Shown here: one piece after another, positions 1 to 64,000 of the stretch
How positions within the stretch are numbered: position 1 is the stretch's first letter
Layout of the letters: the number at the start of each line of letters is the position of its first letter
Sequence record: MK295204
Source: Shigella phage vB_SdyM_006
Direction: 5' to 3' (one strand)
DNA: 64,000 nt
Notes under the pieces: model-generated
Told to the model about the DNA's origin: nothing
The model's input: only the letters and a program-made list of their open reading frames with translations
The model's database searches: none
Program-made: the position numbers and the translations under genes

Positions 1-2046
1 TTATAGATCCTTTGGTTTTAAGTTATCATTTATAATTTTAACTTGTTCTGATGTTAATTCCGGTAAGTTAAAAATATAATAATACAATACAGGGTATTTA
101 TCGCGAATATTGTATTCGTTAGATTCAAAAATAGTTTCTGCTTGTAATTCTATTTTTTGTAATTCATCATATAATTCTGGGTCAGAATACATCGTAACAC
201 GTTTTAATTCATGATACTGACTTGGATTAATTTTGGGTTTATAATCTTTAATATTAGCAAGGTCTTTAATCCATGGTAATTTTTTAATTACATCACCATT
301 TAAAAATTTAGTTGAGTAATTAACAGGGATAGAATACGCTGTTAATTTTGCTTTTTTAATCTTTTCAGATACCAAATCTATAGCATTTGTTTCTTCGCAA
401 TAACGATATGCGGCTGGACGTATTACATGGATTTCTTTTATATCTAGATATTCACAAATTTTAACAGCCAAACGTTCTGCAATATATTTTCTATTATCAG
501 GTGAACATATAATGCTATTATCAAATGAATACAACACCGGCCCTTTTATTTCTCTGACTTCAGAAGCTGTCATAAATTTATCACGTTTAGAAAAATATTT
601 GTTCCATTTATCTTCTACTAATGACCATACTTGAACATTAGAAGCTTTAGGACGAGCTTCAGCAGGTTTTACTGATTTATACTTCTGTCTTAGTTCTGAT
701 AATTTATATAGTGTGACATCTTTACCCATAAATTCATTAATTGAATCTATAGCATATGTATCAGTATCTTTTACTACAACACATAATGAGTCAACACGAA
801 AATCAGTTGTCATGCCTCTAATAGTAGAAATTTTATTTTTACCTTTAGCGTCATCAATGATAACTACTAAATTGTCTACAGAAAAATTAAGGACTGAACT
901 TATATTCTTCTTATATTTTGTTGCTGTCTTGTATTGACCAATTCGTACTAATTTAGGAGCATTGCAAATATAATAACCTTGGAGTTCTAAGTTTGGAAAA
1001 TCATTATACTTTTTAACTAAGCCTGCAATTCGACCAAACTTTTCAGAAGAAAACCTTTGAGTAATATATGTGCTTAATGTGTATGGCTTATTATTAACGT
1101 ATCTAAGTAAAGCACGTTCGTCGTCAAAAGAATCAATATCCTTTTTAATTTCAGCAAATAGTTTATCTGTAACTTCTTTTATACGAGTTTTAATATTATT
1201 AGTTGTTTCTTCATCATAAGAAATTTCTTCACGAGAAGGAGCAATATCAAGTTCGCCTAATTTAAAACGTACAAATAACTTTTTATCATAATCTCTTAAG
1301 ACACGTATTCCAGAAAAATCGAAATGTTCACTTTTTAATGGATATCTAATTTTGCCCATAATAGCATAGACTTCAGTTTTATCATAGGCAATACCAGATT
1401 CACTAAAGAATGCTTCTTTATTAGGTAAATATTTAACATCTAATTGTTGACCAATAAAATTAGGCTTGATATCACAGAAAGTAGCAAATACGTAATGTGC
1501 TTCACCATACCATTTAGAAACATCTTTTTCTAAAACAGGAACAGTGACTTCTAATCCAGAAGGACTATCATCTTCAACATCAAATGTTGGAATTAATGAA
1601 GGTTCACCATTGTCTAAGCATGCTGTATATCCACGAGCTCGACCTTCAAAACGAGAAACAATAGAAAATGTTTCTGTATATCCAAATGGAGATTTAGAGC
1701 CAAGACCTAATGCTCCAATAAAATCGTTTGAATCAGATTTTGTTGATTCAAAATATGTTGTGTACATATGTGTAACATCTTCATCTGATAATCCAGGACC
1801 ATAGTCTCGAATAATAAAACGTGGGTCAATAGCAGAAGGAAGTGTAATGTCAAATGATTTAGTGTGCCCAGCTAAAAGATGAGCATCTGCAGCGTTACAA
1901 CTCAATTCACGAATAATTGCTCTAATCTGATTTGAATATAAGTTTTGTGATAAAACTTTAAATGCTTTAGCAGACGTGGCAATTGTAAATTTAGTGGAGC
2001 CTTTTTGGCTCCCTAACATGGTTTCATTAGTATTATGTAACTTCAT
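1..2046 (-). CDS. rIIA: rIIA protein (membrane-associated, GHKL-ATPase-like N-terminus)
   Basis: 681 aa; N-terminus MKLHNTNETMLGSQKGSTKFTIATSAKAFKVLSQNLYSNQIRAIIREL and DFIGALGLGSKSPF match remembered T4 rIIA; first gene of T4-type map; ATG at 2044-2046. Confidence 0.85.
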   Translation of the reverse strand: MKLHNTNETMLGSQKGSTKFTIATSAKAFKVLSQNLYSNQIRAIIRELSCNAADAHLLAGHTKSFDITLPSAIDPRFIIRDYGPGLSDEDVTHMYTTYFESTKSDSNDFIGALGLGSKSPFGYTETFSIVSRFEGRARGYTACLDNGEPSLIPTFDVEDDSPSGLEVTVPVLEKDVSKWYGEAHYVFATFCDIKPNFIGQQLDVKYLPNKEAFFSESGIAYDKTEVYAIMGKIRYPLKSEHFDFSGIRVLRDYDKKLFVRFKLGELDIAPSREEISYDEETTNNIKTRIKEVTDKLFAEIKKDIDSFDDERALLRYVNNKPYTLSTYITQRFSSEKFGRIAGLVKKYNDFPNLELQGYYICNAPKLVRIGQYKTATKYKKNISSVLNFSVDNLVVIIDDAKGKNKISTIRGMTTDFRVDSLCVVVKDTDTYAIDSINEFMGKDVTLYKLSELRQKYKSVKPAEARPKASNVQVWSLVEDKWNKYFSKRDKFMTASEVREIKGPVLYSFDNSIICSPDNRKYIAERLAVKICEYLDIKEIHVIRPAAYRYCEETNAIDLVSEKIKKAKLTAYSIPVNYSTKFLNGDVIKKLPWIKDLANIKDYKPKINPSQYHELKRVTMYSDPELYDELQKIELQAETIFESNEYNIRDKYPVLYYYIFNLPELTSEQVKIINDNLKPKDL

Positions 2047-2258
2047 TATTCACCTTTAGTATAAACTTTTTTAGTATAAACTTTATTTAATTCCCAGATA
2101 CATTTTTCGATACTATGTCCTTTAATATAATATTCTATGTCATTAATAGAAACTTCTAAAATATAGTATATTAAATCAGGATAAAAGCCAACAGAATAAA
2201 CCGGAGTTAATTCACCTTTATAAACTTTCCCTTCAATATCAATTCCAATATCAGCCAT
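2046..2258 (-). CDS. hypothetical protein (rIIA.1 position)
   Basis: 70 aa ORF, ATG start, 1-nt overlap with rIIA start; identity by position only. Confidence 0.4.
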   Translation of the reverse strand: MADIGIDIEGKVYKGELTPVYSVGFYPDLIYYILEVSINDIEYYIKGHSIEKCIWELNKVYTKKVYTKGE

Positions 2259-2267
2259 AATTCTACC

Positions 2268-2498
2268 TTAATCAAAAAAGTCTTGACGTTTTTCTAGTAG
2301 TTTACGAGCACCAAATAACGCATCTTCGATAGTAGTACCAAATTCTACCACGCATTCTTTGTTATCATTATAGACTTTAACTTCATATCCAATTAATTCG
2401 ACATAAAACGTCATCATTTCATAAATGGGAAGTACGGAGACTTCCCGTACTTTTCCTTTAAACCAAAAACCAACTTCACTTGTCATGATTTCATCCAT
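2268..2498 (-). CDS. hypothetical protein
   Basis: 76 aa ORF, ATG start, overlaps stop of topoisomerase gene (translational coupling). Confidence 0.35.
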   Translation of the reverse strand: MDEIMTSEVGFWFKGKVREVSVLPIYEMMTFYVELIGYEVKVYNDNKECVVEFGTTIEDALFGARKLLEKRQDFFD

Positions 2499-4306
2499 TC
2501 TTTTCTAAGCTCTGCATTATCACCAAATAACATTTCAAAAAGTTCTTTATAATTATCAGGCAGCTCAACAACGTCGTATACCGGTTTTTTAAGAACACGT
2601 TCGTATTCTTCAGAAGTTAATGACGCAAGCCCTTTAATATATCTAGGAGAACTCCAACCTTTTAATTTCGGTTTTTCTTTTTCGTATTCTTCAGCATTAT
2701 AATACCATTTTTGTTCTTTACCTTTTTGGATAATAATTAAAGGTGTTTTACAAAAACGGATTCTTTGTTCTTTATACAGTTCTGGCCATTTAGCAAAAAA
2801 TGCTAATAATGAAGGATAAATTGAACCTTGGCCATCGACATCGGCATCCGTCATAATAGCTATATTATCATACATTAAATTTTCAGGTTTTTCGCCAAGA
2901 ACAAGTCCTGTAATAGCCATGATATCAAATGCTTCTTTACTAGCCATAATATCAACATCTTTCATACCCCAAGTATTTAAAAATTTACCACGTAATGGAT
3001 AACCACCTTGTGTATCTTGGTCTCGAGATGTTAATAATTCATTTAAAGCAGAATCACCTTCTGTTAAAAACAGAGTAGTACCAGTTCCAGGTTTTCCATA
3101 TAAGTTAGCTTTAATATGTTTTGCAACTTTAGCCTTAGCAGCTTTTTTTGCTGCTTTTGTAGCCGCAGCCTGTTCAGCAGCAAGTTTACGTGCTAATACT
3201 GCTTCAATAATTGGCATTAAAACCGCTTCATTTCTCATTAACTGAGAAGCTAATTTTTTAACGTCAATATCGACATGGTTTTTAACTTCACCCCATGTAT
3301 TTGATAATCGTTCTTTTGTTTGACTATCAAACTTAAGATTACTCATATCACGAACAAATAAAAGTAGTGTCAAACATTCTTTAATTCGAGCTTTTGTGAT
3401 ATCAATTTTAAACTTACGCTTAATCATAGGCATAAGTTCAGTACATAATTCGTCCATCAACCAATCAACATGAGAGCCACCTTTTTTAGTATGGATATTA
3501 TTAACATAAGAGATATGTCTGAATCCATCAGGTGAGCGTCCAATGGCGACAGAGCAATTAGTTTGGTCTAAGACAATAGATTCTTCATCAAACTGTTTAG
3601 AATACTTCTTGAAGTTCCCTACGACTTTCTTACCATTAAATTTAAATTCAATATCAGGAAATACAACAGCTAGTGTCATTAAACGGTCAAGTGTCACATT
3701 TTTATATACATCAGATAAACTTGTATCATCAAAATGTTCAAAATCTGGAACAAATTTTACTTCTGTTCCGTGATAAGATGCTTTTTTAGTTTTCCATGAA
3801 ATATTTTCTGCACCGTCAGTACAATTAACTGTAATTTCTGTTTCGCCATTACAAGTCACACCAACAAATAATGTAGAGAAAATATTTGTTAACGCAGAAC
3901 CAACACCATTCATCCCACCAGTTTTACGTTCCGAGTCATCGCCAAAATTACCGCCAGCTCGAGGACGTGTCCATGCAGCAACAGGACCTGGGATTTCATC
4001 ACCTTCAGGAGTTAAGACTAAAGCCTGTGGTAATCCGCGACCATTATCTTTAACAGTTACAGTATCATTTTCGATAGAAACTTCAATTTTATTAGCGAAT
4101 TTAAAATTAGTTCTAATAGCTTCATCTACTGAGTTATCAATAATTTCGTCTATAATCTTAACAATACCAGGAACATATTTTATAGTGGTATACTCACCAA
4201 ACAAAAATTGTTCATTATTTTCTGATGATGAAGAACCAATATACATCCCAGAACGTTTAATGATATGTTCACGGTCACTTAAAATTTTAATTTCGTGTTT
4301 ATTCAT
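2483..4306 (-). CDS. 39: DNA topoisomerase II large subunit (gp39 with gp60-equivalent C-terminus fused)
   Basis: 607 aa; MNKHEIKILSDREHIIKRSGMYIGSS, GyrB-like ATPase motifs (DNGRGLP, GGMNGVGS), close to remembered T4 gp39; continuous ORF covering the region split into 39 and 60 in T4. Confidence 0.85.
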   Translation of the reverse strand: MNKHEIKILSDREHIIKRSGMYIGSSSSENNEQFLFGEYTTIKYVPGIVKIIDEIIDNSVDEAIRTNFKFANKIEVSIENDTVTVKDNGRGLPQALVLTPEGDEIPGPVAAWTRPRAGGNFGDDSERKTGGMNGVGSALTNIFSTLFVGVTCNGETEITVNCTDGAENISWKTKKASYHGTEVKFVPDFEHFDDTSLSDVYKNVTLDRLMTLAVVFPDIEFKFNGKKVVGNFKKYSKQFDEESIVLDQTNCSVAIGRSPDGFRHISYVNNIHTKKGGSHVDWLMDELCTELMPMIKRKFKIDITKARIKECLTLLLFVRDMSNLKFDSQTKERLSNTWGEVKNHVDIDVKKLASQLMRNEAVLMPIIEAVLARKLAAEQAAATKAAKKAAKAKVAKHIKANLYGKPGTGTTLFLTEGDSALNELLTSRDQDTQGGYPLRGKFLNTWGMKDVDIMASKEAFDIMAITGLVLGEKPENLMYDNIAIMTDADVDGQGSIYPSLLAFFAKWPELYKEQRIRFCKTPLIIIQKGKEQKWYYNAEEYEKEKPKLKGWSSPRYIKGLASLTSEEYERVLKKPVYDVVELPDNYKELFEMLFGDNAELRKEWMKS

Positions 4307-4320
4307 TATGTCTCCTTGAT

Positions 4321-4659
4321 TTAAGACGGCATCTTATCAAAAATAAAAACATAAGCATTATGTTCTTCTACCGAAAATGGTTTAACAGAAACTTCTAAAT
4401 ATTTTAAGTCTTCTTCATACATATAAGCAGAAAAATCTTTTATATCTCTTAAAGAATGTTCTTGATGTTTAAGAAGATCTCCTATTAATTTAGGATTCTG
4501 GTCCCAAACTTTAACTGGTTTTCTATATACATGAGTGATTCTAAAAGGTCTGTTATCTAACATCCATTGGTATTTGTTGAAAAGCTTCCACTGTTCAGTA
4601 TATTCTGGATTTAATCTATATAAACAATTTTGACTTAGTTCTTTTGCTGGCACCCACAT
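4321..4659 (-). CDS. hypothetical protein (goF position)
   Basis: 112 aa ORF, ATG start; position downstream of gene 39 as goF in T4; no motif recognised. Confidence 0.3.
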   Translation of the reverse strand: MWVPAKELSQNCLYRLNPEYTEQWKLFNKYQWMLDNRPFRITHVYRKPVKVWDQNPKLIGDLLKHQEHSLRDIKDFSAYMYEEDLKYLEVSVKPFSVEEHNAYVFIFDKMPS

Positions 4660-4673
4660 ATTGTCTCCATACT

Positions 4674-4694
4674 AAAAAGGACCCGAAGGTCCTT
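4674..4694 (-). terminator. intrinsic terminator hairpin (GGACC-UUCG-GGUCC plus U-run on minus strand)
   Basis: aaaaaggacccgaaggtcctt; 7-bp stem, tetraloop, A-run on plus = U-run after hairpin on minus; sits between two minus-strand genes. Confidence 0.6.
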
Positions 4695-4707
4695 AATTCA
4701 GATTAGA

Positions 4708-5100
4708 TTAGAAAAATGCTTCTAATAATTTACAAAGAGATTCTGCTTGTTCTTTTGTTTTAACTTCTAGATTCAATTTAATACTTTTACTAGAGACTTC
4801 AGTCACATCATCTTTTGGTTGTATTTCTAAATGAGAAGAATTATCTAAAGAAACACAGTATTTGTCTAAATCAAAATCAGATAGTACATAGGTGGGATAT
4901 TCTTTTGAATCAAAAATATAACCGCCACCCCAATAAAATTTTTCACATGAAATGACTTGGTCATAATCACGAAGAAATGGTTTTTCTATAAGGTCATTAT
5001 CAATTACATACTTTTTAAAATCTTTAGAAGCTTGATGATTTTTATTACTGGTAAAATCTAAAAATGCTGACATGGATTTAAATCTAAAAGTTTTAAACAT
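4708..5100 (-). CDS. hypothetical protein, member of 3-copy tandem paralog family
   Basis: 130 aa; shares FKFKS-like N-terminal motif and LLxxIEK-like C-terminus with the next two ORFs. Confidence 0.45.
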   Translation of the reverse strand: MFKTFRFKSMSAFLDFTSNKNHQASKDFKKYVIDNDLIEKPFLRDYDQVISCEKFYWGGGYIFDSKEYPTYVLSDFDLDKYCVSLDNSSHLEIQPKDDVTEVSSKSIKLNLEVKTKEQAESLCKLLEAFF

Positions 5101-5102
5101 TT

Positions 5103-5531
5103 TTAAGCCTTTTCAATATAATCTAAAAGTGTATTAATAAGTTCACGTGCTTCTTTAACTGATGTCACAGAAGATGATATTAATAATTCCTTTTTAGGTG
5201 TATCAGATTCTTTAAAATCACTTAGTTCTAAATATTCTAGAATACTCGAATCTAACTGAGACCCGATCATAGGAAAAACATAGCTTTCTTCGCCGAAATC
5301 GTCAAAAACTTGCCCATTAGAAAATACAAGTTTTAAACCTGGTAAAGGATCATCAACATTAGCTTGCTCTAATTCATAATCTTCAAAATGGAAAAGTTCA
5401 AATGGGGTGTCAAATAAATTATGATAATTAATAAACCGGATAAATCTTTGTCTAACTGGGATATCATGTCGCTCATAATGTCTAATCAACATATCAGAAG
5501 ATTTAATTTTAAATTTACCTAAACTAGTCAT
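5103..5531 (-). CDS. hypothetical protein, member of 3-copy tandem paralog family
   Basis: 142 aa; MTSLGKFKIKSSD... ...LLDYIEKA. Confidence 0.45.
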   Translation of the reverse strand: MTSLGKFKIKSSDMLIRHYERHDIPVRQRFIRFINYHNLFDTPFELFHFEDYELEQANVDDPLPGLKLVFSNGQVFDDFGEESYVFPMIGSQLDSSILEYLELSDFKESDTPKKELLISSSVTSVKEARELINTLLDYIEKA

Positions 5532-5533
5532 AA

Positions 5534-5947
5534 TTATTTCTCGATAAAATCTAAAAGTTTAATAATTAAAGCCTTTGCATCAGCTTTAGTAATAATAGGG
5601 CTGTCAACTACAATACCGTGACTTAAATTTAATTCAGCAGGACATATATAAGTGAGCATCACTGGATTTAAACGTGTGGCATTGTTTTCAAGATTAAAAA
5701 TATAGTAATCTAAATCTGCATCAGTAAATACCATGCCGTTTTCAAAAACAACTTCAATATCATTCAAATAATAGTCTTTAGATTCTACAATTCTAATATT
5801 AAAAGCAGAATCTCTAAGATTGTTTGACACTAAAAACTCGGCAAATTTAAGTCTTGAGATATTAAAAGTTTCTGCTCCAACATAATCTTTAATACTTTTT
5901 TCTGATTTGAACTTAAAAGTTCCTAGGTCTTTAATTAATTTGCTCAT
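5534..5947 (-). CDS. hypothetical protein, member of 3-copy tandem paralog family
   Basis: Track ORF 5534..5965; start moved to in-frame ATG at 5947 (AAGG Shine-Dalgarno, ATGA overlap with upstream gene); ...LGTFKFKSEK... ...LLDFIEK. Confidence 0.45.
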   Translation of the reverse strand: MSKLIKDLGTFKFKSEKSIKDYVGAETFNISRLKFAEFLVSNNLRDSAFNIRIVESKDYYLNDIEVVFENGMVFTDADLDYYIFNLENNATRLNPVMLTYICPAELNLSHGIVVDSPIITKADAKALIIKLLDFIEK

Positions 5948-6885
5948 AATACGGCCTTTGCCCATTTAGAAGTTTTGGATTTGATTTGTTGATTCAACTC
6001 ATCAATAACAACACACATTAAGTCTTTGTCATTAACCAGTTCATATTCAGGTTTACTACGATAATTCAGCCATAATGTATCGATTAAACAGTTAATAACA
6101 TCAGCTGCTTCACCAGTAGCGCATTCATCAACTTCATCTTGACGAAATGTAGCTTTAGAATATTCGCCAACTTCTTCTACTAAGTGTGCAAATACAATTG
6201 CTAAATCACGTTCAGGTGCTTTAATACACATTTTAACAGTTGGACTAATGTCTAAAATGGGTTCACAATCGAAAGATTCAATTGTCATTTTATCTAGCTC
6301 TTTTTGGTCTGCGTATTGAACAATGCTTAAATGTGTTAATTCAAAAAATTCTTTTTCGCGCTTATTGTATTGTTCTGTTCCAAAATCACCTAAATGGGCA
6401 AATGACCAAAACATTTCACCTTGGTTGTCAAAGTATTCGCCATTTAGACTAATAGATGTAGGATGACCATCTTTATCTGCTTCCAAAATAGTTAAAGTGT
6501 TAATACCTATTTTTGAATATTTTGCATTTAAAATAGGGTATAGCTCCTTTTGTTCACGTGTAATTTGTTGTGGAAGAGCTACAAAAGTATATGTACGTCC
6601 GGCCTGAAGTAATTTACGACGTGTGAATGCTTGTGCTAAACTAGATTTTGATAAAACACACCAAAACTGGTCTTTTTCATAGTCTTCTAATTCAATAATT
6701 TGATTATTGACAAGAATTTTAGACGCGCCTTCAAAGTCAATACCGTTTTGATTTATAGAAACGGTTTCTAAAATTTGAACTTCCATATTATCAAATAGCT
6801 CAATTCCACGTTCTTCTAAAATGTGTGAAAACGAACCAGTTGAAGCAGAAGAAAGATTTAATGTATATAATGCACCGTTATTCAT
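5944..6885 (-). CDS. hypothetical protein with C-terminal MazG-like NTP-pyrophosphohydrolase motif
   Basis: 313 aa; C-terminal segment LAIVFAHLVEEVGEYSKATFRQDEVDECATGEAADVINCLIDTL resembles MazG EExxE/ExxD helices; N-terminal 220 aa unassigned. Confidence 0.4.
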   Translation of the reverse strand: MNNGALYTLNLSSASTGSFSHILEERGIELFDNMEVQILETVSINQNGIDFEGASKILVNNQIIELEDYEKDQFWCVLSKSSLAQAFTRRKLLQAGRTYTFVALPQQITREQKELYPILNAKYSKIGINTLTILEADKDGHPTSISLNGEYFDNQGEMFWSFAHLGDFGTEQYNKREKEFFELTHLSIVQYADQKELDKMTIESFDCEPILDISPTVKMCIKAPERDLAIVFAHLVEEVGEYSKATFRQDEVDECATGEAADVINCLIDTLWLNYRSKPEYELVNDKDLMCVVIDELNQQIKSKTSKWAKAVL

Positions 6886-6889
6886 AATA

Positions 6890-7105
6890 TTATCCTCTTA
6901 AATTTTCAAAAAAGAACTCAGTTTTAGCATCAGTTCCAGTTGAACTGATAACACGTGTATAAACTTCAACGACTTTATTGTTTTCAAACACATAAAGATT
7001 TGTTAAATGAATCATATGAGAAACACAAGATTCTTTTTGGGTCACAGACATTGTATTTGAATATAAAACATCTTCAAATTGGTCACGACTAATTTCGATT
7101 TTCAT
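6890..7105 (-). CDS. hypothetical protein
   Basis: 71 aa ORF, ATG start. Confidence 0.3.
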   Translation of the reverse strand: MKIEISRDQFEDVLYSNTMSVTQKESCVSHMIHLTNLYVFENNKVVEVYTRVISSTGTDAKTEFFFENLRG

Positions 7106-7152
7106 TATAAACTCCGTTGTATTTGTTTTGATGTTTGTATAGTACTAAATAA

Positions 7153-7173
7153 AAGAGGTCTTGTAAACCTCTT
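7153..7173 (-). terminator. putative intrinsic terminator hairpin
   Basis: aagaggt-cttgtaa-acctctt followed by T/A-rich runs on both strands; intergenic after dexA stop. Confidence 0.4.
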
Positions 7174-7180
7174 TTTTGAA

Positions 7181-7861
7181 TTATTTTTTAATTGATACAG
7201 GATCGATATCTTGTTCGTCTGGGACTTCTTCTAATCCAAGAGCATATCGTTCTGCAGTTTTAAGCATAATAATGTCTTTAGCACAGTCATGAATAGAGTC
7301 ATGCAAAACAAACCCGTTTAAAACACCTTTACGAATAGGACACATTGTCATATCACGGTCTAATAAAAGCTTTCTAATAGAAGTTCTTGTGTCATTTTGG
7401 TTCCAGAAAACAATGAATTCTTTTTTAAATGTATCAATATCTTCGATCTTAACACCAGAATCAAGTTCACGTTGTGTTATCATGTGTTTTAAAATTGGAA
7501 AGTCAAAAGACATACCACGAGAATATCCTTGAGACTTCCAGAAATCAATTCCTTGAGAGTCTAAATATTCTTTTAATATATCTAAACCTTCATTAATAGA
7601 CACATCCTGTGGGGACCTGGCTAAATTCTTTTTAGCTTCTTGTGATTGTCCTTTCCACCATTCAACAGTAGATTTATAGAAAACTCTTTTTCCTTTTTGT
7701 GAAGCCAAATCAAATTTAATTCGGAGACCACGTTTAACTAAATCTTCAAACGATTCAACTATAGTTGGGTCTGAATTAAATGTTATAATAGAAAGGTCGA
7801 TAACAGCCGAATCTGGCTGATTACCAAAAGTTTCTAAGTCAAATACAAAATCAATTGCCAT
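7181..7861 (-). CDS. dexA: exonuclease A (DnaQ-like 3'-5' exonuclease)
   Basis: Track ORF 7181..7951 begins at an upstream alternative start; in-frame ATG at 7861 gives MAIDFVFDLETFGNQ (DnaQ exo motif I), 1-nt TAATG overlap with dda stop; T4 order dda-dexA. Confidence 0.7.
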   Translation of the reverse strand: MAIDFVFDLETFGNQPDSAVIDLSIITFNSDPTIVESFEDLVKRGLRIKFDLASQKGKRVFYKSTVEWWKGQSQEAKKNLARSPQDVSINEGLDILKEYLDSQGIDFWKSQGYSRGMSFDFPILKHMITQRELDSGVKIEDIDTFKKEFIVFWNQNDTRTSIRKLLLDRDMTMCPIRKGVLNGFVLHDSIHDCAKDIIMLKTAERYALGLEEVPDEQDIDPVSIKK

Positions 7862-9183
7862 TATATATACCACACATTTTTCTGAGCACGAGTTGTTCCA
7901 ACATACAATAACTGTGAAGCAACATCGACTTCTGCATATTTTATAATACAAGGAGTATAAAGAAAACTATTTTTTACAGTAACACCTTGTGCCTTATGAA
8001 TTGTACTACATGGTATTGGTTTAACTTTGGAAAATGCATCTTTGATTTCCCAGAAATCATCCCAATAAGCACGCCCATTTCCTGATTTATATTGTTGGGC
8101 AACTTTACCTAAAAACATCCAAAGTTGAGTCTGGTTTTCTTCACCATAAACAACGTTAATGTAATTCGTTGTACCTTCGTCAATAGATTGAACTTTTAAA
8201 AGAAAATATGGCAAACTGATTTTAAAATCAACACCACGACATTCTAGTTTACGGTTCATTTCTTTTATTTCTAGAACTTGTACAACTTCGCCGTTATTAA
8301 AGATGATTTCTTTCATCTTTTTACCTTCAAACTTAATAGTTTGCATAAACGGCTCTTGCATTACTAAAGATTCACCCACAATAAATGGTGCTTCAGACTT
8401 ATAAAAATTCTTACGAATGATCTGGTTTAATTTGTCAACAGATTTATTTGTGTATGCAAAAAATCTATTATCAAAAAAATCTTCTTGACATTTAATTTGC
8501 TTAAAATAATCCAGCATCATATCACGTAAAGACGATGGGTGGAAAACGCCTTCTCCATTCTGGATGTTTTCTCGAATCCACCCACCATTTCTAATTTCTG
8601 TAGCAACTTCAATAATAGGTTGATTAGAACGTTTTACTTCTGTTAGATGCATTTGTTTAAAACGCTGATCTGTAAAAAATCTTGATACACCTGGATCGTC
8701 TTGTGGCTTCAACTGGGCTTTATCACCAATAGCAATAACAAGAGTCCAAGGCATAATATTATTCATTAATAACTCAAAAAGCTTAGTGTCATAAAATGAA
8801 GCTTCTTCACAAATAAGAACACGAATTTTATCTAATTCTGGAGCCTTGCGTTGTTCAAAAATACGGTGCTCTTCGTATGTGACTGGGTTTATTTTTAAGA
8901 TACTATGAATTGTAGAAACTTCTCGGCCTGTAAAATCTGCAAGAACTTTTTTAGATGCGTGTGTTGGTGCAGCTAAAACAACCCCAGGAATACCTTCTTG
9001 TTCAATAAAGTCCATAATAAACTTCATTAACAAACTTTTACCTGTACCTGCAGGGCCATTAATAGTTAAATGCGATACTTTAGCTTTCCAATTTGATTCT
9101 TGTTCATAAGCTTGTGTTATTAAATCTGTCGCACATTCATACGCTTCCCTTTGACCTTTTGTCAAGTCGTCAAATTCAATCAT
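7861..9183 (-). CDS. dda: Dda DNA helicase (SF1)
   Basis: 440 aa; HLTINGPAGTGKS Walker A, AAPTHASKKVL, STIHSILKINPVTYEE match remembered T4 Dda. Confidence 0.85.
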   Translation of the reverse strand: MIEFDDLTKGQREAYECATDLITQAYEQESNWKAKVSHLTINGPAGTGKSLLMKFIMDFIEQEGIPGVVLAAPTHASKKVLADFTGREVSTIHSILKINPVTYEEHRIFEQRKAPELDKIRVLICEEASFYDTKLFELLMNNIMPWTLVIAIGDKAQLKPQDDPGVSRFFTDQRFKQMHLTEVKRSNQPIIEVATEIRNGGWIRENIQNGEGVFHPSSLRDMMLDYFKQIKCQEDFFDNRFFAYTNKSVDKLNQIIRKNFYKSEAPFIVGESLVMQEPFMQTIKFEGKKMKEIIFNNGEVVQVLEIKEMNRKLECRGVDFKISLPYFLLKVQSIDEGTTNYINVVYGEENQTQLWMFLGKVAQQYKSGNGRAYWDDFWEIKDAFSKVKPIPCSTIHKAQGVTVKNSFLYTPCIIKYAEVDVASQLLYVGTTRAQKNVWYI

Positions 9184-9473
9184 ACTATTTTCACCCTTTT
9201 AACATAAAGTGTATCTAACATTCTCTTATAGAGTGTCGTCAAATATTCCGGTTTGTTGATTATTGTTTTTTCCTCTCGTTTAAACCAAAGGAATCGATGA
9301 TATTTTATATTGTATTTTGGTTTAAGCTCTTTAGAAAGATATTCTTTAAAACGTTTAAAGGCCTCATTAGAGAGACCTTTTGTTTTATATATCATTAGAA
9401 CTTGAGTATCAGGGTCTTGACATATAACATCAAATCCTGAAGAGTCTTTGTAGACTATCGCATAATAATACAT
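9180..9473 (-). CDS. hypothetical protein (dda.1 position)
   Basis: 97 aa, ATG start, ATGA overlap with dda. Confidence 0.35.
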   Translation of the reverse strand: MYYYAIVYKDSSGFDVICQDPDTQVLMIYKTKGLSNEAFKRFKEYLSKELKPKYNIKYHRFLWFKREEKTIINKPEYLTTLYKRMLDTLYVKRVKIV

Positions 9474-10089
9474 AAAGTTCTTTTCCTACTCTTTTATAAG
9501 AAGAATCTAATGAAATACCTAAATATAATTTTAATTTATCTAATTTAGATAGCTTATTAAATCTTTCTCCAGACTTAATAATAGTTTTTAATATACTAAT
9601 ATCTTTATCTTTAGATTTAACACATTTTTTATATTCTTTATTAAGACGTTTCATTTGCGCTTCTTTTAATCTAACAGATTCTGCTAATTGTTTATCATTT
9701 GGACAACACGCTAAACGCTTTTTAAGTTGGTTCAATTTTATTTGAGCTCTATCAAGTCCAGCTTTTGTTGTCTCTTTTGAGTTTTCACGTGATTTAATTA
9801 TAGCTTTAAGACCTTCTATATCTCGGTCGCCTTTATATTGATTATAAATTCCTTTGATAGGAATAACATTCCCTTTAACATAACCTTTGGAATTATCGAA
9901 TCGTTCAAAAGTAAGAGCATTCGGGTCATTTCGTTTAAATGACACAGAAATCGGTTCATCTGAATAAGCACACTTTGTTTGCTCACAAATATTTTGAACG
10001 TATCGCTTGGATAAATTAAACTCTTTATTGCGGGCTTTAGCAGACTGTTTTAAGTGCTTGAATTTACTACTTAATTGTTTAGAATCCAT
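9430..10089 (-). CDS. hypothetical protein, basic, coiled-coil C-terminus
   Basis: 219 aa, ATG with strong AGGAGG Shine-Dalgarno; occupies the srd/modA/modB region of T4 but no ART or sigma motif recognised. Confidence 0.4.
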   Translation of the reverse strand: MDSKQLSSKFKHLKQSAKARNKEFNLSKRYVQNICEQTKCAYSDEPISVSFKRNDPNALTFERFDNSKGYVKGNVIPIKGIYNQYKGDRDIEGLKAIIKSRENSKETTKAGLDRAQIKLNQLKKRLACCPNDKQLAESVRLKEAQMKRLNKEYKKCVKSKDKDISILKTIIKSGERFNKLSKLDKLKLYLGISLDSSYKRVGKELYVLLCDSLQRLFRI

Positions 10090-10145
10090 TTTTTCCTCCT
10101 AGATTTGATGGAAAGAATAATATAATAATCTAGGAGGAATGTAAA

Positions 10146-10340
10146 CTAATTAATGTAAACTATTTTTCCATTGATAGAGTATGTGATGGAAATTTCTTTT
10201 TTAAATCTATCTTTAATGCTTTCCGGGTAAATAGGAAGAATAGAATCGACAATTCTTAATTGGTCTTCTACACTCATAGAAGGACTAACAGGAAAGCCTT
10301 GTTTTTGAAGGATTCTAGACATTTGCATTAATGTTAGCAT
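10146..10340 (-). CDS. hypothetical protein
   Basis: 64 aa ORF, ATG start, stop-start overlap with gene 56. Confidence 0.3.
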   Translation of the reverse strand: MLTLMQMSRILQKQGFPVSPSMSVEDQLRIVDSILPIYPESIKDRFKKEISITYSINGKIVYIN

Positions 10341-10864
10341 TAATAACCTCGGCTTTGACGATCAAAGTTCTCTGCATTTTTTAAATAATACAAAACAAAG
10401 ATTTCTTCTGAAGACATACCAAGTCCAATAAGTTTATTCATAAAGAAATGCACTTGGTCAATCAATTCAAATTTTACTTCAAGTTGATCTGCTTCCGATA
10501 ACTCATCAAAAGGTTTTTTAGACATTTCTTCATGGCGAGCTTTCCAAGGTTTCCATACTGCTGATGCTTCTTTATCGCCATTAGACATACCGCCTAAAGA
10601 TGTATATAATTCACGGGTTTCGTCGTTTAAATAGTCATCTTGACTACGCATCCATTTAAGGATATCGCCACAAGTTTTTAATTCATCAGGTGACTGATTA
10701 TTAAATGGTTTATTTTTTGCTAAAAACACTTGCAATGATTTTTGCATATCAAGCATAACTTGTAAAGGATCACGTCCTGTTGAAACAATATCAGAATATG
10801 CTTCACGTGCTTTTGATAAAGAGTCTTCATCTACTAAAGTTGAACATACATTAAAATGAGCCAT
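10340..10864 (-). CDS. 56: dCTP pyrophosphatase gp56 (MazG-like)
   Basis: 174 aa; MAHFNVCS...DPLQVMLDMQKSLQ...ETRELYTSLGGMSNGDKEASAVWKPWK...EEIFVLYYLKNAENFDRQSRGY closely matches remembered T4 gp56. Confidence 0.8.
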   Translation of the reverse strand: MAHFNVCSTLVDEDSLSKAREAYSDIVSTGRDPLQVMLDMQKSLQVFLAKNKPFNNQSPDELKTCGDILKWMRSQDDYLNDETRELYTSLGGMSNGDKEASAVWKPWKARHEEMSKKPFDELSEADQLEVKFELIDQVHFFMNKLIGLGMSSEEIFVLYYLKNAENFDRQSRGY

Positions 10865-10872
10865 AATTTTCC

Positions 10873-11436
10873 TTATTCATAATGGATTAAAGTTTTTTGT
10901 GGTTGAGTAACGTTAATAACAGAACAAATTTTATCACATGACGGGTCTAAAGCTGAAATCCAAAAACCTGAGTCGTTCCATAAAGGCTCTTCAGAATATG
11001 CATAGATATCACCGTTTCGGTTTGTAGCAATATAATTTTTATCCTTTTTTATAAAAAGGGTTTTGCCAAAATATTCAACTTGTTTATATATCTCTTCAAC
11101 ACAATGGTCCCAAATAATTGAAGGGTCTTCTTGTTTAATTAAAAAATCTTTTGCTTCTTGTTCGGTATCAAAATAAAGACCTTCTGGTTTATGTGAACCG
11201 ACATAATAAAAAATTCTGTCTGGTGTATTTACTTGTTCTAAATCTTTTAATCTGTATGTATTAAATGCACCATTATCCCAGTTCACTTTAACACAATATC
11301 CATTAGTACCTTGATATTCTTCAGTAATTGTCCCTTCGACATGTGGATTTTCACGTTCTGGATTGGTAGAGTACCATTCAGAAGTTTTAGAAATACGTAC
11401 ACGATTACCTGGATAAAGCTGGTTTTTCTCTAACAT
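10873..11436 (-). CDS. hypothetical protein, tandem paralog family (copy A)
   Basis: 187 aa; N-terminal GNRVRISKTSEW...NP..EGTIT motif and C-terminal NYIATNRNGDIY shared with next ORFs. Confidence 0.45.
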   Translation of the reverse strand: MLEKNQLYPGNRVRISKTSEWYSTNPERENPHVEGTITEEYQGTNGYCVKVNWDNGAFNTYRLKDLEQVNTPDRIFYYVGSHKPEGLYFDTEQEAKDFLIKQEDPSIIWDHCVEEIYKQVEYFGKTLFIKKDKNYIATNRNGDIYAYSEEPLWNDSGFWISALDPSCDKICSVINVTQPQKTLIHYE

Positions 11437-11651
11437 TATACTTTCCTTAAACTTTTAGTCCAATGCACATTAATAGAGCATTTATCAATATAAAATATAT
11501 CACCAGGTGTAACCCAAATATACCCAGGATTTAAATATGGCCTTTTAGTGAATCCATATAAACGCCCATCAGATTCCATAGCAACATATTTTACATCATC
11601 ATTAACAGATAACTGTAGACCTAAATAATCTACAGTTTTTGTATTAACCAT
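11436..11651 (-). CDS. hypothetical protein, truncated paralog (C-terminal domain only)
   Basis: 71 aa; DYLGLQLSVNDDVKYVAMESDGRLYGF resembles C-terminal halves of flanking paralogs. Confidence 0.35.
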   Translation of the reverse strand: MVNTKTVDYLGLQLSVNDDVKYVAMESDGRLYGFTKRPYLNPGYIWVTPGDIFYIDKCSINVHWTKSLRKV

Positions 11652-12201
11652 ATTCTACAAGAGAATTTTTAGCTGTAAACGGTGCAGCACTGTTAAAACT
11701 ACCAATCCAATAGCAATTTTTATCGTAGGCCCGCCATTTTTGTAATAGATTATCGTATTCTGGTTTATCCCAGAATCCATTTACAATACCATCGACATTA
11801 GTAGCAATATAATTAATTGATTCCGGGACTTCAAATTCTTTGCCTAAGTAGTTCAGAACTTTTGTTTTGTCTTTAGGTCTTTCAACAAAAGAGCCCCAAT
11901 CAATAGTTTTTAATTGCAAATTACGTAAATGTTCTTTTGCTTCTTGTTCGGTGTCAAATACTTGAAGTGTTTCATTATTAAGAACACCATACACAAACAC
12001 TGGGTTGTTTACTAAATACAGATCTTCTTCTTTGTATTCATTATAAGACCCAAGGTCCCATTTTACACCAATAGGAAGAGTATTTCCAACAACAATGTCA
12101 GTTATAGTTCCTTCACAATTTGGATTAGCCTCTGTATTACCAGCAGCAATCCAATTAGAATTAGAACTAATTTTTACACGATCGCCTTTTTTAAATTTCA
12201 T
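11644..12201 (-). CDS. hypothetical protein, tandem paralog family (copy B)
   Basis: 185 aa; MKFKKGDRVKISSNSNW...NPNCEGTITD; FDTEQEAKEHL shared with copy A (FDTEQEAKDFL). Confidence 0.45.
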   Translation of the reverse strand: MKFKKGDRVKISSNSNWIAAGNTEANPNCEGTITDIVVGNTLPIGVKWDLGSYNEYKEEDLYLVNNPVFVYGVLNNETLQVFDTEQEAKEHLRNLQLKTIDWGSFVERPKDKTKVLNYLGKEFEVPESINYIATNVDGIVNGFWDKPEYDNLLQKWRAYDKNCYWIGSFNSAAPFTAKNSLVEYG

Positions 12202-12776
12202 TATAATTCCACCAAAGAATTTTTAGGATTTTCGATAACTTCTGCTCTAATAAGCAGTTCTACTTCTATGTCGCCACACTCGTCAGACCAAATACCGTCA
12301 TCTTCGTCATAAGTAGGTTTATGCATAAACGAATAAATATCGCCATCTTCATCAGTAGCAATATAATAATGGTCATCTTTAACTAATAATTCAACACCAA
12401 GATAATTAACAGATTTATATCCAGGAATATGTTGTTTATACGAAACTTTAAGTTTTGGTTCTTTATATGTAAGTTTTTCTAATTCCAAATTAGCCGTATG
12501 TAGTGAAGCAAATGTGCCATTTTTAGGGTCACCAAAAAATCCAATAGTGTAAAGAATTTTAGGCTCTATATTTTTAGCAGAAACTAAATCTTCTCCACGA
12601 TAAGTATTCGTGTAGCCCGAGTCCCATTGAACCTTGATAAAATGAGTGTCTTCATCGATTTGAGGGTACAATTCAATAACTATTCCTTTTACATCAGATG
12701 GGTTGTGGTCTGACTTGCCAAAATATTGTGAGCCAGGAGCAAGTAATACTTTATCACCGATATTAAATTCGCTCAT
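12201..12776 (-). CDS. hypothetical protein, tandem paralog family (copy C)
   Basis: 191 aa; MSEFNIGDKVLLAPGSQYF...NPSDVKGIVIE; HYYIATDEDGDIYSF. Confidence 0.45.
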   Translation of the reverse strand: MSEFNIGDKVLLAPGSQYFGKSDHNPSDVKGIVIELYPQIDEDTHFIKVQWDSGYTNTYRGEDLVSAKNIEPKILYTIGFFGDPKNGTFASLHTANLELEKLTYKEPKLKVSYKQHIPGYKSVNYLGVELLVKDDHYYIATDEDGDIYSFMHKPTYDEDDGIWSDECGDIEVELLIRAEVIENPKNSLVEL

Positions 12777-12786
12777 TATGAGTCCT

Positions 12787-13239
12787 TTATTTTAAGATAT
12801 TTGAAGCTAATTGGATATCATAAAAGGATAACCCAATTAAGCCATTAACTTGAATGAAGTTGCCTTCTAGGCCATATACATAATGCTGAATAGAATCATC
12901 TAATACAACATATTTTTCGACTTTATGGTCTAAAACATACCTTAAGATACTTACACCGCGTGATCGTCCGCCACCAGTATAATCTATTGTATCATAGATG
13001 TCTATTCCTAGAGCTTCAGAGATTTCTTTTTCTCGCTCTTTGCATTTGGGGTCTCCAGACGGTCTGGCCCAAGAAGAAATTAAAACAACTTTAGCGTCGA
13101 CACACGATAATAGGTCATGGAAACGTTGCAATTCATAGTGTCCAATATAACCTAAACGTGTTCTAACTGCTAAATCATCGTCAAAACATGATCGTTGGCT
13201 ATTTAACACACCGTCAATATCAAGAAATATCACATTCAT
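12787..13239 (-). CDS. HAD-superfamily hydrolase-like protein
   Basis: Track ORF 12787..13254; start moved to ATG at 13239 (TAATG coupling); MNVIFLDIDGVLN = HAD motif I (DxDG). Confidence 0.45.
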   Translation of the reverse strand: MNVIFLDIDGVLNSQRSCFDDDLAVRTRLGYIGHYELQRFHDLLSCVDAKVVLISSWARPSGDPKCKEREKEISEALGIDIYDTIDYTGGGRSRGVSILRYVLDHKVEKYVVLDDSIQHYVYGLEGNFIQVNGLIGLSFYDIQLASNILK

Positions 13240-13424
13240 TAGTTTTCTTCCCATGCATCACATTCTGTTGTGTCATCACGAACTACGTCTTCGTCAATTA
13301 ACACACCACAACCGTATTCTTCAACATCTTTTAAAGCCTCTTCAATTGTTTCAGCTTCAACTTCATAAATCCGTCGTCCGCGAACATATCCTGAAAAGTT
13401 TACTCCAACTTTAAATTTGGCCAT
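13239..13424 (-). CDS. hypothetical acidic small protein
   Basis: Track start is TTG; first ATG at 13424 with GGAG Shine-Dalgarno; 61 aa. Confidence 0.3.
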   Translation of the reverse strand: MAKFKVGVNFSGYVRGRRIYEVEAETIEEALKDVEEYGCGVLIDEDVVRDDTTECDAWEEN

Positions 13425-13740
13425 ATTCTTCTCCAATTTTAATTAAAATTTTTGCCAATGCTTCTTGGTATGTTTTTCCTGCTAAACTAGAGTCAAAATT
13501 AGAACTTATTAAGCTATCACTTTCCGAAGTCCAAAAATCTCTATGATGTGTAACAGAAATTTTATGCTTCTCGATAACTTCAAAAATATTCTTAGGTGGA
13601 TTTTTAAAGAAGTCGAATTCATACCAATTATATCCATCACCCCAATGAATAGTATCACCAGAACCATCAGACACATCTTCCCAGTCAACAAACAAAGAAA
13701 GTAATTTTTGATTCATTTCTTTTTTAGTCATATCAGACAT
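13411..13740 (-). CDS. hypothetical protein
   Basis: 109 aa ORF, ATG start. Confidence 0.35.
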   Translation of the reverse strand: MSDMTKKEMNQKLLSLFVDWEDVSDGSGDTIHWGDGYNWYEFDFFKNPPKNIFEVIEKHKISVTHHRDFWTSESDSLISSNFDSSLAGKTYQEALAKILIKIGEEYGQI

Positions 13741-13742
13741 AA

Positions 13743-14762
13743 TTATCCCTTACAGTATTTTGCATGTCTAAGTTTAGCTTCCAATCCAGAACATATATTA
13801 TCTTTCATATATTGCTCTATTTCTTCTGCAGTAGCACCTTCTTTAACAATCATATCATTGACATCTTTGGATGTAAACTTTAATTTATCCCACATAACAA
13901 CTTTTTCACCGGCTTCAATTAATTTTTCCAGACGTTTTGATGTATCTGGATGTCTAGGTTCATTATCTAGTACCCACACACGAGTATGCGGGAATGGAAC
14001 AAAATCAAGACTTAAAGTACCGCCTGTTATTGCACAGGAATTAGGAATAAACAAAGAATCTAACGGCCCTTCAAACATAAAAACAGTTTTATTTGGGTCA
14101 ACTGTATCTTGTCCGTATATCTTAGTAGAACTCTCAGAAGCTTTTATTGTCACATATTTTGCATTAGATTTCTTTAAAGCCCTTCCTTGGAAACTTTCTA
14201 TCTCACCATCTTTATTGAAAATAGGAATAACTAATCTATATTCTTGTTTTGGCGTGTCGTAAGTCCCAGGAACAACACTGTTACATAATCCTTGCCAATC
14301 TGTAGTAAACCATAACCTTGACCATTTGTCTTTAGGAATCTTCCTGGCCTTAACATAAGATATAATAGGGTGCGATTCCGGTAATTTATCTAATCGTTCA
14401 GAAAAATTTAATTTTTCTATTATCTTTTTAGGGGCATGTTTGGGTTCGAATTTTTCTACGGGTTTATAAAAAACATTTTGTTCTTTTCTGCGCTCCATTA
14501 ATAAAGAAGGCCAGAGTTCAGGATGATGGTCTTTAACAAATTCAGTAAAAGGTCTGCTATAATCACAGTTAAAGCATTTTACCCAGAGACAATCCATTTC
14601 TTGGAGTTCTATAATCCAGAATCTAGCTTTAGTTTCAGAAACAGCCGAATCACCACAAATAGGACACCTACAGTTAACCCTAAATGGTGAATTACTAGTC
14701 TTTTTATACATTGGTTCAAATCTGACAATATTGTCAGCAAAATCATAATCAGCTAAAAACAT
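13743..14762 (-). CDS. 61: DNA primase gp61
   Basis: 339 aa; zinc ribbon CRCPICGDS...C..C, then VKARKIPKDKWSRLWFTTDW, ESFQGRALKK, RVWVLDNEPRHPDT, SKDVNDMIVKEGAT match remembered T4 gp61. Confidence 0.85.
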   Translation of the reverse strand: MFLADYDFADNIVRFEPMYKKTSNSPFRVNCRCPICGDSAVSETKARFWIIELQEMDCLWVKCFNCDYSRPFTEFVKDHHPELWPSLLMERRKEQNVFYKPVEKFEPKHAPKKIIEKLNFSERLDKLPESHPIISYVKARKIPKDKWSRLWFTTDWQGLCNSVVPGTYDTPKQEYRLVIPIFNKDGEIESFQGRALKKSNAKYVTIKASESSTKIYGQDTVDPNKTVFMFEGPLDSLFIPNSCAITGGTLSLDFVPFPHTRVWVLDNEPRHPDTSKRLEKLIEAGEKVVMWDKLKFTSKDVNDMIVKEGATAEEIEQYMKDNICSGLEAKLRHAKYCKG

Positions 14763-14775
14763 ATATCCTCTATAC

Positions 14776-14798
14776 CAAAAAAGGAGCCATGGCTCCTT
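14776..14798 (-). terminator. intrinsic terminator hairpin
   Basis: aaaaaaggagccatggctcctt palindrome with A-run (U-run on minus) between 123-aa ORF and gene 61. Confidence 0.5.
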
Positions 14799-14809
14799 TA
14801 TATCATAAT

Positions 14810-15181
14810 TTAATTAGTAGCATCTTTTTTCTTTTTCTTGCCTAATTTATTAGGGCCTTTTGAAGTAATAGAACCGGTGGTTTTTCCTGATGCAATGTTT
14901 TCTATACTTCCACCAGAATCGCCAGCTACCATTTCTTCTATAATCGGATGTTCTAAAAATGATTCATCCAAATTATAGTCATCCATTATCTCATATACTT
15001 TTTTAACCCGTTCAGCATAAATTTTTGAACCTTGCTTTAACCACCTTACATCTTTGTGTAACCGGGTATAAGAAGGGTCATGCATAACAAATTTAATAAC
15101 ATCACCGTTTTCATTAATGATGCCTTTTTTAAAGGCATCCCATTCAGTAAAAGGCATTTCTAATAATTCAATTATGCTCAT
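14810..15181 (-). CDS. hypothetical protein with lysine-rich C-terminal tail
   Basis: 123 aa, ATG start, ATGA overlap with gene 41. Confidence 0.35.
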   Translation of the reverse strand: MSIIELLEMPFTEWDAFKKGIINENGDVIKFVMHDPSYTRLHKDVRWLKQGSKIYAERVKKVYEIMDDYNLDESFLEHPIIEEMVAGDSGGSIENIASGKTTGSITSKGPNKLGKKKKKDATN

Positions 15182-16599
15182 AAAATTAATCCTTCTAAAC
15201 TATCTGCTAATTTATCAATCTTATCACGAGTATTTAATTCTGCTTGGTTAATCATTTTACCTTGGACTACATTAAGGTCTGGTTCTTCTTTGATAGTCGA
15301 ATCAGTTTCTACCCAGCGTTGATTACCCTTTTTAACAATTAAATTAAACTTGTTCCATTTATTTTTATCTCCATATCGAGATTTAATTTGTTTAATTAAT
15401 TGTTGTCCCATTTGGGCCAGTTCTTCTGTTTCTACAACACCCAACATAAAATCTGCTGTGGCTGGTAAACCTGCTGATTCAGCCACATCTGCCATTTCCA
15501 TATCAGACGCTGACCAGGCTTGTCTTCCGGTTTGAGCAGCTGTCCATAGTACTGTTTGGGTTTCAATAGCAAGACCACGTAATTCTTCAGCAATTGCTTT
15601 AATTAAAGTATAGCTATTTTCTGTGAATTTTAAACGAGTACTACCACAAATGCCAAGATAGTCGATAATAATAACATCTGGAATAAACCCATCTTTTAAT
15701 TTAAGTTCATTTAAAAGAGCTCGGAATGTATTAGCATTAGCGCCGCCAGTCGGATATTGTTTGAATTTTAATCTTCCTGGGGTTTTTCCACCGGAACCTT
15801 TTTTAAGGCGTTCCATTTTTGCCTTAAATTCCGCATAAGTAATATTATTATTATCAATGTCATCTAATGAGACATCCAGTAAATTGGCGTCAATACGTTT
15901 TGCACAGACATGCTCTGCCATTTCCATACTGATATATAAAACGTTATATCCAGTTTGTAAATAGTCTGCAGCTAAAGAACATAGACCAAGTGATTTACCA
16001 ACGTTAACACCTGCCATTAAAATGTTAAGTGTACCTTTTTCAGCACCACCTTTAGTTATTCTATTAAGAATAGATAGTTTAAAAGGAATCTTATTAGCTT
16101 TTGTTTGGTACAATAACCAGCGTTTTTCATAATCATCAAAATAATCATGACCAATATCAGAATCAAAGCAAATAGACAATGCTTCTTGAAGAATCTCAGG
16201 AATAATTCCTTTATCTGGGAGTCTTTTATCGCGTTTGGATTCTTCTAAAGTTGCATTAGTTTGAATTTCGATACTTTTAGACATAGCATTATAAAGAGCT
16301 ATATCTTGGACATACTTTTCTGTAGATTTGACCAGCCAATCAAAATCTTCAGGAGTATTTTTCATTTTCCCTAAAAATTCTTTAGCGGCTTTAAATTGGG
16401 CTTCACCAAGAGAACTATTATCAATAGCAATATCTAATGCTGTCATTGATGGGACAGATTTAAATTCTTCTACGTGTTTTTTAATAGTGTCAAAAACCGT
16501 TTTAGAAGACCCGTCAAAATATTCTTGTTTTAAATATGGCCATACTTTAATGAAATAGTCTTTATTATAAATTAGCTGAGATAATATTACATTAACCAT
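15178..16599 (-). CDS. 41: replicative DNA helicase gp41 (DnaB-like)
   Basis: 473 aa; NILMAGVNVGKSLGL Walker A, RecA-like core, size and position as T4 gp41. Confidence 0.85.
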   Translation of the reverse strand: MVNVILSQLIYNKDYFIKVWPYLKQEYFDGSSKTVFDTIKKHVEEFKSVPSMTALDIAIDNSSLGEAQFKAAKEFLGKMKNTPEDFDWLVKSTEKYVQDIALYNAMSKSIEIQTNATLEESKRDKRLPDKGIIPEILQEALSICFDSDIGHDYFDDYEKRWLLYQTKANKIPFKLSILNRITKGGAEKGTLNILMAGVNVGKSLGLCSLAADYLQTGYNVLYISMEMAEHVCAKRIDANLLDVSLDDIDNNNITYAEFKAKMERLKKGSGGKTPGRLKFKQYPTGGANANTFRALLNELKLKDGFIPDVIIIDYLGICGSTRLKFTENSYTLIKAIAEELRGLAIETQTVLWTAAQTGRQAWSASDMEMADVAESAGLPATADFMLGVVETEELAQMGQQLIKQIKSRYGDKNKWNKFNLIVKKGNQRWVETDSTIKEEPDLNVVQGKMINQAELNTRDKIDKLADSLEGLIL

Positions 16600-16961
16600 T
16601 AGTGTCCCTTAAAGATGTCAAAAATACTAAAACCTTTTTTAACTTCAGTATTTTCAATTTGTGTTTTAATACATTTTTCTATGTGAGGTTCTAAAATATC
16701 TTTAGGTAAATCAGAAAGCGTAGAATAATCATATTCTACTTTACCGTTTTTAATATCTATAGAATGGATATACACTAAGTGTGGAGTATTATTGATTAAT
16801 ACAATTATTTCTTGGATAACATTTTTCATAGATTCTTTAACAACTTCTAATGACTTTTCATATATCTCTTGGTCATTTCCGATGTCATCAAGAATCTTAA
16901 ATTCTTGGTCAAAGTTTTGCATAGATATAGTTTCCGCAGTCCCAAATTCGTCGAAGACCAT
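16599..16961 (-). CDS. hypothetical protein (gene 40 position)
   Basis: 120 aa, ATG start; lies between gene 41 and the uvsX side as gene 40 does in T4; sequence not recognised. Confidence 0.3.
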   Translation of the reverse strand: MVFDEFGTAETISMQNFDQEFKILDDIGNDQEIYEKSLEVVKESMKNVIQEIIVLINNTPHLVYIHSIDIKNGKVEYDYSTLSDLPKDILEPHIEKCIKTQIENTEVKKGFSIFDIFKGH

Positions 16962-18288
16962 TATTATAACAGTTTTCTACTTCAGTTAATTTAGGATTAA
17001 AATAGTTAAGTTTATCTTTTAATTTATGTTTCATAAAAGACGATCGATGATATAACTTATCCTTTACAACATAATAATAACATGGTTCTGTTGTTCCAAT
17101 ATAAGTAAGGGCTAGTTTATTATACACATTACCTTGAGACCATCGTCTATTGGCATAAGATATAAACGATAAACCATTAAGAAGTCTAGAAGCTCCGCCA
17201 ACAACAGTATGTCCTATTTTAGAACATAATCTAAGAAGTTCTAGGTCATAATTATTATTATATCTAGTTTTACCTAAAACAGCCACTTGGACTAGTTCAT
17301 TATTATAAAATAGGCCTTTGTATATCGAACCAGGGCATTTTCCTTGTAAATGATTCTGTTCAACGAACTCATTAGCAAGCTGCTTATCTATATCCTTTAA
17401 TTCACACTTACGAGCATAAATTCTTTTAGATAACCCAAGTTTGTTTTTTATGACAGATTTCCATATTTCTTTTTTAATAGGGTCAATCCATTCGCTTTCA
17501 AAAATATGAAGAAGATGTATTCCTTTAGATTCACATAATTCGGTTTTATCTAAATGATACTTAGATAATCGTTTATCATCTTCTTTTGTTCCTGAAGAAT
17601 GCCAATAAATGCCATTAAATTCTATTGCCAGGGAATGACCAGGAACATAAATATCTAATTCATATGGTAATATAACTTGTTTAGTGTTGTGTTCACAGGA
17701 CACACCTAGAGAACACACGTAGTCATATACTTCTTGTTCTAATTGAGATTTTCCTGATAATGATTTAATAGGATACCCATGTTTTTCCATGAACTTAAAA
17801 GCAGAGGAATGAGAATTTAAAGATAGTCCAAAATGCTCAGCAACATAAGTCCAATGTTTATTTGATAAAGATTCCATTATCTCTTTATTTTTTATGTCAT
17901 CCAGGTTTTTATATTCCAATTGTAGTGGATGTTCACCTAGATTATATTTCTTTCCTCCCCATTTTCGTTGTTTACCGTATTTAGAAACACACGTTGCTTT
18001 TGTTTTGTCTTGGACTTTTTTAGATTTAATAGAACATCTATTAGAACAGACTTCAAGAAGTTTATTTCTATATACAATAACTGGTTTACCACAATGGCAT
18101 TTAGGTATATCATTAGAACAATTTATTCCATTTTCAAGAAACACAACAACCTGGGGTAAAGACACCCCAGGAAAGTTTTTAGTTATTTCTTGAAATAAGT
18201 CTTTACGGTTCTTTTCTAGCCAGGCTAAATTTCTTTTAGAAACTAATCGCCCATTAGAATAGCATAAAGATTTTATTTCATTTATCAT
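16909..18288 (-). CDS. putative freestanding nuclease (homing-endonuclease-like), Cys-rich N-terminus plus Vsr/DUF559-like PD-(D/E)xK motif
   Basis: 459 aa inserted between uvsX and gene 40 (absent in T4 there); CHCGKP...CSNRC; ELDIYVPGHSLAIEFNGIYWHS resembles Vsr-type endonuclease core; ATGA coupling to uvsX. Confidence 0.4.
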   Translation of the reverse strand: MINEIKSLCYSNGRLVSKRNLAWLEKNRKDLFQEITKNFPGVSLPQVVVFLENGINCSNDIPKCHCGKPVIVYRNKLLEVCSNRCSIKSKKVQDKTKATCVSKYGKQRKWGGKKYNLGEHPLQLEYKNLDDIKNKEIMESLSNKHWTYVAEHFGLSLNSHSSAFKFMEKHGYPIKSLSGKSQLEQEVYDYVCSLGVSCEHNTKQVILPYELDIYVPGHSLAIEFNGIYWHSSGTKEDDKRLSKYHLDKTELCESKGIHLLHIFESEWIDPIKKEIWKSVIKNKLGLSKRIYARKCELKDIDKQLANEFVEQNHLQGKCPGSIYKGLFYNNELVQVAVLGKTRYNNNYDLELLRLCSKIGHTVVGGASRLLNGLSFISYANRRWSQGNVYNKLALTYIGTTEPCYYYVVKDKLYHRSSFMKHKLKDKLNYFNPKLTEVENCYNNGLRRIWDCGNYIYAKL

Positions 18289-19436
18289 AGTTCGTCCATA
18301 GCATTAAGTTCTTCAATAGTAGAACGAATACCAGATGAACCAAAAACGTGTTCTTCCACTTTTAGATTCATTAAGTCTTCAACTTCTTGTTCTACTGATT
18401 CGTCATTAATCATCTGTCCTAATTTATAACGTGTTTCAATAGCTTCACGGAACGGGCCATGTTTTAATAATGGTCCCCAGAATGCTACGCATCTTGTATC
18501 TTTAGCACGCCAATTCTTTTCTTCAGGAACGATTTCACCCGTTTCTGTGTCTAAAAATGCTTGAGTATACCAGCCATTTTTAGGTTTAACAACAAATCCT
18601 AATTCCAGACCCATATCAAGCAAACCAGAATAAGGGTCAATACCGCCATCAAATGTGACATCAATAAAGAATTTAGATTTTTCTTTAACTGTACGTGATT
18701 TTTCGACATTTAATACAAATTGATAACCTTGAAGATCTGTACCATCTTTAATTTGACGTCGACCAATAATATATACATTATCAGCAGAATACATTACACC
18801 TGTTCCGCCTGTCATAACAGTTTTACTAAACATTTCCATTGTTTCAATTGTATGGTTAATCCCGACACATGGAATATCTTTTAATGTAAAATATGGAGTG
18901 GCCATACGGAACAATGATTTTAACTGCTTGGCCCGTGTCATATCTGCAACAGATTTTTCATTTAATGCATCTTCAACTTCTTTCTTAGAAGCCAGGTTAC
19001 CAATAGAGTCGATAAATACAATAACCTTTTCACCTCGTTCAATAGTTTCTAATTGATTAATCATATCAATTTTAAGTTCTTCAACGTTTTTAACTGGTGT
19101 ATGAACAACACGGTCTGGGTCAACACCCATAGAACGAAGATAAGCACTTGTGATACCAAATTCTGAGTCATAAAATAAGCAAATTGCATCTTTATATGCT
19201 TTCATATAAGCAGCAACTAATGTTAAACCCATATTTGATTTAAAGTGTTTACTTGGACCAGCTAAAATAGTAATACCAGATTGAAGGCCACCTGTGATAT
19301 CACCGGACAATGCAATATTTAATGTTGGAATTTTAGTTCTTACAACAGACTTCTCATTAAAAAACTTTGATTCACTAAGTACAGAAGTCATTTTATTTGT
19401 TGAAGCTTTCATTAAACGTGTTTTTAAGTCTGACAT
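18285..19436 (-). CDS. uvsX: UvsX recombinase (RecA/Rad51-like)
   Basis: 383 aa; MSDLKTRLMKASTNK...ILAGPSKHFKSN...near-collinear with remembered T4 UvsX. Confidence 0.9.
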   Translation of the reverse strand: MSDLKTRLMKASTNKMTSVLSESKFFNEKSVVRTKIPTLNIALSGDITGGLQSGITILAGPSKHFKSNMGLTLVAAYMKAYKDAICLFYDSEFGITSAYLRSMGVDPDRVVHTPVKNVEELKIDMINQLETIERGEKVIVFIDSIGNLASKKEVEDALNEKSVADMTRAKQLKSLFRMATPYFTLKDIPCVGINHTIETMEMFSKTVMTGGTGVMYSADNVYIIGRRQIKDGTDLQGYQFVLNVEKSRTVKEKSKFFIDVTFDGGIDPYSGLLDMGLELGFVVKPKNGWYTQAFLDTETGEIVPEEKNWRAKDTRCVAFWGPLLKHGPFREAIETRYKLGQMINDESVEQEVEDLMNLKVEEHVFGSSGIRSTIEELNAMDEL

Positions 19437-19490
19437 TTTTTATCCTTTAAAAATGACAAACATAATATTTTACTCAAATCACAAATTAAT

Positions 19491-20405
19491 TTAGATTTCC
19501 CAAATTGGGCCTTGAACTATAATATCTTCGTATTTAGGTAATGCATAAATGCATTGTACATTACATTTAAAATATATAAATTCTGCTAAACCTGGATGGA
19601 ATACTTTTTCTGGGTTTTCTTCATATATGATAGTTGGTTTAGACTTCAATGCATGGTAATAATTAGGCTTATTTAATTTTAATAATTCACAATCAGGATA
19701 TTTTTCTTTATCCCAAGAATCATTAGGGTCTGTTATAACCAATTTCAAATCATATCTTTTACATAGTTTATACACATAATCAAAATCATAACATTTATCT
19801 GATATCCTAAACGGAAAGAATACTGTATTCTTCCAATCAAAGTCTATACAAGATTGTTGCATAAACTTCTCAGGAACACCAGGACGAATTACTTCTTGTG
19901 TGACAAGTATTTTATCACTATACGCCCCATAACTAACTAGAACGTCTTTCTGGCACTTATTTAAGACTGTTGTATAGATACTTGAGTTAACAGATTCAAC
20001 ATCAGTATAAATGAACTCGTCTATATATGATCTTGGATTCAAAGGGTCTTTAGTAATATTAAAATTATAAAATACTGGAAAGGTTCCTTTATATCCTGTT
20101 ATATCAGAAACTACTGCATCTAAATGGTAAAATTCGGCAATAGAATCGATAATAAATGTATTATATTCCCAGAAATATTTTCGAGTTTTATATGCATTTT
20201 CTTGATAAACAACTTCTTCAAAAATCACGTTAGGAAAATATTCTTTAAGTTCAGTTATATCTTCGCATTGTAAACTATGAGGAATTACAATTACATCTCC
20301 ATCTTGGTACCGATTTAAATGTAATTGAAGATTACCGTCTTTTAACAGGGAGTATTTCCCTGTTTTATAAGACCTCATAGAATAGATAGGCACAATTAAA
20401 TTCAT
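19491..20405 (-). CDS. hypothetical protein in beta-gt position (candidate transferase, unproven)
   Basis: 304 aa, ATG start; occupies the slot of beta-glucosyltransferase next to gene 42 but shows no resemblance to remembered T4 beta-gt. Confidence 0.3.
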   Translation of the reverse strand: MNLIVPIYSMRSYKTGKYSLLKDGNLQLHLNRYQDGDVIVIPHSLQCEDITELKEYFPNVIFEEVVYQENAYKTRKYFWEYNTFIIDSIAEFYHLDAVVSDITGYKGTFPVFYNFNITKDPLNPRSYIDEFIYTDVESVNSSIYTTVLNKCQKDVLVSYGAYSDKILVTQEVIRPGVPEKFMQQSCIDFDWKNTVFFPFRISDKCYDFDYVYKLCKRYDLKLVITDPNDSWDKEKYPDCELLKLNKPNYYHALKSKPTIIYEENPEKVFHPGLAEFIYFKCNVQCIYALPKYEDIIVQGPIWEI

Positions 20406-20415
20406 AATTATTCTC

Positions 20416-21108
20416 TTATAGAAATGAATTTACATATTCTATATCACGTTCAAAAATATGCGCAGAAACCATTGAATGTGTGTAATGGCCAATTTCTACG
20501 TTACATTCTGAAGCAATATATTCCATTAATTTACCTTGTAAGTAAATATCAAGTTGTAATACTATAGCACAATTTTGAGAACGCATATGAGTATGGGCAT
20601 ATAATTTATTATCACGAATATAATATGTGACAGAATCAGTACATGGATATTCCAATGTTTCGTCGTCAAGTGATAATAATGCTTGGTCTTGTTCTTGAAG
20701 AATTTGAAAAACAACACGTCTCGAACCAGGTTTTTCTTTAAGTTCTTTAAGTAAAACTGGAAGTTGAGCTACAATACGAGGACCATAGAATGTATTGAAG
20801 TTTTCTGGAAGGATATCGCTTTTAGGCTTATCAATAAATTTAGCAACATTAGGATATTCTTTAAATGCTTCAATAGCGTTGGTCCCACCAGAAATCATAA
20901 ATTGCCAGAAATCTTCTGCGTACTTATAATCAATACGGTTTATTTTTTCGTCACTAAATTTATATGTAGAAGGGTCCATTACACGAAATGTTAATGACCC
21001 TATTTCTCTACATGGCCCAATACGAGAATCTACTTTAAATTCATATAGATCAATAACGGTTTCATTAACAGCTTTAAAAGCTTCTTCAAAAGTATTTCTG
21101 ATAATCAT
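20416..21108 (-). CDS. 42: dCMP hydroxymethylase-like (thymidylate synthase superfamily) gp42
   Basis: 230 aa; EYPCTDSVTYYIRD (active-site Cys region) and RSQNCAIVLQLD resemble gp42/TS motifs; position as T4 gene 42. Confidence 0.7.
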   Translation of the reverse strand: MIIRNTFEEAFKAVNETVIDLYEFKVDSRIGPCREIGSLTFRVMDPSTYKFSDEKINRIDYKYAEDFWQFMISGGTNAIEAFKEYPNVAKFIDKPKSDILPENFNTFYGPRIVAQLPVLLKELKEKPGSRRVVFQILQEQDQALLSLDDETLEYPCTDSVTYYIRDNKLYAHTHMRSQNCAIVLQLDIYLQGKLMEYIASECNVEIGHYTHSMVSAHIFERDIEYVNSFL

Positions 21109-21479
21109 AACATTTCCTGTAATTTTTTAGAGTAATTCATTAAAAACACTAATAATGGTTGTGCCTCTGGTGGTGTTTGTTGTAATTTTTTAGATTCAAC
21201 GACACCATTATACACTGGAAATCCTTTAGCCTTTTTGGTTTGACCTATTTTAATGGCTAATTTATTACGTGCATTAAACAATTCGATCATTTGTTTATCT
21301 ATTTCTTGAATAGCTTTACGATCTTCGTCTAATGTGTCTTTAACATGCCCTTTTAATTGTTCTTTTAATTGTTCTTTGATTAATCTTTGATTACATTCTT
21401 TAATAAATCCTTTAGGAAACGGTGGTACTTCTATCCCAGGATAAATAGGCCAAACCGGTGCGCCATCTATATGATGCAT
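21105..21479 (-). CDS. chorismate mutase-like (AroQ class) protein
   Basis: 124 aa; residues ~45-124 DRKAIQEIDKQMIELFNARNKLAIKIGQTKK...YSKKLQE align to AroQ catalytic positions (R, R, K, E, S, Q); ATGA coupling with gene 42. Confidence 0.45.
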   Translation of the reverse strand: MHHIDGAPVWPIYPGIEVPPFPKGFIKECNQRLIKEQLKEQLKGHVKDTLDEDRKAIQEIDKQMIELFNARNKLAIKIGQTKKAKGFPVYNGVVESKKLQQTPPEAQPLLVFLMNYSKKLQEML

Positions 21480-21664
21480 TATTTCACCTCTATTGAAATG
21501 TTTATACGTTCTACAGGTCTAGGAAGTTCTAAATAAATATTATTTCCTTTAGACCTTACTTTATATCCTTGGGCTTTAAATGTATCTATAATGATTTGTT
21601 TACAGCTACTTGAATAAATCACACCATTTTTATTAGGAGTATCGGTCTCAATTAATTTTACCAT
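21479..21664 (-). CDS. hypothetical protein
   Basis: 61 aa, ATG start, 1-nt overlaps on both sides. Confidence 0.3.
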   Translation of the reverse strand: MVKLIETDTPNKNGVIYSSSCKQIIIDTFKAQGYKVRSKGNNIYLELPRPVERINISIEVK

Positions 21665-21873
21665 TATTTACCTACTATTTTGCCAGTTTCTGGTCCTTCA
21701 TACAAAGTGGACTTTACTATAAAGTCACTTAACCCTTTATTATATCTTTTAAACTTTGACACTTCAGAATCACATATTAATTGAGCTAGATTCTCTTGAT
21801 ACATCATTAAGCAGGGAATAACCCTGCTTAAAAAGGTTTTCTTTGTATTAATTTTCTGGATATCTTGATTCAT
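21664..21873 (-). CDS. hypothetical protein
   Basis: Track start is GTG at 21882; first ATG at 21873; overlaps 3' end of next ORF. Confidence 0.25.
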   Translation of the reverse strand: MNQDIQKINTKKTFLSRVIPCLMMYQENLAQLICDSEVSKFKRYNKGLSDFIVKSTLYEGPETGKIVGK

Positions 21874-23014
21874 CGTCAGCACCGTCTAAAACTTTAATTT
21901 CAATTTCGTCTGGACGACGATCATTTTTAGATAATTGACGTTTATAATATCGTTCACAATATTTACAAGTCGTTCCGCAGATTTCGTTAGCACAATCAAA
22001 ATCAGGGTGTTTAAACCATCGTTTCTCTAAAAATCCATCTAACAATGATGTTTCTAAATACACCTGGTGTTCATGATCTAATTCTGATTTACCATTATAA
22101 ATTGTTTCTAATGGTTTCCAAAGTTCAAGTAAATTACCTGTGAATTGTTCTGATGCATAGGCTTCTAGAACTTTAACAATATATTCTGTTGTGCCTGTAC
22201 GTCCAGAAACTTTAAATTGAGAAATACCAATAGAACGATATAACTCTAAATCTTGTGGACGAACAAATCGAGTTCTAAGCCAGTTAAACGGGTCTGTATC
22301 ACGGGCTTTAATACAATGTTGCATTGGATATCCACCTAAAGATTGAGCATCTTCAGCTGTTATATCTGTAGAATGGAAAATATAACAAGAATCTCTGTAA
22401 GAACAGTGTGTTGTATATCCTTTACCAGCATTAGAACAAAATTCATTAACTAAGACTTCAAAAATAATATTATTTTTATTACAGAACTCAGCTGCACGTT
22501 TTAAGAACGAAACACTTCGGTTTTTATGAATACCACAACAAACTTTTTTAATATTATATTGGTCATGAAGATATTTTATTTGTGTGACAGCATCAACGTG
22601 TAGAATAGTCGAAACTTCAAATTGAATATGTTTATTTACTTCACGGATGATTTCCATAATAATTGGATTGGCAACAGTCACACGATAAACGCCAATACTC
22701 CATAAATATTGAACATAATCTTGGATGGCTTTCTTTTTCCAATCCTGTAGTTCACGTTTAGAGCCAGGGTTAATCGTGTTCAAAGTATAGTTGAAACATA
22801 TTCCTAAATCATTACAACGTTGTACGTATATTTCTAGTTGTTCGTCTTTGACATCCGGTAATCTAAAATCTGGTCGTGCTGCAGCAAAAGCCATTGCACG
22901 TGTACTTCCATAAACTTCATTAATAACACTATTAGGATATTTTTCGTTTAATTCAACGATTTTATCAAGTAAAGCCAAATCAAAATTTGTTCCTACTTTA
23001 AATGTATTTTTCAT
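21848..23014 (-). CDS. peptidase U32-family-like protein (RlhA/TrhP/UbiU-type, candidate Fe-S hydroxylase)
   Basis: Track start TTG 23032 lies in terminator hairpin; ATG at 23014 has AAGGA Shine-Dalgarno; GISQFKVSGRTGTTEY resembles U32 signature G[VI]xx[FL]K[IV]EGR; EFCSNAGKGYTTHCS Cys motif; C-terminal CxxxxCxxxCxxC. Confidence 0.45.
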   Translation of the reverse strand: MKNTFKVGTNFDLALLDKIVELNEKYPNSVINEVYGSTRAMAFAAARPDFRLPDVKDEQLEIYVQRCNDLGICFNYTLNTINPGSKRELQDWKKKAIQDYVQYLWSIGVYRVTVANPIIMEIIREVNKHIQFEVSTILHVDAVTQIKYLHDQYNIKKVCCGIHKNRSVSFLKRAAEFCNKNNIIFEVLVNEFCSNAGKGYTTHCSYRDSCYIFHSTDITAEDAQSLGGYPMQHCIKARDTDPFNWLRTRFVRPQDLELYRSIGISQFKVSGRTGTTEYIVKVLEAYASEQFTGNLLELWKPLETIYNGKSELDHEHQVYLETSLLDGFLEKRWFKHPDFDCANEICGTTCKYCERYYKRQLSKNDRRPDEIEIKVLDGADDESRYPEN

Positions 23015-23030
23015 TTTAGTCCTTATTACC

Positions 23031-23049
23031 AAAAAGGCCTTTCGGCCTT
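23031..23049 (-). terminator. intrinsic terminator hairpin (AAGGCC-GAAA-GGCCUU plus U-run)
   Basis: aaaaaggcctttcggcctt; near-identical copy at 47483-47502. Confidence 0.55.
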
Positions 23050-23052
23050 ATA

Positions 23053-23259
23053 TTATTTTTTCTTTAACTGTGTTGCTGCGTCTTCTAATTTAAGAGACAT
23101 ATCTTTAAAATTAACATCTTTGCCTTGAATACCAGAAACAATGCCAGAAACAAGAATCATAAATGCTAATAATACCGCAAACAATAATACAAAAACCGAA
23201 CACGCTACACCAATAAGAATACCTAATACAAGATTTTTAAAATAGTTTAATACTTTCAT
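23053..23259 (-). CDS. small membrane protein (imm-like by position)
   Basis: 68 aa, hydrophobic LVLGILIGVACSVFVLLFAVLLAFMILVSGIV; lies between genes 42 and 43 as imm in T4. Confidence 0.35.
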   Translation of the reverse strand: MKVLNYFKNLVLGILIGVACSVFVLLFAVLLAFMILVSGIVSGIQGKDVNFKDMSLKLEDAATQLKKK

Positions 23260-23819
23260 AATTGTCCTAATTTCGTGTTAATATAATTTGTTACATCTGC
23301 ATAAGAATAACCAGATAGAACATTATTATTTGAATCATGTTCTAATAACTTAAAATTTCTAATACCAAATTCTTCATAAAACATGTCATACACCGTAATG
23401 ATATCATTGAACTGTTCTTTTGATAACTTAATTAAGTCATCTTCAAAATCAGAATTAATTTTATTTCTAGTTAATCCGATAACCAAACATTTGTTTTTTA
23501 AATTAATAAGGTCCATAACATAATTATTAAATGTTTCTTGAGTCTCTTTAATAACAAATGATTTACCATGGTGTTTACGATAGATATAATAAACCATATT
23601 ACTTAAAAAGCAACGGTCTAATATATACTTTTTAGATGGGTCTAAATGATTTAGCATTGTATCAAAAATTGCTACTTCATTACGAGTAGCAATAGTAAAT
23701 AATCCATCTGAAGTTTTCTTAGGGAACTCTAATAAAGTAAATCCTTCATTATTGATTAAGTGTTGTATTAGAGTTGTTTTACCAGTATTATCAGGTCCTT
23801 CAATAGCAACAATATTCAT
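23256..23819 (-). CDS. P-loop kinase (thymidylate/nucleoside-kinase-like)
   Basis: 187 aa; MNIVAIEGPDNTGKTTL Walker A at N-terminus typical of small nucleotide/sugar kinases; ATGA coupling. Confidence 0.5.
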   Translation of the reverse strand: MNIVAIEGPDNTGKTTLIQHLINNEGFTLLEFPKKTSDGLFTIATRNEVAIFDTMLNHLDPSKKYILDRCFLSNMVYYIYRKHHGKSFVIKETQETFNNYVMDLINLKNKCLVIGLTRNKINSDFEDDLIKLSKEQFNDIITVYDMFYEEFGIRNFKLLEHDSNNNVLSGYSYADVTNYINTKLGQL

Positions 23820-24193
23820 TTTATCTCCGGAGTATATGGTTTGGCCGATTCTAAAGTAGACATTCTAACATGGTTTTTAAATGTTTGTGGGTCCATTGCT
23901 TTGTCATCGATAATCCAGTCATAAGATGGTTTATGGGTCAAAAGCTCATGATATTTCAATCCAATTTTATTAAGATTAATAACGAGTCCAGGAACTATTT
24001 CTGATGCTATTTTACCAGGTCCAACAGAAGTCATACCACGAGAAGTATAAAGTGTGATATGATGGCCCTGGTCGTACAGGGCGTTAATCATAGCTACCAT
24101 TTCTTCATCAGGTACAAAGTTCTCATAATCTCTATTATTATTCCATAATGTGATTGTATTATCAATGTCAAAAAACAGTTTTAAAGGTTTCAT
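23816..24193 (-). CDS. HAD-superfamily phosphatase
   Basis: 125 aa; LFFDIDNTIT = HAD motif I DxDxT; ATGA coupling with flanking genes. Confidence 0.55.
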   Translation of the reverse strand: MKPLKLFFDIDNTITLWNNNRDYENFVPDEEMVAMINALYDQGHHITLYTSRGMTSVGPGKIASEIVPGLVINLNKIGLKYHELLTHKPSYDWIIDDKAMDPQTFKNHVRMSTLESAKPYTPEIK

Positions 24194-25839
24194 TTAATTA
24201 AAATCCATTGTTTATGCAATTCTGATTGAATATGATTCATCATATAAACTTGTCCGGTTTCTCTATCATGGAGTTCCCATTTAGAAGGACATTTAGTAAT
24301 AATAGAGGCTGTCACGGGTTCTTTTGTTTCAGGAACTATTGCTCCATCTGTAAGGACACGTGGAAGCCCTTTAACAAATGAAGTTAATAAGTACATTCCA
24401 TAAAAATATGCAGATACCGCTTTTAATGGATTATTTTTAAAATATCCACCTAATGCTATCCAGATAATTCCTAGCCATAATTTATGTTTTGGCGTAACAA
24501 AATCTTGGTCTAAATAATCTGTCATTAAAGGTTTAATATCAACTATTGCTGAATCTCCTTCAATAGATAGACCACCCCATAATGGGTCTGCATTAAACTC
24601 GTCATATCCACTTAAAGCATAGAGAATTTTAGCTTCGTCATAAGTTCGTGGACCATAAAGTTCAGTGTGTCCAAAATATCCTCGTGGGTCAATAAATTTT
24701 ATTTCATTATCATCACTAAGCATAATATTACTAAAATTTAAGTCACCATGAATTAATTGATATTCTGTTTCTTTTAAATGAGGTAAAACTCTTTTTAAAA
24801 GACGGTTCAATGAGCCAATTTTAACCCCGTTAACATATTTGATTCCAAAAGAATCAATCATGTCTTGAATAGATGCACACCGGTCAATAACTTTTGTATA
24901 AGCTTCTTGTTTAATGTCGGCATCAATCTGATTCTTTTCAGGAATATATCTATCCCCAAATACACTTTCTTTGAGAATTTTTGGCAATAATTCTGGTGTA
25001 AACTTTTCATACATAGAAGAACCGTAGATTCTTTCCATTGTCATGATATTACATGTTTCTGTAGGTGTCATATAAATCATAGGAACATTACGGACACCTT
25101 TTAAATTAAGATACCAATTAAGTTCCTTTTTCTGAAGTTCTTCACCTTTAGGGTTTAAAGCTTTTTTAATAACATAACCATCTTTTAATGTAATTTCATT
25201 AAACTCTCGATTTAATTCTTTACTATCATGGGCTTGCCTTAATTTAGGAATATCGCCAATATCAATTAAATCAAATAAACTTTCTTCTTGAAAATCTGAA
25301 GCTTTTAAAAACTCTACAAAATCATGCCCTTTAGTTATATAATCAGGAATAGGTTCTAAAAAATCAAAATTTGTTTGATAGATACCAACGATGTTTCCAC
25401 CTGTAGCACCAACGTTATCGATTTTTCCATCTTTAAAACTATATCGACATTTATCCCCGTAAGTATAAATTTTATTTTTACCCCATTCGAATTCACGTCG
25501 TCCGTAAAATTTAGGAATAACATCACACCAATTGTAAATGACATTATGTCCATCAACATCAGAATGGATTTTATTAATTGCATACATAGAACCGTATGCT
25601 TCATCAACACATCTAACAGTTATAGTTAAGCCCATAGTTTTTGCATAACCTTGAACAAGGTCTTTAAATTTACTATGGACTACAACAATAATTTCTTCTG
25701 CCCCAACATTAGTATACAAATCATATAAATGTTTTAAAACAGTATGTTGTTTATAATTGACTAAGACTTTTGGAATATGTGATGTAATAGGATAAAGTCT
25801 GGTCGCAAGACCAGAACCAAGAATAACAACTTTCTTCAT
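24190..25839 (-). CDS. bifunctional sugar-1-phosphate nucleotidyltransferase / APH-choline-kinase-like kinase
   Basis: 549 aa; N-terminal VVILGSGLATRLYP (G-x-G-T-R-L NTP-transferase motif); C-terminal LIHGDLNFSNIML...IDPRG (Brenner kinase motif). Confidence 0.6.
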   Translation of the reverse strand: MKKVVILGSGLATRLYPITSHIPKVLVNYKQHTVLKHLYDLYTNVGAEEIIVVVHSKFKDLVQGYAKTMGLTITVRCVDEAYGSMYAINKIHSDVDGHNVIYNWCDVIPKFYGRREFEWGKNKIYTYGDKCRYSFKDGKIDNVGATGGNIVGIYQTNFDFLEPIPDYITKGHDFVEFLKASDFQEESLFDLIDIGDIPKLRQAHDSKELNREFNEITLKDGYVIKKALNPKGEELQKKELNWYLNLKGVRNVPMIYMTPTETCNIMTMERIYGSSMYEKFTPELLPKILKESVFGDRYIPEKNQIDADIKQEAYTKVIDRCASIQDMIDSFGIKYVNGVKIGSLNRLLKRVLPHLKETEYQLIHGDLNFSNIMLSDDNEIKFIDPRGYFGHTELYGPRTYDEAKILYALSGYDEFNADPLWGGLSIEGDSAIVDIKPLMTDYLDQDFVTPKHKLWLGIIWIALGGYFKNNPLKAVSAYFYGMYLLTSFVKGLPRVLTDGAIVPETKEPVTASIITKCPSKWELHDRETGQVYMMNHIQSELHKQWILIK

Positions 25840-25886
25840 TTCAAATCCTTATTAATTTAGTGTATAAGAATAGTATCATTAAATTC

Positions 25887-26519
25887 TTATAAGCTCTCAC
25901 TTTTAAGGGCTTTACCTAATGACCCACCAGGATGAAATGTTAAAAAGTCTTGACGTGTAAATCCACGTTCTGCAGATAGATTAATAGCAAAGGTGTCAAT
26001 TAGTGCTAAAAGAACTGTTGTGCTTGTAGTTGGAGCGAGATTGTTCTCATCTGATTCTACAACGTTACCAGTACAAAAATCATAGTCAAAAATAGAACGT
26101 GTACCTTGGTATAGGTCTTCATTACAATGTAACAAGATTTGTTTAACATTTGGTCTAATCTGACGTAGATGTTGAGCAGCATATAAAAGTTCTTGTGTTT
26201 TACCAGAACGAGAAATATGAATAATAACATCATTAGGACCAATAAAACCTGCATCGCCGTGAGAATAATGAGCTGTATTTAAATACATACTTGGAATTCC
26301 AAGTGAAGCAAATGTTTCTGAAGCCTTAGTGGCGATATTAGCATTTTTACCAATGCCTGTTATGATTACTCGACTTTCATAGTTAGATAAACCAGGCGCT
26401 CTTAGAACGTCTAATATTTGATTATACTTATCGGCATCCATTGTAATAGTAAGTCCAAGCGCATGTAAAGTTTTAGCTTGAATCATAATAGAACTACAAG
26501 CTCTTTTAATTGGATTCAT
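25887..26519 (-). CDS. SIS-domain sugar-phosphate isomerase (KdsD/GutQ-like arabinose-5-phosphate isomerase)
   Basis: 210 aa; VIITGIGKNANIATK...HISRSGKTQEL...APTTSTTVLLALIDTFA...HPGGSLGKAL aligns with KdsD SIS domain. Confidence 0.65.
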   Translation of the reverse strand: MNPIKRACSSIMIQAKTLHALGLTITMDADKYNQILDVLRAPGLSNYESRVIITGIGKNANIATKASETFASLGIPSMYLNTAHYSHGDAGFIGPNDVIIHISRSGKTQELLYAAQHLRQIRPNVKQILLHCNEDLYQGTRSIFDYDFCTGNVVESDENNLAPTTSTTVLLALIDTFAINLSAERGFTRQDFLTFHPGGSLGKALKSESL

Positions 26520-26969
26520 TTATTTTTTCTCGCAAAGTTTCTTTAATGTAGGAATGTCATACTTAACAACCTGAGAATAATCACCAGTTGTCATTGCATT
26601 TTGTTGCATAACACGGTATGTGATAACAGCTCGTTGATAACAATTGAGCTCAACTTTTTTAGGTTGTTCCATTGGAGGAAGATTTCTATCTTTAGCTAAT
26701 TGAGCGTCAACTCGTGCTGAAGCTTCTGCGATTTCAGCACGAACACGTAATCTGTCTGCTTCTCTTTTGGCATCAAGTTGACGTTCTAATTCAGCTCTAG
26801 ATTGATATTGTGGATTTTTATTAAAATAAGCGATTCCATTAGATGTTGATGCTAACTGCCCAGATTGTTGCATTCTAGCTTCACGTTTAGCTTTATAAGC
26901 TTCGTATTCAGCTTGGCTCATACATCCAGTCATAGTTAAACAAATAAGGCCGATTAAAATGTGTTTCAT
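26520..26969 (-). CDS. predicted lipoprotein
   Basis: Track start TTG; ATG at 26969 with GAGGAG Shine-Dalgarno; MKHILIGLICLTMTGC signal plus lipobox; Ala/Arg/Gln-rich mature part. Confidence 0.45.
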   Translation of the reverse strand: MKHILIGLICLTMTGCMSQAEYEAYKAKREARMQQSGQLASTSNGIAYFNKNPQYQSRAELERQLDAKREADRLRVRAEIAEASARVDAQLAKDRNLPPMEQPKKVELNCYQRAVITYRVMQQNAMTTGDYSQVVKYDIPTLKKLCEKK

Positions 26970-27024
26970 AATATGTCTCCTCAATAAATTTAATCGGAAC
27001 TATATCACTTATTTTGTGTCAGCA

Positions 27025-29736
27025 TTAAAAATCAAACAAATCAGCTAAAGAAGATTTTTTCTCATAATCGATTTTAGCGGCTGATGTAAATGATGTTAAA
27101 GGTTTAACAAAAGTTTTATTAAACAATTCTTGATAGTCAAGATTCCGTTTAACAAATTCTTCAATTTCTTGTGGTAAATCAGATCCAGATGGCCAAGAAA
27201 TACATTTTTCATTGAACGGATTGCCTTCTTTTAATGGAAGAACTTTAACTTTCTCACCTTCAAAAATAGGAGGAGCACCATCAACATGTTTTGTTGCTCG
27301 ATTATATGCTAATACACCTTTAACATGATAAGGACATCCTTTAGTAGGAAATCCTTCTGCATCAGAATACTTCATAAGATTATTAGCACTTGATACAGAA
27401 GCTATTGAGCTATAATCGTTTTCTCTGAATTGTTTTTCAAATTCTTTATAATATTCTTGTAATGATTCTTCACCTTCTTGAAGCATTCTTCGAATACATT
27501 CTTTTAACGCAACTTGACAACTTTTTGGTGTACTAGATTTTTGTGTTTCTAGACCCATGATTTTTAATTCTGGTGTTTCGTATCTGGTACCTTCCATATC
27601 CCAGACATTTAATGCATATCGTTTCTTAGCAGTCCAGAATCCACCAAGACCTTTTGTTCCTAGAGGAGGACCAGCAATGGCTTCTCGGTCCATGAACATC
27701 AAATGTTCTCTGTTGTTCATGTATTCTTTTAATTCACGATACGCTGTATCAATTGCAGGTTCCATTTTCTTAGAAGCAAATTCTGATAAGAAATCTACTA
27801 ATTTTTGTGTATCATTATTAAATTTGTGTTCAATTTTATCAACTAAATTATCAACACACACATAAACAGAATCCGTGTCACCTGCAATGACATAAGAATG
27901 ATTTTCTGTTCCAAGTGTTGCATTTAAATATTCGTTAATTTTACGTTCAATCCATTGGATTGCTAGTTGTCCAAATAATGTAATAGCTGATGCATTTCGT
28001 AAATCATAGTAACGGAAGTAAATATTACCTAAAGCGCCATAACAAGAGTTAATCAATAATTTTCTGTTAATTTGGGCTGTATTAGATGTTACAATAACCC
28101 ACTCGCAGTATTCTAATAATTTCTCTAAAGATTCTTTAGAAGCAGTATTTAATAAAGCTTTAAAGTCTTCATTAAAATCAAATCTGCCGTCAACTTCTGG
28201 TAATGTTAAGTTACCAAATTGATCTTTATGAATTGCAGCTTTTACTAATTCTGCATTACGTTTAGCTGCTAACATATATCCTTTATGTTCTTTACGCTGT
28301 AAGAATACTTTTTCTACTTCTTCAGGAATAACGCCTTTATATGTTTTATCATACATCCAACCATTAGGAGAACATGAATAAACATCACTTGGTCTTGGAG
28401 CAGTTTTATTAATATAATCCGACATTGGCGAAACAGGGAAGCTTCCTACTAATGTTTCTGGACTAATATTACCTTGTCTAATGATACTTGGGTACAGACT
28501 TGTAAGGTCAAAACTTAAGACCCAACGATACGCATTAGGAATAGGTTCTTTAACATAAGCACCTGGATAACTCTGTCTGATATGTTGTTTTAATTCAGGA
28601 ATAACTTTCTTTTTATCTTTAAGTGAGTTAAAGATAATTGCATCCCAAGTTTTAATAGGACTAAACACTGATTGAATTTGCATTTTAGAATAATATCCAA
28701 GAGATAATGCAAGTTCAATAAACTGACGTTTCTTATCAATTGCCTGTACACGATTAACGTCTTCGATGTTATAACTAATATATCGGTTATGATTTAACAT
28801 CCTTAATTTATTAATCGCCCCGTCATATTTTAATTTACCTTTACCAGTTTCGTATTCAGCAATAAAATCTAAATTATAAGCTGGCTGATTAGTAAAACTA
28901 AATTTCTTATATAAGTCTAAATAATCAAGAATAGAAACACCCATGATATCAAAAATTTGTTTATCACCATAAATGTTTTGAATTACTTTAGAACGTATTT
29001 TACGACATGGAGACATTCTCTTTGCAACTCGTTCACCTAAAACATTAGTGATTCTATTAATGATATAAGGAATATCAAAACCTTCTACGTTCCAACCAGT
29101 AAAAATAACAGGAGGTTTTTCTTCCCATAATCGAACATATTCTAATAATAATTCTTCTTCTGTTTCGAAAGGAAGATAAACAACTTTATCAATAATTTCT
29201 TGAGATAATTCGTCACCACCTTGATTTTCTGGTAACGCAGCTAATTTAGAGTCCCATTTAGAGACACTGCCAAAAGCAGAATTTAATAAGTCAAATACAT
29301 AAAACTTATCATCAATCGAATCGTAATGGGTGATTGCATCTATTTCGTATAGAGCTAGTTCTGGTTTAGGAAAATCAGTACCAGTAACTTCGATATCACA
29401 GTTTGCAATACGAATGTATTTTCGATTATACATAACATCGTAAGCATAATTATCGCTGATGTACGCTAATTTAAAATCATCCATACCCATGACTTCTTGG
29501 CCTACATCTTTCATTCGTTTAGACCAATCACGTGCATCTTGGATAGTCTTAAATTTTTTACGTGTACAATACTTTCCATAGATATCTTTATATTTTGTTT
29601 CAGTTCCTTCTACTGTGTGCCAAAACAATGATGGTTCATATTGTACCGTTCGACGTCGTTCTTTACCATCTGAATCGATATATCGTTCAAAAATGTTATT
29701 ACCAATTTGTTCTACATTTAAATAAAATGGTTTCAT
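27025..29736 (-). CDS. 43: DNA polymerase gp43 (family B)
   Basis: 903 aa; MKPFYLNVEQIGNNIFERYID..., exo and pol motifs (FDIE, YGDTDS-like GDTDSVYV, SLYPSII) collinear with remembered T4 gp43. Confidence 0.9.
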   Translation of the reverse strand: MKPFYLNVEQIGNNIFERYIDSDGKERRRTVQYEPSLFWHTVEGTETKYKDIYGKYCTRKKFKTIQDARDWSKRMKDVGQEVMGMDDFKLAYISDNYAYDVMYNRKYIRIANCDIEVTGTDFPKPELALYEIDAITHYDSIDDKFYVFDLLNSAFGSVSKWDSKLAALPENQGGDELSQEIIDKVVYLPFETEEELLLEYVRLWEEKPPVIFTGWNVEGFDIPYIINRITNVLGERVAKRMSPCRKIRSKVIQNIYGDKQIFDIMGVSILDYLDLYKKFSFTNQPAYNLDFIAEYETGKGKLKYDGAINKLRMLNHNRYISYNIEDVNRVQAIDKKRQFIELALSLGYYSKMQIQSVFSPIKTWDAIIFNSLKDKKKVIPELKQHIRQSYPGAYVKEPIPNAYRWVLSFDLTSLYPSIIRQGNISPETLVGSFPVSPMSDYINKTAPRPSDVYSCSPNGWMYDKTYKGVIPEEVEKVFLQRKEHKGYMLAAKRNAELVKAAIHKDQFGNLTLPEVDGRFDFNEDFKALLNTASKESLEKLLEYCEWVIVTSNTAQINRKLLINSCYGALGNIYFRYYDLRNASAITLFGQLAIQWIERKINEYLNATLGTENHSYVIAGDTDSVYVCVDNLVDKIEHKFNNDTQKLVDFLSEFASKKMEPAIDTAYRELKEYMNNREHLMFMDREAIAGPPLGTKGLGGFWTAKKRYALNVWDMEGTRYETPELKIMGLETQKSSTPKSCQVALKECIRRMLQEGEESLQEYYKEFEKQFRENDYSSIASVSSANNLMKYSDAEGFPTKGCPYHVKGVLAYNRATKHVDGAPPIFEGEKVKVLPLKEGNPFNEKCISWPSGSDLPQEIEEFVKRNLDYQELFNKTFVKPLTSFTSAAKIDYEKKSSLADLFDF

Positions 29737-29790
29737 GTATTTTCCTAGTTTTAATTCCGAGTGATTAGAATATTAAAAGGGACGTTGTCC

Positions 29791-29988
29791 CTATATTTCG
29801 ACTACTGTTCTTTCCCAGTTTGGAAATCTATCTGCGTTGTATGTAAAAACCGATATACATTTTATTTCTGGGTTAGTTCGAACAGCTTTAGATACTTGTG
29901 TTGCTATTTGTTGGGTCATTGATTGTGATTCGAAAAAAGAAGGGCCTCTAGAGGCCACATTCCAAAATTCTTTATTATAATAATCCAT
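29791..29988 (-). CDS. hypothetical protein
   Basis: Track start GTG; first ATG at 29988 immediately after regA stop; 65 aa. Confidence 0.3.
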   Translation of the reverse strand: MDYYNKEFWNVASRGPSFFESQSMTQQIATQVSKAVRTNPEIKCISVFTYNADRFPNWERTVVEI

Positions 29989-29989
29989 A

Positions 29990-30355
29990 TTAATTACCAA
30001 TTCGATATTTGTGGATAAGTTTCCAATCTTCTTTTTGTTTAAAAGAAATAACACGGAAATTATGTTCTTCTGGAAGGTCTAAACTTTGTCCTTTAATAAT
30101 ATCACAAAGTTCCCAAGACTCTAATAAAGTTGCGATAGAATCTCGACGTTGAATGTCTTCTTTAGAAATATCAACTTTACGTCCGTCTAATTTTAATAAT
30201 TCTTTAAAATGGACAATAAAGTATTTTCCTTGTTTTTGGAGAATATGACAGCTTTGATATAGTTCTTTTTTAGAATTATTCGCAATACCAATTCGAGTTA
30301 ATGTTTCACGGATTTTTAGAAAATCTTCAGGAGTTTTTAATTTAATTTCAATCAT
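29990..30355 (-). CDS. regA: translational repressor RegA
   Basis: Start moved from TTG to ATG at 30355; MIEIKLKTPEDFLKIRETLTRIGIANN...NFRVISFKQKEDWKL matches remembered T4 RegA (122 aa). Confidence 0.8.
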   Translation of the reverse strand: MIEIKLKTPEDFLKIRETLTRIGIANNSKKELYQSCHILQKQGKYFIVHFKELLKLDGRKVDISKEDIQRRDSIATLLESWELCDIIKGQSLDLPEEHNFRVISFKQKEDWKLIHKYRIGN

Positions 30356-30357
30356 AA

Positions 30358-30930
30358 TTACCAAGCCTTTACAAGTTTATTGATTTTTGTTCTATCGGTT
30401 TTATTTTTAATAACTGTTTTTAAGAAATCTTCAGTTACCATAGCCTTAGTTTTCTTTAAAAAATTAGTTAAAGTTCCTTTGGCTTTCATTATTTTATAAT
30501 ATTCATCTGCATCTCTTGTATTAATTACAAAATAATTAGAGATTAATTGTAATATTACTTTATATTCGGAATCATCATTATATTTTGCCCATTTTCCATA
30601 GCGTTTTCCAGCTTGTATCGATGCACGATAATAATTATAATGGGCCTCATCTGATAATTCAGAACCATATAGATTCATATAATGAACTGGGATAATACAA
30701 TCTACATGTTGACTCAAAGCATTGTCAACCCAATGCTTTGAGTATTGTTCAGATTGCTCAATTGTTAAATCATTTTTTGATACGGTTATCCCATTTAAAA
30801 TAGAAAACATAACATTTTCGGAATCTTCTTTAAAGGAATCTGCTAGTTTCTTAACAGTGTCCCAATCTTGATTCATCCATGCTAATTCGTGTTCGTTTAA
30901 ATCAGGTTCGTCTTCAAATAAATTATACAT
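30358..30930 (-). CDS. 62: clamp loader small subunit gp62
   Basis: 190 aa; LNEHELAWMNQDW...GKRYGKWAK resembles T4 gp62; position between 44 and regA. Confidence 0.8.
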   Translation of the reverse strand: MYNLFEDEPDLNEHELAWMNQDWDTVKKLADSFKEDSENVMFSILNGITVSKNDLTIEQSEQYSKHWVDNALSQHVDCIIPVHYMNLYGSELSDEAHYNYYRASIQAGKRYGKWAKYNDDSEYKVILQLISNYFVINTRDADEYYKIMKAKGTLTNFLKKTKAMVTEDFLKTVIKNKTDRTKINKLVKAW

Positions 30931-31885
30931 TCCATGTTAATCCCACAGCTAAGCTGACAAAAGTTGACATTAACAAAAGTTCTGTATTAGATGCTAGGCC
31001 AAAAAATTTATTAGCATCACCTACGGTCTCATACATATGGACAACACCTACTGGTTTTAATAGTGGGTATAATTCATTAGCTAGTTGAAGTATAAAGGTT
31101 TTAAAGTCTGGGGCATATTTTATTGCAAGAACTCGTAAATCTTTTATATTTTTATTCTTTAATGCTGTTATCACATCATCAATTTGTGATTTTTTGTCTA
31201 CAATACGACTTAAAATACCAGTATCAATTTTACCGTTTACAGAATAGATATCAAGTTCATTAACGGTTTTTCTTAAATCAGGAAAATTCTGTTTAACTAA
31301 ATGAGCCAAGATCTTAATATCTTCTATTTCAATATTTTCGGCTTTACAAATTTCAGTACAACGTTTAATCATGTCCTTCATCATCGTGATTTTATCTTCA
31401 TCTGATGGGTCAGTGAATTTAATAACACGAGCACGAGACTGAAGTGGTTTAATAATACCTTCTAAATTATTTGCCGTAATAATAATTGAGCAATTTTTAG
31501 AATAGGTTTCCATAAAAGACCGTAAATGACGTTGTGCATCACCTAATCCAGCTCTATCAAATTCATCAATAATGATAATTTTATTGCGTCCTTCTAAAGA
31601 ACCAGATGAAGCAAAAGGTGTTAATTGTGTTCTAATAAAGTCAATCTTACAGTCTGCACCATTAACAAACATATATTCAGAATTAGTTTGTTTAGCCAGG
31701 ATTAAAGCTGTTGTAGTTTTACCTGTTCCTGGGCTAGGTGATGTTAAAATTAAATGCGGAATACGGCCCTTATTAATAAGGGCATTAAACGTTTCTTTAT
31801 CATGTTTAGGTAAAATACATTCATCAATAGTTTGAGGGCGATATTTCTGCTCAAACATAAACTCGTCTTTATTAATAGAAATCAT
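30923..31885 (-). CDS. 44: clamp loader large subunit gp44 (AAA+)
   Basis: 320 aa; FEQKYRPQTIDECILP, SPSPGTGKTT Walker A, IIIIDEFD Walker B. Confidence 0.85.
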   Translation of the reverse strand: MISINKDEFMFEQKYRPQTIDECILPKHDKETFNALINKGRIPHLILTSPSPGTGKTTTALILAKQTNSEYMFVNGADCKIDFIRTQLTPFASSGSLEGRNKIIIIDEFDRAGLGDAQRHLRSFMETYSKNCSIIITANNLEGIIKPLQSRARVIKFTDPSDEDKITMMKDMIKRCTEICKAENIEIEDIKILAHLVKQNFPDLRKTVNELDIYSVNGKIDTGILSRIVDKKSQIDDVITALKNKNIKDLRVLAIKYAPDFKTFILQLANELYPLLKPVGVVHMYETVGDANKFFGLASNTELLLMSTFVSLAVGLTWNV

Positions 31886-31899
31886 AACATTAGTTTACC

Positions 31900-32580
31900 T
31901 TAAAATGTGTGAGATGATTCTTGTTCCAGTACAATAACGTATTTAAATGTAGGTGTTTCGAATTTAATTGCGCCTTTACTTGAAATCATAATTTTATAAT
32001 CAGCCATCAGTAACTTCATGTTATTCATGTTGATAACAAATTTAAATGTTTCTGAAGATTCCCATTCACCTACTTCGATGGAAAATAAAACTTTTTCTAA
32101 ACTAGAATCCACAGCTTTATTATAACCGTTAATCACAATTTTATTGTCTAATGATTCAATAGCAATAGTATCAGCACCAACAGCACGAGTCATTTTAGTG
32201 ATTTGCTGGAGATCTTCAGCTTTTAATTCAAAAATAACGTCAGCAACAGGAAAACCAATCGGATTTTTCGGAACAACAATCGTACTTAAATCTGCTGTAG
32301 CAAAAAATACTTCAGTTCGATCATTTTTAATGACAGCCACACGTTCGCGTTCATTATGGGTAATTGTCGCATCTTCACCAACAAGACTCAAAATAGATAA
32401 AAATCCAGGTAAATCATAAATAGGCATTTCTGAATCGATTTCATCAGCAATAGTTGCATCAGCATAAATTGTCTTGTTAATAGCTCGGGTCATGATAAAA
32501 TTGCCTGGTTTTAAAACAATACCAGGATTAATAGAACTAAAGTTTTTAAGAACAGTTAAAGTGTCTTTACTAAATTTCAT
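31900..32580 (-). CDS. 45: sliding clamp gp45
   Basis: 226 aa; MKFSKDTLTVLKNFSSINPGIVLKPGNFIMTRAIN collinear with remembered T4 gp45. Confidence 0.85.
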   Translation of the reverse strand: MKFSKDTLTVLKNFSSINPGIVLKPGNFIMTRAINKTIYADATIADEIDSEMPIYDLPGFLSILSLVGEDATITHNERERVAVIKNDRTEVFFATADLSTIVVPKNPIGFPVADVIFELKAEDLQQITKMTRAVGADTIAIESLDNKIVINGYNKAVDSSLEKVLFSIEVGEWESSETFKFVINMNNMKLLMADYKIMISSKGAIKFETPTFKYVIVLEQESSHTF

Positions 32581-32589
32581 TATATTACC

Positions 32590-32910
32590 TTATTTCAAAT
32601 TTTTAATTACTATTGAGGCTGCTTTTAATAATACATCAGAAGTATCGATTTGATATTTCTCTTCAAGAATATCAGTTCCTGGAATTAACTTTGCGCCGTT
32701 AGCAATGGCTGTTGTTTTATAATCTTTTAACCATTGAACATATTCTTTAGATACTTTTGAATCAAGGTCTTTATATAAAGAAAACCGTTGTTCTTTTGGT
32801 AAAGAGAGGAATTTTGTTTTATGTTTTTCCGGTAATTGTGATACCCATGCTTGACGAATTGCATTTTTAAAATCTTTATCTTTGAGTTTAGTTTCTTTAA
32901 TCATATACAT
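32590..32910 (-). CDS. hypothetical protein (rpbA position)
   Basis: Track start TTG; first ATG at 32910; position as rpbA after gene 45. Confidence 0.35.
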   Translation of the reverse strand: MYMIKETKLKDKDFKNAIRQAWVSQLPEKHKTKFLSLPKEQRFSLYKDLDSKVSKEYVQWLKDYKTTAIANGAKLIPGTDILEEKYQIDTSDVLLKAASIVIKNLK

Positions 32911-33079
32911 CCTCAACAGTCCAGTAATTGTGTCTGTTATTCATAATTTTAGGAAGTTCGTCTCCGAACTTCTCTTCAAGTTGTTGTTTTGTAACCAGTA
33001 TTATATCATCTGAGTATCTATTGCAAAGATAATATTTTTTTATTTCTGGATAAGTTTCTAAATCTGTAAATAATCTCAT
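32897..33079 (-). CDS. hypothetical protein
   Basis: 60 aa, ATG start, ATGA coupling with gene 46. Confidence 0.3.
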   Translation of the reverse strand: MRLFTDLETYPEIKKYYLCNRYSDDIILVTKQQLEEKFGDELPKIMNNRHNYWTVEDVYD

Positions 33080-34761
33080 TGTTCTTCTTTAACTGTAAAT
33101 CGGCCAACTTTATTCATTATAATATGTCTATCATAATCTTGTGGATTATGGTCACTATGAGAAATAATAAACACGTTATGATCTTCCATTGAATTAAGAA
33201 TTGACATGATTCCTTTAGAAGCCTCAGAATCCATACTACCATCAAAAACTTCATCTAAAAACAACGTTTTTATATTAACACCAGATATCATCGATGCAAT
33301 ATCATGCCATGTAAATAAAATTGCCGAATCAATTCTTGCCTTTTCACCTTCACTAAACGAAAAATAAGAAAATGTTTCTCGTCCACGAGAATTAATAGTT
33401 TCTACAAATTCTTCGTTTAAAGTGACTTGATAATCAGCACCTAATTTAGATAAATGTTTATTCAGTTGTTTATTAAACAAAGGAATATATTTAGAAATTA
33501 TGGCGCCTTTAATACCAGAATCTTTTAACATCTCTGTTAAAATACCTCTATGATATTTTTCCATAACCATATCGGTTTTAAGTTTAACAATTTTATCAAG
33601 ATCTTTTAGTAAAGCTTCGATTTTATCTGTGTTATCGATTTTTTCTTTTGATGCTTGCTCTATTGCTGAATTTAATTTATCAACATTGCTTGACGCCTTT
33701 AATATTGATTCTGTAATAGACCGGATTTCCATGTTCAGTTCAGAAACTTTTCGTTCTTGCTGTCTAAACATATCAAGTTTGTGTTCAACGTCTTTAGACA
33801 TATCAGAAAGCTTATTTAAGGCATTATCACACTTAGTAATAGATTCTTTAATGACTGGGACTTTAGACGTTCCTTGAAGTTCCTGCATACATGTAGGACA
33901 TGCACCACCTTTATCATATAATGATACAACTCGTGTGTAATTATCCTTTTCAGCCTTGACTTTAGAAATAGCTTGAACAATTTTAGTCATAGATAATTGT
34001 GGATTATCGCCTAAAACTATTTCTGATAATTGTTTTTGCAATTCTTCTATTTTAGCTTTACCTTCTTGTATTTCAGAAAGTTGTTTATCTTTTAATTCTT
34101 GGTACCGTTCAATATTAGCAGAAGACATTTTTTCTTGAGATTCTGCAAATTCTTTTTGGACCTTTAATTGGGCATCAATAGAATCTTTTTTAGTATCAAC
34201 AATAGCAAGCTTTTGATTTAATTCTCTGATGTAAGTTTTATTAAGTTTATCCATCACCCCTAATGTGTTTACATTTAAAAGGTCTTCTACTAACCTACGT
34301 CTTTCCGGGGTCTTTTGTTGCATAAAAGGAATAAAGCCTGCAGTACCAAGGACAATTGTATTTTTAAACGTTTCCATATTCATTCCAATCATTTGTTCAA
34401 ACTTTTCTTGGAAATCTTTTACAGAAGCATCTTCGTCTAAAGGTTGTCCATTAACTTGGATTTCAAATACAGTTGGCTTTTGTCCTCGTTTAACATAATA
34501 TTCATCAGAGCCGTATTTAAACCACAAGTCAACTAATAATTCTTTTTTATTAAATGTGTTAACTAATAAACCCTTTTTAATAGGTCTAAATGGTTTTCCG
34601 AATAATGCAAAACATACTGCTTCTAGCATAGTACTTTTACCAGCACCATTTTTACCTGTAATAAGTGTTTTATGGTGTTGGTCTAATGAAATATCAATAG
34701 GAGATTGTCCTACTGATAATATGTTTTTGTATTTTACTCTAATTAATTTAAATTCTTTCAT
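33076..34761 (-). CDS. 46: recombination endonuclease subunit gp46 (SbcC/Rad50-like ATPase)
   Basis: 561 aa; TGKNGAGKSTMLEA Walker A, long coiled coil, C-terminal LFLDEVFDGSMD signature/Walker B. Confidence 0.85.
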   Translation of the reverse strand: MKEFKLIRVKYKNILSVGQSPIDISLDQHHKTLITGKNGAGKSTMLEAVCFALFGKPFRPIKKGLLVNTFNKKELLVDLWFKYGSDEYYVKRGQKPTVFEIQVNGQPLDEDASVKDFQEKFEQMIGMNMETFKNTIVLGTAGFIPFMQQKTPERRRLVEDLLNVNTLGVMDKLNKTYIRELNQKLAIVDTKKDSIDAQLKVQKEFAESQEKMSSANIERYQELKDKQLSEIQEGKAKIEELQKQLSEIVLGDNPQLSMTKIVQAISKVKAEKDNYTRVVSLYDKGGACPTCMQELQGTSKVPVIKESITKCDNALNKLSDMSKDVEHKLDMFRQQERKVSELNMEIRSITESILKASSNVDKLNSAIEQASKEKIDNTDKIEALLKDLDKIVKLKTDMVMEKYHRGILTEMLKDSGIKGAIISKYIPLFNKQLNKHLSKLGADYQVTLNEEFVETINSRGRETFSYFSFSEGEKARIDSAILFTWHDIASMISGVNIKTLFLDEVFDGSMDSEASKGIMSILNSMEDHNVFIISHSDHNPQDYDRHIIMNKVGRFTVKEEQ

Positions 34762-35780
34762 TATGAGTTAACCGATTCAACATGTAGGCTTAAGGCATAT
34801 TTAAATAATATTTCTTTTTCGTCTTCAGACAAGCCTTCTAATGCATTGATATATTCTCGAATGATAGTTTCTAAACTTTCAACAACAATATCATCAGAGT
34901 CATCAACTTCAGGTCCATCTGTAGCTACTTTAGAAACAACCTTTAATGAATGGACTACGGATTCTAATTTAGATTCAAATTCTGTAAATTTATCATCCAT
35001 TTTATTAACAATAACACGAACAGCGATATCTTTATAATCTTCAGGGTTAATATCTGAAGGATATTGAACACGTTGGTGCCACATTGTTTTATTTTGAACA
35101 AACTCTACACTAGAATCTTTAGGGTTAAATATCCATACACCTCTAGGGTCATCCTCATCGCCAGCAGTAATTGAATATGGAGTTCCAATATATAATACAT
35201 TACCAGCTTCAGAAATCGTATGGAAGTGGCCTGAATAGACTTTATCATATTTTTTAAGAAAGTCTGGTTCTAGTCCATGGGATTTCATTCCTTTATAAAA
35301 ATAAAATCCGTTTAATTCCCAATGTCCAATACATATTTTAGCATTAGACTTTTTAATATGGTCTAAAATCTCTTTAGTGTTTTCATCGCACATCCAAGGA
35401 ATTAAATCAATTAATGTTCCTTCTATTTCGACTGTTGTTGGTTTATCATAAATTGTTATATTATCATGTTTTGATAATAATTCCGAAACCGAGTTAGGAT
35501 GGATTTTATTTTTGAAATGTAAATCATGATTACCAATAATAACATGCAAGTTAATACCAGCTTCTTTAAGTAAATCCACATTTTCTCTACTAAATTCCAT
35601 TGTGACATGTGTAATGGCTTTACGTACATCGAACCAATCACCAAATTGAATAACTTCTGTGATTTTGTTTTGTTTACAAATTTCGATAATTTGTTTTATT
35701 GAATCTCTTTGGATATTTTGAATCCAAGGGTCGTCTTTAGCGACCCCATAATGTAAATCACCTACAAATAAAATCATCAT
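34761..35780 (-). CDS. 47: recombination endonuclease subunit gp47 (SbcD/Mre11-like phosphoesterase)
   Basis: Track start is GTG at 35810; ATG at 35780 with AAGGA Shine-Dalgarno gives MMILFVGDLHYG (Mre11 motif I), GNHD motif present. Confidence 0.8.
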   Translation of the reverse strand: MMILFVGDLHYGVAKDDPWIQNIQRDSIKQIIEICKQNKITEVIQFGDWFDVRKAITHVTMEFSRENVDLLKEAGINLHVIIGNHDLHFKNKIHPNSVSELLSKHDNITIYDKPTTVEIEGTLIDLIPWMCDENTKEILDHIKKSNAKICIGHWELNGFYFYKGMKSHGLEPDFLKKYDKVYSGHFHTISEAGNVLYIGTPYSITAGDEDDPRGVWIFNPKDSSVEFVQNKTMWHQRVQYPSDINPEDYKDIAVRVIVNKMDDKFTEFESKLESVVHSLKVVSKVATDGPEVDDSDDIVVESLETIIREYINALEGLSEDEKEILFKYALSLHVESVNS

Positions 35781-35794
35781 AATATCCTTGTCAA

Positions 35795-35989
35795 TTAAAA
35801 TTGATACCACTTTTTAATTCGTGCATTATCAGCAATAACTTCTTCTTTACCAGAGAAATTATAAGGAACCTGTGTAGATATCATCTTTGCACTTTTTTTA
35901 TTAAGCTTTACAAAATAATCATTGCCAAATTCAAATAAAGAATCAGGCTTAAGTTTTTTAAATGTCGTCTTTAGTATCATTTTTAGCAT
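35795..35989 (-). CDS. hypothetical protein
   Basis: Track start TTG; first ATG at 35989; 64 aa. Confidence 0.3.
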   Translation of the reverse strand: MLKMILKTTFKKLKPDSLFEFGNDYFVKLNKKSAKMISTQVPYNFSGKEEVIADNARIKKWYQF

Positions 35990-36287
35990 CTTCAATTATT
36001 TTAAATAAGGCTTTTCTTGATGTTTCATAACAATAGTCAAGAACTGCTTTATCTGTTGATTGTTTATAAATTTTACGAAGTTTACCTAAAGCATAAACAA
36101 ATTGTTCTTTATTACCTTTAAGTAAAGAATCTTCATAAAGTCCTTTTAAACGTTTAATTTCTCGTCGTTCTTTACGAAGAATAACGTCGGCCCGTTTTTT
36201 AGCTTCTTCAAAAAGTTTTTCTTCATAGTCTTTAACTTCAGGGTCTAATTGAGATAAAGAATCAATTTTTATTTCTTGATTAGTCAT
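35958..36287 (-). CDS. hypothetical protein
   Basis: Track start TTG; first ATG at 36287; 109 aa. Confidence 0.3.
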   Translation of the reverse strand: MTNQEIKIDSLSQLDPEVKDYEEKLFEEAKKRADVILRKERREIKRLKGLYEDSLLKGNKEQFVYALGKLRKIYKQSTDKAVLDYCYETSRKALFKIIEDAKNDTKDDI

Positions 36288-36483
36288 TATATTTCCATTC
36301 AAAATCAAAATAAATATTAAAATCCTCTATAGTATAGAAATAAGAAAACTCTCCCTGTTCAACAGAGATTGTCTCATCATATACATTAGTCGGATCAATT
36401 AAAACTGGTATATTGTACTTCTCTTTTAATAGAAGCTTAATAAGATATGGTAATGCATTTATATCGTTATATTCTTCAATCAT
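36280..36483 (-). CDS. hypothetical small protein
   Basis: Full track ORF (to 36588) overlaps gene 55 by >100 nt; internal ATG at 36483 avoids overlap; weak call. Confidence 0.2.
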
Positions 36484-37024
36484 CGGGGTTAGATTGAGTT
36501 TCTGCTTTAAGTAATTCATAAAAATCATCCAATGTCGGTCCTGTATCATCAGCCTTTTTTGACCCGCTAGATTTAACAGAACTTTCATAAGAGTTTAATT
36601 TATCATATATGTCTTGTATAAACGTTTCGTCTGCAATTTGAGATAAATCTGTATCAAATTCATCATAAACGTTATGGACAAAGTAGCTATATTTTATTGC
36701 CATTTCTTTTCGTTCTTTTTTAATACGCTGAACAAATGCATTAAAACAAGCCTTAGTGATGTAAGCATGTGGATTATTATATTTCTTCTCATCAAAGCCA
36801 TATAAACCTTTTATAGTAGCTTCAATACCGTCCCAATACATTTCTTGTTTCCAATCAGGTGTATATCCAGAAAAGTTATAACGATAGGAAAGGCCTTCAG
36901 CTATAAGCATAATAGCGCGTCCAATAGAATCAGGGATTTTTACCTGATAACCAGCATCATAACAGTCTTGTTTCCACTTACAAATTTCTTTATATAATTC
37001 TTTATTGTTAATATAATTATTCAT
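36476..37024 (-). CDS. 55: late-transcription sigma factor gp55
   Basis: Start moved from TTG to ATG at 37024 (GGAGG Shine-Dalgarno 6 nt upstream); [22 protein letters not shown]...[24 protein letters not shown] matches remembered T4 gp55. Confidence 0.85.
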
Positions 37025-37073
37025 CAAGAACCTCCAAGTTAATTATATACAAAAATAATATTTTGCATTTGCA

Positions 37074-37096
37074 ATCAAGGAGCTGCGCTCCTTGAT
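37074..37096. terminator. GC-rich perfect hairpin with T-run on plus strand only
   Basis: atcaaggagc-tgc-gctccttgat (10-bp stem) followed by atatttttattatttt on plus strand; on minus strand no U-run follows. Confidence 0.35.
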
Positions 37097-37129
37097 ATTT
37101 TTATTATTTTATTAAGTTCTTTATATATT

Positions 37130-37232
37130 ATATATAACTATTAAGTAATAAATTAGTAACTCTAGTAAATTAATTTATTAAAAGTCTAGTATATTCTATA
37201 TAACTATTAAGTAATAAATTAATAACTCTATG
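37130..37232. repeat. two ~34-bp direct repeats (1 mismatch) spaced ~67 bp in intergenic region
   Basis: tatataactattaagtaataaatta[g/a]taactcta at ~37131-37164 and ~37197-37230; minus-strand reading contains GTTACT...17 nt...TATATAAT-like sigma70/T4-early promoter elements. Confidence 0.6.
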
Positions 37233-37235
37233 TTA

Positions 37236-38657
37236 CTATTTTCTGGTATGTTCTATCCAGTCTTTTACTATTTTTTGATCTTCTATATTATCAGGGTCTA
37301 ATTTTCTACCTAGTTTTCTTAGAAGATACATATAACGATATTTTTCTTTAGTAGTCATTTCGTATTGTTTTTGAAATGATAATCGCTTTCTTGTTTGTTT
37401 TGCTTTAGGAACTTCTAACATGTAATCAGTACAGATAGTAGCATTTTTAAAATACTTATCTTTTATATACTTTGCTAATCTCATATCAGGAACAAATAAA
37501 TTAACTTTTTTATTGCTTTTATTGACCCGGATATTAGTTCTTGCACATAATTGAAAAGCCGGTTCAAGATATTTTGATACTATATAAGCGTTAACTAATT
37601 CATCTTCTTCTAACCCTGCTGATATAGCAAGTTCTTTTAGTATAGGAATTTGCCATGGTAATGGGTTAAAGCTAAACATGACTACAACGTTCCTATAATC
37701 CGTATAGGAGTTTAATCCATGTGGGTTATATGGAACTTCAAGTCCTTTATTAAAACGCGCCCTGTATGAATTCCTGGTGTATATAAATGGCTCATCTCCA
37801 ATTAACCCGTCAAGAATATTTTTGATTCTGGAATAATTGGTTAAACCATCAATTTCTTTATCAGCATTATGTTTAGACCAAGAATTTTCAAACATAACGT
37901 TTATTTGGATTCTTGAAGTATTAGAATATTCTTTAAATACGAGTTTATCTTCTAGAGGTGATTTAACAAAATCCCATTTGTTAAAATATTTTAGAATTTT
38001 ACCAGTAAAAGTGTCTTCTATATTTGCTGCAGAAATAGTTACTTTATCAAAAACTTCCCAATCTTTACTAGACACGTCATTAATAAAATAGCATGTTGCG
38101 CCAGATTCCGTTTTAGATATTTTTGTTGGAATACCTTGTAATAAAGCTTTGTATAAAGGGAGTAAACTCACACAGATATCATCTAATTGGTTAATACCCT
38201 GTAATGCAAGTTCTTCTATTTCTTCTTTATATTTTTCATCTAAAATAAGATCTGATAATCCATCACTTATAGGAAGACAATATTTAAGGATTTCTTCTAA
38301 ATTATGAGAAAACGTAAATTTATTAAATGACACTAATTCTGGGACTTCATCAATATATAGACTAAATCCTTTGAACTTACTAAAATCCGTAATTGATAAC
38401 AATGCAGAATGAGTTATAAACAAAACATCTGCTTGTGTTTCTTCAATAGCTTTATTAACAGACTTTGAGCCAAGTTTATTGTCAGAATCAATTAATACCC
38501 CTTGTCCGCCCAACGAGCAAAAATAATCAAAGGATTGCTTAGACAAAAGCCTCGATATCGAGGCTATAATTGATTTTTCTTTTTTATTGACAATATTTTC
38601 TACAATGGCTTTAGTCTTTCCAGCAGCTGGAATTGCTTTTAAGACTTCAATTTTCAT
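37236..38657 (-). CDS. P-loop NTPase (Walker A and B), function unknown
   Basis: 473 aa; KAIPAAGKTKA Walker A near N-terminus, LYIDEVPE Walker B; no counterpart of this size remembered between nrdH and 55 in T4. Confidence 0.45.
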   Translation of the reverse strand: MKIEVLKAIPAAGKTKAIVENIVNKKEKSIIASISRLLSKQSFDYFCSLGGQGVLIDSDNKLGSKSVNKAIEETQADVLFITHSALLSITDFSKFKGFSLYIDEVPELVSFNKFTFSHNLEEILKYCLPISDGLSDLILDEKYKEEIEELALQGINQLDDICVSLLPLYKALLQGIPTKISKTESGATCYFINDVSSKDWEVFDKVTISAANIEDTFTGKILKYFNKWDFVKSPLEDKLVFKEYSNTSRIQINVMFENSWSKHNADKEIDGLTNYSRIKNILDGLIGDEPFIYTRNSYRARFNKGLEVPYNPHGLNSYTDYRNVVVMFSFNPLPWQIPILKELAISAGLEEDELVNAYIVSKYLEPAFQLCARTNIRVNKSNKKVNLFVPDMRLAKYIKDKYFKNATICTDYMLEVPKAKQTRKRLSFQKQYEMTTKEKYRYMYLLRKLGRKLDPDNIEDQKIVKDWIEHTRK

Positions 38658-38968
38658 TATTTAAATCCATTTGCACGTAATTTTTTATATTTACGAATAC
38701 CTTTTGTAGTAATTTCTGTAGGACCTTGGATATTAGGCTCGACACCAAATGCCTGAATACCAAAGTTATTTAGAATAGACTCTACCATAATTTCTCTAAT
38801 ACCTGTTTTAGAAATTTGGTGATGGTCTTTGTTAAGAGAGGAATGAAGCTTTTGTTCATGTATATCTAAAAATCTTGGAGTTACAATTTTATCTTCACTT
38901 AATAATTCTTCAGCGATAGGAAAAATATAATTTTTAATTTCATTGCGAAGTAACTTACTCATAATCAT
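38657..38968 (-). CDS. hypothetical protein
   Basis: Track start TTG; ATG at 38968; 1-nt overlap with ATPase gene. Confidence 0.3.
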   Translation of the reverse strand: MIMSKLLRNEIKNYIFPIAEELLSEDKIVTPRFLDIHEQKLHSSLNKDHHQISKTGIREIMVESILNNFGIQAFGVEPNIQGPTEITTKGIRKYKKLRANGFK

Positions 38969-39233
38969 CTCCAATATATTTTTTTAATCCAGATAAACCA
39001 CCAACTGATTTATCATTAATGAATATTTGTGGGTATATAATACTAAGGTTTTGTTTATTAAGCATTTTTGCTAGAGAAATAATTGTTTCTCTGTGATAAT
39101 CAAATCCTTCTGGTGTATTATATAGAACCGGGATAAAAGTGTACTCTAATTTATGTTCTTCACATAATCTAACAGCTTCTTTACATGAATAACAACGACC
39201 AACTTCTTCAGGAATGCCATAAATTATTATCAT
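38955..39233 (-). CDS. nrdH: glutaredoxin-like protein NrdH
   Basis: 92 aa; CYSC redox motif near N-terminus, thioredoxin-fold length; adjacent to nrdG/nrdD. Confidence 0.6.
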   Translation of the reverse strand: MIIIYGIPEEVGRCYSCKEAVRLCEEHKLEYTFIPVLYNTPEGFDYHRETIISLAKMLNKQNLSIIYPQIFINDKSVGGLSGLKKYIGDDYE

Positions 39234-39466
39234 AAAAATTTAGTAAGGCCAACATTCATATAAAATCTATGTTTGATATTAGGACCTTTAACTTCAATTG
39301 CCATTTTGTCATAAATTATCCAAATATACTGATAATCTACATCAGAAGGGAGATTGAACATATTATTGTCTTCTAATTTAGCATTTAAAAATTTAATGCT
39401 TAAAAAGCCTAATCCAAAGTCACATTCTTCCCAACTTCGGATTCCTAGTTGTTCTTCAATTGTCAT
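39230..39466 (-). CDS. hypothetical protein (paralog of next ORF)
   Basis: 78 aa; GIRSWEECDF...NMFNLP similar to GIESWESDWF...NIFGLP in neighbour. Confidence 0.35.
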   Translation of the reverse strand: MTIEEQLGIRSWEECDFGLGFLSIKFLNAKLEDNNMFNLPSDVDYQYIWIIYDKMAIEVKGPNIKHRFYMNVGLTKFL

Positions 39467-39467
39467 A

Positions 39468-39710
39468 TTATTCTCTTTCTAAAATAAATTTTTTAATATT
39501 GTAATCTATACCATCAGATTCTTCAACGTCTTTAACATTGAAGCCATCGCCATAATAAGTTATAGAATAATAATTAGGCAAATTTTCTGGTTTAGGAGGC
39601 AATCCAAATATGTTATTTTCTTTTAGGACAACACCACAAAAACATTCTTGTTCTCTATCAAACCAATCAGATTCCCAGCTTTCAATACCATAAGCATCAT
39701 CTAAAATCAT
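39468..39710 (-). CDS. hypothetical protein (paralog of previous ORF)
   Basis: 80 aa, ATG start. Confidence 0.35.
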   Translation of the reverse strand: MILDDAYGIESWESDWFDREQECFCGVVLKENNIFGLPPKPENLPNYYSITYYGDGFNVKDVEESDGIDYNIKKFILERE

Positions 39711-39718
39711 AATAACCC

Positions 39719-40195
39719 CTAGTTATAGTTAACCCATTTATTATTAATTTTTCTATACATTTTTTGATTATCTGAACCACGATAAGGCTTATCAGTTGGT
39801 TTAGTATAGTCATACTTTCCATCTATAATAACATCAACATACTCTAAAAGCTCTAAGGCTTCTTCTGGGATATCATTAAATTCATATCCGGTCCAAAGCC
39901 ATACATCTTTCCCTGTTTGTTCTTTAACTTTTTTACAGATATCAATAACGGATTTAATGTTAGAACGATACAAAGGGTCGCCGCCTGTGATTGTTAAACC
40001 TTTAATATATGATTTATTAACCATAGAGATTAAATCGTCTAGAGTTGATTCTGTGAACTCCTGTCCATTACGCTGGTTCCAAGTAGACTTGTTATAGCAT
40101 TGTTCACATTTATGAGAACATCCAGTAACAAAAAGGACCGTTCTAAATCCTTCGCCGTTTAAAGAATCACATGGGACAAGTGATGCATAATTCAT
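39719..40195 (-). CDS. nrdG: anaerobic ribonucleotide reductase activating protein NrdG (radical SAM)
   Basis: Start moved to ATG at 40195 (GGAG Shine-Dalgarno); MNYASLVPCD...FVTGCSHKCEQCYN (CxxxCxxC), GGDPLY; matches T4 NrdG. Confidence 0.8.
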   Translation of the reverse strand: MNYASLVPCDSLNGEGFRTVLFVTGCSHKCEQCYNKSTWNQRNGQEFTESTLDDLISMVNKSYIKGLTITGGDPLYRSNIKSVIDICKKVKEQTGKDVWLWTGYEFNDIPEEALELLEYVDVIIDGKYDYTKPTDKPYRGSDNQKMYRKINNKWVNYN

Positions 40196-40209
40196 TTTAT
40201 TCTCCATAC

Positions 40210-40231
40210 CAAAAAGGACCCGAAGGTCCTT
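40210..40231 (-). terminator. intrinsic terminator hairpin (identical to 4674-4694 element)
   Basis: aaaaaggacccgaaggtcctt; U-run on minus strand; upstream of nrdG start. Confidence 0.6.
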
Positions 40232-40233
40232 AA

Positions 40234-40566
40234 TTAACAATAAGCGTAGCATTCATTAGATTTTTTCTTATATACAGAATCACTATTTGTCCAGTCAACA
40301 TCTTCGGGGTCAAAATAACATTCTGCATCTTCATATGAACTTTCTAATCTAAGAGCTTTATGGGCAATTAGACGTTTGTCAGAACGAGATATTTTAGCTT
40401 GAACATTTTTAACTTCGGAAGAGATTCCTTTCCAACGTTTAGGTTTATCAGAGTGAAAAATATTATTTGATACTTCTGTTTGACAGATATTACCACGTGG
40501 TTTTCTTGAAGTAACATCATAATAACCATTATTTTTAACAGTTTTTCTTCTAATAGTTTTACCCAT
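40234..40566 (-). CDS. hypothetical basic protein
   Basis: 110 aa, ATG start. Confidence 0.35.
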   Translation of the reverse strand: MGKTIRRKTVKNNGYYDVTSRKPRGNICQTEVSNNIFHSDKPKRWKGISSEVKNVQAKISRSDKRLIAHKALRLESSYEDAECYFDPEDVDWTNSDSVYKKKSNECYAYC

Positions 40567-40575
40567 ATTAATTCC

Positions 40576-40839
40576 TTATGCTAAATGTCTACTCAAATGC
40601 GAAAACCCATTATCTTCTAACTTTTTAATATTTCTTTCTAAAGAATCTTTGTCGTATACAAAATACCCATCATCGGCTTTTATAATAGTACTTTGGCCAG
40701 TTTCAGGGTCTCTTGCAATAGCCAAACCAATATGATGAAGGACTGTTGTATTAATAAAATACAAAAGACCTAAATCCGACATATCATTCCAGTCTAATTC
40801 TGGTTTTTCTGGAATAATATTAATTCCTCTTTGTTGCAT
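40576..40839 (-). CDS. hypothetical protein
   Basis: 87 aa, ATG start. Confidence 0.3.
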   Translation of the reverse strand: MQQRGINIIPEKPELDWNDMSDLGLLYFINTTVLHHIGLAIARDPETGQSTIIKADDGYFVYDKDSLERNIKKLEDNGFSHLSRHLA

Positions 40840-40849
40840 ATATTAATCC

Positions 40850-41041
40850 TTAAAACAATTGGATTCGTTCTTCTAAAATATTTTCATATTCTATCATAGT
40901 GTTTAATTGAACTGTTAATAAAGCTTGTTCTTTTTCACTTAAAGAGTTAAACATGTCGGTCGTTCTAAAAGATGATAATTTATAAATTTTATCACTTAAT
41001 TCGGTCTTTTCATCAATTACTCGTTGTTGATGTGGTTGCAT
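40850..41041 (-). CDS. hypothetical protein
   Basis: 63 aa, ATG start. Confidence 0.3.
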   Translation of the reverse strand: MQPHQQRVIDEKTELSDKIYKLSSFRTTDMFNSLSEKEQALLTVQLNTMIEYENILEERIQLF

Positions 41042-41084
41042 ATATTAATCCTTTATCAAATCCAGTGGCAGGATGCCATGGTAA

Positions 41085-42956
41085 TTAGTCTAATTTATCA
41101 TTTAATATTGGTTTAGCAATATGTTTTGTTCTATGGATAACTTCTTTTTGTTTACCTTCGTTAAACCCACGAGAAGCAGGATTTCCAAGATATCCACAGG
41201 TACGACGGACAACAGACATTTTCTTTACATCCATTTCACCACATTTTGGACATTTAAACCCATTTTCTGTAGGAATAAATTCTCCATGGAATTCACATGT
41301 AAAGCATTGGTCAACAGGAGTATTTGTTCCAAAATAATCTAGATTTTCTACAGCATAATCCCAGACCTGTTCTAATGCATCAAGATTATCCTTCATATTA
41401 GGGAGCTCAACATAAGAAATATGACCACCAGATGCAATACGGTGATAATCCTTTTCAAATTCAATTTTCTCAAATGGATTAACTTTACGTTCAACATCAA
41501 GATGGAAACTATTTGTGTACCAACCTTTATCTGTAATTCCTTTAACAGAACCAAATTCTGCTTTATCTAATTTGCAGAATCTGTGACATAAACTTTCTGC
41601 GGGAGTAGAATAAAGACTAAATGCATATCCAGTTTCTTCTTTCCATTTAGAAAGATAATAATTTATTTCTTTAAGAATATGTTTACCAAATTCTTGGGCT
41701 TCTTTATTATCAAATGGTTCATCATTAAAAATCAGTTTTAATGTTTCGTGTAAACCAATATATCCTAGCGAAATAGAACTTCGTCCATTTTTAAATAATG
41801 ATAATATTTCGTCATTAGGGTTCATACGAACACCAAAAGCGCCACCACAATATAAAATTGGAGCTACAGAAGCTTTTGCACCACGTAAAGAATCAATTCT
41901 AGTCATAAGAGCAGTATAACAGAGGCCAAGACGATCTCTCAATGATTGGATATATGATTCTTTAGATAAATTGTCACTACCTAATTCCAGGGCTATTCTA
42001 GGAAGATTTAATGTGACTACACCTAGATTATTGCGTCCATCTAAAATTTCTTTGCCATTTTCTTTATAGACACTTAAAAAAGATCTACACCCCATAGGAG
42101 AAACTGGGACCGAACTACCGGTTATTTCTTTATTAATTTTAGACGAAATAATATCTGGGTACATTCTTTTAGCTGAACATTCTAATGCTAATTTTTTAAT
42201 AAAATAATTAGGGTCTTCAGGTTTAAGATTAATTCCTTCTTCAATAAAGAAGACTAATTTAGGAAATATCGCAGTTACTTCATCTTTGCCTAAGCCTTTA
42301 ATTCTATTTTTAAGAATAGCTTCTTGGATAACTGTGCCGGCCCATGAAGTAGAAGTTCCAAAAGAAATAGTCACAAATGGCGTTTGTCCATTAGAGCTAA
42401 AAAGCGTATTTATTTCATATTCATACGCTTGGAAAGCGTCATAAACATCTTTTTCTGTCTTCTTCATAGCATAATCTTCCCAATCAGGAATACGCCATTC
42501 AAAAGCTTCATTAAGATGTTTTTGGTATGTAGCTTCTACGTAAGGCTCAAGAACAACATCAACATTTGCAAATGTTGTTCCACCATATTGATGAGAAGCA
42601 ACTTGGGCTGTGACTTGGGCCATAATTGCACAAGCTACACCAATTGATTTAGGTGTTTCTATTTCCGCGTTACCAAGCTTAAATCCATTTTCAAACATGC
42701 CTTTTAAATCAACTAAACAACAATTTGTAAAAGGCAGTGATACACTATAATCTAAGTCATGATAATGAATAATACCTTTGTCGTGTGCTTCTACGACATT
42801 AGAAGGCAATCTACTACGAGCCACGTACTTGGAAGCAATTCCGGCCAGTAAGTCACGTTGAGTAGGAAAGACACCATAGGGCTTGTTTGCATTTTCTGTA
42901 GAAAGTTCATTTGATTCACGATTACATACCTCATTAATTTGAGAAATTAAGTTCAT
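41085..42956 (-). CDS. nrdD: anaerobic ribonucleoside-triphosphate reductase NrdD (glycyl radical enzyme)
   Basis: 623 aa; C-terminal zinc ribbon CFTCEF...CPKCG and glycyl radical motif RRTCGYLG; continuous ORF (no intron). Confidence 0.85.
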   Translation of the reverse strand: MNLISQINEVCNRESNELSTENANKPYGVFPTQRDLLAGIASKYVARSRLPSNVVEAHDKGIIHYHDLDYSVSLPFTNCCLVDLKGMFENGFKLGNAEIETPKSIGVACAIMAQVTAQVASHQYGGTTFANVDVVLEPYVEATYQKHLNEAFEWRIPDWEDYAMKKTEKDVYDAFQAYEYEINTLFSSNGQTPFVTISFGTSTSWAGTVIQEAILKNRIKGLGKDEVTAIFPKLVFFIEEGINLKPEDPNYFIKKLALECSAKRMYPDIISSKINKEITGSSVPVSPMGCRSFLSVYKENGKEILDGRNNLGVVTLNLPRIALELGSDNLSKESYIQSLRDRLGLCYTALMTRIDSLRGAKASVAPILYCGGAFGVRMNPNDEILSLFKNGRSSISLGYIGLHETLKLIFNDEPFDNKEAQEFGKHILKEINYYLSKWKEETGYAFSLYSTPAESLCHRFCKLDKAEFGSVKGITDKGWYTNSFHLDVERKVNPFEKIEFEKDYHRIASGGHISYVELPNMKDNLDALEQVWDYAVENLDYFGTNTPVDQCFTCEFHGEFIPTENGFKCPKCGEMDVKKMSVVRRTCGYLGNPASRGFNEGKQKEVIHRTKHIAKPILNDKLD

Positions 42957-43423
42957 TTTAAAGATTTCCTTAAAGCTTTTTTGTATCTTTTAGTTAACTC
43001 GGTTTTTGTATCTGTTTCTAGATATTCAAATCCGTGTAATACCATTTCTTCTATCATTTCTTCTTTAGACAACCGAGAAAACTCTTTAGATTTGTCTATT
43101 ATATACTGTGGATGGATAGGATTTTCACTGCTGTCTTTTTTTAAGTAAAATAAAAGGTTCTCCATCCAATTAATATATTCTACTTTAGATTTTAGTCCTG
43201 AACGATTAAATTTATGCTTCAACTGTCCTTCTGCTGCATTACATAAAGGGCATAATAATCCACGAACTCTTCCAGCTTCAGGACCAGATAACGCATGGTC
43301 ATGGTCCAAATGATTTTTTTGAACATCTTTATCTAATTCTAAACGACAAATACAACAAAGGCCCTTTTGGGCCTTATATAATTTTTCTTTTTCTTGTTTA
43401 AATGATTTTCCGGATAATAACAT
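42953..43423 (-). CDS. 49: recombination endonuclease VII gp49
   Basis: 156 aa; GLCCICRLELD...NHLDHDHALSGPEAGRVRGLLCPLCNAAEGQLKHKFNRSGLK closely matches remembered T4 endo VII. Confidence 0.85.
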   Translation of the reverse strand: MLLSGKSFKQEKEKLYKAQKGLCCICRLELDKDVQKNHLDHDHALSGPEAGRVRGLLCPLCNAAEGQLKHKFNRSGLKSKVEYINWMENLLFYLKKDSSENPIHPQYIIDKSKEFSRLSKEEMIEEMVLHGFEYLETDTKTELTKRYKKALRKSLK

Positions 43424-43462
43424 TATAACCCCTATAATTTATCATATAGAGGTATTTATTAA

Positions 43463-43717
43463 TCACCAAACCAAATATTGTGGAGTCAGCTTTTTAGTAT
43501 ACTTAATAAGATTTCTTATTTGTTTTCTTGTAGGTTTAACATCAAAAACATTTAAAGCCACACGTTCATGTGGATATTCACCCACTTTAACTTTTAATGT
43601 CCATCCTAAAACTATATGTGGAGCCATTTTACAATAAGAAATTTGTACCTTTACCGGATTTTTAGCATCATTACTTGAATACTGTATAATTGATGGTGTA
43701 TTAATTTCATAGCTCAT
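43463..43717 (-). CDS. hypothetical protein
   Basis: 84 aa, ATG start. Confidence 0.3.
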   Translation of the reverse strand: MSYEINTPSIIQYSSNDAKNPVKVQISYCKMAPHIVLGWTLKVKVGEYPHERVALNVFDVKPTRKQIRNLIKYTKKLTPQYLVW

Positions 43718-43720
43718 AGC

Positions 43721-43876
43721 TCATAGTTCACCTGTCTCATACCATTTTTGTTCTTGCTCATCTGTATCAAAGAAACCTTCAAGTCCAGTAGGAAGAGCAC
43801 CCGAAATTCTACTTAGAAGGCTATATAATTTTTCGTTTTGGTCTTCTAAATAAGCAATACGATCTTTATCGTTCAT
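43721..43876 (-). CDS. hypothetical small protein
   Basis: Track ORF extends to 43924 overlapping nrdC; ATG at 43876 follows nrdC stop with AAGGA Shine-Dalgarno. Confidence 0.25.
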   Translation of the reverse strand: MNDKDRIAYLEDQNEKLYSLLSRISGALPTGLEGFFDTDEQEQKWYETGEL

Positions 43877-44138
43877 TAATATATTCCTTAAATTTATCAA
43901 ATCCACCAATAGATTTATCATCAATAAAAATCTGTGGCATTGTTAATCCAACTTCTGAGCGTCGGTTTAAACGTTGTACTAATTCATCAATAACTTGTTT
44001 ATTAAGAACAGGTCCTTCAGATTCTGAAACAGGAATAAAAGTATATTCGAGTTTTTTAACATCTGCTAATCGTTTAGCGTTAATACATGGAACACATTTA
44101 AAGTGTTTAGGGTCAAATCCGTAAATTTCTATTTTCAT
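43866..44138 (-). CDS. nrdC: glutaredoxin NrdC
   Basis: 90 aa; MKIEIYGFDPKHFKCVPCINAKRL...GLTMPQIFIDDKSIGGFDKFKEY matches remembered T4 NrdC. Confidence 0.75.
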   Translation of the reverse strand: MKIEIYGFDPKHFKCVPCINAKRLADVKKLEYTFIPVSESEGPVLNKQVIDELVQRLNRRSEVGLTMPQIFIDDKSIGGFDKFKEYINER

Positions 44139-44404
44139 TTAGATACTGCCATTCTTGTTAATACTGCAGGTAAAGTGAATAATGTAATACTTGGGTGGTC
44201 GACCCAATCGATTTCTTCTACTTCGCCATCATCATCTACAATAGTTTCTTTAAAGAAATCGGCTTCACGAAAATATTGACCTGCAACAGAAGAAAATTGT
44301 TCGCGATTAAGGCCATATTTAGCTAGGGTTTCATCAGAAACTTCTTCATTAGTTAAAACATCAATAGAATGAAAATATTTAGATTTTGTTCTTGTTACTT
44401 GCAT
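44135..44404 (-). CDS. hypothetical protein
   Basis: 89 aa, ATG, ATGA coupling. Confidence 0.3.
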   Translation of the reverse strand: MQVTRTKSKYFHSIDVLTNEEVSDETLAKYGLNREQFSSVAGQYFREADFFKETIVDDDGEVEEIDWVDHPSITLFTLPAVLTRMAVSK

Positions 44405-44414
44405 ATAAATGACC

Positions 44415-44639
44415 TTATTTAATTAAAAAATTGACATAACGTTTACACACGGTATGGATAAAAATAAACACATTTGAAATGATAGTGAGAGTAAAAATTA
44501 ATGGCCACAACAATAAAAGTATAACAAAAGCCTGTACAGGGCTCTCGATATCCATTGTTTTTAATCTAGAATCAAATTTAAAACAAGCAGAAGCTATAAC
44601 GAAAGATACTACAATATAACTAATAATATACAATAGCAT
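44415..44639 (-). CDS. hypothetical membrane protein
   Basis: 74 aa, two hydrophobic segments. Confidence 0.3.
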   Translation of the reverse strand: MLLYIISYIVVSFVIASACFKFDSRLKTMDIESPVQAFVILLLLWPLIFTLTIISNVFIFIHTVCKRYVNFLIK

Positions 44640-44652
44640 TTTATTTCCTCAA

Positions 44653-44832
44653 TTAAAAAGTCATTTTGCAATGTCGACATTTATATTTTAAGTCTTTATA
44701 TTGCCATGATACTAATTGCACCTGGTTTGTCCCACACCCCGGACAGTGCGGAATATTTTTAGAAGCATCTTCACGACGCTTCACCATTTCTTCTACTTTT
44801 TCCCAATTAATAATATCTTTATGAAGAACCAT
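44653..44832 (-). CDS. small zinc-ribbon protein (not in ORF track, 59 aa)
   Basis: Hand-translated: MVLHKDIINWEKVEEMVKRREDASKNIPHCPGCGTNQVQLVSWQYKDLKYKCRHCKMTF; CPGCG...CRHC four-Cys ribbon; fills gap between flanking genes. Confidence 0.35.
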   Translation of the reverse strand: MVLHKDIINWEKVEEMVKRREDASKNIPHCPGCGTNQVQLVSWQYKDLKYKCRHCKMTF

Positions 44833-44834
44833 TA

Positions 44835-45830
44835 TTATTCCTTAAAATTGTAGTAGCTTTTTACTTCTTGTAAATAAACATCATGGATAAACTTATTCCA
44901 AAATTCTGTATCAACCTGTTTAGGCATACCATTTTTAGCAGCAATTATTGCTTTCTTTTCAACATCATCTACAATTGCTTCTAAATTCTGTTGAACGAGT
45001 TTAAAATCGATTTTACCTTGTTTGATATCTAATATTTGTCCTGACATTTTTAATGGCATAACTAAATCGCCAGTATCATAGATTTCGGCTAATTGTACAC
45101 CTGCTCTATATGCATGGCTTAAAGCTTTCCAATCAATACCTTCATTAGCTTCTGCTTTACGAGCTCGTTCGCCATAATTTTGTTCTAGTTTAACAAGAAC
45201 TTTGTTGAATTCAGCATTAGTGAGTGTATCTTGGAATTTTCGGTCTAATAGGCTATAAAATGTTTGTTTACCCGTTTTTTCATTTTCTGTGCTTGTCCAG
45301 AATGCAACACTTGATTTAGGAAGAGCACCTTTCATATGTTCTAAACGAATTGGTGCTCCATTATCAAACACAGGACCCCAGTCATTTGAAACTTTTAACG
45401 CAGCTCTTAACGCAGCTAATCTTGAACCTTTTACACCGTATTTCGATGCCTGTTTACGAACATATCCTAAATAGGCCTTCATATTAGTTGTATAAAATCT
45501 CGAACGATTATCTCTAATAAACCGCCATACTTCTGGTAAATCAGAATGAATGACCATTTGGTCTGGTGCATGGATTAAATCAAGCGCTACGGTTTCACCA
45601 GATGCCGCTAGGTTTAAAAAGTATTTTAACGAATATAATTCATGATCAACATCATCTGAAGTGTTCTTAGATGACCCAGGATTGGTATTCATGTTAAAAT
45701 GCTCTTTAACACGACATGAAATAATACTTTTGGCATCTGGAATATAAATTTCTTTATAATCTAAATCCGATTCTGGAGTACTAGTTCCATATAAATGAGA
45801 ACCAAATAAAATTTTTGCTACAGATTTCAT
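44835..45830 (-). CDS. hypothetical protein with Pol-beta-type nucleotidyltransferase-like N-terminal motif
   Basis: 331 aa; FGSHLYGTSTPESDLDYK resembles G[SG]x(9-13)DxD NTase signature. Confidence 0.35.
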   Translation of the reverse strand: MKSVAKILFGSHLYGTSTPESDLDYKEIYIPDAKSIISCRVKEHFNMNTNPGSSKNTSDDVDHELYSLKYFLNLAASGETVALDLIHAPDQMVIHSDLPEVWRFIRDNRSRFYTTNMKAYLGYVRKQASKYGVKGSRLAALRAALKVSNDWGPVFDNGAPIRLEHMKGALPKSSVAFWTSTENEKTGKQTFYSLLDRKFQDTLTNAEFNKVLVKLEQNYGERARKAEANEGIDWKALSHAYRAGVQLAEIYDTGDLVMPLKMSGQILDIKQGKIDFKLVQQNLEAIVDDVEKKAIIAAKNGMPKQVDTEFWNKFIHDVYLQEVKSYYNFKE

Positions 45831-45832
45831 TA

Positions 45833-46306
45833 TTATTCCTGTTCTTGTAAAGAATTAATAGTATCATTATAAATTCGTTTAGCTTTTTCTTTGTCCGAAA
45901 CGTATCCAAAAAGATAATCTAAAGCTTCTTTCGAAATATCTTGATACTTCACTTTCCACTCTTTGTAGTATTCGGTCAATTGCTGGTCTTTTTTAAACAA
46001 TTCATCTAATAAAGGAATGACTTTTTTATAATGGAAAATACAGGTTCCAATAACTTCCGAAATGTATTCATCTTTAACAGGAGTGCCAGACGTAATTAAA
46101 TTATCTGTGATTTGTAAATTAAAGAACGCTGTTTTGCAATCTGATAACACTGGATTGTTAAAAGCATACAAGTCTTCACATAATTCAGTTATTCGTTTTT
46201 CTGCTTTCTTTTGTTTTGCTGACGGGTTAACAAGCCCACCGAATAATTGGATTGGAGGATATTTTGCAATATTAGAAATAAAAGTTCTTTGTAATTGTAA
46301 AGACAT
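45833..46306 (-). CDS. hypothetical protein
   Basis: 157 aa, ATG start. Confidence 0.3.
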   Translation of the reverse strand: MSLQLQRTFISNIAKYPPIQLFGGLVNPSAKQKKAEKRITELCEDLYAFNNPVLSDCKTAFFNLQITDNLITSGTPVKDEYISEVIGTCIFHYKKVIPLLDELFKKDQQLTEYYKEWKVKYQDISKEALDYLFGYVSDKEKAKRIYNDTINSLQEQE

Positions 46307-46315
46307 ACTTTATCC

Positions 46316-46534
46316 TTATAATAAAACCCATTTGCCATTGTAGTTATTATCATCATTATCTGTAGACACAATAAGATGATCACCGTCAGTCCAAAGTTTA
46401 ATTTTGTAAAGATCATCGCATATACGCCTAGCGTAGTAAATTCTGTTTTCTTCAATGCCATTAACTAAGTTATTATGGTCATCTTTATTACTAATACAGC
46501 CTAATTTAACTAATTGTGTCATTCTTTCATCCAT
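46316..46534 (-). CDS. hypothetical protein
   Basis: 72 aa, ATG start. Confidence 0.3.
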   Translation of the reverse strand: MDERMTQLVKLGCISNKDDHNNLVNGIEENRIYYARRICDDLYKIKLWTDGDHLIVSTDNDDNNYNGKWVLL

Positions 46535-46752
46535 CCATACACAGAATATTTAATTTTAAAATCCATTTCTTCAGAATATGTATATGACTGTGTCATTCTA
46601 TTATACTCAACAACTATATCTTTAGCGTTTGGATTTGAAAAAATAGCTACAGGATTTAATCCCATAGCAGAATAAACAACATCACTTTTAAATTTATAAT
46701 CTAAGCCATTAACTTTGTATACTTTATTTTCTTTTAACATTGTGGTTCCCAT
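46519..46752 (-). CDS. hypothetical protein
   Basis: 77 aa, ATG start. Confidence 0.3.
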   Translation of the reverse strand: MGTTMLKENKVYKVNGLDYKFKSDVVYSAMGLNPVAIFSNPNAKDIVVEYNRMTQSYTYSEEMDFKIKYSVYGWMKE

Positions 46753-47312
46753 TTTAAATTAAAGGCGTCCATTGCTGTGTTATCGGAGCTGCGAATAAGA
46801 ATTGGTTCTTTATCGTCTTCTTGTATTAATACAGTCTTATCTGTTAAATACAAAACTTTAAATTGTTTGCCTTTATTCGAAGTGATAACATCATCTTCTT
46901 TAAGTTGTACCCAAGAATAGCCTTTAGTTTCTTTTGACCAGGTCATATCGGATAAATTAATCGGATTATTATTTTTATAAACTGTCAAAATCATATTTGC
47001 AGGAATTATAATAGACCCTGAAGAAATAAACTCATATAAATTGACACCTTTAAAAGATGACATGATGTTCCCAAGAACAGCACCAGAGCTAAATTGTTTA
47101 GAAATCACGCTTATTGTATCTCTTAAAGGACTTACATAAATTACTTTGGCCTTAAGACGAAATGGAAGAGCAGTGTTTTGATATAAAGGGGCCCACATAT
47201 CTATAGGGTCTTTAATTGGCTTTTCTGATAAAATAATTTCAATTTGATCATCTTCTTTTAAATGAACCGCTGTTTTAGTTGTAGTTCCGTATTTACTTTG
47301 TAAAATAGCCAT
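46734..47312 (-). CDS. hypothetical protein
   Basis: 192 aa, ATG start. Confidence 0.35.
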   Translation of the reverse strand: MAILQSKYGTTTKTAVHLKEDDQIEIILSEKPIKDPIDMWAPLYQNTALPFRLKAKVIYVSPLRDTISVISKQFSSGAVLGNIMSSFKGVNLYEFISSGSIIIPANMILTVYKNNNPINLSDMTWSKETKGYSWVQLKEDDVITSNKGKQFKVLYLTDKTVLIQEDDKEPILIRSSDNTAMDAFNLKWEPQC

Positions 47313-47482
47313 TATGCACCTTGATATACTTGTTCAATAATTAATTTAAGTTTTAATGCATCTTCTTTAGATAAAACAACAAGGTCATCATCTTGTTCAA
47401 TAATAAAATTATCGGTTTTATCTGAAATGCCTGCTTTAAAATCATCACTAATAAATTTATTTCCAATCCACATAATTTCTCC

Positions 47483-47502
47483 AAAAAAGGCCTTTCGGCC
47501 TT
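47483..47502 (-). terminator. intrinsic terminator hairpin (AAGGCC-GAAA-GGCCUU plus U6)
   Basis: aaaaaaggcctttcggcctt immediately downstream of stop at 47506; same element as 23031-23049. Confidence 0.6.
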
Positions 47503-47505
47503 GTA

Positions 47506-48228
47506 TTATTTAAATTCGATAAAGTTACAATGTTTGCCTTTAAAAGATTCATGGATTTCTTCAGTTAAAGATTTCTCACGTAATTCAATATCTTTTTTGA
47601 TATTAGTATGTTCTAAACGAGCTTTAAGTTTTCTTTGTGCAATCTTTTTAGGGATATAATCACAGAATAGCCAAACACCGCCAACAATAATGACAAACAC
47701 AAGACAACATACAACTGCAAATAGAATAGCACCTAGAATATAAGCACCGATTGTTAATCCAGTTCCAAGAGTAATACCATAATAAGTAAGAATATTAATT
47801 AATGCTGTTCCACCTAAAGAACCAAAAGCACCACATAAAGCAGCAATAAGGAATGTAAAGAACAAACTTCGACCTAATAAATTCCAGAAATACCCACAGA
47901 TGCTTTTTGGCATACTAGCTTTAGGTGTAATTAATTTAGTTAATTTATAGTGCCAAGTATCTTTTTTAATTTCAATTTTCGGTGCAACAGAAGATAATCT
48001 GATGTCAACAATATCATTACCCCAGATATGATACTCATTATCAATAACTTTAAAATCTGTATTAACAATATAGCCATTTGAAAATACAAAGATATCGTGT
48101 TTATTAGATTTAGCGAGTTCAATTAAATTATTTGCAATTATAGATGCTTCTTCTTTAGTGGCCCATTCAGAATTAATACGGTGCCATTTAGGAGTTTCGG
48201 TATTAATTAAAAGTTCAATAGTATACAT
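47506..48228 (-). CDS. hypothetical membrane protein
   Basis: 240 aa; central Gly/Ala-rich transmembrane block (FFTFLIAALCGAFGSLGG...VFVIIVGGVWL). Confidence 0.35.
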   Translation of the reverse strand: MYTIELLINTETPKWHRINSEWATKEEASIIANNLIELAKSNKHDIFVFSNGYIVNTDFKVIDNEYHIWGNDIVDIRLSSVAPKIEIKKDTWHYKLTKLITPKASMPKSICGYFWNLLGRSLFFTFLIAALCGAFGSLGGTALINILTYYGITLGTGLTIGAYILGAILFAVVCCLVFVIIVGGVWLFCDYIPKKIAQRKLKARLEHTNIKKDIELREKSLTEEIHESFKGKHCNFIEFK

Positions 48229-48446
48229 TATATTTCCTTAAAAGAGTTTAGTAAAGCTTTAAATCTACGAAGTTCATCAATATCTGCACCAGAAGTTATA
48301 ACACCACTAAATTCAAAAGCATAGTCAAATTCGTCTTTATATTTGTGTTGAATTAAAACTGTTTGACGACGATTTAACGGTCCATAATTAATAATGCGTT
48401 TTGTTCTAACAGGAACACCTTCGGTAATTTCAGTTTTTATTTCCAT
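48228..48446 (-). CDS. hypothetical protein
   Basis: 72 aa, ATG start. Confidence 0.3.
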   Translation of the reverse strand: MEIKTEITEGVPVRTKRIINYGPLNRRQTVLIQHKYKDEFDYAFEFSGVITSGADIDELRRFKALLNSFKEI

Positions 48447-48708
48447 CTCGGTTCTCTAGCTCTGTCTCTGGTAAACAAGAAATGCCAGAAGAAGCGTTTT
48501 GATATGAGGCCATGACCCAACATGTCACTTTATACTCAGAATCTTTAATTTTAAAAATAGTTGGCTCATACTCAAACTTGTACCAGCCGGATTTAGATTT
48601 AAGGCTGATTGATGTTGTCTTTACATCTAAGACATCTAATGTTTTTTGTTTATCTTCGGCATAAGCACTAACAGATAAAGCAACTAACAAAGCAATTAAG
48701 TACTTCAT
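48430..48708 (-). CDS. hypothetical secreted protein
   Basis: 92 aa; MKYLIALLVALSVSAYA signal peptide. Confidence 0.35.
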   Translation of the reverse strand: MKYLIALLVALSVSAYAEDKQKTLDVLDVKTTSISLKSKSGWYKFEYEPTIFKIKDSEYKVTCWVMASYQNASSGISCLPETELENRDGNKN

Positions 48709-48915
48709 TTAAAGCCCTTTATTCTTAATAAAATGAGTATTCCATGTATTTGAATTGAATGCCCAGATTAAAATAGCAAGCCATCCAAAAACAGTCCATC
48801 CAAAAACAAAGTTAGCAATAAAAATAGAAGTCTTTGCACAATGATCTCTGTACCATGCCACAAAGAATGGTAAAAAATAAACAACAACTAAAGCTATCAG
48901 AGTTAAAAGTTCCAT
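48709..48915 (-). CDS. hypothetical membrane protein
   Basis: 68 aa, hydrophobic. Confidence 0.3.
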   Translation of the reverse strand: MELLTLIALVVVYFLPFFVAWYRDHCAKTSIFIANFVFGWTVFGWLAILIWAFNSNTWNTHFIKNKGL

Positions 48916-49109
48916 TACTGTTCCTTTTTAATTAAACGAGATGCATAAGGAATTTCGTCATTAAATTTAATAAAACGTTCTTTTTCAATGAGAAGTCCAA
49001 GACCATAAACAACTATACCAGTTAAACCAGTATACATAACAATATACTCCATAGATTCAACAATAATTGTATCACCTATGTTAATAAGACCTAATTCTGA
49101 TAGCTTCAT
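48915..49109 (-). CDS. hypothetical membrane protein
   Basis: 64 aa, hydrophobic core. Confidence 0.3.
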   Translation of the reverse strand: MKLSELGLINIGDTIIVESMEYIVMYTGLTGIVVYGLGLLIEKERFIKFNDEIPYASRLIKKEQ

Positions 49110-49110
49110 T

Positions 49111-49296
49111 TTAACCTCTATCTTTTAAAGATTGACGACGTTGGTCGTATTGATATTCTTGAACAAGACGTTCTATTTGTGACTGTGACAGAACTACACA
49201 ATCATGACCTTGGTCTAGCATATACGAACCAGATTCGGTAGATGTTACTCTTACATCTAAGTTTCTGTTTTTATTATCAACCAAATAAAAATGCAT
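49111..49296 (-). CDS. hypothetical protein
   Basis: 61 aa, ATG start. Confidence 0.3.
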   Translation of the reverse strand: MHFYLVDNKNRNLDVRVTSTESGSYMLDQGHDCVVLSQSQIERLVQEYQYDQRRQSLKDRG

Positions 49297-49422
49297 TAAT
49301 CCTCCAGAAACTGCTTTTTATGTTTTTGTTTACGATTTGAATCTTGTTCACATTTCTTTTTATCTTTGTGAACTGAAGCACGATTAAAGTCGTGTTTAGC
49401 TACAAAATTATTTTGTTTCATA

Positions 49423-49686
49423 TTACCTCAACTGTGAGTCTTTAGAACCACGTCTGTTGTAATAAGATGTGGTTATAATATCATGACTTTCTTGACAAGT
49501 ACAACAATAATTACAATTTTTTATTATTTGTCTACGACGTTCAGGGATCTCTTCACCACAATCAAGACAGTATATATCATTATTTGAAGAAGAATTGAGC
49601 AGGCTTAACCTGGCCCACTCAATAGCATCTTTTATGATAGCTTCTTTAGTTGCAAAACTATCATCTGAAGGACCCCATCCGTTCAT
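49423..49686 (-). CDS. DksA/TraR-like C4 zinc-finger protein
   Basis: 87 aa; CLDCGEEIPERRRQIIKNCNYCCTCQ resembles DksA/TraR C4 finger. Confidence 0.4.
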   Translation of the reverse strand: MNGWGPSDDSFATKEAIIKDAIEWARLSLLNSSSNNDIYCLDCGEEIPERRRQIIKNCNYCCTCQESHDIITTSYYNRRGSKDSQLR

Positions 49687-50001
49687 TTAAGCACCTATAA
49701 AAACCATCATTGCAGCAATAAGAACATTTTCATGAGAAGCCGATAAATCAAAAGTAAATGTAGTAGGGCCTACATGTTTAAGATTTTTATACGCAGCTGG
49801 GTTAAGATGTTCTTCAAAATTAATAGAAATATTGTGTTTGCTCATAATAGGTAAAGCTTGTTCAACGTTAAAACACGGATTAAAAATAATCCAAGAATCA
49901 CGAAGACGGATTTCAAAATTGTGCTTAAAGCAAACCACTTCCAGGCCTAATTTTTCTGCTACTTTTTTATTAAGATAAAATACATTTTCTGCACTAATCA
50001 T
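49687..50001 (-). CDS. hypothetical protein
   Basis: 104 aa, ATG start. Confidence 0.3.
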   Translation of the reverse strand: MISAENVFYLNKKVAEKLGLEVVCFKHNFEIRLRDSWIIFNPCFNVEQALPIMSKHNISINFEEHLNPAAYKNLKHVGPTTFTFDLSASHENVLIAAMMVFIGA

Positions 50002-50570
50002 TTCTGCACCATAAAATTGTAAATAAATCGATAAACATCATCAGGGTTTTTCTGTTCCCAGATATCTAATTTTGGCTCATGGGAGACAATCTTCTGATAA
50101 TGATTGTGCACATTTAAATGATTTTGATGAAGCCAATTAACAAATGCTTGGCCAATTCGCTGAGTACCCTTATCAGCTTCTTTATCCCAATACATGTACC
50201 AATCATGCATGTCACAGTAATTTAAAAGTTTAGGGATGTCTTTTTGAAGAGAATCAATAAATTTTTGTTTTTCATGCGCAGATAATGCTTCGTAATCATC
50301 AAGAGTCATTGTGGGCTCACATTTTGTATTGCTGAATTTTAAAGCATCTACATACATATTAAAGGCTTTAACATTTTTATTTCCATTAAAACCTAAATCA
50401 TCAATGCAGACGGTTTTGACTTGTAGGTTATTAGTCAGAACAGAAATACTTCTGTTAGATGGATTCCAATGACTAACAACTTCATATTCAATAACATTTT
50501 TATTTTGGCCTGAAACACCAACATAAAACTTTTTACCGATATTTAAATCAGTCAGTTTAATACTAGACAT
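49998..50570 (-). CDS. hypothetical protein
   Basis: 190 aa, ATG start. Confidence 0.35.
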   Translation of the reverse strand: MSSIKLTDLNIGKKFYVGVSGQNKNVIEYEVVSHWNPSNRSISVLTNNLQVKTVCIDDLGFNGNKNVKAFNMYVDALKFSNTKCEPTMTLDDYEALSAHEKQKFIDSLQKDIPKLLNYCDMHDWYMYWDKEADKGTQRIGQAFVNWLHQNHLNVHNHYQKIVSHEPKLDIWEQKNPDDVYRFIYNFMVQK

Positions 50571-50573
50571 AAA

Positions 50574-50738
50574 TCACCGTTTAAAGTTTTTAGAATGATA
50601 AGATTTATCTTGAGCAACTGGTAAGTCAAGAACGTCAGAAATACCAATTTTAGCTGGGCGAGCTGTCAGCCTATCTTGGACATCAACTTTCTTTTCAAAC
50701 TGACCAGCTAACAGGTAATATAAACGATCATTAGACAT
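50574..50738 (-). CDS. hypothetical small protein (not in ORF track, 54 aa)
   Basis: Hand-translated MSNDRLYYLLAGQFEKKVDVQDRL...; ATG with GGAGAG Shine-Dalgarno. Confidence 0.25.
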   Translation of the reverse strand: MSNDRLYYLLAGQFEKKVDVQDRLTARPAKIGISDVLDLPVAQDKSYHSKNFKR

Positions 50739-50803
50739 AATTCTCTCCATTTGTTTTAATGAGGCTATACTATTACAAAATATAGCCTTTGTACACTTAT
50801 TTT

Positions 50804-51226
50804 TTAGATTTTTTCAAAACCTGATTCGTCGCAATCATTTTCATCATAAAACACGGTGTACCCAAGTTTTATCATAGCTTGTAGAGTAGCATTCATGATA
50901 TCAATATTTTCTTCAGAATGGTTCATATTTAAATAAACATAAGCAGAATCACCTGTATGCTCTTTATACTCGTCTTCATTAATTGTCACAACAAAAATAG
51001 ATTTTGGTGATTTGTTTCGTGTAAAATACAGTCGAAAGCACTCTAAATTGTAAGCAATAAGTTCACAAATGGAATTAGTTTTATTTCTCACATTTAAAGA
51101 TTCAAATGAATCTTTAAAAATAGATGAATTTAATTCTTTAGATTCTAAATTGATGCAATCAATAATATCGTTTACTGCTTTGATTTTATCATCACAAAGA
51201 ATCAAAGCTCTAGAACACATTCCCAT
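50804..51226 (-). CDS. hypothetical protein
   Basis: 140 aa, ATG start. Confidence 0.3.
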   Translation of the reverse strand: MGMCSRALILCDDKIKAVNDIIDCINLESKELNSSIFKDSFESLNVRNKTNSICELIAYNLECFRLYFTRNKSPKSIFVVTINEDEYKEHTGDSAYVYLNMNHSEENIDIMNATLQAMIKLGYTVFYDENDCDESGFEKI

Positions 51227-51227
51227 T

Positions 51228-51839
51228 TTATTGTCCCTCTACTTTTTTAGTCATGGAATCAAAAACTAAACCAACACTTTCATTCAAAACAGATTTTAAA
51301 GAATTAAACATCTGTCCATCATTCATATGACTCAACCGATCATAAGCGACCCAACCTGCATCATTAGTAAATGTACCCCATTCAGATTCAAAAAATGCAC
51401 GAACTTTCTCGATTTCTTCTTTAGTTGGCACTTTTAATCCAACAAAAGTGTCTTCTAATTTTTGTTCCAAGTTACGAGACGTTTCTCTGTATACTGCTTC
51501 TAAAGAACCAATAAGAATTGACGGATCACGAGTATACGCTAAAGCTTCTTCATAAGTATAAAATGAAAAGTGATTATTGTAACGAGAACGATCAGGATTA
51601 GGCATAATGATGTTCATATCTTGTAAAGAACGCTTAACAATTTGGTCTGGGTCATAAGGCGATTTACAATCTACCCACCAGGCCCATGCCTCAGTATATC
51701 TGAATTTTTCATTGTATGGCAAAGAAACAACGGTCAATTTAACTGCATTATTAATATTAGAACCACTAATAGTTTGACCATACCCAACATAAAAAGTAAA
51801 TCCAGGAACAAGGTCTTCAAACTTAACATTCTTAATCAT
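51228..51839 (-). CDS. hypothetical protein
   Basis: 203 aa, ATG start. Confidence 0.35.
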   Translation of the reverse strand: MIKNVKFEDLVPGFTFYVGYGQTISGSNINNAVKLTVVSLPYNEKFRYTEAWAWWVDCKSPYDPDQIVKRSLQDMNIIMPNPDRSRYNNHFSFYTYEEALAYTRDPSILIGSLEAVYRETSRNLEQKLEDTFVGLKVPTKEEIEKVRAFFESEWGTFTNDAGWVAYDRLSHMNDGQMFNSLKSVLNESVGLVFDSMTKKVEGQ

Positions 51840-51916
51840 GATAATTCTCCTTTGATTTGATAAAGCTTATAATATCATAGACCAAGGCAAAGTAAACAAT
51901 TATTTTCATTTAAAAC

Positions 51917-51941
51917 CAAAAAAGGAACCTTTTGGTTCCTT
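51917..51941 (-). terminator. intrinsic terminator hairpin overlapping stop codon
   Basis: aaaaaaggaaccttttggttcctt; U-run on minus; same stem as 63721-63746 element. Confidence 0.55.
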
Positions 51942-52314
51942 ATGATAACGATAACAAATACTTAGTCTTTTTACAAAGTGTCATAATTTCATCTAATGCA
52001 GATTGTCCTGCACTACAAGTCGAGTCGTAGATTTCTTCTCCTAAAGAAATTATTTTATCTAATATTTCTGTAGATGATTCTATTTTTGTTGGGAAATTTC
52101 TAGTGTAAGCACCACCACTCCCTAGATATATCTCAACAAATGTGTCTATTAATTCTGGCATATCTTCATAGAAATCTTCATATACTTTATGATGCGCATA
52201 GCTTTTTGTTTCGAAGTGATATGAGTGCATGTAAGAAGAACTTATTAAACATAATCCAATAAATTCACTATGCCTTGTAGACTTGGGTTTTACAAACGTA
52301 GAAAAATCATTCAT
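51940..52314 (-). CDS. hypothetical protein (rI.-1 position)
   Basis: 124 aa, ATG, overlaps rI stop. Confidence 0.3.
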   Translation of the reverse strand: MNDFSTFVKPKSTRHSEFIGLCLISSSYMHSYHFETKSYAHHKVYEDFYEDMPELIDTFVEIYLGSGGAYTRNFPTKIESSTEILDKIISLGEEIYDSTCSAGQSALDEIMTLCKKTKYLLSLS

Positions 52315-52609
52315 CGTGTACTAATTCCTTTTTAAGATTGTATACGTATTCTTGTGCTGCTGTTTTGCCATCTTCACTACATTTGTTATTTTGACAGTTT
52401 GTTTCTTCCCATTTGGTTCTAATGAAAGCATAAAACTGCTCAGATTCTTCTTTAGAAGGTTCTTTCAATTTACTGTACACAGACATGGCACCTTCAGCGT
52501 ATACATTAAAATATTTATCGTCTGATGCATACGCGCTAGAAAACCCAATGCATAGTGTTAAAACACATGCAATTATGCCAGGTGAAAAGTAATTTTTGAA
52601 CTCGGCCAT
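52307..52609 (-). CDS. rI: lysis-inhibition regulator rI-like (signal-anchored periplasmic protein)
   Basis: 100 aa; N-terminal hydrophobic anchor GIIACVLTLCIGFSSAYA; EQFYAFIRTKWEE resembles remembered rI segment; located just 5'-distal of tk as in T4. Confidence 0.5.
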   Translation of the reverse strand: MAEFKNYFSPGIIACVLTLCIGFSSAYASDDKYFNVYAEGAMSVYSKLKEPSKEESEQFYAFIRTKWEETNCQNNKCSEDGKTAAQEYVYNLKKELVHDE

Positions 52610-52636
52610 AAGGCCTCCATTATTCTAGTAAATCAT

Positions 52637-52849
52637 TTAATGACTTATAATCTTAAATTTATAAATCATCTTGACTTCAGAGAAATAGTTGAGTAGCTTT
52701 TTATACTGCAAATAATCAGCATGACTTTGGGTTTTATCAAACTCAAGCTCTGCCATTTTTAAACACGGCTTAAATTCTCTTATATGAATACCTAGTTCTA
52801 ATGCTGACATATTTCTTAAAGTTTTTTTAGAAAGCATATCAATAGTCAT
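52637..52849 (-). CDS. hypothetical protein
   Basis: 70 aa, ATG start. Confidence 0.3.
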   Translation of the reverse strand: MTIDMLSKKTLRNMSALELGIHIREFKPCLKMAELEFDKTQSHADYLQYKKLLNYFSEVKMIYKFKIISH

Positions 52850-52870
52850 AAAATCTCCAGTCAGTTTATA

Positions 52871-53437
52871 TTATTTATTAAATTCAAAATAATGCTTACG
52901 ACAAAATGATTTGTACTTATCATCACCTCCTATTTCAATTGTGTCTCCTTCTTTAACTGCTTTTCCTGAAGGGCTACACTTTGCTGTATGGGTTGCTTTT
53001 CTTCCACACCAACAAACTGCTTTTAGTTCTTCTAATTTATCAGCCCAGGCTAATAAAGCAGCTGAGCCTTCAAACAATTCACCTTTAAAATCAGTTTTTA
53101 ACCCAAAGCACATAACTGGGATCTGATGATTGTCGACAATTTTTGTCAATTGAAGAACCTGAGCCTTTGTTAAAAATTGACATTCATCAATAAGAATAGC
53201 TGCATTGTTTGTACCAATACTTAAATAAAGATTATACAAATCAGTTTCTTTAGAAAATAAAATACACTGTTCTTTTATCCCAACCCTACTAGAAATAACA
53301 CCTTTATCACGAGTATCAATATCGGGTTTAAGAAGTAAACAACTCATTTTTTGCTCTTTATAATTATTATTAACGGATAACAATTTTAAAGATTTACCAG
53401 CTGCCATAGAACCATATACAAAATACAATTGAGCCAT
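52871..53437 (-). CDS. tk: thymidine kinase
   Basis: Start moved to ATG at 53437 (AAGGA Shine-Dalgarno); MAQLYFVYGSMAAGKS Walker A, ILIDECQFL, C-terminal zinc site CWCG...CRKH; matches remembered T4 Tk. Confidence 0.8.
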   Translation of the reverse strand: MAQLYFVYGSMAAGKSLKLLSVNNNYKEQKMSCLLLKPDIDTRDKGVISSRVGIKEQCILFSKETDLYNLYLSIGTNNAAILIDECQFLTKAQVLQLTKIVDNHQIPVMCFGLKTDFKGELFEGSAALLAWADKLEELKAVCWCGRKATHTAKCSPSGKAVKEGDTIEIGGDDKYKSFCRKHYFEFNK

Positions 53438-53438
53438 A

Positions 53439-53651
53439 TTATTCCTTAATCCATTTAACCCAAAGAACACATTCTGCTTCTTTAGGTTTACCTGTTTTTG
53501 TTTTATAAGTATATACTACTTTGTGTTCTAAAAATTTAATAGGGTCTGTTAAGCCTACCCATGTCTTAGTTTCTCTAATAGATTCATGATGACTCAGAGA
53601 AATAAGGCGTCCTTCTTTTTCCATTTTAAATGGATGCGGTAAATGTGTCAT
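53439..53651 (-). CDS. hypothetical protein
   Basis: 70 aa, ATG start. Confidence 0.3.
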   Translation of the reverse strand: MTHLPHPFKMEKEGRLISLSHHESIRETKTWVGLTDPIKFLEHKVVYTYKTKTGKPKEAECVLWVKWIKE

Positions 53652-53767
53652 TCAAATGTACCTCTAAAAGCAAAAAATATACAAATAGCCAAAACTGGAA
53701 AAAGAATAACAGAAACTAAGGTATTAATAAACAATTCGCTAAGTAAAAATTCCATATTTGTTCCAAA

Positions 53768-54208
53768 TTATTTTAATTCTTTAAATCTCATTTTATCATG
53801 ACCATCTATTCGATAAGTCCCGTATTGTCCAACATTATCCACTATATTAACAACAATTTCACCATTGCAAACTCTAAATAGTCTAGCAAGTTTAGTCACT
53901 TCATACTTATTGATAATAAACTGGGGACCAAGAATGTCCCCATGAACTGCTCGATTACACCCAGAAACAAAAAATTTACCATTAGGAATAGATATAGAAT
54001 CAGAATGGTCAATTAAAGAATAAAATGTTGCTCCAAAGACACGTTTTTTAGGTTGCCAAACAATTTCTATATTTGACTTTTTGAGACCTGCATTTTCTAT
54101 CAAAGACCCAGATATTCCGTATAATTTAGGATTTACATATCCTGGGACTTCATACCATGAGAAAGTGCAAGAACTAAAAAATATAAGACATGCTAATAAG
54201 TATTTCAT
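53768..54208 (-). CDS. hypothetical secreted protein or lipoprotein
   Basis: 146 aa; MKYLLACLIFFSSCTF signal/lipobox-like. Confidence 0.35.
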   Translation of the reverse strand: MKYLLACLIFFSSCTFSWYEVPGYVNPKLYGISGSLIENAGLKKSNIEIVWQPKKRVFGATFYSLIDHSDSISIPNGKFFVSGCNRAVHGDILGPQFIINKYEVTKLARLFRVCNGEIVVNIVDNVGQYGTYRIDGHDKMRFKELK

Positions 54209-54519
54209 TGATTTATCCCTGCAATGTATTTGTCCATTAATGCTCCTCTATATGTTTCACATATTTCGCTATTAGGCGCCTTTTCGCATAAAGAAGATAG
54301 TGAATTTGCTTTATTTTTTAAAGCAGATATTTTGTACTCCGCATCTTTTTTTGATTGTAAAAATCCTTCATGAAAAGAAGTGCTCAATTCAACAGATAAA
54401 ATATTGATACATTCTATATCATCACCACAAAAGTATTTTGCTACATCTATAGATTCTGACATATTATTAGATGCAATCACCGGAAATGTTACTAAAAATA
54501 ACAATAAAAGTTTTTTCAT
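54205..54519 (-). CDS. hypothetical secreted protein
   Basis: 104 aa; MKKLLLLFLVTFPVIAS signal peptide. Confidence 0.35.
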   Translation of the reverse strand: MKKLLLLFLVTFPVIASNNMSESIDVAKYFCGDDIECINILSVELSTSFHEGFLQSKKDAEYKISALKNKANSLSSLCEKAPNSEICETYRGALMDKYIAGINQ

Positions 54520-54522
54520 AAC

Positions 54523-55083
54523 TTACTCCATTGTGTTTCCTACAATAGAATTAGATTTAAGATATTCTGCAATTGTTCGAACTTCATAAGAATATGTTTG
54601 TCCAGGTTTATATTTCCAATTATAGCCGGCATTGTAGCTTGCCAAAGCTTTATTGATATCTCCTTTATGGACTTTTAACCAACTTTTAAGTTCTACATGG
54701 CTCCAATATGCAGAATTTCCTCTATCTAATAGTTCTTTAATTATATCAGAATCTGGCTTAGGAGTTCCGGCTAATTTAAGACGGTTCCTAACAGTTTTAA
54801 TATAATTTTGGAACATACCATAAGCATGGTGGTTTTTCCGGTAAACTACCAAATTTGGGTTCTCGTACCCAGAACTTTCTTTAAATGCTATAGCAGCAAA
54901 TATATACCCAAGATGCTCTTCATCTTTTTCAAAGTCTCTTGGTTCTCCGTTTTTGTTAAATTGTTGTCCAAAATGGTATGCATAATTTAGATTATCATAT
55001 TGTTCGTATGATAAATTATTAGGCAAATAAACTGCACTACAAGAAACCGAGACAAATAATAAAGCGATTAATAAATATTTCAA
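54523..55083 (-). CDS. secreted lytic transglycosylase (SLT domain)-like protein
   Basis: 186 aa; signal peptide; AIAFKESSG (catalytic E-S), AYGMFQ, SYNAGYN SLT-like motifs; apparent TTG start overlapping regB stop. Confidence 0.5.
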   Translation of the reverse strand: MKYLLIALLFVSVSCSAVYLPNNLSYEQYDNLNYAYHFGQQFNKNGEPRDFEKDEEHLGYIFAAIAFKESSGYENPNLVVYRKNHHAYGMFQNYIKTVRNRLKLAGTPKPDSDIIKELLDRGNSAYWSHVELKSWLKVHKGDINKALASYNAGYNWKYKPGQTYSYEVRTIAEYLKSNSIVGNTME

Positions 55084-55499
55084 AATTTAATTACCTTTGT
55101 TGAAATTTTAGATGATAAACGTGTTGGATTAACTATAGCCATACGACATGTTAATCCATATGTTCCCTGTGTTCCTTCAGATGAAGTGAATCCAATCCAT
55201 AGTTTCCCATCTGTAATTTCTAACCTAGTAGGTCTATATTCGATATTAGGGTCTGGATTTTCTATAGGCATATCAGGCAATTTACAGTAGTCTAAAATAG
55301 ATTCCTTTGCCTGATATAATTTATTTAATAGACTAAAAATATCACTTAACGGAATTCCACGTTCTAAAGTCCTGTCAATAATATGACTTTGGAATTTAAT
55401 ATGGAACCCAGCGTTTTCTTGATTTAATTTTGAGTTAATTTCTGAGAAAGCATCAGCGAACTTCCTACGTGCTTTGGCTCGTTCTACATGAATGTTCAT
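55080..55499 (-). CDS. regB: endoribonuclease RegB
   Basis: 139 aa; ...IEYRPTRLEITDGKLWIGFT...CRMAIVNPTRLSSKISTKVIKF matches remembered T4 RegB. Confidence 0.75.
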   Translation of the reverse strand: MNIHVERAKARRKFADAFSEINSKLNQENAGFHIKFQSHIIDRTLERGIPLSDIFSLLNKLYQAKESILDYCKLPDMPIENPDPNIEYRPTRLEITDGKLWIGFTSSEGTQGTYGLTCRMAIVNPTRLSSKISTKVIKF

Positions 55500-55897
55500 T
55501 AAATAGTCTCCAATTTTTTACCATAAAACTTATACCAATCAGGTTTTTGAGCGATTTTTTCATCTAATCTTGATTTAGATAAAGATATATCGTCTTCAGA
55601 CGGTGTATAATCATTATACCATTCTTTAGGAAAAATGAAATCAATTTTTTCAAAAGAAATGTTAAAGCCACGTTTTTTACATTCTTGGACTATCTGTTGT
55701 TGGCGAATTTCTAAAAATTTGAGTTTGTTATAAAAGAATTTGACATGACCTGTACCAAGGACGTAGTTGGCAGGAATTTTGACTGGTTTACCAAAAGCTT
55801 TTAAAGCCAAAGTAAACACACGTGGAAGTTCGCGATATTCAGCGATGAGATGTTGATCGGTAAGAAGTGCTGGGTCTAAAAGATTAATACGTGTCAT
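55499..55897 (-). CDS. denV: endonuclease V (pyrimidine dimer DNA glycosylase) DenV
   Basis: 132 aa; MTRINL...DQHLIAEYRELPRVF...GTGHVKFFYNKLKFL...RLDEKIAQKPDWYKFYG matches remembered T4 DenV. Confidence 0.85.
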   Translation of the reverse strand: MTRINLLDPALLTDQHLIAEYRELPRVFTLALKAFGKPVKIPANYVLGTGHVKFFYNKLKFLEIRQQQIVQECKKRGFNISFEKIDFIFPKEWYNDYTPSEDDISLSKSRLDEKIAQKPDWYKFYGKKLETI

Positions 55898-55949
55898 ATA
55901 TCCTCCATTAATTTAAGAATATACTAACACGTATTTTTATTAAAGTAAA

Positions 55950-56318
55950 CTAAATTGTATCAGTAAATGTTCTGTTAATTACATCTTCTTTCTGTTCATC
56001 AGTTAAAGAATTAAATCTAACAGCGTATCCAGAAACTCGGATAGTTAACTGTGGGTATTTTTCTGGATTTTCTCTTGCGTCTAATAACATTTCTTTGTTC
56101 AATACATTAACATTTAGATGCTGGCCACCTTCGATTCGTGGAGCAAATTCTAAAGCTAAATCTTTTTGAGTAGAATTACCAAATGAAGTCATTGGAACAA
56201 CTTCATCTTCTTTAAAATATTTTGATGCTAAAATTCTACAATTATTTGTTTCTGTATCTACTAAAAAGATTGTTCCATAAAAAGGACCAGAAACAAGTTG
56301 TCTTGCTTGAATTGACAT
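55950..56318 (-). CDS. autonomous glycyl radical cofactor (GrcA/YfiD-like; T4 Y06I-type)
   Basis: 122 aa; [11 protein letters not shown]...[34 protein letters not shown] nearly identical in pattern to E. coli GrcA glycyl-radical domain. Confidence 0.85.
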
Positions 56319-56482
56319 TATTTTACCTCGTACATGTATGGATTAGTATCGTTAATATCTTTAACAAATCCATAGAATTTTTTATTGACATATAATGCAA
56401 TAGCATTTTTATGTTGGACCCATGCTAAATTATATAACTTATCAGAATTACCAAACGCACCTTTAGCTTCATTTAAAATCAT
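56318..56482 (-). CDS. hypothetical small protein (not in ORF track, 54 aa)
   Basis: Hand-translated [54 protein letters not shown]; TAATG coupling to GrcA-like gene. Confidence 0.25.
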
Positions 56483-56484
56483 AA

Positions 56485-56973
56485 TCAACACCCAATAAAA
56501 TATATAATAGGATAATAGCCAGTAAAAGCTATTGTACTTGTTAAAGCATCAATAAAATCAAAAGTGTTAAGTCCCATAGGTTCTTCAATAATAAAAATTG
56601 GAGAATTTAAACAACGGCCTCTAAAACGATTATGCCAACTTGGATTGGATAATGCTCTTCTGGAAGCTTTAATAAACTCTACACTTTTAATAGGTTTAAT
56701 GCCTGTCTTTTCAACATGGCCATTATATTTTAGTTTTGTGTCTAAAGCAGTATGCCCGATAATAAAAATATCTCTATGTGGATTTCTTAGTTTTTGTTCT
56801 AAAGCAAATTCTGATATTTGAGTAGATTTGTAAGTTTGACGTCCAAAATCAAGTTTGCATTGACGATATTCATAAACTACACTAAATATTGAACGTGTTA
56901 CCGTCCTCATTTTATTAGTATCATTTGCTTCACATTTATCTAAAAATTGTGTCATTAAATCATAGTAGTTCAT
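56485..56973 (-). CDS. hypothetical protein
   Basis: 162 aa, ATG start. Confidence 0.35.
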   Translation of the reverse strand: MNYYDLMTQFLDKCEANDTNKMRTVTRSIFSVVYEYRQCKLDFGRQTYKSTQISEFALEQKLRNPHRDIFIIGHTALDTKLKYNGHVEKTGIKPIKSVEFIKASRRALSNPSWHNRFRGRCLNSPIFIIEEPMGLNTFDFIDALTSTIAFTGYYPIIYFIGC

Positions 56974-57164
56974 TTGTTTCTCCTAATGGCCTTACTAGAT
57001 GAAATAGTAAGGCGTAGTGATAATTTAAGTTAAAATAGCCTTTTCTAATATTTCTGCTTTGGTCCAAGTAATGCCAAAACATTCCATTGGCGTTTTATCG
57101 TTAGTAAATAAATTGTTTACTAGTTGTTTGCACTCAATTTCTATGAGTTTTAAATCGGTTTCTG

Positions 57165-57347
57165 TCATAGATTTACTTCTTTAATTACAATTTTTTCGCT
57201 ATACCCAGGATAATCACATTTAATATAACTATCTTGGGATAATTTACTTTCAAACATCCAATCTTCTAATTGTTGTTCACCAGAACATGACATAAAGGCC
57301 ATAAACGATTCGGCTAAATGGTCATCAATCTCTATAGTAATTTGCAT
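57165..57347 (-). CDS. hypothetical acidic small protein
   Basis: 60 aa, ATG start. Confidence 0.3.
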   Translation of the reverse strand: MQITIEIDDHLAESFMAFMSCSGEQQLEDWMFESKLSQDSYIKCDYPGYSEKIVIKEVNL

Positions 57348-57348
57348 A

Positions 57349-57720
57349 TTATCTCTTTAATTGGAAATGAGGACCATCTTTAAATGTTTTCCAATCACCA
57401 CCCCATTCTATAGCAATACCAAGTTCATTTGCTGCTTGTTTCATTGCTTTGGCAACGAGTTCAAATTTAGACCAATCTTGCCATGGGATAGCTTTATTAA
57501 CTAATGGTCCTAAGTCTACGGCTTCACCTGTCAAATGATAAGAATTCATAGTTTTAGAAACGCCTTTTCGGACATTTTCTTTTTGCTGTTCTACCGAACG
57601 TAGGCCTTCAATAACCATAAAATCTATCTCGGTTATTTGAATTGCTCGCTCTACAACTTTAACAAGCTCAGGTTTAACGCCTTTTAATCTATCTTTTGAT
57701 CTTTGTGATAATACGTACAT
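57349..57720 (-). CDS. endolysin, L-alanyl-D-glutamate peptidase (peptidase M15C)
   Basis: 123 aa; NSYHLTGEAVDL (SxHxxGxAxD) and DGPHFQL (zinc ligands) as in T5-type M15 endolysin; replaces T4 e-lysozyme in this region. Confidence 0.65.
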   Translation of the reverse strand: MYVLSQRSKDRLKGVKPELVKVVERAIQITEIDFMVIEGLRSVEQQKENVRKGVSKTMNSYHLTGEAVDLGPLVNKAIPWQDWSKFELVAKAMKQAANELGIAIEWGGDWKTFKDGPHFQLKR

Positions 57721-57759
57721 AAGTTTCTCCTTTGTTTGCTTATGTACGTATTTATTAAA

Positions 57760-58209
57760 TTAGAAATCCTTATATCCTGGTGATAATTCACTAAGCATGT
57801 CTAAAAAGTGTTTAGAATCTGCAGCTAGCTCATCTTTGTTAACAGCCAATAGAATTGGTTCATTAAGTAGATTATACTTTTTAACCATTGCTTTAAAATA
57901 TGCTAAAAGATGATTATCAGTTTTTACTGATACATGGATATCGTCATCATAAGAATCAAACCCGTCATCATAAGTAGTATATCCATAAATGGTAAATACA
58001 ACATTTTTTAATTCTTCTAAAGGATTTTCTACATCAGGGAAATGCTTAGTTAATAAAGGTTTTAGACTTTCGCCATAAGAAGCAAGCACTTTATCTGTTA
58101 GTTCTAAAGTAATCTCACATTCAACCATGTCGTGTTTAATTCGTCCACCTTCTTCAAAATCACCAACTTCAGCAATTAAATCAAATAGTTCTTTATCGTT
58201 AATAATCAT
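57760..58209 (-). CDS. hypothetical acidic protein
   Basis: 149 aa, ATG start. Confidence 0.3.
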   Translation of the reverse strand: MIINDKELFDLIAEVGDFEEGGRIKHDMVECEITLELTDKVLASYGESLKPLLTKHFPDVENPLEELKNVVFTIYGYTTYDDGFDSYDDDIHVSVKTDNHLLAYFKAMVKKYNLLNEPILLAVNKDELAADSKHFLDMLSELSPGYKDF

Positions 58210-58450
58210 TTTGTTTCCTTAAAATAGATGTACCATAATTAATATAATAAACATCATCTTTGTCTAAGCAACAGGTTCCAATAAAAATCTTATGGGTACA
58301 AGATTGCAATGAAGCTAATGCTTCTTTAAATGTTATTGCATTAACTACAGCAAGTTCATTTGTTAAGATGGTATGATTGCCTACATAAGCAAAATCATAT
58401 TCACTATTATTGATGACCCTAATAATAGTTGTTGGATGTATTTCGGTCAT
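58199..58450 (-). CDS. hypothetical protein
   Basis: 83 aa, ATG start. Confidence 0.3.
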   Translation of the reverse strand: MTEIHPTTIIRVINNSEYDFAYVGNHTILTNELAVVNAITFKEALASLQSCTHKIFIGTCCLDKDDVYYINYGTSILRKQNDY

Positions 58451-58740
58451 TGAATTTTATCCTTAAACCGTTCTTGTGTCCATTCGTCAAGTCGTATAAT
58501 AAAGTCGTTATCAGTAGGGCCTATATATTTTTCTACTGCTAAAATATGAAGTTCTACTACAGAAGACGTATCATTATAAACAGCTTGGGCCAATTCTTCT
58601 AGAGACCCTTTAAATGCTCTAGAATAACATTGACCTAAAACACCTGAACTAATAAAAACTGGCTCAGTTTGTCGTTTTACAGATAAATTAGGATAAAAAT
58701 ATTTTACAAGATTAATAAACTCTTCAGTTAAGTCTGTCAT
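58447..58740 (-). CDS. hypothetical protein
   Basis: 97 aa, ATG, ATGA coupling. Confidence 0.3.
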   Translation of the reverse strand: MTDLTEEFINLVKYFYPNLSVKRQTEPVFISSGVLGQCYSRAFKGSLEELAQAVYNDTSSVVELHILAVEKYIGPTDNDFIIRLDEWTQERFKDKIQ

Positions 58741-59147
58741 AAATCTAGTACCTTAATTAACAATTTAGCCTGGGATTTTGAGCAATATTTAGAGATATCA
58801 TTCAAATCAACCCATTTAAATTGGTCGTTTTCTGGGAATGTTTTACCATATTTAGTATACATACTAGTACATACACAGGTCTCAGCATCAGGAAAGTGTT
58901 CACTATCATATAAAAACAAATGCATGTTTTTGCCTTTATAATAAAAGTGTTCGCCCAAATCAATTAGTTCTTCAGGGTCTTTAACATCAAAATTTGTTTC
59001 TTCTTTAACTTCTCTTAAAGCGGCTTCTAATGCTGTTTCACCTTCATCAATATGGCCTTTAGGAATACCCCAATAAGGAGTATTTGTTGCATGGCATAAA
59101 AGGATTTGTTCGTTTTTTATAAAAATAATTCCAGATGAGATTTCCAT
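58737..59147 (-). CDS. nudE: Nudix hydrolase NudE
   Basis: 136 aa; Nudix box GHIDEGETALEAALREVKEETN. Confidence 0.7.
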   Translation of the reverse strand: MEISSGIIFIKNEQILLCHATNTPYWGIPKGHIDEGETALEAALREVKEETNFDVKDPEELIDLGEHFYYKGKNMHLFLYDSEHFPDAETCVCTSMYTKYGKTFPENDQFKWVDLNDISKYCSKSQAKLLIKVLDL

Positions 59148-59155
59148 TTTTATCC

Positions 59156-59377
59156 TTAATATTCAGCGTTATATAATCGAGACATAAGGTCTCTTAACAT
59201 TTTTGCTTCTTCATTAGATAGACTTAATGATTCGCGATAATTAATGTCACTTGGGATATCTGAATTATTTTTTAAAGTGTCAAATAAAACATCCATGCCA
59301 TGTTCTGTAAATTCTACATCCTCACAGAACAAATAATGATCACTAGATTCGCTAGTGATATGAAAAGCTATATACAT
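59156..59377 (-). CDS. hypothetical protein
   Basis: 73 aa. Confidence 0.3.
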   Translation of the reverse strand: MYIAFHITSESSDHYLFCEDVEFTEHGMDVLFDTLKNNSDIPSDINYRESLSLSNEEAKMLRDLMSRLYNAEY

Positions 59378-59637
59378 TTTATATCCTCTATAATTGAAAG
59401 AGTGTAATTAAGACTATATTTAAATTGTGTGGATTCACTCCATGAGACATCTCCTCGATATCCATACATAGTATCATAAACTATAAGAACACGGTCAGCA
59501 CCATTATCTAATAAAAAGCCATAATAAATTGTAAATTGACGGTCTTTAACACTATTATAGATATAGCAGTCTTTATATCCTAAAGTGGTTTTTATTTTTA
59601 AGGTGCTTCCAATTTCAATTACTAAATTAGGGTTCAT
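59368..59637 (-). CDS. hypothetical protein
   Basis: 89 aa. Confidence 0.3.
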   Translation of the reverse strand: MNPNLVIEIGSTLKIKTTLGYKDCYIYNSVKDRQFTIYYGFLLDNGADRVLIVYDTMYGYRGDVSWSESTQFKYSLNYTLSIIEDIKCI

Positions 59638-59897
59638 TTTCTTTTGGCCTTTATATAATCGTTTATATTTTCTATGCGTTCTAATTCTTTTTCTTTTTTA
59701 ATAGACCTGTAATTAAACACATATTTTATGCCTTCATAAATGAAAATCATAATAGGTATAACTACCATTACAGAACTACATAGTAAAAATATTTGTCCTT
59801 TATTAAAATCTTCTGATAAAGTCTCGTCAATTAGTCCGGATATTAAAACTGCTATGCATGACCACATAAGCCAGATTACTAAAATTGTCTCAACCAT
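59634..59897 (-). CDS. hypothetical membrane protein
   Basis: 87 aa; two hydrophobic helices. Confidence 0.3.
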   Translation of the reverse strand: MVETILVIWLMWSCIAVLISGLIDETLSEDFNKGQIFLLCSSVMVVIPIMIFIYEGIKYVFNYRSIKKEKELERIENINDYIKAKRK

Positions 59898-60163
59898 TAT
59901 AAATGTCCTCGCTTAGAGTTAATGTATGTCTCGACTTCTCTTTTTGTACGGTCAAAAGCTTCTTTTTGCTCATATACTTCTTGAGATTTTTTATATTGCT
60001 TATTAGCATTGATTTCTTTATAATTAGCAGCATATACGTAAATATAAAAGGCCCAGACCATAGGACAAATCATGGATGTAAATTTAGTATAAAACGGTTT
60101 GTTTACAATAGGATATAAACACCAAAAGAAGAACGTAAATATAATATAATTAGCCCAAATCAT
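59897..60163 (-). CDS. hypothetical membrane protein
   Basis: 88 aa; hydrophobic N-terminal half. Confidence 0.3.
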   Translation of the reverse strand: MIWANYIIFTFFFWCLYPIVNKPFYTKFTSMICPMVWAFYIYVYAANYKEINANKQYKKSQEVYEQKEAFDRTKREVETYINSKRGHL

Positions 60164-60639
60164 TTTGTGTCTCCTTTAATTTCATCAAGAAAGTCAAAAT
60201 AAGCGTTAGGATAAAACAATAGAATAAATGGTGTCATTGCTAGCCCAATAGAATACAATATCATACTCAATAAATCTGTAGAATAATGTATAAAGAAAGG
60301 CCAAACTATTAAAATATACATCATTATCATAAAAATAGTGTTCATCATATAAATATTGGACAATTTATGCGGTACACTGTAATACCCGTTTTGGTATCTA
60401 TTGTTATTATTACTTAATGAAATTACAATATCACCTACCGTCTCTTTATCGAAACCTAAATTTATTGTTTCAAACATGACAAAGAGTCCTAAAACTATAC
60501 AACTTATTAAAAATAATAATGAATATGCAAACCCTGCTCCTGTGTTTGCCCACATATCAAATGAGAACAATGTATTTCCAGATAACACAAGTAAAAATAT
60601 AAAGACAACTTTGTTGATTTGAGATAATAAATAATTCAT
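60160..60639 (-). CDS. hypothetical polytopic membrane protein
   Basis: 159 aa; several hydrophobic segments. Confidence 0.35.
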   Translation of the reverse strand: MNYLLSQINKVVFIFLLVLSGNTLFSFDMWANTGAGFAYSLLFLISCIVLGLFVMFETINLGFDKETVGDIVISLSNNNNRYQNGYYSVPHKLSNIYMMNTIFMIMMYILIVWPFFIHYSTDLLSMILYSIGLAMTPFILLFYPNAYFDFLDEIKGDTK

Positions 60640-61127
60640 AATTTTTTCCTACATTGCATAATATATTCTTCAAGAAAAGTTAATTTATTTTCCAGAACGT
60701 CTAAATATTCTTTTTCAAAATTAAAAACAAATTCAATAAGGTCAACATTAGTATTAAAGCATTTTCTATAAGATTCAAAAGATGAAAAATAATGTGCATT
60801 ATCTACGCCAACAAAAAAAGTAATGGCTATATCATCCTTTTTAAAACCAAATAACACATTTGATGATTTTAATGTATCTTCAATTTGGTCAAACTGTATA
60901 ATTGTTTTATTTTTGTCGTCTTTATAAGAAGTAGAATAACACCATATGGATTTAAATGGGTACACTATATCATTTAAAGAACAGTGATTCAACAAGATAT
61001 TTTTTATAGCATTAGCTTTAGCTTCAGGCATATTAAATAGTGGAATCACATAAGAAGTATCGCTTAGTTTTGAATATTTAGAAATAGGGTCTACTAATCT
61101 TAGTACTTCATTAAGCCATTGTTGCAT
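60636..61127 (-). CDS. hypothetical protein
   Basis: 163 aa; ATG with GGAGG Shine-Dalgarno. Confidence 0.35.
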   Translation of the reverse strand: MQQWLNEVLRLVDPISKYSKLSDTSYVIPLFNMPEAKANAIKNILLNHCSLNDIVYPFKSIWCYSTSYKDDKNKTIIQFDQIEDTLKSSNVLFGFKKDDIAITFFVGVDNAHYFSSFESYRKCFNTNVDLIEFVFNFEKEYLDVLENKLTFLEEYIMQCRKKL

Positions 61128-61144
61128 TATAACCTCCTAGTAAA

Positions 61145-61162
61145 ATGGGCCTTTCGGCCCAT
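61145..61162 (-). terminator. putative terminator hairpin
   Basis: atgggcc-tttc-ggcccat followed on minus strand by TTTT then Shine-Dalgarno of next gene. Confidence 0.4.
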
Positions 61163-61177
61163 TAATCAGTTTACTGA

Positions 61178-61774
61178 TTATTTGTTAAAAGTATCAACAT
61201 ATAATTCGAGTTCAGACATATTAACCGAAACATTAGAGCTTTCTGTAAATGTGTCAACTTCTGTAATAATAGTATCAACATCTACTAATACATGGTCTGT
61301 AGAAGCCATTACATCTTCAGGTAATTTGATACCTAATGCATCAGTTTCTTTGTTCAATTTAATAACTTCTAAATTAGCTTTAATTTCTTCTAATTTATCA
61401 GCAAGTTCAACAACTTTTTCTGCGATCGTAATAATAGATTTTTTACGATTTTCAACTTCGGTTTCTAAAGCTTCACCCAATTTTTTATATTGCAAAGCAG
61501 CGATAAAATATGCTTTTGGCACGGCTTGTTCTTTGCTTTTTAAGAGACGAATATGGTCTTCTTTTAGTTTACTGTTTTTAAAGTGGTCTTGAGCCTTGGC
61601 TTTTAAGTGCTCAATGCTTTGAGTTGCAGTAATTTCAGCATGACGTAAACTGTCAATTTTATTGATGATTAACGTCGCAGCTTGGGTATAACGTTCTTCA
61701 GCAGATAAATTGCTTTTGAAGAAAGAAGTTAATTTAGTAGATACGAAGTTTTTAGCAGTTTTTAATAAGCTCAT
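61178..61774 (-). CDS. hypothetical coiled-coil protein
   Basis: 198 aa; heptad-rich, Lys/Glu-rich. Confidence 0.35.
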   Translation of the reverse strand: MSLLKTAKNFVSTKLTSFFKSNLSAEERYTQAATLIINKIDSLRHAEITATQSIEHLKAKAQDHFKNSKLKEDHIRLLKSKEQAVPKAYFIAALQYKKLGEALETEVENRKKSIITIAEKVVELADKLEEIKANLEVIKLNKETDALGIKLPEDVMASTDHVLVDVDTIITEVDTFTESSNVSVNMSELELYVDTFNK

Positions 61775-61965
61775 TTTATTTCCTTACATGTATTAGTTTC
61801 AAAATCAACAATAATATTTTTACGTTCAATGCCAAGATTAATTAATTTAGAAATACATTGACCTTGGATTTTTTGGTCTTCTAAACCTTTAGAAACACTT
61901 TTAGATAATGCACTCCATGAAAAACAAATAACTATTAAAATAACACATCCAATTAAATATTTCAT
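61771..61965 (-). CDS. hypothetical secreted small protein
   Basis: Track ORF to 62025; ATG at 61965 with GGAG Shine-Dalgarno gives MKYLIGCVILIVICFSWSALS signal peptide. Confidence 0.3.
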   Translation of the reverse strand: MKYLIGCVILIVICFSWSALSKSVSKGLEDQKIQGQCISKLINLGIERKNIIVDFETNTCKEIK

Positions 61966-62031
61966 GATATACTCCATTTGTTTTGATGTGTCTATAGTAT
62001 TATAGATTTTTTGTGTTGTAAACATTTATTT

Positions 62032-62487
62032 TTAATTTTTTGAAATTAATTTTCGACATTGGTTTATGTATGCTTTGCGCTGGTTGTCCTCTAATTTTTC
62101 TAGATACGCAGCTTTTTGATCTTTAAAATTAACTAATCTTTCACTTATCTTATTAAATGTATCAGATTTAAGATAAAATACAGATCTTTTAGATTTAAAT
62201 TCAAAATAAGCTATAACAGTTCTTGACACATTTTCTCCTGGCTTCACTTGTGTCCTAGTACTTAATGGAAAATTCAAGTACATTGCAGCTGTGTATTCAG
62301 CCAAGAAGAAAGTCACTTTATCGACGTTATATAAGAGCCAGGACAATATATCATCTTCATTGATATATCTAAATTCAGATTCAATTAAAAGCCTATACCG
62401 AAGATCTGAGACTTGACATTTGCCAGCTTCATAAGAAGGCTCAAAACTTTCTGTGATGACAGAAAGTTCATCTAAATTATAATTCAT
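62032..62487 (-). CDS. hypothetical protein, tandem paralog family (copy 1)
   Basis: 151 aa; shares YxxxxxxVxFxxAEYTAAMYLNFPL and C-terminal AYIxxCRK with next two ORFs. Confidence 0.4.
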   Translation of the reverse strand: MNYNLDELSVITESFEPSYEAGKCQVSDLRYRLLIESEFRYINEDDILSWLLYNVDKVTFFLAEYTAAMYLNFPLSTRTQVKPGENVSRTVIAYFEFKSKRSVFYLKSDTFNKISERLVNFKDQKAAYLEKLEDNQRKAYINQCRKLISKN

Positions 62488-62914
62488 TTAGAGATTCCTT
62501 TATTTTATTTCTACATGATTCAATATAAGCTAAACGTTCAGAAGTTTTGATGGCTTCAATAAATTTGGTTCTTTTATTTTTAAAATCGTCAAACTCAGAA
62601 TATACACTATTGAAAAAATCAGCATCTAAATATACTACGTATTTTTTGTCGTCAAGCATAAATTCAGCTATAACCATACTAGTATATTTTGGGGCTTTTG
62701 AGCCAAGATATATTTTATTTAAACCTTTTAATGGAAAATTCCCGTATGTAGCATACTCGTAGTCAGCGCAATAAAATCTAACAGAACTTACATTATGGTA
62801 CATCCAATTGACAAAGTACTTAGTATACTGTTTATTTTTTCTACGTAAATCAGCAACTAAATATCCTGCTTCTTCTTCATCAAATAATGCAATAAAGTCA
62901 AAATTATTTTTCAT
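62477..62914 (-). CDS. hypothetical protein, tandem paralog family (copy 2)
   Basis: Track start TTG at 62950; first ATG 62914; YCADYEYATYGNFPL, AYIESCRNKIK. Confidence 0.4.
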   Translation of the reverse strand: MKNNFDFIALFDEEEAGYLVADLRRKNKQYTKYFVNWMYHNVSSVRFYCADYEYATYGNFPLKGLNKIYLGSKAPKYTSMVIAEFMLDDKKYVVYLDADFFNSVYSEFDDFKNKRTKFIEAIKTSERLAYIESCRNKIKESLNEL

Positions 62915-63374
62915 GGGTATGACCTTTAATTTTACGACGACATTTTTCAATATAGAAGTCTAATTCATTGGTATACTTAGAATTTACATAAATTTGTTTA
63001 TTTTTACTAAAACCTGAAATACCTTTTAAAACACCTTTGGCTTGATTATAGTCTATAAAGAACACATGTTCTTTATTATCGTACATAAATCTTAAAGCAA
63101 AAGTATCTTTATAGATATTAGATTCTTTTGTAACGATAGAATTAGTAGATTTATCAAGTGGCAAATTACATGCAAGAGCACAAGTATACTCACACTCATA
63201 TAATGTCACATAATTTGTATTAGTATACAAAAAATCTAGAATCTCATCAGAGGTCCAAGCTTTCTCAATATCATTTCCTAGAACACGTAGTTTCCAAAAA
63301 GTGGATTGACGTATATCAGCCCAGATAACATTATTATCTTTGCCTGCTTCAGGTCCTTTAAAAATATCAATCAT
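62904..63374 (-). CDS. hypothetical protein, tandem paralog family (copy 3)
   Basis: 156 aa; ECEYTCALACNLPL, FYIEKCRRKIK. Confidence 0.4.
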   Translation of the reverse strand: MIDIFKGPEAGKDNNVIWADIRQSTFWKLRVLGNDIEKAWTSDEILDFLYTNTNYVTLYECEYTCALACNLPLDKSTNSIVTKESNIYKDTFALRFMYDNKEHVFFIDYNQAKGVLKGISGFSKNKQIYVNSKYTNELDFYIEKCRRKIKGHTHEK

Positions 63375-63664
63375 TATATCCTCTCACAAAAAGCCCAATT
63401 AGCATGATAAACTGAAGCGCCTTTAGTATCATTCATGCACACTAAGTCTACAGGAGACACCACTCTATATAAAACAGGTTCTCCACCTAATGAACGCGCA
63501 GCTCTTCCGGCATAAATTTTAGCCAAACCTAAATCTTCAGTAAAGAAAACTCGGTCTAAATTTTTCTTACGTCCTTTTTCAGAAATAGTCTCAGTTGTTT
63601 CTGGTGGAAGTAACATATGTTCAATACCACATACAGAAGAAGAACCATGATAAAAAGTTTTCAT
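63374..63664 (-). CDS. small protein with Arr-like (rifampin ADP-ribosyltransferase-type) motif pattern
   Basis: 96 aa; FYHGSSS near N-terminus, then RVFFTEDL and GGEPVLYRV resemble Arr H-G-T / Y-F-S / Y-I-Y-x-V-E pattern; weak, by eye. Confidence 0.3.
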   Translation of the reverse strand: MKTFYHGSSSVCGIEHMLLPPETTETISEKGRKKNLDRVFFTEDLGLAKIYAGRAARSLGGEPVLYRVVSPVDLVCMNDTKGASVYHANWAFCERI

Positions 63665-63720
63665 TATAGACTCCGTTTTTAAATTATGTAGCTATTATAC
63701 ACACAATTTTTAATTTGTAC

Positions 63721-63746
63721 ATACTATAAACGAAAAAAGGAACCAA
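63721..63746 (-). terminator. intrinsic terminator hairpin (bidirectional-looking)
   Basis: cgaaaaaaggaaccaaaaggttcctt; U-run on minus strand; follows stop of partial gene at 63752. Confidence 0.55.
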
Positions 63747-63751
63747 AAGGT

Positions 63752-64000
63752 TCCTTTAATTTTAGATACATCCACCACAAGAACTATGTCGCCAATCTTC
63801 TTCGTTAATATGTGGATAAAGAGCATATAAGATTTTTTCGATATCTTTAAATCCATGTCTTTTTAAAGACGAAACTAATGAGTTAGTATCGTGTTTCAAC
63901 ATTAATTGGACCCAACTTTCTGGACTTAACCCTGCTGTATAAGAATCCCATTCTTCAGACCAATTATCGTCAAAACGCCAGGTGTCATAAGATTTACGTG
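63752..64000 (-). CDS. hypothetical protein, C-terminal fragment (N-terminus beyond window end)
   Basis: Hand-translated open frame ending ...HINEEDWRHSSCGGCI-stop at 63752; no start inside window. Confidence 0.35.

What the first reader, a model, noticed from the sequence alone, without database searches (positions are those of the whole stretch)
49423..49686. DksA/TraR-type zinc-finger protein in the accessory region
CLDCGEEIPERRRQIIKNCNYCCTCQ matches the DksA/TraR C4 finger. These proteins bind the RNA polymerase secondary channel, so it is a candidate modulator of host transcription.
Basis: partly seen in the sequence, partly recalled or inferred. Interest (0 to 1): 0.3.

Follow-up and report, generated by a model that had tools for sequence, protein, structure and literature searches.

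The report
YbiI-type DksA/TraR zinc-finger phage gene
This is a real 87-residue zinc-finger gene of a T4-like Proteus phage that belongs to the DksA/TraR family of RNA-polymerase-binding proteins (YbiI branch); public databases already label it this way, so the finding is correct but ordinary.

Summary
Window 49423..49686 (minus strand) is an 87-aa ORF with a ribosome-binding site, and the quoted peptide is its residues 40-65. It also matches PHROG_54 (2.6e-18), the solved E. coli YbiI structure 2KGO over its full length (9e-12) and TraR (2e-3). An AlphaFold model finds YbiI, TraR-in-RNAP and DksA as top PDB folds.

The window is 99.8% identical to Proteus phage phiP4-3, where RefSeq already calls this gene 'DksA-like zinc-finger protein'. 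Homologues occur in 586 phage records. In T4-like phages the gene sits in the variable rI-to-nrdC.11 slot, which in T4 holds no homologue.

Two refinements matter. The protein belongs to the YbiI branch, not to TraR proper. It keeps the TraR residues that bind the channel entrance (I47, P48, E49, R51, R52). It lacks the DxxDxA tip motif needed for TraR activity. It carries a C-terminal tail, YNRRGSKDSQLR, that is nearly invariant across the subfamily and absent from TraR.

Binding to the RNA polymerase secondary channel is the best inference, but it is untested. Interest is low.

The parts
49423..49686 (-). CDS of the 87-aa YbiI-type DksA/TraR zinc-finger protein (equivalent to phiP4-3 KNT81_gp227, YP_010093723.1); stop codon at 49423..49425
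49597..49686 (-). Residues 1-30. The N-terminal MNGWGPSDD segment has G3 97% and W4 82% conserved. It is followed by a long helix (AF2 H11-30), the counterpart of the TraR N-terminal helix that enters the secondary channel. There is no DxxDxA motif.
49495..49569 (-). Residues 40-64: the C4 zinc knuckle C40-x2-C43-x17-C61-x2-C64 with the IPExRR motif (I47, P48, E49, R51, R52). These equal TraR I44, P45, E46, R48, R49, which contact the rim helices and beta'Si3. The extra cysteines C58 and C62 are specific to the Proteus-phage clade.
49426..49461 (-). Residues 76-87: the C-terminal tail YNRRGSKDSQLR. It is about 100% conserved across phage and bacterial YbiI-type proteins, absent from TraR, and predicted disordered (pLDDT about 50).
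49692..49696 (-). Shine-Dalgarno-like AGGTG, 5 nt upstream of the ATG. The upstream gene's stop codon abuts the ATG.
   Evidence: sequence read directly
51869..51897 (-). Candidate T4-early-type promoter GTTTAC-17-TATTAT (with an upstream TG) that could drive the leftward unit containing the gene. This is a consensus match only.
   Evidence: pattern not significantly enriched in the window
51922..51941 (-). Terminator-like hairpin AAGGAACCAAAAGGTTCCTT followed by a T-run. It closes the preceding unit just upstream of the candidate promoter.

Best explanation
The ORF encodes a small zinc-binding protein of the DksA/TraR superfamily, specifically the YbiI branch. It is carried as a non-core, probably prereplicative gene by a T4-like Proteus phage (phiP4-3, Bragavirus). 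Shown here: family membership, the C4 knuckle, a TraR-like fold made of one long N-terminal helix plus a zinc globule, purifying selection, and wide distribution in T4-like and jumbo phages of Gammaproteobacteria. Inferred: like TraR and lambda Orf73, it docks on host RNA polymerase. In this model the IPExRR surface sits on the beta' rim helices and beta'Si3 at the mouth of the secondary channel, and the N-terminal helix runs down the channel. That would change initiation kinetics and/or exclude host DksA and Gre factors, diverting RNAP from host ribosomal promoters to phage genes without ppGpp. The acidic DxxDxA tip is replaced by a conserved Gly-Trp tip, and an invariant basic tail is added. 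The effect on RNAP may therefore differ from that of TraR: weaker, blocking only, or using the tail as an extra contact.
For: Family assignment:
- Pfam PF01258 scores 29.7 bits against a gathering score of 24.9.
- PHROG_54 'DksA-like zinc-finger protein' matches at 2.6e-18 over residues 7-78.
- NCBIfam PRK11019 (YbiI) aligns end to end, 3-87 to 4-88, at 71.6 bits.
- PDB YbiI 2KGO matches at 9.4e-12 over the full length; TraR 5W1S/6N57 match at about 2e-3.

Structure:
- The AF2 model has pLDDT 73.7, with helix 11-30, a zinc knuckle and a short helix 62-70.
- Foldseek top hits are YbiI, TraR in RNAP complexes (TM 0.55-0.58), then DksA.

RNAP-contact residues:
- TraR P45, E46, R48 and R49 are kept as P48, E49, R51 and R52. 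I47, P48 and R51 are invariant and R52 is 94% conserved in the subfamily.
- The roles of these residues come from PMC9239242 and PMC6970531.

Function of relatives:
- All five phage TraR homologues tested bound RNAP, including two with imperfect DxxDxA motifs.
- YbiI rescued a dksA auxotrophy when overexpressed; the data were not shown.

Selection and distribution:
- dN/dS is 0.10.
- Hosts of the 586 phage records are mostly named Gammaproteobacteria, the group whose RNAP has the Si1/Si3 insertions TraR uses.
- In a jumbo Yersinia phage the homologue lies two genes from a sigma-factor gene.
Against: The DxxDxA tip motif is absent. TraR D3 aligns with G5, D6 with D8, and A8 with S10. Only 2 of 72 complete subfamily members have any DxxDxA upstream of the finger. 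D3 and D6 are required for TraR and Orf73 activity. Other intermediate-length C4 proteins lacking the motif do not act like DksA.

[quoted passage not shown] The tip therefore cannot sit in the same way.

The most conserved element, the tail, has no counterpart in TraR or DksA. Scores fall below the NCBIfam cut-offs for YbiI (71.6 against 96), the TraR subfamily (42.7 against 59.7) and DksA. No experiment on any YbiI-type protein beyond the 2009 remark turned up in the library.
Confidence: 0.6

Rival explanations
1. It binds RNA polymerase at the secondary channel but acts only as a plug. Lacking the catalytic-site-directed acidic tip, it would have little intrinsic effect on initiation. It would instead displace host DksA, GreA and GreB, as Rnk does, and so blunt the host stringent response or Gre-dependent rescue during infection.
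For: The rim-helix and Si3 contact residues are conserved while DxxDxA is lost. [quoted passage not shown] Rnk sets a precedent for a channel binder that only competes.
Against: YbiI reportedly complements a dksA auxotrophy, which implies DksA-like activity rather than mere blocking (data not shown, and only on overexpression). X. bovienii Gp34, which lacks D3, still regulated transcription, although weakly.
Confidence: 0.2
2. YbiI-type proteins have a primary target other than RNA polymerase. The invariant disordered tail YNRRGSKDSQLR would be a linear motif that binds another highly conserved host component, or a nucleic acid. The zinc knuckle would be only a scaffold inherited from the DksA/TraR fold.
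For: The tail is about 100% conserved across phage and bacterial members, while the N-terminal helix region is about 58% conserved. It always ends the protein. It has no counterpart in TraR or DksA and no match in the PDB other than YbiI. [quoted passage not shown] Some C4 proteins of this superfamily do not act on RNAP.
Against: No alternative partner is suggested by any result. Bacterial gene neighbourhoods are uninformative. The TraR RNAP-contact residues are invariant, which is unexpected if RNAP were not a target.
Confidence: 0.15
3. It is a non-functional or chance ORF, or a generic zinc ribbon mislabelled by a short motif match.
For: The Pfam domain is only 36 positions long and the match is modest, at 29.7 bits.
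Against: There are full-length matches to YbiI and PHROG_54. dN/dS is 0.10. The gene has 586 phage records and 382 cluster representatives at E<=1e-10. It has a Shine-Dalgarno sequence and tight operon packing. The fold search agrees.
Confidence: 0.02

Closest known systems
E. coli YbiI (PDB 2KGO; NCBIfam PRK11019), an uncharacterised DksA/TraR-family C4 protein of the Fur-regulated fiu-ybiX-ybiI locus
   Same: The length is the same (87 against 88 aa) and the alignment runs end to end (E=9.4e-12, 38-39% identity). Both have the N-terminal Gly-Trp, the C4 spacing, the IPxxRR motif and an identical C-terminal tail YNRRGSKDSQLR.
   Different: The score is below the NCBIfam equivalog cut-off (71.6 against 96). 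The phage clade has its own N-terminus (MNGWGPSD, against MAxGWAxDGAVQ in bacteria). The Proteus-phage proteins carry two extra cysteines. The gene is phage-borne in an early-gene cluster rather than in an iron-regulated host operon.
F-plasmid TraR and its tested phage homologues (lambda Orf73, P2 Orf82, VHML Orf8, VP882 Orf61, X. bovienii Gp34)
   Same: Both have a single N-terminal helix, a C4 globule and a short C-terminal helix. C4 spacing is identical (CxxC-x17-CxxC). The RNAP-contact residues P45, E46, R48 and R49 are conserved. The model superposes on TraR bound to RNAP. Both are carried on a mobile element of a gammaproteobacterium.
   Different: There is no DxxDxA motif (D3 becomes G5, A8 becomes S10). 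The protein is 3 residues longer at the N-terminus. P43 and K50 are not kept (E46 and Q53). It has a 12-residue invariant tail that TraR lacks. It scores below the TIGR02419 cut-off. The tested homologues come from temperate phages, a likely prophage and a plasmid, whereas this one is in a virulent T4-like phage.
DksA (E. coli, 151 aa)
   Same: It shares the C4 zinc-finger domain and the superfamily fold.
   Different: It has no two-helix coiled coil, no DxxDxA tip and no ppGpp-site residues. NCBIfam DksA scores 10.4 bits against a cut-off of 105.

Membership tests
DksA/TraR C4 zinc-finger superfamily (Pfam PF01258) | Profile match at or above the curated gathering score | tested here: met
   29.7 bits against 24.9, E=6.5e-7, residues 39-68
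DksA/TraR C4 zinc-finger superfamily (Pfam PF01258) | Four cysteines spaced CxxC-x17-CxxC | tested here: met
   C40, C43, C61 and C64 align with TraR C37, C40, C58 and C61. All four are invariant or 97% conserved.
DksA/TraR C4 zinc-finger superfamily (Pfam PF01258) | Fold: long helix packed on a zinc globule | tested here: met
   AF2 model with pLDDT 73.7. Foldseek top hits are 2KGO, 6N57_M, 5W1S_M, then DksA.
YbiI subfamily (NCBIfam PRK11019) | Score at or above the NCBIfam equivalog cut-off | tested here: not met
   71.6 bits against a cut-off of 96, although the alignment is end to end (3-87 to 4-88)
YbiI subfamily (NCBIfam PRK11019) | Invariant C-terminal YNRRGSKDSQLR and N-terminal Gly-Trp (hallmarks derived here from the alignment) | tested here: met
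   The tail is identical to E. coli YbiI. 75 of the 150 best representatives end with the motif, and many of the rest are fragments. G3 is 97% and W4 82% conserved.
TraR-type RNAP regulators (as defined in PMC9239242) | DxxDxA motif at the tip of the N-terminal helix | tested here: not met
   The aligned residues are G5..D8..S10. Only 2 of 72 subfamily members have the motif.
TraR-type RNAP regulators (as defined in PMC9239242) | Arg pair equivalent to R48/R49 in the globular domain (rim helices, beta'Si3) | tested here: met
   R51 is invariant and R52 is 94% conserved. P48 (TraR P45) is invariant; E49 (TraR E46) is kept here and is 71% conserved in the subfamily.
TraR-type RNAP regulators (as defined in PMC9239242) | C-terminal helix that contacts beta Si1 | tested here: inconclusive
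   The model has a short helix at 62-70, but its sequence is poorly conserved (0.40). It is followed by a different, disordered tail.
TraR-type RNAP regulators (as defined in PMC9239242) | NCBIfam TIGR02419 (TraR family) cut-off | tested here: not met
   42.7 bits against 59.7, covering residues 18-67 only
TraR-type RNAP regulators (as defined in PMC9239242) | Direct binding to RNAP and ppGpp-independent regulation of initiation | not testable with these tools
   This needs biochemistry. The only related datum is the unpublished YbiI complementation remark.
DksA proper | About 150 aa with a two-helix coiled coil and ppGpp-site residues | tested here: not met
   The protein has 87 aa and a single N-terminal helix. 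NF033459 scores 10.4 bits against 105.

The most novel reading that the evidence does not exclude
YbiI-type proteins may form a functionally distinct branch of the DksA/TraR fold. Their decisive element would be the invariant, intrinsically disordered C-terminal peptide YNRRGSKDSQLR together with the Gly-Trp tip, not an acidic tip. They would act on RNA polymerase, or on another conserved host machine, in a way not yet described. T4-like and jumbo phages would have kept this branch for a host-takeover step absent from T4 itself.
Probability: 0.25. Interest if true: 0.5.

Novelty: already known. Interest (0 to 1): 0.2.

Why it matters
T4-type phages depend on the host RNA polymerase throughout infection, and they are known to remodel it with AsiA, MotA, gp55/gp33 and ADP-ribosylation. 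A secondary-channel factor has not been described for them in the literature I could search. If this widespread accessory gene does bind RNAP, it would add one more layer of host-transcription takeover in many therapeutic-candidate phages of Klebsiella, Acinetobacter, Proteus and Erwinia. It would also give a function to E. coli YbiI, which has a solved structure but no known role. As it stands, the finding only confirms an existing database annotation.

Tried and rejected
- **YbiI literature.** The first search was swamped by ytterbium(III) chemistry. Refined searches found only regulon listings and the 2009 remark. Nothing turned up on DksA-like genes of T4-like phages.
- **Bacterial gene neighbourhoods.** Two YbiI-type genes (P0041, P0043) gave no conserved partner.
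- **Tail motif.** A PDB sequence search with the tail returned only YbiI.
- **Defence systems.** PADLOC models gave no match for the gene or its neighbours.
- **Early-promoter pattern.** GTTTAC-N15-19-TAWWAT gave 3 matches in the window against about 0.9 expected, and 6 of 100 shuffles did as well. The promoter at 51897 is therefore only a candidate. Generic sigma-70 promoter counts equal the shuffled expectation.
- **ArfA idea.** I tested whether the downstream 41-aa basic ORF resembles ArfA. BLASTP gave E=0.39, so this is rejected.
- **Shared N-terminal domain.** I tested whether ORFs 49998..50570 and 51228..51839 share one. BLASTP gave E=12, so this is rejected.
- **Internal hairpin.** The terminator-like hairpin inside the CDS (49623..49594) has a poor T-run, and I regard it as chance.

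Full report
**Observation.** The window carries an 87-codon ORF at exactly 49423..49686 on the minus strand, with an ATG start and a TAA stop.
- Reading the minus strand shows an AGGTG Shine-Dalgarno sequence 5 nt before the ATG. The upstream gene's stop codon abuts the ATG, and the next gene starts 1 nt after the stop. The ORF is therefore part of a tightly packed leftward operon.
- The short ORFs on the opposite strand are only 31-34 aa.

**The named test.** Pfam PF01258 (zf-dskA_traR) matches residues 39-68 at 29.7 bits, above the curated cut-off of 24.9 (E=6.5e-7).
- PHROG_54 'DksA-like zinc-finger protein' matches residues 7-78 at 2.6e-18.
- In NCBIfam the best model is PRK11019, the YbiI equivalog. 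It aligns end to end (3-87 to 4-88) at 71.6 bits, below its cut-off of 96.
- The TraR subfamily model TIGR02419 gives 42.7 bits (cut-off 59.7) over residues 18-67 only. The DksA model gives 10 bits.
- Against solved structures, E. coli YbiI (2KGO) matches over the full length at 9.4e-12. F-plasmid TraR (5W1S, 6N57) matches at about 2e-3.

**Source and prior annotation.** The window is 99.8% identical to Proteus phage phiP4-3 (Straboviridae, Bragavirus).
- RefSeq NC_055737 already annotates this gene (KNT81_gp227) as 'DksA-like zinc-finger protein'. The original GenBank record calls it hypothetical.
- tblastn finds homologues in 586 phage records. Most are T4-like and jumbo phages of Klebsiella, Acinetobacter, Erwinia, Escherichia, Aeromonas, Enterobacter, Serratia and Proteus, and many are already labelled DksA/TraR or YbiI.

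**Genomic context.** The gene lies in the leftward prereplicative-type block nrdD - 49 - nrdC ... nrdC.11 ... imm-like ... this gene ... rI.-1 - rI - tk - vs - regB - denV - e.
- The same placement, between rI/tk and nrdC.11, is seen in Pm5461 (Bragavirus), Klebsiella phage KP179 (Jiaodavirus) and Acinetobacter phage AM101 (Lazarusvirus).
- T4 fills that slot with the mobD.x ORFs and has no homologue there (tblastn found no hit at E<=10). 'Accessory' is therefore accurate.
- A terminator hairpin (51941..51922) is followed by GTTTAC-17-TATTAT (51897..51869), a plausible T4-early-type promoter for the unit. The pattern is not statistically enriched, so this is only a candidate.
- In the jumbo Yersinia phage fHe-Yen9-04 the homologue lies two genes downstream of a sigma-factor gene.

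**Anatomy and conservation.** I aligned 33 relatives plus E. coli YbiI and TraR.
- Invariant positions are C40, C43, I47, P48, R51, C61 and Q65. R52 and C64 are nearly invariant.
- The finger is C40-x2-C43-x17-C61-x2-C64, the same spacing as TraR C37/C40/C58/C61.
- C58 and C62 are extra cysteines peculiar to the Proteus-phage clade.
- From the HMMER alignment, functionally mapped TraR residues correspond as follows:

| TraR | This protein | Kept? |
|---|---|---|
| P45 | P48 | yes |
| E46 | E49 | yes |
| R48 | R51 | yes |
| R49 | R52 | yes |
| P43 | E46 | no |
| K50 | Q53 | no |
| D6 | D8 | yes |
| D3 | G5 | no |
| A8 | S10 | no |

- The residues TraR uses on the beta' rim helices and beta'Si3 (PMC9239242, PMC6970531) are therefore retained.
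- The DxxDxA tip motif is not retained. Among 72 complete subfamily representatives, only 2 have any DxxDxA within 40 residues upstream of the finger.
- The N-terminus instead carries a conserved Gly-Trp (G3 97%, W4 82%).
- The most conserved part of the protein is the last 12 residues, YNRRGSKDSQLR. Mean column conservation is 1.0 there, against 0.70 for the finger and 0.57-0.59 for the N-terminal parts.
- The tail is identical in E. coli YbiI and absent from TraR. In the profile search it ends the protein in nearly every member whose match reaches the last profile position (3671 representatives at E<=1e-3, 382 at E<=1e-10).
- A PDB search with the tail returns only YbiI.

**Selection and origin.** Against the Pm5461 orthologue (93.6% nucleotide identity, 5 amino-acid differences), dN/dS is 0.10.
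- Named phage homologues are 53-67% identical to the query, and bacterial ones 39-49%.
- The phage clade has its own N-terminal signature (MNGWGPSD). The gene therefore looks like an old phage lineage rather than a recent capture from the host.

**Structure.** AlphaFold2 with the alignment gives pLDDT 73.7.
- Residues 1-10 are non-helical. Helix 11-30 follows, then the zinc knuckle, short helices at 49-54 and 62-70, and a low-confidence tail (pLDDT about 50).
- Foldseek against the PDB returns YbiI (9.5e-5), TraR bound to RNAP (6N57_M at 5e-4; 5W1S; TM 0.55-0.58), then DksA and DksA2.

**What is known.** TraR and five phage homologues bind RNAP and regulate initiation without ppGpp. Lambda Orf73 raises phage yield.
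- D3 and D6 are required for activity. By analogy with DksA, they are not required for binding.
- Homologues with imperfect motifs (Gp34 lacking D3, Orf82 lacking A8) bind as well as TraR but act more weakly.
- Some intermediate-length C4 proteins that lack DxxDxA do not act like DksA.
- For YbiI, the only functional statement I found is that overexpression rescues the amino-acid auxotrophy of a dksA mutant. The data were not shown, and the authors thought an iron-related role more likely.
- Other papers list ybiI only as part of the Fur-regulated fiu-ybiX-ybiI locus.
- Two bacterial YbiI-type loci from other lineages show no conserved neighbours.
- I found nothing on such genes in T4-like phages.

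**Interpretation.** Shown: this is a real, selected gene for a YbiI-branch member of the DksA/TraR zinc-finger superfamily, with a TraR-like fold.
- Inferred, at about 0.6: it docks on host RNAP at the secondary channel through the conserved IPExRR surface and the N-terminal helix, and so alters host transcription early in infection.
- TraR residue S2 already lies 4.3 A from the catalytic Mg, and this protein is 3 residues longer with a Gly-Trp-Gly-Pro start. Its tip must therefore sit differently.
- Together with the missing aspartate and the added invariant tail, this leaves room for two rivals. One is a pure channel plug that excludes DksA and Gre factors (about 0.2). The other is a different primary target engaged by the tail (about 0.15).
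- A chance or mislabelled ORF is effectively excluded.

**Verdict.** The result matches the existing RefSeq and PHROG annotation, so the novelty class is 'already known' and interest is low (0.2). The useful additions are the subfamily assignment (YbiI rather than TraR), the absent DxxDxA motif and the invariant C-terminal tail. These define concrete mutants for a simple biochemical test.

Noticed in passing
window 49296..49421 (-): A 41-aa, very basic ORF (DUF7230 at 50 bits; phrog_1359) starts 1 nt after the zinc-finger gene's stop. Its GAGG ribosome-binding site lies inside the last codons of the invariant tail. It looked ArfA-like by eye, but BLASTP gave E=0.39.
   Followed up: partly
window 49687..50001 (-): The gene immediately upstream is a P22 NinX-like protein. 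PF10765 scores 23.5 bits, just above its cut-off of 22.6, and phrog_444 matches at 2.9e-20. Its function is unknown.
   Followed up: no
window 48430..48708 (-): A 92-aa ORF with a signal-peptide-like N-terminus (MKYLIALLVALSVSAYA) fills a gap left unannotated in RefSeq NC_055737, between gp222 and gp223. It has no Pfam match.
   Followed up: partly
window 51940..52314 (-): This is the homologue of T4 rI.-1. RefSeq labels it 'starvation-inducible transcriptional regulator', here and in T4. Pfam sees only DUF5856 (82 bits), so I found no support for the label here.
   Followed up: partly
window 52307..52609 (-) and 48709..48915 (-): These are an rI antiholin (PF24205, 107 bits) and a 68-aa superinfection-immunity (Imm) protein (PF14373, 54 bits). 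Both flank the accessory cluster.
   Followed up: no
window about 50760..50790 (-), intergenic: An inverted repeat, AAGGCTATA...TATAGCCT, lies between ORFs 50804..51226 and 50574..50750. It has no T-run. Pm5461 annotates a promoter in the equivalent gap.
   Followed up: no
window 49594..49623 (-), inside the CDS: An 11-pair hairpin was flagged as terminator-like within the zinc-finger gene, over the codons for IEWARLSLLNS. Its T-run is weak, so it is probably chance.
   Followed up: no
window 47506..48228 (-): A 240-aa membrane protein (phrog_944, 2.7e-73) has weak, sub-threshold matches to the SAVED-fused 2TM effector domain and to PspB.
   Followed up: no
L010 (Yersinia phage fHe-Yen9-04) 767..2752: In this 354-kb jumbo phage the YbiI-type gene g501 lies two genes downstream of an annotated RNA polymerase sigma-factor gene, g498.
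   Followed up: no
L011 (phage T4) 9430..12206: T4 has no YbiI-type gene in the syntenic slot between rI.-1 and nrdC.11. The mobD homing-endonuclease gene and the mobD.1-mobD.5 ORFs occupy it instead.
   Followed up: yes

Follow-up and report, generated by a model that had tools for sequence, protein, structure and literature searches.

A predicted M15C endolysin in the neighbourhood of T4 gene e and a putatively exported vs.1 orthologue encoded by a T4-like phage

Does a T4-like phage that encodes a zinc peptidase where T4 has its e lysozyme, together with an exported SLT-like protein, lyse its host with a toolkit different from that of T4? This was proposed in a sequence-only reading of a 64,000-nt stretch of Shigella phage vB_SdyM_006 (MK295204), hereafter the window. 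The observations behind the proposal are real but ordinary, since both the exchange of the endolysin and the SLT likeness of vs.1 are already known, and the finding matters little beyond correct annotation. Of the proposed difference from T4, the part concerning the M15 endolysin stands, while the part concerning the SLT-like protein falls away.

The stretch belongs to Bragavirus, a group of T4-like Proteus phages, and is 98.6% identical over 4.6 kb to phage phiP4-3, used here as the reference genome; a literature search for papers containing that name found none. The interval under study corresponds to the part of the early-strand region that runs from nudE to tk, and it encodes two unrelated predicted murein enzymes. 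The M15 peptidase, the SLT-like protein and two further proteins with signal peptides are all encoded on the minus strand, as are all other features described below. An NCBIfam search with six proteins returned nothing useful.

The M15C peptidase between nudE and denV

On its upstream side, the neighbourhood of e is bounded by the orthologue of nudE/e.1, a Nudix hydrolase gene (58737..59147; Pfam NUDIX, 1.7e-16; T4 NudE by tblastn, 4e-12). Two synteny markers follow, namely the gene for a GrcA-like glycyl-radical protein orthologous to T4 Vs.6 (55950..56318; Pfam Gly_radical, 8.8e-17; 54% identity to T4 Vs.6, 1.6e-35) and denV, encoding the pyrimidine-dimer glycosylase (55499..55897; Pfam Pyr_excise, 3.4e-15; 54% identity to T4 DenV, 4e-42). 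Next comes the endoribonuclease gene regB (55080..55499; Pfam REGB_T4, 1.2e-51; T4 RegB by tblastn, 2e-26). Between nudE and denV, in the neighbourhood of T4 gene e, lies the gene for a single-domain M15C zinc peptidase of 123 amino acids (57349..57720), single-copy in the window and the phiP4-3 reference, whose counterparts in phiP4-3 and Pm5461 are already annotated as endolysin. GEC-3S and Miro likewise carry an M15 endolysin gene upstream of regB, at a distance of a few kb.

The family assignment is carried by several matches: Pfam Peptidase_M15_4 (E=1e-14; 55.3 bits, cut-off 25), PHROG 465 "endolysin" (E=1.4e-66), and the solved structures 23ri/8q2g (~1e-37), ChiX from Serratia marcescens (5opz, 1.9e-33) and the T5 endolysin (2mxz, 1.4e-24). 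The two halves of the zinc site named in the sequence-only reading could both be located, SxHxxGxAxD as S60-Y-H62-L-T-G65-E-A67-V-D69 and DGPHFQ as D115-G-P-H118-F-Q120. The His-Asp-His zinc ligands, the catalytic Asp and the conserved Trp of M15C enzymes are all present, and H62, D69, W110, D115 and H118 are invariant in an alignment of four phages (the window, Pm5461, GEC-3S and Miro). They correspond to H62, D69, W109, D114 and H117 of EndoRB49, to which roles have been assigned (PMC10487532). Together, these data support the prediction that the protein is a peptidase of the L-Ala-D-Glu type, and not a lysozyme of the T4 e type.

No free-standing homologue of T4 e was detected by tblastn in the window or in the remaining 105 kb of phiP4-3; the only match lies within the phiP4-3 gp5 gene, annotated "baseplate hub subunit and tail lysozyme". 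The T4 e lysozyme (GH24) shares with the window peptidase its genomic neighbourhood and the presumed role of a holin-dependent endolysin. However, there is no sequence relationship between the two, and the lysozyme cuts the glycan whereas the M15 endolysin would cut the peptide stem. The peptidase occupies roughly the slot of gene e, a non-orthologous replacement that is also found in relatives of the RB49, RB43 and Slopekvirus types. An M15C endolysin in place of the GH24 lysozyme is already known from the T4-like phages RB43 and RB49, where it has been biochemically characterized.

The description of the enzyme as "T5-type" holds for the family only. Two papers name the RB43 and RB49 endolysins L-alanyl- or L-alanoyl-D-glutamate peptidases like that of T5 (PMC8140593, PMC10487532), and EndoT5 (PDB 2mxz/8p3a) is a member of the same M15C family, its SxHxxGxAxD motif aligning with that of the window protein (E=1.4e-24). 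In T5, however, a calcium-binding regulatory loop is inserted before the C-terminal D...H, and the alignment to 2mxz stops at this loop (ADWNASGDYHDEIK). The window protein passes directly from GGDW to KTFKDGPH, the same short form as in GEC-3S. Because the calcium-loop insertion is absent, the window endolysin is, judging from its sequence, RB49-type and not T5-type in regulation. Its closest relatives are the endolysins of the RB49 type. With EndoRB49, EndoRB43 and the GEC-3S enzyme (PDB 23ri, 8q2g) it further shares the single domain of about 125-130 amino acids, the zinc ligands, catalytic Asp and conserved Trp, the lack of a calcium loop and of a signal peptide, and a gene location upstream of regB, within a few kb of it, in a genome of the T4 type. 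It differs from them in its genus (Bragavirus) and host (Proteus), and it has no counterpart of the short tail found at the C-terminus of the GEC-3S protein. The L-Ala-D-Glu bond is its predicted target, given an identity of ~54% to the endolysin of the RB49-like phage GEC-3S; the characterized enzyme is that of RB49 itself.

Upstream of the endolysin ATG, at a distance of 29 nt, lies the element AATAAATA (57749..57756), which has one mismatch to TATAAATA and is a candidate for a variant late promoter of the T4 type. The block TAATAAATACGTACATAAG...AAAGGAGAAACTTATG is kept in Pm5461, itself only ~83% identical overall. TATAAATA occurs 13 times in each of two 50-kb reference segments and once in the window, several of the reference copies standing just upstream of late genes, and another AATAAATA precedes the tail-sheath gene of the reference by 32 nt.

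The SLT-like protein as a Vs.1 orthologue

The SLT-like protein (54523..55083, 186 amino acids) had been placed upstream of regB, which is the case only in plus-strand coordinates: in the direction of transcription its gene lies immediately downstream (3') of regB, the regB stop codon and its own start codon TTG overlapping in the sequence TTGA. It matches PHROG 600 (9.1e-57) and T4 Vs.1 (BLASTP, 44% identity over 181 amino acids, 3e-46), and the order regB-vs.1-vs is found in T4, the window, RB49, STP4-a, KpV477, fHe-Yen9-01 and Ursula. T4 Vs.1 (PHROG 600) has the same length as the window protein and, like it, a signal peptide. The two loci differ in that T4 vs.1 starts with ATG after a 7-nt gap whereas the window gene starts with the overlapping TTG, and in that vs is followed by tk.4 in T4 and by the gene for a 146-aa exported protein in the window. 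The product of 54523..55083 is an orthologue of T4 Vs.1 in the same regB-vs.1-vs order and, for this reason, is not a difference from T4. It should be annotated as an exported protein of the GH23/SLT fold instead of "hypothetical", and not be counted as distinguishing this phage from T4. The SLT resemblance of vs.1 was published in 2006 (PMC1524935). Literature searches found no experimental work on the protein.

The Pfam SLT match of the window protein is marginal (E=5.3e-5; 23.2 bits, cut-off 21.3), and the same profile is reached at E<=0.01 by 19/21 and 42/67 family members, at best with 1.6e-10. A single-sequence phmmer search with the protein gave no PDB match; EtgA was reached by family profiles alone (1.3e-7), the catalytic Glu of Vs.1 aligning with the AIAWNES motif of that enzyme. 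Among 67 homologues, E69 is invariant (67/67), as are Y150 and G153 (67/67 each), while S70 is kept in 62, G89 in 66 and Q92 in 48. The protein thus shows the Glu of an E-S motif followed by G-x-(M/F)-Q and (A/S)-Y-N-x-G, as in family-1 lytic transglycosylases (SLT/GH23), and has the lysozyme-like GH23 fold. It was compared with two small, specialized lytic transglycosylases of the periplasm, EtgA from the type III secretion system of EPEC and MltE/EmtA from E. coli, and with the catalytic domain of Slt70. In contrast to these, Vs.1 begins with an N-terminal helix that is specific to its family and contains an invariant Gln28. No partner machine, for instance a secretion system, is known for Vs.1; MltE is a lipoprotein and Vs.1 is not, a lipobox being found in 1/67 homologues.

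Signal peptides were called by a simple rule combining hydrophobicity and the (-3,-1) positions, and not by a trained predictor. By this rule the SLT-like protein is positive, its N-terminus MKYLLIALLFVSVSCSA|VY combining a single basic residue with a core of Kyte-Doolittle hydrophobicity 3.2 and a cleavage site of the (-3,-1) type. A lipoprotein reading based on VSVSC was discarded: the Cys is not conserved, and 63/64 signal-bearing homologues have an AxA-type end and no lipobox. Expression of a periplasm-targeted murein enzyme from the early region, as the sequence-only reading had it, agrees with the classification of T4 vs.1 as early RNA and middle protein (PMC9697503, supplement). A GTTTAC...TATATT sequence at 55915..55950, upstream of denV-regB-vs.1-vs, resembles an early sigma-70-type promoter and may serve as one; it is conserved in Pm5461, whose annotation gives a promoter at the equivalent site. 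A scan for sigma-70 promoters and terminators over 53.4-59.4 kb gave no enrichment over shuffles. The gene is single-copy in the window and the phiP4-3 reference, and the vs.1 family is present in about 1,950 phage records, so that Vs.1 would be a very widespread early periplasmic murein enzyme with Vs as its constant neighbour.

Predicted roles of the two enzymes

From the direct observations of homology, catalytic residues, fold, synteny and the absence of an e homologue, we infer what the enzymes cleave, their export and timing, the dependence on a holin and their roles as follows. It is very probable that the phage combines an M15C endolysin in the e slot with Vs.1 as a periplasmic murein enzyme acting before lysis. 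The M15C peptidase would be the soluble cytoplasmic endolysin: it has no signal peptide, SAR segment or cleavage site, and its maximum N-terminal 10-aa hydrophobicity is 0.8. It would build up in the cytoplasm, probably from the late promoter variant just upstream, and reach the wall only once a T-type holin opens the inner membrane. There it would cut the L-Ala-D-Glu bond of the murein stem peptides, with Zn bound by H62, D69 and H118 and with D115 as the catalytic residue, after which spanins would complete lysis. The genes for holin, spanins and rIII lie outside the window and are seen only in the annotation of the near-identical reference genome phiP4-3. The sole other lysis-timing gene within the window is rI, encoding the antiholin of lysis inhibition (52307..52609; PHROG 1246 "lysis inhibition", 1.2e-29; 35% identity to T4 RI, 1e-8).

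That the M15 protein instead remodels murein or belongs to the virion, lysis proceeding through another enzyme, appears highly improbable. ChiX, a bacterial L-Ala-D-Glu endopeptidase whose match covers residues 5-121 including DGPHFQL, is encoded on the chromosome and works with a holin-like protein in the secretion of chitinase, and not in phage lysis. In addition, the M15 protein of the related Morganella phage MP1 is listed in a virion mass-spectrometry table (PMC5384007). However, beyond the gp5 domain and vs.1 no further soluble murein hydrolase was found in the window or the reference. The match to the endolysins of PHROG 465, the identity to the GEC-3S enzyme of the RB49-like group, in which the RB49 enzyme itself is biochemically characterized, and the placement like T4 e with a conserved late-promoter-like element also argue for an endolysin.

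The Vs.1 orthologue, on the other hand, would be a Sec-exported single-domain GH23 enzyme with Glu69 as catalytic residue, co-transcribed with regB and probably translationally coupled to it; Vs and then the 146-aa protein, both likewise with export signals, come next. Most likely it is a periplasmic lytic transglycosylase performing local murein remodelling before lysis, and not a lysis enzyme. A hydrolytic muramidase like the goose-type lysozymes is an unlikely alternative to the transglycosylase, given that the best relatives at the sequence level are lytic transglycosylases (Pfam SLT and EtgA) and that its E-S, G-x-F-Q and S-Y-N-A-G motifs are those of family-1 transglycosylases.

A role as accessory lysis enzyme, forming with the M15 peptidase a two-enzyme toolkit distinct from that of T4, would fit the murein-glycosidase catalytic residues, the fold and the export signal, and "some role in cell lysis" was suggested for vs.1 by Nolan et al. 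in 2006 (PMC1524935). Yet T4 carries the same gene at the same place, and vs.1 is retained whether the endolysin is of the GH24 type, as in T4, or of the M15 type, as in the window phage and RB49. Furthermore, an unregulated lysis enzyme exported as early as the RNA and protein classes of T4 vs.1 indicate would be harmful, and the TTG start coupled to regB suggests low expression. The tie of vs.1 to lysis is thus not supported, and a lysis function for the protein seems improbable.

Vs and the 146-aa protein

The two other secreted proteins mentioned in the sequence-only reading were both found, with signal-like N-termini. The first (54205..54519, 104 amino acids) is the orthologue of T4 vs, the "valyl-tRNA synthetase modifier", by PHROG 1256 (6e-29) and a weak BLASTP match to T4 Vs (2e-4); Vs gave just one cluster in a word-indexed protein search. 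In Vs of nine phages from different T4-like groups, the N-terminus is signal-like throughout and C31, C37, C78 and C87 are invariant. An AlphaFold2 model predicts a four-helix bundle (pLDDT 87.1). In T4 and the other phages compared, vs always comes immediately after vs.1. Despite its name, Vs therefore resembles an exported, disulfide-bonded protein always encoded beside vs.1; literature searches found no published work on its export.

These export signals, the four invariant cysteines and the strict adjacency are the basis for a more speculative proposal: that vs.1 and vs, joined outside the T4 genus by the PHROG 4957 gene, constitute a conserved module of consecutive exported proteins produced before lysis. 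In it Vs, which is annotated everywhere as a cytoplasmic "valyl-tRNA synthetase modifier", would instead be a four-helix protein of the periplasm, held by disulfide bonds, that works with the Vs.1 murein enzyme or restrains it, for example in local wall remodelling or protection against superinfecting phage. We regard this proposal as rather unlikely.

The 146-aa protein (53768..54208; PHROG 4957, 1.6e-52) has a signal with a lipobox pattern (FFSSC) and is possibly a lipoprotein. Its open reading frame stands where T4 has tk.4 and was tried as the counterpart of that gene, to which it has no similarity. PHROG 4957 genes are present in 232 phage records, adjoin vs in several of them, and follow PHROG 600 and PHROG 1256 in this order in phage Ursula; a homologue is also found in an Acinetobacter phage. 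In the window, the protein is the third consecutive exported product, after Vs.1 and Vs.

The exchange of the T4 lysozyme gene e

The sequence-only reading held that the lysis genes differ from those of T4 in two respects, an M15 peptidase endolysin and a secreted SLT-like transglycosylase. Both genes are present, and both had previously been annotated or published. As an interpretation it is half right: the endolysin exchange is real, but the SLT-like gene is no difference from T4.

Over 53.7-58.3 kb, the window shares 98.6% identity with Proteus phage phiP4-3, a member of the T4-like group (Straboviridae, genus Bragavirus), and 82-86% with Proteus phages PM2, Pm5461, and SJ_PmiM. On the phiP4-3 genome, base 1 of the window falls at the rIIA/rIIB junction and base 64000 in the tRNA region. 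From 52 to 60 kb, every gene is on the minus strand. In transcription order, the segment holds nudE (59147-58737), three small ORFs, the M15 peptidase gene (57720-57349), four ORFs, GrcA/vs.6 (56318-55950), denV (55897-55499), regB (55499-55080), the gene for the SLT-like protein (55083-54523), a Vs homologue (54519-54205), a 146-aa ORF (54208-53768), a 70-aa ORF and then tk, rI.1, rI, and rI.-1. The corresponding order in T4 is nudE, e, ipIII, ipII, denV, vs.8 to vs.3, regB, vs.1, vs, and tk.4 to tk.

The M15 gene is flanked by nudE and denV, as is T4 e, with three ORFs separating it from nudE in this phage and one in Pm5461. A tblastn search with T4 e against the window and the remaining 105 kb of phiP4-3 gave a sole match, inside the gp5 tail-lysozyme gene, which together with the gene position bears out the proposed replacement of e-lysozyme. 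Profile searches of the six-frame translations returned a single gene each for the M15 and Vs.1 families. The replacement is already known: GEC-3S (Krischvirus) and Miro (Slopekvirus) carry the same endolysin a few kb upstream of regB, PMC8140593 and PMC10487532 describe the enzymes of RB43 and RB49 as L-alanyl-D-glutamate peptidases, and the gene is already labeled "endolysin" in phiP4-3 and Pm5461.

The T4 e-denV interval also houses the internal-protein genes ipII and ipIII, for which no match was found in the window or in the searched part of the phiP4-3 reference. Among the neighboring ORFs, 56485-56973 (-) encodes a 162-aa protein of PHROG 1488, of unknown function and only faintly similar to T4 vs.8 (E=0.009 in tblastn), and 55950-56318 (-) encodes the T4 vs.6 orthologue (54% identity), a glycyl-radical protein resembling GrcA/YfiD (8.8e-17 to Pfam Gly_radical). 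An 83-aa ORF at 58199-58450 (-), L001:7500-7751 in the phiP4-3 locus, is called "carbamoyltransferase" in both phiP4-3 records, a label that hardly suits so small a protein and is probably an annotation artefact.

Family and expression of the M15 endolysin

The 123-aa protein scores 55.3 bits with Pfam Peptidase_M15_4 (cut-off 25; E=1e-14) and also matches PHROG 465 "endolysin" (1.4e-66). Its best solved-structure matches are 23ri and 8q2g (E about 1e-37), two almost identical M15C proteins; where aligned, 23ri has the same sequence as the endolysin of GEC-3S, an RB49-like phage. The structures of Serratia ChiX (1.9e-33) and the T5 endolysin (1.4e-24) follow. The motifs given in the sequence-only reading are exact, namely S60-Y-H62-L-T-G65-E-A67-V-D69 and D115-G-P-H118-F-Q120. 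In EndoRB49, the zinc ligands are H62, D69, and H117, the catalytic residue is D114, and W109 is essential (PMC10487532). The counterparts H62, D69, H118, D115, and W110 are all present here, and all five are invariant in an alignment with Pm5461, GEC-3S, and Miro. The designation "T5-type" fits loosely: the alignment with the T5 enzyme ends at its calcium-binding loop, where the window protein has no insertion, which places it with the short RB49 form and not strictly with that of T5. A hydrophobicity check detected no hydrophobic N-terminus, so this should be a cytoplasmic, holin-dependent endolysin.

Upstream of the endolysin ATG, at a distance of 29 nt, is a AATAAATAC element, inside a block conserved with Pm5461; the reference has the same variant upstream of its tail-sheath gene, at 32 nt. 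This context suggests late expression, like that of T4 e. The T4 late-promoter core TATAAATA occurs only once in the 64-kb window, at 60348-60355 (+), against 16.6 expected from shuffles, and 13 times in each of two 50-kb reference segments carrying structural genes, with several of these sites directly upstream of late genes. There is thus a strong avoidance signal over the minus-strand, T4-early-like part of the genome.

The SLT-like protein and T4 Vs.1

By sequence, the SLT-like protein is plainly the orthologue of T4 Vs.1 (44% identity over the full length, E=3e-46), and T4 vs.1 has the same placement, with regB on one side and vs on the other. Since T4 has the same gene, its presence is not the departure that had been supposed; an SLT match of vs.1 was reported in six T4-like genomes by Nolan et al. 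2006, citing earlier PSI-BLAST evidence (PMC1524935). Moreover, vs.1 is found alongside either endolysin type, so that nothing ties it to lysis in particular.

For the 186-aa product itself, Pfam SLT is passed marginally (23.2 bits against a threshold of 21.3) and a single-sequence PDB search found nothing, while PHROG 600 matches at 9e-57. Homologues occur in about 1,950 phage records, some of them from Felixounavirus and Kuttervirus, and when 1.8 billion representative proteins were searched exhaustively, 85 relatives reached E<=0.001, almost all of them 160-220 aa in length. In a 67-sequence family alignment, Q28, E69, Y150, G153, and Y164 are invariant and S70, G89, W135, and S149 nearly so; 42 of the sequences match Pfam SLT, and the family profile picks up EtgA, a transglycosylase of type III secretion (E=1.3e-7), in an alignment that pairs the catalytic Glu. 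The catalytic motif and the GH23/SLT fold thus both have good support. The chemistry could be that of either a lytic transglycosylase or a hydrolase. A signal-like N-terminus is present in 64 of the 67 homologues and a lipobox in one, so a lipoprotein was set aside and we read the protein as a predicted soluble periplasmic enzyme.

The gene had been placed upstream of regB; it actually lies downstream, its TTG start sharing TTGA with the regB TGA stop (55080-55083, -), whereas T4 vs.1 starts with ATG after a 7-nt gap. This overlap suggests translational coupling to regB and low expression. A T4 early-promoter-like sequence lies upstream of denV, where Pm5461 is annotated with a promoter, and time-resolved omics place T4 vs.1 in the early-RNA/middle-protein class (PMC9697503 supplement). 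Early-region expression of a periplasm-targeted murein enzyme, as the sequence-only reading had it, is thus upheld, and it applies equally to T4.

The Vs homologue and its neighbors

The 104-aa protein downstream is a member of PHROG 1256 ("valyl tRNA synthetase modifier") and is weakly similar to T4 Vs. In nine phages of different T4-like groups, vs adjoins vs.1 directly on its 3' side, and Vs combines a signal-like N-terminus with four invariant cysteines (CX5C...CX8C); the loci compared were 54205-54519 (-) in the window, L003:4387-4734 (T4 vs), and L011 and L016-L021 from further phages. Vs is modeled with confidence (pLDDT 87.1) as a four-helix bundle, for which there is no informative structural neighbor. 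Vs looks periplasmic, exported and disulfide-bonded, a prediction that fits poorly with a cytoplasmic synthetase-modifier or -binding role, and no treatment of this point turned up in the searchable literature. The export signal is the only mildly unexpected feature, and stands beside the main finding.

The 146-aa protein (53768-54208, -; PHROG 4957) has a signal peptide with a possible lipobox, FFSSC, and is conserved in 232 phage records, often directly after vs. In T4, its spot is filled by the unrelated macro-domain protein gene tk.4. Citrobacter phage Ursula repeats the order PHROG 600-1256-4957, and an Acinetobacter phage carries a vs.1, Vs-like, and ORF146-like trio in the same order.

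Elsewhere in the window, a 145-nt stretch (37100-37244) is 96% identical to phiP4-3 9848-9994, outside the window, which starts in the gap behind the tail-fibre hinge-connector gene (ending at 9776) and reaches into the beginning of the proximal-connector gene (9985). Given this match, a short repeated element seems to be present in two distant places of the genome.

Follow-up and report, generated by a model that had tools for sequence, protein, structure and literature searches.

The 122-aa product of a minus-strand gene in the stretch of DNA analysed here (64,000 nucleotides of record MK295204, Shigella phage vB_SdyM_006; hereafter the window) is, by homology, a stand-alone glycyl-radical protein of the GrcA/YfiD type (family IPR011140/TIGR04365). 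Our overall reading, which we hold with good confidence from sequence comparison and from analogy with characterized proteins, is that this protein would be the Bragavirus ortholog of T4 vs.6/Y06I, a spare part of the GrcA (YfiD) type, and that the 54-aa gene coupled to it on the upstream side would be an independent one. The grcA gene is as such a known gene and an ordinary finding, homologs of GrcA having been known in phages since 2001.

Genomic setting

A megablast search with positions 55400..57100 of the window retrieved the Proteus phage phiP4-3 (NC_055737; Straboviridae, Bragavirus) at 98.4% DNA identity over the full query, together with matches of 80–85% to the T4-like Proteus phages PM2, vB_PmiM_Pm5461 and SJ_PmiM. 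Judged from these matches, the window is that of a Proteus T4-like phage of the Bragavirus type. Every gene around grcA is carried by the minus strand. In the order of transcription, grcA is preceded by a nudix hydrolase, an M15-type endolysin, two small ORFs, a 162-aa ORF and the 54-aa ORF, and is followed by denV, regB, a vs.1-like transglycosylase, vs and then tk. The vs.8-like 162-aa gene, the 54-aa gene and grcA form a tightly packed block, of which grcA is the last member (Table 1). The endolysin gene, which occupies the position of T4 gene e (57349..57720, minus strand), encodes a protein of the Peptidase_M15_4 family (L-alanyl-D-glutamate peptidase type) and not a T4-type lysozyme.

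One copy of the T4 late-promoter motif TATAAATA is present in the 64-kb window, as compared with 16.6 expected from shuffles, and none was found near grcA. This strong avoidance across the window is consistent with a region of early/middle genes; the 54-aa ORF is an early gene. A generic promoter/terminator scan of positions 55400..58400 gave fewer hits than shuffled sequences and no signal dedicated to grcA.

Two conserved elements flank the block. On its 5′ side, a hairpin of the form GCCTTACTA-TTTCATC-TAGTAAGGC lies in the 51-nt spacer that separates a 47-aa ORF from the vs.8-like gene, a few bases before the AGGAG ribosome-binding site of the latter. Six of its 12 pairs show compensatory changes in an RNAalifold analysis of five sequences, and the hairpin is the probable 5′ limit of the three-gene block. 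Since it is not followed by a U-tract, it may be an element of RNA stability or processing rather than a terminator. On the 3′ side, grcA and denV are separated by a 52-nt spacer, with 94% conservation across five phages, in which a T4-early-type promoter-like element for denV is found. In this element, GTTTAC, which shares bases with the stop codon of grcA, is separated by 18 nt from TGT-TAGTAT, a sequence that reads TGT-TATATT in relatives. In the Pm5461 record, a 'promoter' is annotated at the site corresponding to window positions 55919..55926; a generic sigma-70 scan gave the element no score.

Table 1. Features of the window discussed in the text (all on the minus strand)
Feature	Position	Strand	Basis
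NrdG, radical-SAM activase of NrdD	39719..40252	-	
NrdD, anaerobic ribonucleotide reductase	41085..42956	-	
T4-early-type promoter-like element for denV, immediately following grcA	55921..55950	-	Conserved spacer, Pm5461 annotation
grcA (T4 vs.6/Y06I homolog), predicted 122-aa autonomous glycyl-radical cofactor	55950..56318	-	ATG-to-TAG ORF, family matches
Gly97 codon (GGA), predicted radical site in RVSGYAVRF	56028..56030	-	phmmer alignment, invariant in phage alignment
54-aa orphan gene (phrog_22759), TAATG-coupled to grcA	56318..56482	-	Conserved in Bragavirus relatives
GAGG Shine-Dalgarno of grcA, lying within the final codons of the 54-aa gene	56326..56329	-	Conserved sequence
162-aa T4 vs.8 homolog (phrog_1488)	56485..56973	-	PHROG match over residues 1-162, E 1.4e-37
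Conserved hairpin, 51-nt spacer upstream of the vs.8-like gene	56989..57013	-	RNAalifold, five Bragavirus sequences

Identity of the glycyl-radical protein

A sequence-only reading of the window had proposed a GrcA-type match at the position of grcA; this is borne out by an exact 122-codon ORF on the minus strand, a detail that the reading had not given. The protein matches the Pfam family PF01228 (Gly_radical) with 62 bits (E 8.8e-17; gathering score 22.2). In phmmer comparisons, its residues 4–121 align with residues 6–126 of E. coli GrcA (PDB 6OWR, chain 6owr_A; E 3.2e-33), and its residues 56–121 align with the C-terminus of E. coli PflB without a gap over 66 residues (E 2.2e-28). The outcome named beforehand as speaking against the assignment was a missing radical glycine. 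Gly97 is present; it stands opposite G102 of GrcA and G734 of PflB, in the latter case in an ungapped alignment, and is invariant across the phage homologs. The protein likewise proved homologous to T4 Y06I when the two were aligned, as the same reading had suggested they should be. Orthologs in phiP4-3, PM2 and Pm5461 bear the RefSeq name 'autonomous glycyl radical cofactor GrcA', and the phiP4-3 protein is 99.2% identical to that of the window.

TIGR04365, the GrcA equivalog of NCBIfam, is the best NCBIfam model for the protein (144.6 bits, residues 14–121). Its curated cut-off of 170 bits lies above the score of the window protein and also above that of the validated T4 vs.6/Y06I (151.1 bits), which indicates that the cut-off excludes phage members of the family.

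The gene encodes a stand-alone protein, with its own ATG and its own Shine-Dalgarno sequence; the preceding gene is unrelated and lies in a different frame. Five aligned phage homologs are nearly invariant in a core that extends from E63 to T106. Among Bragaviruses, the dN/dS of grcA is 0.03–0.06, a constraint stronger than that on denV, and on this sequence evidence the gene is under strong purifying selection.

The two halves of the protein differ in their likeness to host enzymes. Over its last 61 residues, it shares 85% identity with the near-invariant C-terminus of PflB in Enterobacterales (Providencia and Xenorhabdus, both Morganellaceae, among them), as compared with 77–78%, depending on the alignment, for the corresponding part of E. 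coli GrcA. The C-terminal signature N-K-E-M-L-L-D-A-x-E-N-P is of the PflB type (NREMLLDAMENP), unlike that of E. coli GrcA (RRETLEDAVKHP). A bacterial GrcA, that of Thalassotalea, carries the same PflB-type signature, with a C-terminal identity of 88–89%. The N-terminal half is 29% identical to that of E. coli GrcA and 17–43% identical to those of other homologs outside the genus. It is nevertheless a GrcA-type half, sharing the motifs R-I/C-x-x-x-K and EDEVV, and it displays a phage-type indel pattern and a G..GTI motif. Over the full length, the best bacterial GrcA is that of Vibrio (59%), others reaching ~50% and that of Arsenophonus 52%, among 80 loci listed, none of which is from Proteus.

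Comparison with T4, E. coli GrcA and PflB

The T4 homolog Y06I is the product of gene vs.6 according to the T4 annotation; T4 tk.4, which had been considered as the GrcA homolog, is a phosphatase-like protein. The vs.6 and window proteins are both stand-alone, 120–122 aa long and 54–56% identical (depending on the alignment), with the same invariant core, and they share phage-type N-terminal motifs (G..GTI and R-I-x-x-SK) as well as the indel pattern. Both genes lie in the early hyperplastic region between endolysin and tk, downstream of a vs.8 homolog. The gene order differs, being denV, vs.8, vs.7, vs.6, vs.5 in T4 and vs.8-like gene, 54-aa orphan, grcA, denV in the window. The N-terminal halves of the two proteins are only 34% identical and, whereas vs.6 differs from E. 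coli GrcA at two of the last 60 positions, the window protein has the PflB-type signature instead.

E. coli GrcA/YfiD (6OWR) is homologous over its full length, with the radical glycine aligned; the phage protein is ~5 residues shorter, and its gene is part of a phage early-gene block, whereas the E. coli-type grcA is a stand-alone bacterial locus. The likeness to the 760-aa PflB is confined to the glycyl-radical domain (residues ~693–759), to which the ungapped 66-residue alignment extends. Since the phage protein contains neither the catalytic barrel nor the Cys418/Cys419 site of PflB, it could serve only as a replacement part.

GrcA homologs are present in 1,582 of the phage records searched by tblastn (database of 50,697). 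Their carriers are T4-like, T5-like and jumbo phages of Escherichia, Salmonella, Klebsiella, Yersinia, Aeromonas and others. The Gly_radical match of the T4 homolog had already been noted in 2006 in a comparative study of T4-type genomes (PMC1524935). As for function, PMC8683613, which cites Wagner et al. (2001), names T4 Y06I and E. coli YfiD as the two validated spare parts for oxygen-cleaved pyruvate formate-lyase (PFL), both being radicalized by the PFL-activating enzyme (PFL-AE) and restoring the activity of cleaved PFL; what the sequence-only reading had stated about Y06I and the repair of damaged PFL was right. The same paper describes YfiD's N-terminal half as disordered, yet required for binding to cleaved PFL and for efficient activation, and has both proteins acting in vitro with PFL-AE and cleaved PFL sufficing and no third protein.

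In T5-like phages of Salmonella and Escherichia (contigs of ~104–121 kb), the match to GrcA starts only at residue 30 or 56, so that the N-terminal half, which in YfiD is needed for binding to cleaved PFL, appears to be largely missing from these homologs.

The 54-aa gene

The coupled ORF upstream of grcA that the sequence-only reading had pointed out is present: its TAA stop codon (56320..56318) overlaps the ATG of grcA (56318..56316) as TAATG. The check on relatives that had been proposed for it also gave a positive answer, both the gene and the TAATG arrangement being kept in phiP4-3, PM2, Pm5461 and SJ_PmiM, where RefSeq/GenBank records call it a hypothetical protein. It is also called as a gene in independent metagenome assemblies. 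Its ATG lies 2 nt after the TGA of the upstream 162-aa gene, and an alternative GTG start three codons further upstream (57 aa) is not conserved in relatives. The Shine-Dalgarno sequence of grcA, CGAGGTAAAATAATG, is kept as (G/A)AGGTAAAATAATG in four of four relatives. The length of the family is fixed at 54 codons, 37 of the 54 residues are invariant, and the dN/dS is 0.13–0.43. Two plus-strand ORFs of the region, 56222..56395 and 56385..56498, were discarded as spurious on account of in-frame stops in relatives, one of the two being interrupted already in phiP4-3 and both in PM2, Pm5461 and SJ_PmiM.

By tblastn, homologs of the 54-aa ORF were found in seven Proteus-phage records only (of the 50,697 phage records), and the family comprises two clusters in a database of 5.8 billion protein clusters; a profile search of 1.84 billion cluster representatives retrieved its own cluster only. 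For one of the two clusters (P0002), the contigs examined have the same arrangement of a 163-aa gene, the 54-aa gene, GrcA, denV and regB, and homologs are confined to Bragavirus-type contigs. The ORF matches no family in Pfam or NCBIfam and, in PHROGs, only its own phrog_22759 of unknown function. BLASTP comparison with vs.5, with g134 and g136 of the Yersinia phage and with the Miro neighbours gave nothing. A structure model with one helix and four strands, of moderate confidence (mean pLDDT 66, pTM 0.45), had no Foldseek match in the PDB or BFVD at E ≤ 0.001. Taken on its conservation and distribution, the 54-aa ORF is a genuine gene and a genus-restricted orphan.

The vs.8-like gene and the position upstream of grcA

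T4 vs.8 itself matches phrog_1488 with an E-value of 1.3e-78 and is a member of the same PHROG as the 162-aa gene; in direct phmmer comparison, the latter matches T4 vs.8 with an E-value of 8e-4 and other vs.8 homologs with values down to 1e-10. Genes of this family lie upstream of grcA in ~14 of 80 IMG/VR loci. The order vs.8, small gene, grcA is common to T4 and Bragavirus, the middle gene being replaced non-homologously. The T4 occupant, vs.7 (phrog_2049), resembles the 54-aa gene in being a small early gene on the same strand, tightly packed in the slot between the vs.8 homolog and grcA. The two are 109 and 54 aa long, however, and belong to separate PHROGs. A vague likeness seen by eye between the 54-aa family and the C-terminal half of vs.7 had to be dismissed, as hhalign gave a probability of 1% (E 0.049 in a one-target comparison), the mark of a non-homologous replacement.

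Walker A (DGGRQSGK[ST]) and Walker B-like (IIIDEP/IIEEP) motifs are present in the vs.8 family, and T4 vs.8 weakly matches the ATPase of the terminase large subunit (phrog_2, 1.7e-5; Sf6 gp2, E 0.57). The Walker A motif reads FGRQTYKST in every Bragavirus copy, with Tyr for the glycine before the lysine, a substitution that suggests altered or lost nucleotide binding. In one T4-like IMG/VR contig of 163 kb, the vs.8 homolog upstream of grcA (2483..2991 in the extracted locus) is split into two overlapping ORFs, possibly by a frameshift or a sequencing error; this contig has no slot gene before grcA.

Discussion

By analogy with E. coli and T4, the phage protein would come into play after oxygen had cleaved activated host PFL at its radical glycine, G734, with loss of the C-terminal ~25 residues. 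Phage GrcA, with its PflB-like last 61 residues, would then dock into cleaved PflB, the host radical-SAM activase PflA would turn Gly97 into a glycyl radical, and the conversion of pyruvate to acetyl-CoA and formate would be restored. The phage region examined showed no pflA-like activase; activation would hence depend on the host enzyme. In line with fermentation in Enterobacterales generally, Proteus would be expected to have pflB and pflA; PflB was found in the related genera Providencia and Xenorhabdus, and none of the 80 GrcA loci listed was from Proteus. An own copy of GrcA might sustain fermentative energy and the supply of acetyl-CoA while a facultative anaerobe is infected under changing oxygen levels. 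T4-type phages shut down host gene expression, which may be why the phage carries a copy of its own.

An alternative destination for the protein is found in the window itself, which encodes both NrdD and NrdG: phage GrcA might serve this pair instead of host PFL, either as a spare NrdD domain or as a substrate or regulator of NrdG. A role in nucleotide metabolism was indeed proposed in an early comparative paper (PMC1524935). The gene neighbourhoods of some other phages would fit such a role, since the Yersinia jumbo phage fHe-Yen9-03 has its grcA homolog between nrdD and nrdG, and the match in Aeromonas phage PX29 overlaps annotated vs.6 and nrdG features, which are hence adjacent. In the window, however, grcA lies ~13 kb from nrdD (~13–16 kb from the nrdD/nrdG pair), and a comparison of phage GrcA with the NrdD encoded there gave no significant similarity (E 0.61), which makes a part in NrdD repair unlikely and leads us to reject the idea that GrcA mimics the C-terminus of phage NrdD. 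The strong C-terminal identity to PflB, together with the activation of T4 Y06I by PFL-AE and its complementation of cleaved PFL (PMC8683613), also argues for PFL as the partner enzyme, and we regard service to NrdD/NrdG as very improbable. The same likeness to PflB invites a further explanation, namely that grcA arose by recent capture or gene conversion of the 3′ end of host pflB and is perhaps a passenger with no selected function, its C-terminal signature being closer to PflB than to E. coli GrcA (85 versus 77% identity). Yet nucleotide identity between phage grcA and the 3′ ends of Morganellaceae pflB is 69–73%, and third codon positions are 31–43% identical, that is, saturated, which rules out a recent capture. 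The low dN/dS of grcA among Bragaviruses, moreover, is that of a long-maintained function, the N-terminal half is GrcA-like with phage-type indels, and the PflB-type signature also occurs in the bacterial GrcA of Thalassotalea. We give this origin next to no credence and retain the PFL spare part as the function of choice.

The relationship between grcA and the 54-aa gene has to be considered separately. Translational coupling could keep the 54-aa protein in a fixed ratio to GrcA as a dedicated partner, for instance a chaperone for GrcA's disordered N-terminal half or an adaptor to host PflA or cleaved PflB, as the sequence-only reading had surmised. The TAATG overlap and the adjacency are strictly kept in every Bragavirus-type contig, the 54-aa gene is under purifying selection, and its slot between the vs.8 homolog and grcA, which is also that of vs.7 in T4, could mark a functional position. 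Coupling as such is uninformative about partnership, because overlap is the commonest type of junction: of the 97 same-strand junctions in a 50-kb part of phiP4-3, 48 are overlaps, which measure exactly 1 nt in 13 cases and four in 22. The family is restricted to one genus, whereas the GrcA homologs of the 1,582 phage records have differing neighbours upstream: vs.8 and vs.7 in T4, RB-type and PG7-type phages, an unrelated 188-aa gene in Slopekvirus, an unrelated 103-aa gene in Yersinia jumbo phages (where grcA lies between nrdD and nrdG) and others again in T5-like phages. No homolog of the 54-aa protein was found upstream of grcA in T4, Miro or fHe-Yen9-03, and none among the 80 IMG/VR grcA loci outside the two Bragavirus genomes. 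The lack of homology to vs.7, the strong ribosome-binding site that grcA has of its own, the structure model devoid of a fold match and, according to PMC8683613, the in vitro activity of YfiD and Y06I with PFL-AE and cleaved PFL alone likewise speak against a partner. Such a partnership was the one proposal of the earlier reading that found no support, and we consider it unlikely, although the missing co-occurrence elsewhere is still compatible with an interaction specific to the genus. Most likely, the 54-aa protein is an independent small accessory protein and not a partner of GrcA.

Inherited synteny in a hyperplastic early region is the simplest explanation of the order vs.8, small gene, grcA. 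It is conceivable, but rather improbable, that the slot flanked by grcA and the vs.8-type P-loop-like gene is a functional position that has been filled by non-homologous small proteins. If this were true, vs.7 in T4 and the 54-aa orphan in Bragavirus would tune phage GrcA to host PflA/PflB, and vs.8, the variable gene and vs.6 would make up a three-gene module for PFL maintenance rather than a chance synteny.

Beyond correct annotation, the significance of these findings is small, and nothing changes in the understanding of the system. They do draw attention to the curated GrcA equivalog, whose cut-off leaves out the phage members, including the validated T4 protein. They also show that the gene next upstream of grcA has been swapped non-homologously between T4-like genera while the vs.8 homolog was retained, and that the radical domain of the Bragavirus lineage mimics PflB itself more closely than it does the spare part of E. 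coli. The window would thereby provide a tidy example of a phage of a urinary/gut pathogen that carries a repair part for a fermentation enzyme of its host.
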